Positions 1-10,877 of a DNA stretch of 10,877 nucleotides are shown here, one piece after another. Position 1 is the first letter of the stretch; the number at the start of each line of letters is the position of its first letter. A model generated the notes under the pieces. The model saw only the letters and a program-made list of their open reading frames with translations, had not been told where the DNA came from and searched no databases. This DNA comes from an uncultured archaeon. Lineage in GTDB: Archaea > Asgardarchaeota > Thorarchaeia > Thorarchaeales > Thorarchaeaceae. The stretch covers positions 1 through 10,877 of the forward strand of contig CAZYLT010000037.1 of the NCBI GenBank assembly GCA_964648855.1, written 5' to 3'. A program made the translations under genes and the position numbers.

Positions 1-57
1 AAAAAACCATACTAGTGAAAAAGAGATTCGGAGGTGAAAAGAATTAGCAAAGACCGG

Positions 58-180
58 ATGAGGGCCATTTATGAGCGCATGACAAAGGATCGTGCAGCCC
101 TTGAATTACTGTCAATTGGCATAGTTAGTGGCATTGCCACAGTAGTGCAGCCGCCTTGTGAGGATCCTAGCCCGTTCTAG
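58..180 (+). CDS. Putative 40-aa small protein MRAIYERMTKDRAALELLSIGIVSGIATVVQPPCEDPSPF (alternative in-frame starts: ATT at 43, GTG at 34)
   Basis: Translated by hand, ATG 58-60 to TAG 178-180. Strong SD GGAGGTGA at 30-37. Charged N-terminus, hydrophobic middle, and a C-terminal P-S-P-F-stop matching the P-E-P-F-stop of the two downstream micro-ORFs. Start codon uncertain. Confidence 0.6.
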   Translation: MRAIYERMTKDRAALELLSIGIVSGIATVVQPPCEDPSPF

Positions 181-182
181 CG

Positions 183-276
183 TAGCCTAGACGTGTGTGG
201 GTTCTCAAGTAAAGCTAGCCCTATTGCTATGTGATTCATGTCCGAATCATTGCAGCTAGTATGGGAGCCTAGGTTA
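183..276 (+). other. Predicted long imperfect RNA stem-loop between micro-ORFs
   Basis: Nested pairings read by eye: 183-188/271-276, 199-207/262-270 (9 bp, 3 G-U), 214-219/255-260, 225-227/252-254 and 231-237/244-250, closing loop ATGTCC (238-243). Confidence 0.45.
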
Positions 277-304
277 TCACAATCACGGAAGGAGGAGAAG
301 AACC

Positions 305-346
305 TTGGAGCCCGACCTTGGAGCACCATCACCTGAACCATTCTAA
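305..346 (+). CDS. 13-aa micropeptide MEPDLGAPSPEPF, copy 1 (TTG start)
   Basis: Codons ttg gag ccc gac ctt gga gca cca tca cct gaa cca ttc taa. SD GGAGGAG at 291-297, 7 nt before TTG. Same peptide as copy 2 with synonymous-only divergence. Confidence 0.8.
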   Translation: MEPDLGAPSPEPF

Positions 347-400
347 AAAAACGGAAGGAAACCGAAAAAAAACGAGAGTGACACCCGAATGAAAAAAACG
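345..400 (+). repeat. Three A7-8-CG tracts in the spacer between the two peptide genes
   Basis: AAAAAAACG at 345-353, AAAAAAAACG at 365-374 and AAAAAAACG at 392-400. Confidence 0.55.
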
Positions 401-425
401 AACAACAAGGAGGATGAAAGAAAAT

Positions 426-467
426 ATGGAACCTGATTTAGGAGCCCCGAGCCCCGAGCCATTCTAA
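426..467 (+). CDS. 13-aa micropeptide MEPDLGAPSPEPF, copy 2 (ATG start; in-frame ATG at 414 would add MKEN)
   Basis: Codons atg gaa cct gat tta gga gcc ccg agc ccc gag cca ttc taa. SD GGAGGA at 409-414. Same peptide as copy 1. Confidence 0.8.
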   Translation: MEPDLGAPSPEPF

Positions 468-514
468 AAAATACCTAAGAAATACTTGAACAAAGAGAAA
501 AAGGAGAAAACAAA

Positions 515-766
515 ATGATAGGAAATGCAACAGAAACAGCATTCGCAAATTTGATAGCACCTGAAAGCGGAAGAGCAGTTGACCCCTTTGCTGACCCAGA
601 GGTTGTACGCCTAACGGCAGTCAATCTAGAATTGGCAGTGAAGAATTTGATGACTGCTTCAACTCCACCTGAATGCATAGTCCTCACTGCAGATATCTGC
701 TCACATAGGCTGATTGCGAGACCTACTGCAGATGGCGACGTGAGTGTACTAGTGTTCGACGAATAG
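515..766 (+). CDS. 83-aa hypothetical protein, possibly a minimal Roadblock/LC7 (MglB/profilin-like) fold
   Basis: SD GGAG at 503-506 in an A-rich leader, ATG start and protein-like composition. Apparent order beta(ANLIA)-turn(PESG)-beta(RAV)-helix(PEVVRLTAVNLELAVKNLM)-beta(ECIVLT)-beta(RLIARP)-beta(VSVLVF). The coding call is fairly firm; the fold is inference. Confidence 0.75.
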   Translation: MIGNATETAFANLIAPESGRAVDPFADPEVVRLTAVNLELAVKNLMTASTPPECIVLTADICSHRLIARPTADGDVSVLVFDE

Positions 767-815
767 CCAGTGTAACGACACTGGAAGAGTCTGTATCCGG
801 GGATCTGTCCCCGGA
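767..815 (+). other. Two perfect hairpins directly after the 83-aa gene (possible transcript 3' end or stability element)
   Basis: CCAGTGT-aacg-ACACTGG (767-784) and TCCGGGGA-tctg-TCCCCGGA (796-815). No U-tract follows, so this is not a classic intrinsic terminator. Confidence 0.6.
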
Positions 816-949
816 AACCGGGCTTGAAGGAGGCTATATAGTGAATGCAGAACATATGAATACCAAGCAGATGCTTCAGAGGCATAGGCCATATACACAA
901 TGCCGTAAGCCGAGCATGTCGCTTGATGTAAACATATGGAGAAACCAAA

Positions 950-2392
950 ATGACGGATATATCCTCAGAAGTCAGTATTCAAAAGGAGGAAAATTTGACT
1001 GATTTTGAAGACGATGTGTCAGTAGATGGATATGGTCAAGACGAAAAGGATGAGCTAGATTCGCAGCAATCGGACGGCGGTCTGCTCCATTCATTGAAAC
1101 TTATTTTATCAGCAAAAAACTATGGCGTGTATTTGATTACCGCATGGATTTTTGGATCTATTGTGTATCTTCAGGCATATCTTAATTTGTATCTGCGTGC
1201 TCTAGGATGGGATTTTGTAGTCATGGGAGTAATGATGTCAATACTAGCAGTATTTGCATCGGTAATGAAATTACTCGGAGGATATGTAGGAGATGTCACG
1301 AACAGAAAGAATCTCTCGGTTGTCGCGATGTTACCGATATCAGTTTTCTATTTCATCATTGGTGTCTTTGTTGACCCATTAATGATTGTTATCGCATTGA
1401 TAGTGTATCAGTCTCACGAAATTGCTAGGAGCGGCTCATCAGCATATATTCTGGAGAACACCCCCAAGAAAGACAGTGGTCTGGCAATGTCGTTATTCAA
1501 TGTGGGGAAGGTCTTTGGCATTGTGACATTGATAATTTTCGGGGCCTCGGTCACTATCTTAGGCTTTACTGAGGCATTCAGATCCATCTTCTTGGTCGCC
1601 AGTCTTATGATATTCTCATGTTCGATTGCTAGAGCAAAGTATCTTGAGTATGATGAGCAAGCTTGTAATGATTTACAAGATAAGTGGTCACTGAAACGGT
1701 TCTTACTGGAGAATAGGAGGGCAGCAAAACTGCTTGTGGCTTCGGTCCCAGGCCTTCTTACAATCGTGATTATGGATGGCATTAGTGATTCGTTTTTCAG
1801 ATTTGGTGCTTTGATATATGCCAATGAAGTATTAGCTATTGATATTTCCGGGATTAATATGATACTCCTTGTATACTCCATGCTTTCCGTCCCTCTTCTT
1901 CTTAAGATTGGGCGTGTATCAGACAAGAGTGGCACAAGAAGAGCGGCATTGATTGTATATTTGCTAATGCCAGTAAGTGCTGCACTATTGATACTTGCTC
2001 CAGTTATTGCATTCTGGGGACCCCAGACGTGGGTACTGACTGCAAACAGCATATATCCGGGACTGGGTGTTATTTTCTCTACTGCATTCATAGCTATAGT
2101 AATGAAATACCTTAACGATGCGTTATGGTATATGGTCCTGCTTACACTTATCCAGAAGAGTCTTCCAGAAAAGGATACTGCAAAAATACTGTCGATTTTT
2201 TGGTTCACAGTGTATGTCTGTTCCTCCATTGGCCCATTAATTGCAGGAGCCATATTCGAATATCTGAGTCCTGCTTTTCTGTTTGGGATTATGCTTATTC
2301 TAAATGTCATAATCTTGGTATCAATAAAGACGGGTCCTTTTGCAAAGAATGACTCACCAGCTGATGGAAATCAAAAACATGTTGTTGAGTAG
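950..2392 (+). CDS. Major facilitator superfamily (MFS) transporter
   Basis: About 12 hydrophobic segments in two halves. Motif-A-like GGYVGDVTNRK and its repeat GRVSDKSGTRR. Acidic N-terminal tail. Alternative in-frame start TTG at 995 with SD GGAGG at 985-989. Confidence 0.9.
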   Translation: MTDISSEVSIQKEENLTDFEDDVSVDGYGQDEKDELDSQQSDGGLLHSLKLILSAKNYGVYLITAWIFGSIVYLQAYLNLYLRALGWDFVVMGVMMSILAVFASVMKLLGGYVGDVTNRKNLSVVAMLPISVFYFIIGVFVDPLMIVIALIVYQSHEIARSGSSAYILENTPKKDSGLAMSLFNVGKVFGIVTLIIFGASVTILGFTEAFRSIFLVASLMIFSCSIARAKYLEYDEQACNDLQDKWSLKRFLLENRRAAKLLVASVPGLLTIVIMDGISDSFFRFGALIYANEVLAIDISGINMILLVYSMLSVPLLLKIGRVSDKSGTRRAALIVYLLMPVSAALLILAPVIAFWGPQTWVLTANSIYPGLGVIFSTAFIAIVMKYLNDALWYMVLLTLIQKSLPEKDTAKILSIFWFTVYVCSSIGPLIAGAIFEYLSPAFLFGIMLILNVIILVSIKTGPFAKNDSPADGNQKHVVE

Positions 2393-2435
2393 AATTCAAA
2401 AAGCCTACTGATTAGGACAACACGGACGTGATTTG

Positions 2436-3092
2436 ATGGCAGATAGCGAGAAGGCAATGAAGATCCTGGAGATTCTACAGGAAAGACATGAAGATGCCCC
2501 ACAGACGTATCTCAATTGGGAAAACCCGTATCAACTGCTTATCGTAACAATCCTCTCTGCACATACAACTGATGCAGCGGTCAATTCTGTTTCTGAAGAC
2601 CTATTCAAAGAATATCCTACTCCAAAAGACTTGGCAAATGCCGATGATGAAAATGTGATTGACATAATAACCAAGGTGGGAACCTATAACAGAAAAACGC
2701 GTTATATCAAGGAAACGGCAGAAATGATGGTGGAGGAGTTTGGCGGAGAAGTCCCAAAGAATATGAAAGATCTCGTAGAGTTCACAGGAGTAAGTCGCAA
2801 GACCGCTAACGTAGTGCTTCAGACTGCGTTCGATATTAACGAAGGAGTTGTAGTTGACACTCATGTTGGTCGAGTCACTAAGCGGTTGGGCCTAACTAAA
2901 GAGAAATCTGCCAAGAAAATTGAACAGGACCTAATGGACTTGCTACCTACGGATGAATGGGATGAGTGGGCACGAATCATGGGAGCTCATGGAAGAGATT
3001 TGTGTAGTGCAAGAAATCCTGATTGCCCGAATTGCCCCGTCAATCACTTATGTCCCTCTGCAGAATTAGAGGAGGCAAACGAAAGAACCTAA
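2436..3092 (+). CDS. nth: Endonuclease III (HhH-GPD DNA glycosylase/AP lyase with 4Fe-4S cluster)
   Basis: NPYQLLIVTILSA, HhH GVSRKTANVVL with the catalytic Lys, VVDTHV with the catalytic Asp, and C-X6-C-X2-C-X5-C (CSARNPDCPNCPVNHLC). ATG at 2436 preferred over TTG at 2433. Confidence 0.95.
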   Translation: MADSEKAMKILEILQERHEDAPQTYLNWENPYQLLIVTILSAHTTDAAVNSVSEDLFKEYPTPKDLANADDENVIDIITKVGTYNRKTRYIKETAEMMVEEFGGEVPKNMKDLVEFTGVSRKTANVVLQTAFDINEGVVVDTHVGRVTKRLGLTKEKSAKKIEQDLMDLLPTDEWDEWARIMGAHGRDLCSARNPDCPNCPVNHLCPSAELEEANERT

Positions 3093-3144
3093 AACGAATT
3101 AGTGCGTTGCGACTGTAGGAATAATCAGGACTTGGCGGGTCGAT

Positions 3145-4242
3145 ATGAGAATTGGCATGGTAAGCAAATTTGATGCAGCCGATGGTCTTTGTGTCAGAGC
3201 CAATGAGGTCCTAAGAGGGTTGGTGCGCCGAGGACATGAGGTTCACGCATTCACACAGTCACAGGAAGTTGCTGGGATTCCCACAGAAAATATCCACAGA
3301 TTCCGTGCATTTCAACTCAACCCACATTTCTCGTTAGATTCGTTCAATGCTATAAAAATAATAGCAGAAGGATGCCAGCGTCACGACATTGAAGTGCTCC
3401 ATGTGCAGATGAATTCTGGTAGTACCGAATTCCTTATTCCATATTTTGATGATGCGCTTCCCCCAAGAGTAGTAACCTTTCATTTAGCATATGCCCGTGG
3501 CAGTTCAGCATACACTACACTTTTTGAGATTGCATGGAAAGCATCGATTTTTGCGGCGAGAAAGTATGATCAAATAATTCTGGTTGATCCATCCCAGAAG
3601 CCATACTTCACCCGGTTGGGAATATCAGATGAACAATTATCCGTGATTACAAACGGCGTTAATATCAATCTCTTCAAGCCTGGAAAAAGGAGGGAAAACA
3701 AGATACTAGAATTTGTGTATGTAGGACGCCTAAGTTACGACAAGGGCGTGCACATTCTCTTAAGAGCATTTCAGAAATATCACCAAGAGAATCCGGATTC
3801 TAGGCTCACTCTCATAGGAGAAGGGATGGTAAAGCATCAAATACAGAAGTATAATGAGAACGGTTCCATTCGATGGCTCGGGGTCGTAGACCATCATCAG
3901 CTTCCTCGAATCTTGTCTGCGATGGATGTCTTTGTGATTCCGCAGAATATCGGAGGTCTCGGTTTGAGTGTCATGGAGGCAATGAGTTGTGGATTGCCCG
4001 TAATTACGACGGCCATAGGGGAAACTGTCAGGCTGTTGGGACCAGAAGAGGGAATCCTAGTTGAACCACATAGTACGCGTGGTGTTCTCGATGCCATGAG
4101 GAGAATTGGTGCTGACAATGCCCTGAGGGCGTCTATGGCTGGAAGATGTCGAAGAAAAATAGAACATCTGTATTCATGGAAACACCAGCTTGGGCTTCTT
4201 GAGGAAACCTATCGAAAAGTAGTCAAAGGCAAGAGCCAGTAG
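3145..4242 (+). CDS. Glycosyltransferase family 4 (GT-B fold)
   Basis: MRIGMVS start, GHEVHAFT, VITNGVN, YVGRLSYDKG, GLSVMEAMSCGLPVITT and C-terminal YSW motifs. Confidence 0.92.
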   Translation: MRIGMVSKFDAADGLCVRANEVLRGLVRRGHEVHAFTQSQEVAGIPTENIHRFRAFQLNPHFSLDSFNAIKIIAEGCQRHDIEVLHVQMNSGSTEFLIPYFDDALPPRVVTFHLAYARGSSAYTTLFEIAWKASIFAARKYDQIILVDPSQKPYFTRLGISDEQLSVITNGVNINLFKPGKRRENKILEFVYVGRLSYDKGVHILLRAFQKYHQENPDSRLTLIGEGMVKHQIQKYNENGSIRWLGVVDHHQLPRILSAMDVFVIPQNIGGLGLSVMEAMSCGLPVITTAIGETVRLLGPEEGILVEPHSTRGVLDAMRRIGADNALRASMAGRCRRKIEHLYSWKHQLGLLEETYRKVVKGKSQ

Positions 4243-4333
4243 AATCTCACTGTTCTTGATTGGTACAGGTCAGTGCATATAGTTTATCTTTGACCCTCAT
4301 TCAGATTATTTGTAAAATAACTAGGTGAACATT

Positions 4334-5647
4334 GTGCTAGATATCAAGTTCATTCGAGAAAATCCAGATGAGATAAGAAAGAATCTCAAGAAGAGAAGAA
4401 ACAACGAGAAACTCAAGGAGTTAGACCGGGTCATTGAACTTGATGAGAAGGTAAGGAAATTAAAGTGGGAGAGCCAGAAGCTTCGTACACAGAGGAACAA
4501 GCTATCGCGAAAAGTAGGGGAACTAAAGAAAGCAGGAAAAGATGCATCGGAAATTATTGAGAAAGTCAATGGAATAAATGCTGGCATCGAAGAAATCGAG
4601 AAGAAACAAGAAATTCTTGAGGAAAATCTCATTCAGATTCAAATGAGAATTCCAAATATGCTACACGAGAGTGTACCGTACGGCAAGGATGAAGAGGATG
4701 ATGAGGTTGTATCTGAATGGGGAGGAAAACCGGATCCAGGATTTGGTATCAAGAGTCATGTGGATTTGATAGAGACTTTGGACCTGGCGGATATTCCTAG
4801 GGCTGCAAAGATAGCAGGGTCGAGGTTCTTCTTTCTCAAGAACGAACTTGTTATGCTAGATATCGCAATGCAGAAGCTAGCATTGGAAATGTTGATTGAT
4901 AGAGGTTTTAGTCCTATTTATCCACCATTCATGATGAGAAGAACTCCATATGAGGGCGTTACTGATTTGGCAGATTTTGGAGATGTCATGTACAAGATGG
5001 AAGAAGAAGACCTCTATCTAATAGCAACATCGGAGCATCCCATTGCAGCAATGTATATGGACGAGATATTCGAACCTACTAACCTCCCGATTAAGTTTGC
5101 AGGAATTAGCACCTGTTTTAGGAAAGAAGCCGGAACCCATGGTAAGGACACAAAAGGCATCTTTCGTGTGCATCAATTCAGTAAGGTCGAGCAGTTTGTA
5201 TTTAGCCACCCTGATGACTCTTGGAAAATACATGAGGAGCTAAGGGAGAATATGGAGGCCTATTTCAGGAAATTGGAAATTCCCTATCGCATTGTTAACG
5301 TGTGTACGGGAGATATCGGAATAGTAGCATCCAAAAAGTATGATTTAGAAGCTTGGATGCCTGGGCAGGATAGGTATCGAGAGTTAGGGTCATGCAGCAA
5401 TTGCACTGCATATCAGGCGACTAGACTGAATATCAAACATAGAATAGAGAAGGGCAGTGTCGAAAAGGATTATCTCCACACACTGAATAGCACAATGGTT
5501 GCCAATCCACGAGCCTTTGTCGCGATTTTGGAGAATTTTCAGCAAGAGGGTGGAACAGTGAAGATTCCAAAGGCACTACACAAATATCTTCCTCCAAATA
5601 TGACAGAAATTAGAGTGGATAAGGACTGGCTTGGTTCTGAAACGTAA
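4334..5647 (+). CDS. serS: Seryl-tRNA synthetase (canonical, non-methanogen type)
   Basis: MLDIKFIRENP N-terminus with coiled-coil arm, LIATSEHP, motif 2 FRKEAG...GIFRVHQFSKVEQF, ELGSCSNCT, and motif 3 TLNSTMVANPR. GTG at 4334 preferred over 4325 because SD AGGTGA lies at 4323-4328. Confidence 0.97.
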   Translation: MLDIKFIRENPDEIRKNLKKRRNNEKLKELDRVIELDEKVRKLKWESQKLRTQRNKLSRKVGELKKAGKDASEIIEKVNGINAGIEEIEKKQEILEENLIQIQMRIPNMLHESVPYGKDEEDDEVVSEWGGKPDPGFGIKSHVDLIETLDLADIPRAAKIAGSRFFFLKNELVMLDIAMQKLALEMLIDRGFSPIYPPFMMRRTPYEGVTDLADFGDVMYKMEEEDLYLIATSEHPIAAMYMDEIFEPTNLPIKFAGISTCFRKEAGTHGKDTKGIFRVHQFSKVEQFVFSHPDDSWKIHEELRENMEAYFRKLEIPYRIVNVCTGDIGIVASKKYDLEAWMPGQDRYRELGSCSNCTAYQATRLNIKHRIEKGSVEKDYLHTLNSTMVANPRAFVAILENFQQEGGTVKIPKALHKYLPPNMTEIRVDKDWLGSET

Positions 5648-5658
5648 TCTCTTGAATC

Positions 5659-6888
5659 CTAGAGCCCAGCCTTCACTGCCAATTGTATGGCGCTATCTAT
5701 GGATCGTTGTAGGTCAGGTGGTAAGTCAGGCACCTCGAGCTTCACAAATCCATTTACAATGAGTGATGTCGCTTCTTCCTCGTCCAAACCGCGACTCATT
5801 AGGTACGTAAGCTGTTCAGCACCAACTTTTCCCACAGTTGCCTCATGGCTCAATTCAGTTCCCTCTGCTCGCGCGTTGAGCATAGGTACAGCTCGAATCG
5901 TCCCTTCATCACTAAGAAGAAGCCCATCACATTCTAGTCTAGCTCGAGTCTTTGGAGATAGCCCAATCAAATCGCCGCGAGCCACAATTTCTGCACTATC
6001 TGTAGCGATGGATCGAGATATCACTTTCCCATTGGTCTTTTCGGCTTCGAGACTTAGAGAACCACCAATATCATAGTAGGAATCCTTACTTCCATAGACG
6101 ACCGAGTATAGGTCTGACTTGGCACCAATACCTCGCAACCGAATTTTTGGAAAGGTCTGTATGGATTTCAAGGGGCTTAGCACAGCATAGGTTGAAAGAA
6201 ATATACCCCCCGCTTCCACGTGGGTGGCTGAACGTGGGCGGACATCAGTCTGCTCACTCCATTTGTGCACCATTGTAAAGGAAAGTTTGGCATTTTCCTG
6301 TACATAAAATTCTGAGATTCCTAAGTGCAATGAACGCTCAAGATTGCTAGGAGTAGCACAGCCTGTCATCATATGCAACTCCGACCCCTCTTCGGCAATT
6401 ATGATATTGTGAACATTCTGAACTGATTGGTTCTTCTTCATAATGAGACAGGTCTGCACGGGCATCTGAATCTTAGCCCCCGCTTTGGCCCGAATGAAAT
6501 ACCCATTGTATGGGTTCAATTCACTGGCAGCCGTATACTTGTCCACATCAACAGGAACTGCATTCCAGAGATAGTCTTGAGTCCAATCATATTTCTCAAG
6601 AGCTTTTCTGATTGGAATGACTTCCAATCCCTCCTGTTGCGTCATGACATCAGCCAAGAAGCTCTCATTATCAAATTGGATAAAGGATCCTGATGCCTTC
6701 TTTCCCGATACATCAAAACCGACTTCTGAGGCAATAGACTTGTCAGAGGGCTCAAGCTCCTCCAGGCTCTCAATCTCCATCATATCAGAGCCCTGATATG
6801 CATAGCTCTCCAGATCAAGGTCCTCCCCAAATGATGCCTCTTTTTTCAGAGCCTTTCTCGCTCGTTCACTCGATTTTTCTGATGTCAT
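5659..6888 (-). CDS. sufB: Fe-S cluster assembly scaffold, SufB/SufD family (SmsB-like)
   Basis: PVQTCL, QNVHNIIIAEEGS, GCAT, HLGISEFYV, VRPRS, LECDGLLL, ELSHEATVGK and YLMSRGLDEEEA motifs. SD GGAGG upstream on the - strand (6901-6897). Adjacent to sufC. Confidence 0.9.
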   Translation of the reverse strand: MTSEKSSERARKALKKEASFGEDLDLESYAYQGSDMMEIESLEELEPSDKSIASEVGFDVSGKKASGSFIQFDNESFLADVMTQQEGLEVIPIRKALEKYDWTQDYLWNAVPVDVDKYTAASELNPYNGYFIRAKAGAKIQMPVQTCLIMKKNQSVQNVHNIIIAEEGSELHMMTGCATPSNLERSLHLGISEFYVQENAKLSFTMVHKWSEQTDVRPRSATHVEAGGIFLSTYAVLSPLKSIQTFPKIRLRGIGAKSDLYSVVYGSKDSYYDIGGSLSLEAEKTNGKVISRSIATDSAEIVARGDLIGLSPKTRARLECDGLLLSDEGTIRAVPMLNARAEGTELSHEATVGKVGAEQLTYLMSRGLDEEEATSLIVNGFVKLEVPDLPPDLQRSIDSAIQLAVKAGL

Positions 6889-6912
6889 ATGTTGAGCCTC
6901 CTGAACCTTGTC

Positions 6913-7686
6913 CTAAGCCTTGGCTTGCGCAAGAAATCGATCATAGCCTTTCTCCTGAAGAACAGGAATATCTTCCATACCCCCAGTATATGCCACTCTG
7001 CCATCTTGAAGAATGAATATAGTATCAACCTCCAGGAACTCAAGAATGTACCTGTGATGGCTAATCACAACCATAGTGGTGTTTCGTTTATCCCTAATTG
7101 CTTTGAGCTCCCGGCCCACTACTTTCAAGGAGTCATAATCGAGACCACTGTCTGGTTCATCCAAGAACATGATGTCTGGTCGGAGTGACAGGACTTGAAA
7201 TAACTCGCTTCGTTTCATCTCCCCACCAGAAAAATTGTCATTCAGGTCTCTATCTGCAAGGTTAGAGATGCCTAATCTATCAAAATCGTCATAGATCTCC
7301 TGTCGACAGATGCAGGTTTCACCCATTAGATGGTCGGATGGTGCCTTGCATTCATAATCAGGGCAAATTCTGCAAATGAAATCTTCCAACTTGACACCTG
7401 GAATAGCAGGAGGATGTTGAAACGCGTATGCAATTCCCATCTTTGCCCTCTCGCTAATATCTTTCTTGAGGAGAGATTTGCCCTTAAAGATGATATCCCC
7501 GCCAGTAATCTCGTATTGGGGAAGACCCATTACAGCTTTAGCTAAAGTTGATTTTCCAGATGCATTGGGGCCAAGGATGGCATATACTGCACCACCCTCG
7601 AAGGACATATCAACTCCACTGAGAATAGGAATACCATCAACTTCTACACGGAGGTCTTGTATCTCCATTAACTTTCTTTCATTCAA
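6913..7686 (-). CDS. sufC: Fe-S cluster assembly ABC ATPase SufC (SmsC-like) with Cys-rich insert
   Basis: Walker A GPNASGKST, Q-loop AFQHPP, signature FSGGEMKRSE, Walker B/D-loop MFLDEPDSGLD and H-loop VISH. Directly upstream of sufB. Confidence 0.9.
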   Translation of the reverse strand: MNERKLMEIQDLRVEVDGIPILSGVDMSFEGGAVYAILGPNASGKSTLAKAVMGLPQYEITGGDIIFKGKSLLKKDISERAKMGIAYAFQHPPAIPGVKLEDFICRICPDYECKAPSDHLMGETCICRQEIYDDFDRLGISNLADRDLNDNFSGGEMKRSELFQVLSLRPDIMFLDEPDSGLDYDSLKVVGRELKAIRDKRNTTMVVISHHRYILEFLEVDTIFILQDGRVAYTGGMEDIPVLQEKGYDRFLAQAKA

Positions 7687-7755
7687 ATAATGTCACATCT
7701 CCCACTTGCAATACAAGGAAACAGATTTGCTCTGTGTAAATGGACAGAATGCTTG

Positions 7756-8187
7756 CTAGTCTTTCGTATATGTTCCCATCAATTCTCCGACTTCAATCTT
7801 GTGTTTCTTACATTTTTCCCGGAAATTGTCCTTAGTAACCCCCTTAAGCTGGGGGACATCAAGGGCATATAGTTCGAAAAAATAGCGATGAGTGCCTGAA
7901 GGAGGTGCAGGTCCACCCCATCCAACTTCTCCAAAATCATTCTCCAACTCAACTCCGGGTATAGGATCGCCCGATGCAATTTCAGTCACTTTCGGGTCTA
8001 TCGAATGAATCATCCAATGTATCCAATCTCCAGTGGGGGCATCTGGGTCATGACACAGGAGAGCCAGACTCTTCGTATTCTCCGGAATTTCATTCCACAC
8101 AAGATGCGGGTTCTCATTTCCCTTACGATATGCACATCTATCGGGAATGGCTTCCGAGTCATTGAAATCACTGCTTCGAAGTTCCAT
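7756..8187 (-). CDS. YbhB/YbcL family PEBP (Raf kinase inhibitor-like) protein
   Basis: NPHLVW, HDPDAP, WIHW, NDFG and GGPAPPSGTHRYFFELYALD motifs. Confidence 0.93.
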   Translation of the reverse strand: MELRSSDFNDSEAIPDRCAYRKGNENPHLVWNEIPENTKSLALLCHDPDAPTGDWIHWMIHSIDPKVTEIASGDPIPGVELENDFGEVGWGGPAPPSGTHRYFFELYALDVPQLKGVTKDNFREKCKKHKIEVGELMGTYTKD

Positions 8188-8247
8188 TACGATTCATCTC
8201 AGTTAGCTATGTTGAATCCCTGCCTTGTTAATCTTTGCAAGTGTATG

Positions 8248-8730
8248 CTATTCTTTTTCATATATGTTGTGTAGACGAGAGGACACTTCATTGGCAACCC
8301 AAACTACATACATATCACAACTGAAATCATTTTTTGAATGATTACTACGTTCCTCGCCCGAAGGCAATAATTCTCCTTTATCCATAGCTCGGAGTTCATC
8401 ACATCTTACAGAGCTCCAAGCATTATAGAAACTATCAAGGTAATCTCTAACTGTGTCTCTCAGGTTCTTGCGTCGGGTCTCAAAGGAGGAAGATGATTCC
8501 ATACCAGTTGTCCCGTTCACAAGGGCCAGACAAATCACACCACCTGTGACAGCCCCACATAGTTCTCCACGCCCGCACACCCCGCCGCCCAAAGCCGACG
8601 CTATTTTCATAATTGGTGTGTCGAATCCAGGTAGTTCTTTTTCGCGGTTCACTTTGAGAAGCACACTTTCTGCGCAGTTCATTTTGAGTCCATTGAGTTC
8701 TTCCATCGCCCTTGCCAATCTGGGCGCCAT
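8248..8730 (-). CDS. C_GCAxxG_C_C family putative redox-active protein
   Basis: NCAESVL, LGGG, ELCGAVTGG, SVRCDEL and a terminal SCDMYV give the family's four-Cys pattern. ATG at 8730, TTG at 8733. Confidence 0.85.
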   Translation of the reverse strand: MAPRLARAMEELNGLKMNCAESVLLKVNREKELPGFDTPIMKIASALGGGVCGRGELCGAVTGGVICLALVNGTTGMESSSSFETRRKNLRDTVRDYLDSFYNAWSSVRCDELRAMDKGELLPSGEERSNHSKNDFSCDMYVVWVANEVSSRLHNIYEKE

Positions 8731-8829
8731 CAAATCGTCCTAAAAATCCTCGGATTGAAAACACCGCAAAAACCCACACAATCATCATGCTTAAAACCAA
8801 GGAGGGATGAGGGCAGTCTGGTTATAGAA

Positions 8830-9297
8830 ATGTCAGTGCAGGAGTCATTTGAGAACCTAATCTCGTTGGCAATTGAAAAGGAAGAAGAAGCACATGCCTT
8901 CTACACGGAAGCAGCGGAAGAAGCATCTCTAAAATCCTCTGCGAAACTACTAAGAGAGCTTGCCAATCAAGAACTGGGACATAAGGAGAAACTGCAAAAG
9001 GCATTTGAGGAGGGTGTCTGTGAGTCTTTCACTTGTTCTACTGTTGAAGAAGTCAAGGATCAAGGACTTGGTGAATACTTGGTTGATATTCCCTTGAGAC
9101 CATCATCGTCCCCTCAAGATATTCTGGTCGTTGCCATTAAGCGAGAAGAAGCAGCCCACGACTTCTATCAGAGGCTTTCAGAGCTTACTGGAAATCAGCA
9201 TCATCGATTTGTTTTTGAAACGCTTGCCAAAGAGGAGAAGAAGCACAAAGAGAGATTAGAGCGCATGTATGATGATGCGTTTCAACCATGGAACTAA
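8830..9297 (+). CDS. Ferritin-like / rubrerythrin diiron domain protein lacking a rubredoxin domain
   Basis: Two repeats of AI..E..A..FY...LA..E..H (AIEKEEEAHAFY/LANQELGH and AIKREEAAHDFY/LAKEEKKH). ATG at 8830 preferred over TTG at 8755 because the extension is not domain-like. Confidence 0.88.
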   Translation: MSVQESFENLISLAIEKEEEAHAFYTEAAEEASLKSSAKLLRELANQELGHKEKLQKAFEEGVCESFTCSTVEEVKDQGLGEYLVDIPLRPSSSPQDILVVAIKREEAAHDFYQRLSELTGNQHHRFVFETLAKEEKKHKERLERMYDDAFQPWN

Positions 9298-9365
9298 TAG
9301 CAGCCTAGCTAGGGGTGTAACTATCGCAAATGAAAAGGCAAGGGCAAGACCTCTCCGTGCCAATT

Positions 9366-10646
9366 CTATTTCTGATGCAACTTTGGAGCAGCTACGAAGG
9401 ACAGTTCATTCTTCGTCAATTCGGAAGCGGTTCGATTCAGTGACTCGTGTTTGTCGAGATAGTTTCTCAACATCTTTGGCATATCACCGGCACCCAGTAT
9501 TTCGGACTTGCTCCTGAAATAGTCAAGAATGTCACTGGGATACTCACGTTTCTCTTCGATTTCGGGGTTGCCACCCTCATGTTTTGCACTAACATTCTTC
9601 ACATGATCCGCAAGCTCAACGAGTTCATCCGTTCGATCATATGGTTGTCTGACAATGTGTTTGTAGGTCTCAGTGATGTGATGTTCTATTCTAACAACGT
9701 CCGTAAACTCGAAAGCCTCACGGACATATGCTGCCAATTCAATGGTTTCGTTGTTTACGCTATTGGATAGGTTGAAGCCGATTAGTGGAGATGTTCCATC
9801 ATCCCTACTGAATAGATTGGCGGTCAATAATGTCCATAGACATGCATATGGATTGTCATTGCCCATAAAGACGGATATCTTGAATTCCATATCAATCCCC
9901 AGCTTATGCATCATATAACCCACTAGCACACTTCCCGGATTGATGTTCAAAACCTGCTTTACCCCATAGGTTGTGTAGTAATGCAAATATTCGTCAGCCC
10001 ATTTCAAGGGGAAATCATTCGGCATTCCAACTCCACCAAAATAGCCTGTGATTGTTTCGGGCCCGCCAAGGTGTACATTTGTAGGGGCCCCATCAAGACC
10101 TGGTAGAGTTCCTTTGGTGTCGAGTGTTTCAACATATGATGCTCCAACAATCTGCATCCCTGCTGCAAAGGCAATAACTTGATTGTCCTCCACCTGTTCT
10201 TTCATATTTCTCACACGGATGAATCGCCCAGGCATCAGGTCTTCGCGTTCGATTGCATATTTTGCCTCTTCTATTAGCCAAGGGAAGTATTGGCAGGCAC
10301 TGATTTCCAGAGTTACAGCATGTTCTTCATCGAAATCAATCGAGTCGGCTTTCTCCCCCATAATCTTCCTTCTATATTCAGGTATGGCGATGAATGCCTC
10401 ATCATCACGCTTCTCTTGAAGCCAGAGTAAATCTTCAACGTATGGTGAATTCTTCGATTCCAGTTTTTCCATCAGGTTACCAAGCTCACGAGCCTTGCTC
10501 GCCCTTCTGTTGATTTCTTTGACGCCTCCATACTTCTCTATGACTTGTATTAGTCTATTCACTAATGGATTATCATTATCCAAGAAGAAATAGTTAATTT
10601 CCTCTAAACGCTTCGGGTCTATCTTGAGCCTGTCTTGTTTCACCAT
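9366..10646 (-). CDS. Conserved hypothetical soluble protein (~426-431 aa), enzyme-like
   Basis: Long ORF with motif-like blocks QYFPWL, PGRFIRVR, ETLDTKGT, HLGGPETITGYFGGVG, FKISVFMGNDN, RIEHH and AKHEGG. No function recognised. ATG at 10646, TTG at 10661. Confidence 0.85.
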   Translation of the reverse strand: MVKQDRLKIDPKRLEEINYFFLDNDNPLVNRLIQVIEKYGGVKEINRRASKARELGNLMEKLESKNSPYVEDLLWLQEKRDDEAFIAIPEYRRKIMGEKADSIDFDEEHAVTLEISACQYFPWLIEEAKYAIEREDLMPGRFIRVRNMKEQVEDNQVIAFAAGMQIVGASYVETLDTKGTLPGLDGAPTNVHLGGPETITGYFGGVGMPNDFPLKWADEYLHYYTTYGVKQVLNINPGSVLVGYMMHKLGIDMEFKISVFMGNDNPYACLWTLLTANLFSRDDGTSPLIGFNLSNSVNNETIELAAYVREAFEFTDVVRIEHHITETYKHIVRQPYDRTDELVELADHVKNVSAKHEGGNPEIEEKREYPSDILDYFRSKSEILGAGDMPKMLRNYLDKHESLNRTASELTKNELSFVAAPKLHQK

Positions 10647-10877
10647 GTCGTGCCCATCCAATCCAGCTAATCGTAGGCTTTCTGTTTGTTGTTAAGATTG
10701 CATAGCCATTAAAAGTGCTTCCTGATAGTTCATTTCAATTTCAGACCCGGATCGTTCCATGACGCCATTGGATGGGAGGCTCGTCTTCAGAATAGCAAAC
10801 ATCTATCTAATGAGTGGTCAGAACCGTTGTCCGAAACTTACCCATCTAAGACACTTCCTTGATGGTGTTTGGTTCCT

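Follow-up and report, generated by a model that had tools for sequence, protein, structure and literature searches.

Several of the described systems that most resemble the locus reported here are short upstream open reading frames (ORFs). In E. coli, the leader peptide MgtL starts with MEPDPT and is N-terminally rich in Asp, Glu and Pro (DE/P-rich), a property associated with intrinsic ribosome destabilisation (10.1101/2021.02.02.429294). The AZIN1 uCC, which starts at AUU and has the tail PPWxxPS-stop, is an upstream ORF (uORF) responsive to eIF5A and polyamines, and the yeast HOL1 uORF (MLLLPS-stop) controls a polyamine transporter via its penultimate Pro (PMC9082881, PMC10855120). In the termination-arrest peptides TnaC, SpeFL and PepNL the C-terminal residues, and the penultimate residue in particular, are decisive (PMC11890864).

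The window analysed here is a stretch of 10,877 nt that constitutes an entire contig of a Thorarchaeota (Asgard) genome. A sequence-only reading had proposed a small-peptide system at its start, made up of a 40-aa ORF, two 13-mers, an 83-aa protein (henceforth referred to as p83), two hairpins and an MFS transporter, and all of these parts are present where it placed them. We searched 24 family genomes for the arrangement and fetched 65 Thorarchaeota loci from GenBank (62 with upstream DNA), with 3 divergent loci also examined. The small-ORF/p83 arrangement was found again in 24/24 family genomes and in 62/62 GenBank loci with upstream DNA, a recurrence that is far above chance. Lack of co-occurrence of the peptides, the 83-aa gene and the MFS gene, on which the proposal had been staked, was seen in no related genome: the three co-occur in every one, and the suggested gene-neighbourhood analysis of 83-aa homologues placed the micropeptide ORF and the MFS gene alongside p83 in all relatives. 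Every family genome searched carries one copy of the locus, in conserved gene order, and the entire 15-kb region is syntenic across the family. In the window's own genome the upstream genes sit on two small contigs (C62 and C58), and no further array copies, which might have accounted for the contig break, were found there. An Rfam scan of window positions 1-3000 at E ≤ 1 returned no RNA family.

Two 13-codon ORFs, each led by a GGAGG Shine-Dalgarno (SD) sequence, precede p83 on the forward strand, on which all window features described below also lie. Micropeptide gene 1 (291..346) has its SD at 291-295 and a TTG..TAA ORF at 305..346 that encodes MEPDLGAPSPEPF; micropeptide gene 2 (409..467) has its SD at 409-413 and an ATG..TAA ORF at 426..467 that encodes the identical peptide. 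The two copies differ by 12 nucleotides (9 synonymous and 0 non-synonymous codon differences), with zero amino-acid change in the genus of the window. An equivalent SD-led, unannotated ORF of 11-15 aa ending Pro-Trp/Phe/Tyr-stop precedes p83 in 62/62 loci and in the 3 divergent ones; the orthologue of the gene 2 ORF is present in all 62, and in relatives 31-61 nt separate the micropeptide stop from the p83 start. Conservation is limited to the last 2-6 residues: Pro at -2 and an aromatic residue at -1 occur in 66/66 unique micropeptides, and pN/pS is 0.19 for the last three codons against 0.69 for the rest, where the sequence changes nearly freely and only its composition is retained. In this variable part, genomes with a 6% difference in the p83 core disagree at 59% of positions, and the terminal Trp and Phe are swapped between near-identical sister genomes. 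Half of the residues are Asp, Glu or Pro, and at least four D/E/P in six residues (the published criterion for DE/P-rich sequences that destabilise ribosomes) were detected in 56/66 micropeptides (85%) compared to 5.5% of proteome windows. The translation signals typical of the family are a GGAGG SD, an ATG start, CCA codons and a TAA stop and, judged from the SD, start and stop, the micropeptide ORF appears to be heavily translated. The stop context is strong (TAA in 74%, purine at +4 in 81%) and the peptide carries no signal sequence. Duplications arose in several separate lineages, and the copies are intact and often identical. Overall, these comparisons of coding sequence indicate that the small ORFs are, as had been claimed, genuine coding genes under selection. 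Gene callers overlook them, although few features of this whole Asgard family are as constant.

In most lineages the micropeptide is itself preceded by a further small ORF that starts weakly, at an Ile codon, and ends in the same tail motif. The end originally assigned to this ORF (..CEDPSPF-stop at 180) stands, whereas its supposed ATG start at 58, giving 40 aa, does not: the conserved start is at 43, and the product (p45, 43..180) has 45 aa. We place the start there because of the conserved spacing between the SD and an ATT, ATC or ATA (ATH) codon and because of in-frame stops between the two. The nucleotide sequence of the SD, GGAGGTGA (31..38), is kept in 52/52 relatives, including those in which SD and ORF are in different frames, and is followed 8-10 nt later by ATT (30), ATC (15) or ATA (7) in all of them and never by ATG, GTG or TTG; an in-frame TGA or TAA separates SD and ATH codon in at least 5 loci. 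The p45 alignment (A2, 40 sequences) has a mean column identity of 78% and pN/pS is 0.13. The protein has a helical N-part and the tail QPPCEDPSPF-stop, modelled by AF2 as a low-confidence helix and a disordered tail (pLDDT 63). We did not detect p45 in ~8 lineages, several of which keep p83 and the micropeptide. The p45 stop is TAG in 46/57 loci compared to 40% genome-wide; read-through of this stop was considered and rejected, as no conserved frame extends beyond it.

The interpretation we favour, tentatively and at somewhat less than an even chance, is that the small ORFs are cis-acting, hard-to-translate leader frames that control p83 and possibly the MFS gene. Ribosomes on the micropeptide and p45 frames would pause, abort or terminate slowly, and how far they do so may follow a cellular variable to which translation of Pro/acid-rich sequences is sensitive, for example prolyl-tRNA, Mg2+ or polyamines, or aIF5A activity. 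On the A-rich leader, which lacks structure, the resulting occupancy or uncoupling of ribosomes would then determine the amount of p83, for which re-initiation, steric interference with initiation, mRNA stability and polarity-type transcription termination are candidate routes. The position and polarity of the micropeptide ORF, invariant in 62/62 plus 3 divergent loci with the stop 31-61 nt before p83, are in line with such a role, and the constraint on its C-terminus (66/66) and its DE/P richness (56/66 against 5.5%) also appear to favour it. The conserved non-AUG start and Pro-rich tail of p45 may be read likewise, by analogy with the AZIN1 uCC. A search of this genome's other intergenic DNA for SD-led Pro-aromatic ORFs comparable to the micropeptide found none, which we also count in favour of this reading; two extra Pro-aromatic matches (C1:153013 and C46:4625) were dismissed as antisense to long ORFs.

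Against the leader interpretation, there is no RNA switch, the leader between micropeptide and p83 being as unstructured as shuffled sequences. This A-rich spacer (468..514), which holds the p83 SD (GGAG, 503-506), has a folding z of +1.25 in the window and a mean z of +0.21 in 62 relatives, with 50% A; an attenuator at this position was rejected since the leader is no more structured than shuffles, and a search between micropeptide and p83 for a coupling element (alternative RNA structures, SD occlusion or a terminator) found none. Because the p83 SD mostly lies past the footprint of a ribosome on the micropeptide stop, usually >15 nt beyond that stop, pausing has no defined route to output. 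The strong stop context also seems to argue against a leader, as termination arrest would predict a weak one. The stem-loop claimed for the spacer that separates the first ORF from the first 13-mer did not hold up: this spacer (181..290) shows no folding beyond that of shuffled sequences in the window (z -0.26 and +1.0), and in relatives a short hairpin that often takes in the TAG stop is weakly supported (mean z -0.67). The two GC-rich hairpins directly 3' of the p83 stop (767..825), in contrast, are real (region z = -3.43). A strong hairpin is retained here in relatives (mean z -3.07, 20/25 below -1.5) while its sequence varies between genera, and it could mark the end of the unit or act as an attenuator ahead of the MFS gene.

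Two further observations weigh against a leader and bear on a rival that ranks close behind it, which we regard as possible if somewhat doubtful. The repeated duplications with intact, often identical peptides suggest that the product itself matters, and a related peptide gene elsewhere in the genome stands alone: this gene (C4, 205205-205333) codes for two copies of one 15-aa unit with the ending EPW, and a GC-rich hairpin and a T-run come after it. According to this rival, the micropeptide(s) and p45 act in trans via a shared C-terminal motif, [D/E]-P-x-P-aromatic-COOH, on a common receptor; candidates for it are the MFS protein, the HTH regulators next to the locus and p83, which has DPF-x-DPE as an internal motif. 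The abundant micropeptide would compete with weakly translated p45, or be an intracellular or exported signal. Strict conservation of the last two residues only, fading upstream, is typical of C-terminal recognition motifs, the conserved p45 ends in the same tail, and identical duplications together with optimised signals (GGAGG, ATG, CCA codons, TAA) point to dosage selection. Moreover, two divergent HTH-type regulators adjoin the locus in all relatives, as in Rgg-SHP or PlcR-PapR cassettes. The neighbours of the C4 peptide gene showed no blastp similarity to the regulators upstream of p83. Trans-acting peptides are, however, difficult to reconcile with a variable part that changes ~10x faster than the p83 core and 4x faster than the p83 N-terminus, with the Trp/Phe swap between sister genomes or with the missing signal sequence. 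No co-diversifying receptor was found among p83, the neighbouring regulator and the MFS protein, since regulator and MFS evolve at ordinary rates (pN/pS 0.24 and 0.22, respectively), and co-variation between peptide and p83 was dismissed as phylogenetic correlation only. We identified no repeat-type peptide-binding domain in the adjacent HTH-type proteins and recognised no peptide-binding domain in p83. If the peptides are ligands, they would define a new C-terminal Pro-aromatic recognition code.

The p83 gene (515..766, GGAG SD) encodes a family-restricted orphan, represented by only 8 representative clusters among 1.84 billion proteins and without a match in Pfam, NCBIfam, PADLOC or PDB-sequence searches. 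The AF2 model (alignment A1, pLDDT 83) begins with 12 disordered residues, continues with the conserved motif GREVDPFxDPE and then has a single helix and a sheet of three strands. Fold searches (Foldseek PDB, VIA wide and Atlas) returned only sub-threshold matches, to Ragulator, MglB, Roadblock, PAS, MbnC and longin, the best Foldseek match (E 0.1, TM 0.45) being below significance. The weak matches other than MbnC, together with the helix and three strands of p83 alone, speak for the idea that p45 and p83 are halves of one Roadblock/longin/PAS-like alpha-beta domain that assemble into a complex, with the micropeptide mimicking the p45 tail. We consider this very unlikely: every fold score is below significance, AF2 gives p45 a low-confidence helix and not helix-strand-strand, and p45 was not detected in several lineages that retain p83 and micropeptide. 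Compared with Asgard Roadblock proteins (VIA Z ~4), p83 alone has a helix and three strands as against the full alpha-beta-beta-alpha-beta-beta-beta fold. Prediction of a p83-p45 complex (A1 with A2) scored 0.01, which, in a prediction run without controls, speaks neither for nor against binding. Whether the small ORFs are leaders or ligands, the orphan p83 family gains a testable handle.

The MFS gene (950..2392; Pfam MFS_1, E 7e-26; no NCBIfam or PDB sequence match and no subfamily assignment) encodes a transporter with an acidic N-terminal extension of ~45 aa and is always the next gene after p83 in relatives, followed by nth, GT4 and serS. Its orthologues, at 40-50% identity, were confined in our searches to this family; in the single genome of a sister family that we searched, hits were at 31% only. 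The p83-MFS gap is variable (117-745 nt) and contains the conserved strong hairpin. Because the whole 15-kb region is syntenic family-wide, adjacency of the MFS gene is uninformative, and its membership in the module is, from gene order, uncertain. The conserved neighbours within ~8 kb upstream in relatives, scanned against Pfam and NCBIfam, included the two divergent HTH-type regulators, two Mer-like F420-type (LLM) oxidoreductases, the archaeoflavoprotein AfpA and an nth paralogue, but none of the radical SAM, YcaO, ATP-grasp, peptidase or GTPase genes that the proposed RiPP-like reading had led one to expect. That the short ORFs are precursors of a RiPP or other natural product, modified and then exported by the MFS protein, is the least probable explanation we considered, with very little chance of being right. 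It draws on multi-copy short genes beside a transporter and on a weak fold match of p83 to MbnC, a peptide-binding partner; its Z of 4.9 lies within the tool's stated noise range. Across 24 genomes the conserved neighbourhood held neither modifying enzymes (such as LanB/M) nor a protease or an RRE family, peptides of 11-15 aa are too short to hold leader and core, their variable part is near-neutral, and the single-copy, syntenic locus is unlike patchy biosynthetic clusters. The small ORFs are more likely a translational sensor or tail-motif peptides than an antibiotic-type peptide factory.

Should the small ORFs act as translational sensors, archaea would have in them an early documented example of nascent-peptide control, formally parallel to the polyamine/eIF5A circuits of eukaryotes. 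A bolder extension, which we judge improbable, is that the locus represents an archaeal forerunner of eukaryotic nascent-peptide control, in which, under Shine-Dalgarno initiation, the non-AUG p45 and the Pro/acid-rich micro-ORF, both ending Pro-aromatic-stop, would read aIF5A, polyamine or Mg2+ status and so set how much is made of a protein specific to the lineage, and perhaps of a transporter. Such control would be akin to that by the AZIN1 uCC and the HOL1 uORF.

Compared with known systems, the locus shares with Rgg-SHP, PlcR-PapR and ComR-ComS of Firmicutes an unannotated short peptide gene beside divergent HTH regulators, a nearby transporter and conserved aromatic residues in the C-terminal part. 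In contrast to those systems, the peptide here is acidic and Pro-rich instead of hydrophobic and lacks a secretion signal, no Opp-type importer was seen nearby, no TPR receptor domain was identified, and there is no sign of regulator-peptide co-diversification. As in TnaC, SpeFL and PepNL, short upstream ORFs have putatively decisive C-terminal residues, the penultimate one above all; those leaders, however, depend on a weak or specific context of the stop codon and on coupling through RNA or Rho, whereas TAA plus purine predominates here and no coupling element was found. MgtL, the leader of mgtA in E. coli and Salmonella, uses alternative RNA stem-loops and Rho, unlike the unstructured leader described here, and to our knowledge archaea have no Rho. 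MgtL also lacks a conserved Pro-aromatic end, and the downstream gene here encodes an orphan 83-aa protein. Both are nevertheless tiny SD-led ORFs ahead of the gene under control, or putatively so, and the window peptide MEPDLGAPSPEPF begins MEPD, as does MgtL, with the same N-terminal richness in Asp, Glu and Pro. The eukaryotic AZIN1 uCC and HOL1 mechanism needs scanning, queueing ribosomes, whereas here an SD precedes each ORF; the motif reads P-x-P-aromatic-stop, not PPW..PS-stop, and a hairpin separates the MFS gene from p83. Like the AZIN1 uCC, however, p45 joins a weak AUU/AUC/AUA start (ATH in 52/52) to a conserved peptide with a Pro-rich motif at its C-terminus, and the micropeptide, as in HOL1, has a penultimate Pro before its stop and a major-facilitator transporter downstream.

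The 10,877-bp window is the whole of contig C37 from a 3.1-Mb genome in 62 contigs, and all related loci come from Candidatus Thorarchaeota MAGs (Asgard archaea). Every part listed in the sequence-only reading was found at the locus: an ORF ending in QPPCEDPSPF (stop at 180), two 13-codon ORFs (305-346 and 426-467), the 83-codon ORF of the orphan protein p83 (515-766), two GC-rich hairpins (767-825) and an MFS gene (950-2392; Pfam MFS_1), followed 3' by nth, a GT4 glycosyltransferase gene, serS and sufBD/sufC. Each small ORF is preceded by its own GGAGG-type Shine-Dalgarno (SD) sequence, as had also been claimed. A 431-aa ORF on the minus strand (9366-10661) is without a Pfam match.

Sequence comparison indicates that the micropeptide genes are genuine. 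Both 13-mers encode the identical peptide MEPDLGAPSPEPF, with 12 nucleotide differences in 9 codons between the copies, every one synonymous, and the flanks of the two copies share no relatedness. An SD-led ORF of 11-15 codons precedes p83 in every GenBank Thorarchaeota locus for which upstream DNA is available (62/62) and in all such loci of the 24 family genomes, and three p83 relatives that rank among the most divergent have a micropeptide ORF as well; the micropeptide stop is separated from the p83 start by 31-61 nt of unstructured spacer (50% A). In all 66 distinct peptides (63 from the main loci set and three from the divergent relatives) the residue at -2 is Pro and that at -1 is Trp, Phe or Tyr (Trp 43, Phe 18 and Tyr 2 in the 63, where -3 is mostly Glu and -4 and -6 are mostly Pro), and D/E/P account for half of micropeptide residues compared to 18% of the proteome. 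Across phylogenetically independent close pairs, pN/pS was 0.19 in the last three codons and 0.69 in the remainder of the micropeptide; in the variable part, 59% of positions differ between genomes with 6% p83-core difference. Duplicated ORFs, all intact, occur in several separate lineages (the window's genus, genus g10 and loci L093 and L102). The L102 duplication (about 1090-1250) is an exact tandem one of about 116 nt bearing the SD and micropeptide MDVPFDPPEEPW, and in its second copy the stop codon overlaps with the start codon called for the p83 homologue (ATGGTGA). Elsewhere in the source genome, contig C4 carries a stand-alone 42-codon gene (205205-205333, minus strand; locus L098) with two identical 15-aa units ending EQEPW, which resembles the micropeptides in its Pro/acid-rich, Pro-Trp-tail style and has a GC-rich hairpin and then a T-run on its 3' side. 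No description of the micropeptide-p83 cassette was found in the searchable literature.

The first small ORF, p45, had been assigned an ATG start at 58, a codon that is not conserved among relatives. In 52/52 loci a perfect GGAGGTGA SD is followed, 8-10 nt past GGAGG, by an Ile codon (ATT in 30, ATC in 15, ATA in 7; window position 43-45), and a canonical start codon never occurs there in these loci. At least five loci have the SD out of frame and separated from the Ile codon by an in-frame stop (TGA or TAA), so translation has to start at the Ile codon; in the window this gives a 45-aa p45 (43-180). Column identity is 78%, pN/pS is 0.13 and the C-terminus is invariably C-E-D-P-x-P-F/Y; the Cys is invariant. 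For p45, AF2 returned no more than a helix of low confidence, with the tail disordered. TAG is the p45 stop in 46/57 loci compared to a 40% genome baseline; that the stop often lies within a small hairpin is weakly supported. About eight lineages that retain the micropeptide and p83 have no detectable p45, which leaves these two as the core pair. Synonymous divergence (pS) was 0.14 for p45 and 0.22 for p83, compared to 0.47-0.52 for the flanking regulator and MFS genes in the same pairs of genomes; the low values hint at added constraint acting on the RNA or on codons.

p83 is single-copy in 24/24 same-family genomes (16 genera) and was found in 0/16 genomes from outside the family. Searching 1.84 billion proteins with a 25-sequence profile returned only eight representative clusters, each a strong match, and p83 has no match in Pfam, NCBIfam, PADLOC or PDB sequences. 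In its AF2 model (pLDDT 83) the N-terminus is disordered, GREVDPFxDPE forms a conserved segment, and the secondary structure consists of a single helix and a sheet of three strands. Structural searches gave no match above threshold; the resemblances were to Ragulator, MglB or Roadblock (E about 0.1 in Foldseek), to PAS, MON1-CCZ1 or MbnC (Z ≤ 6.1) and to longin-type folds (TM 0.4-0.5). Cys55, Cys63 and His65 (alignment positions; window about 677-709) are kept in most genera, and one genus swaps them jointly for Ser, Gly and Gln. A strong GC-rich hairpin, differing in sequence, immediately follows the p83 stop in every lineage (mean z -3.07), and the gap to the MFS gene ranges from 117 to 745 nt with no conserved sequence.

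The sequence-only reading had envisaged a peptide production, sensing or export module, comparing it with RiPP and peptide-signalling loci, with a modifying enzyme or protease possibly upstream of base 1. The upstream genes of relatives are instead two paralogues (350-490 aa) in divergent orientation, probably transcription regulators given their weak MarR/HTH_24/AsnC-type matches, and, beyond them, two Mer-like F420-type LLM oxidoreductases, the archaeoflavoprotein AfpA and an nth paralogue; in the source genome the upstream genes are located on small contigs C62 and C58. With no RiPP-type enzyme, peptidase or GTPase in the conserved neighbourhood, a RiPP locus is poorly supported and very improbable. 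The expected co-occurrence held, in that the micropeptide ORF, p83 and MFS were found together across related genomes. The p83-MFS-nth-(GT4)-serS order is kept in all genomes and the upstream order is equally conserved, so adjacency alone is no proof of a tie between the MFS gene and the small ORFs. The N-terminus of the MFS protein is extended by about 45 residues (950-1090), an acidic stretch with little conservation, and a paralogue with 34% identity lies at C2:235931-237199. The window and a second assembly of the same genus (G001, contig C53) both break (at base 1) at an identical point, about 30-40 nt upstream of p45, probably due to the tandem paralogues; tblastn (E ≤ 1e-10) did not detect the proximal regulator paralogue in the source genome.

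Two readings of the small ORFs stay close to each other. We tentatively favour that they act in cis as hard-to-translate leader frames, since the micropeptide position is invariant and composition and C-terminus are conserved rather than sequence; counting against this are the strong stop context (TAA-purine), the maintained duplicates and the fact that no coupling element was found. A somewhat less probable possibility is that the peptides act in trans and are recognised via their C-terminal Pro-aromatic motif, which would account for p45 having the same tail, the duplications, the optimised expression signals and the related C4 gene (two 15-aa units ending EPW), but a co-diversifying receptor was looked for and none was found. 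Cis-acting leader frames are further suggested by likeness to known systems: 85% of the peptides reach the published threshold for DE/P-rich sequences that intrinsically destabilise the ribosome (at least 4 D/E/P in 6 residues), as does the similarly DE/P-rich MgtL (MEPDPT..; 10.1101/2021.02.02.429294), the E. coli leader peptide upstream of mgtA. Among eukaryotic conserved-peptide uORFs (PMC9082881, PMC10855120), the AUU-initiated AZIN1 uCC parallels p45 in its weak non-AUG start and Pro-rich end, and the uORF of the HOL1 polyamine transporter shares the penultimate Pro of the small ORFs described here.

Follow-up and report, generated by a model that had tools for sequence, protein, structure and literature searches.

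Two tandem open reading frames (ORFs) of 13 codons, located near the beginning of the window (the whole 10,877-nt stretch of thorarchaeotal DNA that was analysed), are real micro-genes, under selection at the level of the peptide that both encode and in all likelihood translated. This conclusion is drawn from the synonymous-only divergence of the two paralogues, from the conservation of their Shine-Dalgarno (SD) sequence, start, frame and stop, from the use of all four proline codons and from a synonymous variant within the population. Both genes are absent from the annotation, to which genes of 11-15 codons are invisible. They form part of a cassette in which a 45-aa gene, one or two micro-ORFs and an 83-aa gene follow each other in this order (Table 1). 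Regarding their function, the reading that we favour, at somewhat short of even confidence, is that the micro-ORFs are cis-acting leader peptides, either hard to translate or arresting at termination, by analogy with known systems.

Table 1. Features of the cassette and its immediate surroundings (positions in the window).
Feature	Position	Strand	Description
SD of the 45-aa ORF	30..37	+	GGAGGTGA, perfect match; nearly invariant among relatives
45-aa ORF	43..180	+	ATT start; one long helix and a disordered tail QPPCEDPSPF-stop
Hairpin TCTAG-N6-CTAGA	176..191	+	Includes the TAG stop of the 45-aa ORF
SD of copy 1	291-295	+	GGAGG; GGAG lies 8-13 nt 5' of the start in 69/69 micro-ORFs
Micro-ORF copy 1	305-346	+	TTG start, encodes MEPDLGAPSPEPF, TAA stop: TTG GAG CCC GAC CTT GGA GCA CCA TCA CCT GAA CCA TTC TAA
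Hairpin CGG-N7-CCG	352..364	+	Weak, 3' of copy 1; only 3 bp, uncertain
SD of copy 2	409-413	+	GGAGG; same GGAG spacing rule (69/69 micro-ORFs)
Micro-ORF copy 2	426-467	+	ATG start, encodes MEPDLGAPSPEPF, TAA stop: ATG GAA CCT GAT TTA GGA GCC CCG AGC CCC GAG CCA TTC TAA
83-aa orphan gene	515..766	+	SD AAGGAG at 501-506; alpha/beta, disordered N-terminus; preceded by every micro-ORF
MFS transporter gene	950..2392	+	Next downstream gene; Pfam MFS_1, E 7e-26; link to the cassette uncertain

An earlier note on this DNA had described an identical 13-mer encoded by two SD-led ORFs, and its coordinates and translations were borne out. The copies differ in 9 of the 12 codons that follow the start through 12 nucleotide changes (13 if the start codon is included), and all 12 are synonymous, with swaps such as CTT/TTA for Leu and TCA/AGC for Ser; our recount agreed with these figures. 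When 12 substitutions were placed at random, an all-synonymous outcome was obtained in 0 of 2,000,000 trials. The flanking DNA is not duplicated, as had also been claimed, with 13/30 nt identical upstream and 16/30 nt downstream. The same two peptides were found in the sister genome L003, whose copies show 13 differences, again synonymous only. The sole population variant seen within a copy, 449 G>T in copy 2, changes CCG to CCT and is also synonymous. The divergence of a second strain from the same mats falls exactly at the micro-ORF. A search of sequencing runs with this stretch returned DNA runs from microbial mats, with no RNA run among the matches.

When the regions upstream of the 83-aa homologues were searched, an equivalent SD-led micro-ORF, one or two per locus, was found in 63/63 related loci with enough upstream DNA, amounting to 69 micro-ORFs and 61 unique peptides from at least 16 genera. 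All are 11-15 codons long and lie 32-63 nt 5' of the orthologous 83-aa gene (63/63 loci), each behind an SD at the spacing given in Table 1. The start codon is ATG in 66/69, and the stop codon is TAA in 56/69 compared to 25% genome-wide. Proline occupies position -2 in every one of the 61 unique peptides, encoded by all four Pro codons, and the last residue is always aromatic (W in 45, F in 14 and Y in 2). Glu at -3 and Pro at -4 were each detected in 42/61, and most micro-ORFs end in ..PEPW. This conservation, the synonymous-only paralogues, the four Pro codons and the 449 G>T variant uphold the earlier claim that selection acts on the peptide and that a DNA repeat does not explain the copies.

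The peptides are acidic (29% Pro and 21% Asp plus Glu) and contain no hydrophobic segment, signal sequence or pro-peptide. Among residues 2-11, the mean number of D/E/P was 4.9 in the micro-ORFs vs. 1.69 in the long ORFs of this genome, with at least five in 66% of the former vs. 2% of the latter. The purifying selection that the earlier note had put forward stands strictly for the whole 13-mer within the genus, whereas across the family the N-terminal two thirds are nearly neutral: pN/pS was 0.85 for the N-terminal part of the micro-ORFs compared to 0.16 for the 83-aa gene and 0.10 for the 45-aa gene, and between genomes with 0-3 differences in the 83-aa and 45-aa proteins, the micro-peptides are separated by 4-7 residues. 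Conservation of the entire 13-mer is thus a property of this genus and not of the family. No consistent co-variation of the micro-ORF end residue, or of its bursts of sequence change, with the 83-aa or 45-aa proteins was detected.

Searches of this genome for further tail-bearing ORFs, multi-core ..PEPW precursors and micro-ORFs of like kind gave only two doubtful matches. Both were attributed to chance, since MPDQDPCPPF on contig C1 runs antisense within a 362-aa ORF and MIESSWPPEDPDWPWSPF on contig C32 has no SD.

Upstream of the micro-ORFs, the earlier note had pointed to a third ORF (34/43-180) with a P-x-P-F-stop end, which was correct by sequence. An in-frame ATT, ATC or ATA is present 6-7 nt after GGAGGTG in 52/52 loci, and the GTG within the SD was rejected as a start because its frame varies among loci. 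The coding signal spans the whole ORF, including the codons 5' of an internal ATG, and third-position entropy was 1.22 vs. 0.49 and 0.28. The start codon of the 45-aa ORF is thus AUU, AUC or AUA. The encoded protein was modelled by AF2 (pLDDT 77) with a helix at residues 3-32, which is amphipathic and strongly conserved. Its tail across relatives is QPPCEDPxPF, of the same type (P-aromatic-stop) as the micro-ORF end. In the locus L082 there is no 45-aa ORF, and its micro-ORF, MVPVPGEDPLPF, resembles the tail of that protein.

The 83-aa gene was present in 35/36 genomes of the family and in 0/25 outside it. A search of 1.84 billion proteins with its profile gave eight cluster representatives, all with E<=1e-10, and nothing weaker or more distant. 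The 45-aa and 83-aa proteins had no match in Pfam or NCBIfam, even at E 10, and nothing usable came from the ESM Atlas feature search; both families are found in Thorarchaeota only and match no known family. The AF2 model of the 83-aa protein (pLDDT 83) consists of one helix and three main strands, and all of its fold matches were weak: MbnC with Z 4.9, and PAS and Roadblock with Z up to 6.2. Similarity to Roadblock/MglB was also weak (Foldseek E 0.2-0.5, Z 3.7-3.8); the topology of the Roadblock/LC7 fold is alpha-beta-beta-alpha-beta-beta-beta.

Regarding the neighbourhood, the MFS gene lies 3' of the 83-aa gene in every locus except L083, and gene order is collinear family-wide out to SerRS. 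The Pfam families nearby are MFS, EndoIII, GT4 (not always present), SerRS and SufBD, and the upstream neighbours are two winged-helix proteins and a luciferase-like monooxygenase. The winged-helix proteins (357 and 488 aa, one of them of AsnC type) are encoded head-to-head with the operon where loci reach far enough upstream; in this genome the 488-aa regulator is single-copy, and the query used for the 357-aa gene gave no match in this assembly. An upstream repeat as the cause of the contig breaks was discarded, as two complete genomes contain no second copy.

Small hairpins were detected around the stop codons. A stem of at least 5 bp covers the stop of the 45-aa ORF in 55/61 loci, compared to a mean of 36.7 and a maximum of 46 in shuffles, and this stop is TAG in 49/61 loci vs. 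39% genome-wide. A GC hairpin, RCGG..CCGY, follows the micro-ORF in 37/63 loci (shuffles: mean 3.3, maximum 8), with medians of 10 nt after the micro-ORF stop and 6 nt before the SD; its distances to the stop and to the SD are equally tight, and compensatory changes in its outer pair were seen in eight sequences. It leaves the SD of the 83-aa gene unsequestered in relatives, and it is absent in 26/63 loci, as it is after copy 2 of the window. The weak hairpin 3' of copy 1 is likely, with some uncertainty, the counterpart of that of the relatives. Over longer distances, RNA folding of window positions 286-530 was not better than shuffles (z +0.97, thus less structured). The minimum-energy fold does contain a stem-loop that the earlier note had placed at 183-276, yet without energetic support for it, as the fold of positions 178-304 was not better than shuffles either (z -0.48). 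Rfam gave no match with the window or with six long relatives, and no tRNA or tmRNA was found near the locus.

In the model that we favour, the micro-ORFs would work in cis as leader peptides, their difficulty for the ribosome being deliberate. Because an Asp/Glu/Pro-rich stretch comes straight after the initiator Met and is followed by the invariant Pro-aromatic-stop end, a ribosome on the micro-ORF would be prone to slowing, to aborting or to slow termination, and the outcome could be set by conditions in the translation machinery such as aIF5A activity, Mg2+ or polyamines, or the supply of prolyl-tRNA. The 83-aa gene follows at 32-63 nt, and how far ribosomes occupy the micro-ORF end may in turn govern the accessibility of its SD, beside which the small conserved GC hairpin lies. 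It is solely by analogy that we propose stalling, a sensed signal and an influence on the 83-aa gene. The model is supported by the fact that the conserved residues are those that matter near the peptidyl-transferase centre, and the confinement of tail and micro-ORF type to this locus of the genome argues for a local device rather than a widespread docking motif.

The closest parallels are bacterial. PepNL and NanCL of Escherichia coli (14 aa) arrest ribosomes at stop codons and regulate the downstream gene, the penultimate residue being decisive for release (PMC11890864). Like these two, TnaC and SpeFL, the micro-ORFs are very short, SD-led and placed directly 5' of another gene, with which co-transcription is assumed; constraint peaks at the stop-adjacent residues, the penultimate above all, stop-codon choice is biased and small hairpins are found close to the stop and to the downstream SD. 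In contrast to them, there is no sequence similarity, the host is an archaeon, Pro is penultimate and an aromatic residue is last (in theirs Pro is last), copies can be in tandem, and the end motif is common to the neighbouring 45-aa protein. In E. coli, D/E/P-rich N-termini lead to abortive translation, and MgtL (MEPDPT...), the leader of mgtA, senses through such intrinsic ribosome destabilisation (10.1101/2021.02.02.429294; PMC12856214). The peptide of the window likewise begins with MEPD, acidic and proline-rich directly after Met, and the cassette is followed by a transporter gene, to which a functional link is putative. MgtL has no conserved Pro-aromatic end, so the likeness is one of composition and not of homology, and its read-out depends on Rho and on alternative RNA structures, whereas the micro-ORF region shows no alternative structure (same z as above). 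Archaea, to our knowledge, lack Rho.

A eukaryotic parallel is the uCC of AZIN1/ODC, a conserved upstream ORF with an AUU start and a proline-rich conserved C-terminus, in AZIN1 a PPW motif that requires eIF5A for its translation; its mechanism is the queuing of scanning ribosomes (PMC2811004, PMC9788402). The AUU/AUC/AUA start of the 45-aa ORF, its ..QPPCEDPxPF end and the ..PEPW end of most micro-ORFs recall these features. The cassette differs in that each ORF is initiated from its own SD without scanning, the micro-ORFs use ATG (66/69) and are mostly without adjacent prolines, and the downstream genes encode the orphan 83-aa protein and the MFS transporter, not proteins of the polyamine pathway.

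Several observations count against the leader model. The tail common to the strongly conserved 45-aa helix protein favours a binding motif instead, and saturated synonymous divergence with identical peptides within the genus is not predicted by a sensor of composition only. Known proline stalls depend on adjacent prolines or on a Pro in last position, whereas the micro-ORF peptides have alternating prolines and an aromatic end. The hairpin does not sequester the SD and is missing in part of the loci, the 83-aa gene has a strong SD of its own, and the A-rich stretch 3' of the micro-ORF stop could conceal an internal promoter.

The first of these objections leads to a close rival, possible but on balance not probable, in which the micro-ORFs act in trans and supply the tail motif of the 45-aa protein in free form, the Pro-aromatic-COOH end of an acidic, polyproline-like stretch being a short docking motif that occupies, or competes for, the same pocket. 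Candidate carriers of this pocket are the 83-aa protein and the winged-helix regulators, which are encoded divergently. The correspondence between QPPCEDPxPF of the conserved helical protein and PxPEPW/F of the micro-ORFs speaks for it, as do the tail-like micro-ORF of L082 despite the absence of the 45-aa ORF, the identity of the paralogous peptides within a genome and the presence of two winged-helix proteins head-to-head with the operon. Short linear motifs moreover typically combine an unchanging C-terminal anchor and a conserved composition with a free N-terminal part, and the strong SD and ATG of the micro-ORFs, compared to the weak start of the 45-aa ORF, imply that free tails would outnumber the tailed protein. 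The bacterial SSB protein provides a precedent, as its ..DDDIPF end is a C-terminal docking tail on an OB-fold protein with many partners. Both are disordered tails with an acidic stretch, a Pro-Phe end and a free carboxylate; in the present case, by contrast, the motif is confined to one locus and also occurs as stand-alone peptides. A hub of the SSB type was discarded, as the genome encodes no further tail-bearing protein, and this absence weighs on the trans-acting reading as a whole. The partners are only candidates, and where the micro-ORFs change in bursts, the 83-aa and 45-aa proteins show no consistent parallel change. Trans-acting cytosolic peptides of 11-15 residues are also rare next to leader peptides. 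A further point against free tails is that an N-terminus rich in D/E/P reduces peptide yield in bacteria (10.1101/2021.02.02.429294).

That the peptides are trans-acting, possibly exported signals, read through their invariant Pro-aromatic-COOH by a lineage-specific receptor, seems improbable to us; candidates for the receptor are the 83-aa protein and the two winged-helix regulators encoded head-to-head with the operon. Export of a pherotype-like signal in particular, perhaps via the adjacent MFS transporter, is rated a little lower still. The fast N-terminal change between close relatives, with paralogues kept identical, would here reflect diversifying, receptor-matched evolution, in line with the second mat strain, which diverges exactly at the micro-ORF, and with the MFS gene 3' of the cassette in all loci but one and the regulators alongside. 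Against this, acidic peptides of only 11-15 residues without signal sequence or pro-peptide are poor candidates for export, and the adjacency of the MFS gene may be mere synteny, as it lies within a block collinear to SerRS and is lacking in L083. The upstream 357-aa and 488-aa regulators show winged-helix matches only, with no TPR or known peptide-receptor domain, and the latter is single-copy in this genome. Pairs of the RRNPP type consist of an HTH plus TPR-like receptor and an exported pro-peptide, and neither feature was found at this locus.

A role as precursors of a RiPP or of a peptide-derived cofactor, with the 83-aa protein as recognition or chaperone element, is very unlikely: several short precursor-like genes with a conserved end and the weak match of the 83-aa model to MbnC of the methanobactin MbnABC complex (Z 4.9) would fit, but Pfam scans of ten window ORFs and the upstream genes revealed no known peptide-modifying family, the peptides end variously in W, F or Y, and the cassette is core to a whole family of genomes instead of forming a patchy cluster. 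Therefore, of the four candidate roles among which the earlier note had not chosen, those of uORF or arrest peptide and of short-linear-motif ligand now lead. Finally, a chance pair of ORFs, or a DNA or RNA repeat without coding function, for which nothing but small size speaks, is refuted with near certainty by the comparative data, given the synonymous-only divergence (0/2,000,000 by chance), the ORFs with SD, start and stop kept in 63/63 loci, the unrepeated flanks, and the lack of any Rfam match or stable RNA fold.

Control by leader or arrest peptides has hardly been described in archaea, and our searches gave no account of it for Asgard archaea, to which eukaryotes are more closely related than to any other known group; the literature on Thorarchaeota and Asgard micropeptides and uORFs likewise yielded nothing on this locus. 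The cassette offers a compact, family-wide test case that combines a Pro-aromatic-stop micro-ORF, a conserved ORF with an AUU start and small stop-codon hairpins. If the peptides stall ribosomes, sensing of aIF5A, Mg2+ or polyamines, of the kind known from the eukaryotic uCC or the bacterial MgtL, would become testable in Asgard archaea. Should they work as free peptides instead, few trans-acting gene products known in archaea would be smaller, and if they are signals, they would reveal a system of peptide recognition or communication in Asgard archaea, with the 45-aa protein as a tethered form of the ligand. Under either reading, three unannotated or mis-started genes are to be added to the annotations of Thorarchaeota.

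When the two 13-codon ORFs of the window were compared codon by codon, 9 of the 12 post-start codons were unlike, and the 12 nucleotide changes involved, including Leu CTT/TTA and Ser TCA/AGC, were all synonymous (12/12). The earlier note had described an identical 13-mer with synonymous-only divergence, and this comparison bears it out. When 12 substitutions were placed at random with copy 2 as template, the peptide was unchanged in 0 of 2,000,000 placements. The flanking DNA, claimed to be unduplicated, shares only 13/30 and 16/30 nucleotides in the 30-nt flanks (one figure per side), and thus the copies are not a DNA repeat. The P-x-P-F-stop pattern was found in 28 frames of the whole 3.1-Mb genome, three of them inside these 470 nt; the third is the 45-aa ORF with which the window opens, terminating in ..QPPCEDPSPF-stop. 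Copy 1 also contains a 9-nt direct repeat (CCTTGGAGC twice, window 302–324) with Shine-Dalgarno (SD)-like GGAG motifs, and a His-rich frame of 24 codons begins at a second TTG, at 318.

Positions of the cassette features in the window
Feature	Position	Strand	Description
45-aa ORF start region	30–45	+	ATT, 5–6 nt past a perfect 8-nt SD, GGAGGTGA
45-aa ORF	43–180
Stem around 45-aa stop	176–191		TCTAG..CTAGA; same place in L003–L083
Micro-ORF copy 1	305–346	+	TTG start, GGAGG at 291–295, translates to MEPDLGAPSPEPF
Micro-ORF copy 2	426–467	+	ATG start, GGAGG at 409–413, translates to MEPDLGAPSPEPF
83-aa gene	515–766

The cassette was compared in 66 distinct loci, and its gene order, judged in those extending far enough on each side, was constant: two divergently transcribed genes for winged-helix-domain proteins of ~357 and ~488 aa (the latter with an AsnC-type HTH), a leader of several hundred nt, the 45-aa ORF, a spacer of 89–266 nt, one or two micro-ORFs, a spacer of 32–63 nt, the 83-aa gene and then genes for an MFS transporter, endonuclease III, sometimes a GT4 glycosyltransferase, and SerRS. 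The MFS gene belongs to a block that is collinear throughout the family, up to and including SerRS, and its adjacency is therefore weak evidence of a functional link; one complete genome (locus L083) has no adjoining MFS gene.

Of 36 genomes in the family, 35 were found to carry the 83-aa gene, which was not detected in any of 25 genomes from outside the family. Most public records containing it bear the title Candidatus Thorarchaeota (Asgard archaea), and the rest are labelled Promethearchaeota, Hermodarchaeota or plain archaeon. For the 83-aa protein family, a profile search across 1.84 billion proteins returned eight cluster representatives, all with E ≤ 1e-10, and nothing weaker or more remote. 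The 45-aa family gave 31 matches, none with a functional name, and all the organism-named ones were Thorarchaeota or Promethearchaeota. Neither protein had a match in Pfam or NCBIfam, and a literature search on Thorarchaeota/Asgard micropeptides and uORFs found no paper describing the locus. In the AF2 model of the 83-aa protein (pLDDT 83), the N-terminus is disordered and the remainder comprises a single long helix and a sheet of three strands. Structure searches gave only weak, mixed matches, on which we base no function, among them a PAS domain (Z 6.2), MbnC (Z 4.9), Roadblock/longin-type proteins (Foldseek E 0.2–0.5) and an unnamed phage protein cluster (TM 0.62).

As the earlier note anticipated, micro-ORFs were found at orthologous loci: at least one was present in 63/63 loci with enough upstream sequence, giving a total of 69 ORFs of 11–15 codons and 61 different peptides. 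Their start was ATG in 66/69, GGAG lay 8–13 nt 5′ of the start in 69/69, and 56/69 ended in TAA, compared with 25% of the long ORFs of this genome. Proline was penultimate in all 61 peptides, with codons CCA, CCT, CCC and CCG all in use, and the residue after it was Trp in 45, Phe in 14 and Tyr in 2; positions −3 and −4 were occupied by Glu and Pro, respectively, each in 42/61. The peptides are 29% Pro and 21% Asp plus Glu, and basic and aliphatic residues are nearly absent. Between close relatives, pN/pS was 0.85 for the N-terminal part and 0.35 for the last four codons of the micro-ORFs, 0.16 for the 83-aa gene and 0.10 for the 45-aa ORF. The 13-mer differs by 4–7 residues where the 83-aa and 45-aa proteins differ by 0–3, and no change in these proteins matching the 13-mer changes was detected in the genome comparison. 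Therefore, family-wide selection maintains the frame, translation signals, composition and Pro-aromatic-stop, but not the exact N-terminal sequence. In our view, this comparative evidence settles that the micro-ORFs are translated and under selection.

Two micro-ORFs were found in two genera, this one (L002, L003) and a second (L013, L019, L057, L061). The paired peptides inside one genome are identical or 1–2 residues apart, and are more alike than orthologous peptides from other species of the genus. The copies of the second genus are near-identical as DNA too (2–5 differences), which fits recent conversion or duplication; the orthologous locus of that two-copy genus (MLNPHPLSPDPTPW) is represented by L013 and L051. 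Between the copies of this genus there are 13 nucleotide differences (start codon counted), none of which changes an amino acid, and the same is true of the sister genome L003. These silent differences in two genomes imply that the whole 13-mer has long been held constant in this lineage. The purifying selection on the peptide proposed in the earlier note thus holds for the whole 13-mer in this genus, but does not extend to the exact N-terminal sequence across the family. Constancy of the whole 13-mer is predicted neither by a composition-only nor by a C-terminal-anchor-only model and stays unexplained.

The SD of the 45-aa ORF is the full complement of the 16S 3′ end and nearly invariant among loci, and an in-frame ATT, ATC or ATA lies 6–7 nt past GGAGGTG in 52/52. 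The codons from this ATH to an internal ATG evolve as coding (third-position entropy 1.05 vs. 0.56 and 0.36). A near-cognate start conserved through a whole archaeal family is unusual. The 48-aa GTG ORF called by ORF finders was rejected as a wrong start, since the SD-internal GTG changes frame among loci through 1-nt indels. The product is predicted to form a single long helix (residues 3–32), with hydrophobic residues every 3–4 positions by our reading of the sequence, and then a disordered tail. Its stop is TAG in 49/61 loci, compared with 39% genome-wide, and lies within a small stem in 55/61, above each of 200 shuffles. Locus L082 (1–1956) has no recognisable 45-aa ORF, and its micro-ORF is MVPVPGEDPLPF, similar to the tail of the 45-aa protein (..PPCEDPLPF), which hints that the micro-ORFs may have arisen from the 3′ end of the 45-aa gene.

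A GC hairpin, RCGG-loop-CCGY, was detected between the micro-ORF stop and the 83-aa SD in 37/63 loci (L004–L081), against a mean of 3.3 and a maximum of 8 in shuffles. It lies at a median of 10 nt 3′ of the stop and 6 nt 5′ of the SD, which it leaves uncovered, and its outer pair shows compensatory changes on both sides in eight sequences. In the window, whose micro-ORF region is rich in A and has less structure than shuffled sequences, there is none after copy 2 and at best a weak 3-bp counterpart after copy 1 (352–364). Relatives in which a long spacer separates the 45-aa ORF from the micro-ORF (L008, L016, L030, L033 and others; alignment A4) carry in it an almost invariant block of ~55 nt (CGTTGCTGG..GGTTGGTATGG..CTCTGCAGTGTGAG), and also a long-range helix in which GGTTGGT is paired with ACCRACC. 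Block and helix had no match in Rfam and may represent an undescribed RNA element.

Four metagenome runs from microbial mats contain the window sequence, and the sole variant within a micro-ORF was 449 G>T, which is synonymous. A co-occurring second strain (runs X1, X2 and X4) is 89% identical across 39–296, with 14 differences in the 45-aa ORF, 12 of them synonymous by our codon count from the listed positions. Its match ends at 296, at the SD of copy 1, and it continues as ATGGACGACCCC, a different micro-ORF (MDDP..). In the mat runs, window position 30 is where two unitigs of 549 and 551 nt, equal in depth, converge. The window is the complete 10.9-kb contig C37 of an assembly of 3.1 Mb, 62 contigs and 44.7% G+C, and contigs end within ~550 nt 5′ of the 83-aa gene in ~16/66 loci, this one included. 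The 488-aa regulator gene stands alone on a 1.6-kb contig (C62), and a search of this assembly did not recover the 357-aa gene. Strain divergence, converging unitigs, contig breaks and split regulators together indicate that the operon leader is polymorphic within populations, suggesting a dimorphic or hypervariable leader, which probably explains where the window starts.

Regarding function, we tentatively favour the reading that the micro-ORFs encode cis-acting leader peptides. In support of this are the fixed placement of the micro-ORFs ahead of the 83-aa gene and of small hairpins at the stop codons, the Pro-aromatic tail motif, which a genome-wide ORF search found nowhere else in this genome, and the near-cognate start of the neighbouring 45-aa ORF, such starts being typical of regulatory ORFs. 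Known systems offer analogy, not homology: bacterial peptides of 14 aa that inhibit termination of their own translation, the penultimate residue being decisive (PMC11890864); MgtL, whose MEPDPT start aborts translation upon ribosome destabilisation (10.1101/2021.02.02.429294; PMC12856214); and the eukaryotic AZIN1 uCC, AUU-initiated, whose PPW end needs eIF5A (PMC2811004, PMC9788402). The main rival, which we consider somewhat less likely, takes Pro-aromatic-COOH to be a docking motif borne on the tail of the 45-aa protein, of which the micro-ORFs would supply free copies; the strongly conserved 45-aa helix, the identity of paralogous peptides and the winged-helix regulators head-to-head with the cassette speak for it. 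An exported, pherotype-like signal, a more speculative form of this free-peptide idea, appears improbable. A role as RiPP or cofactor precursor is unlikely, since the Pfam families found in the neighbourhood include none known for peptide-modifying enzymes and the final residue is not constant. The leader-peptide reading is preferred also because the conserved features are those that a translating ribosome would sense: the Asp/Glu/Pro-rich start, the invariant penultimate Pro, the aromatic last residue and the biased stop codon.
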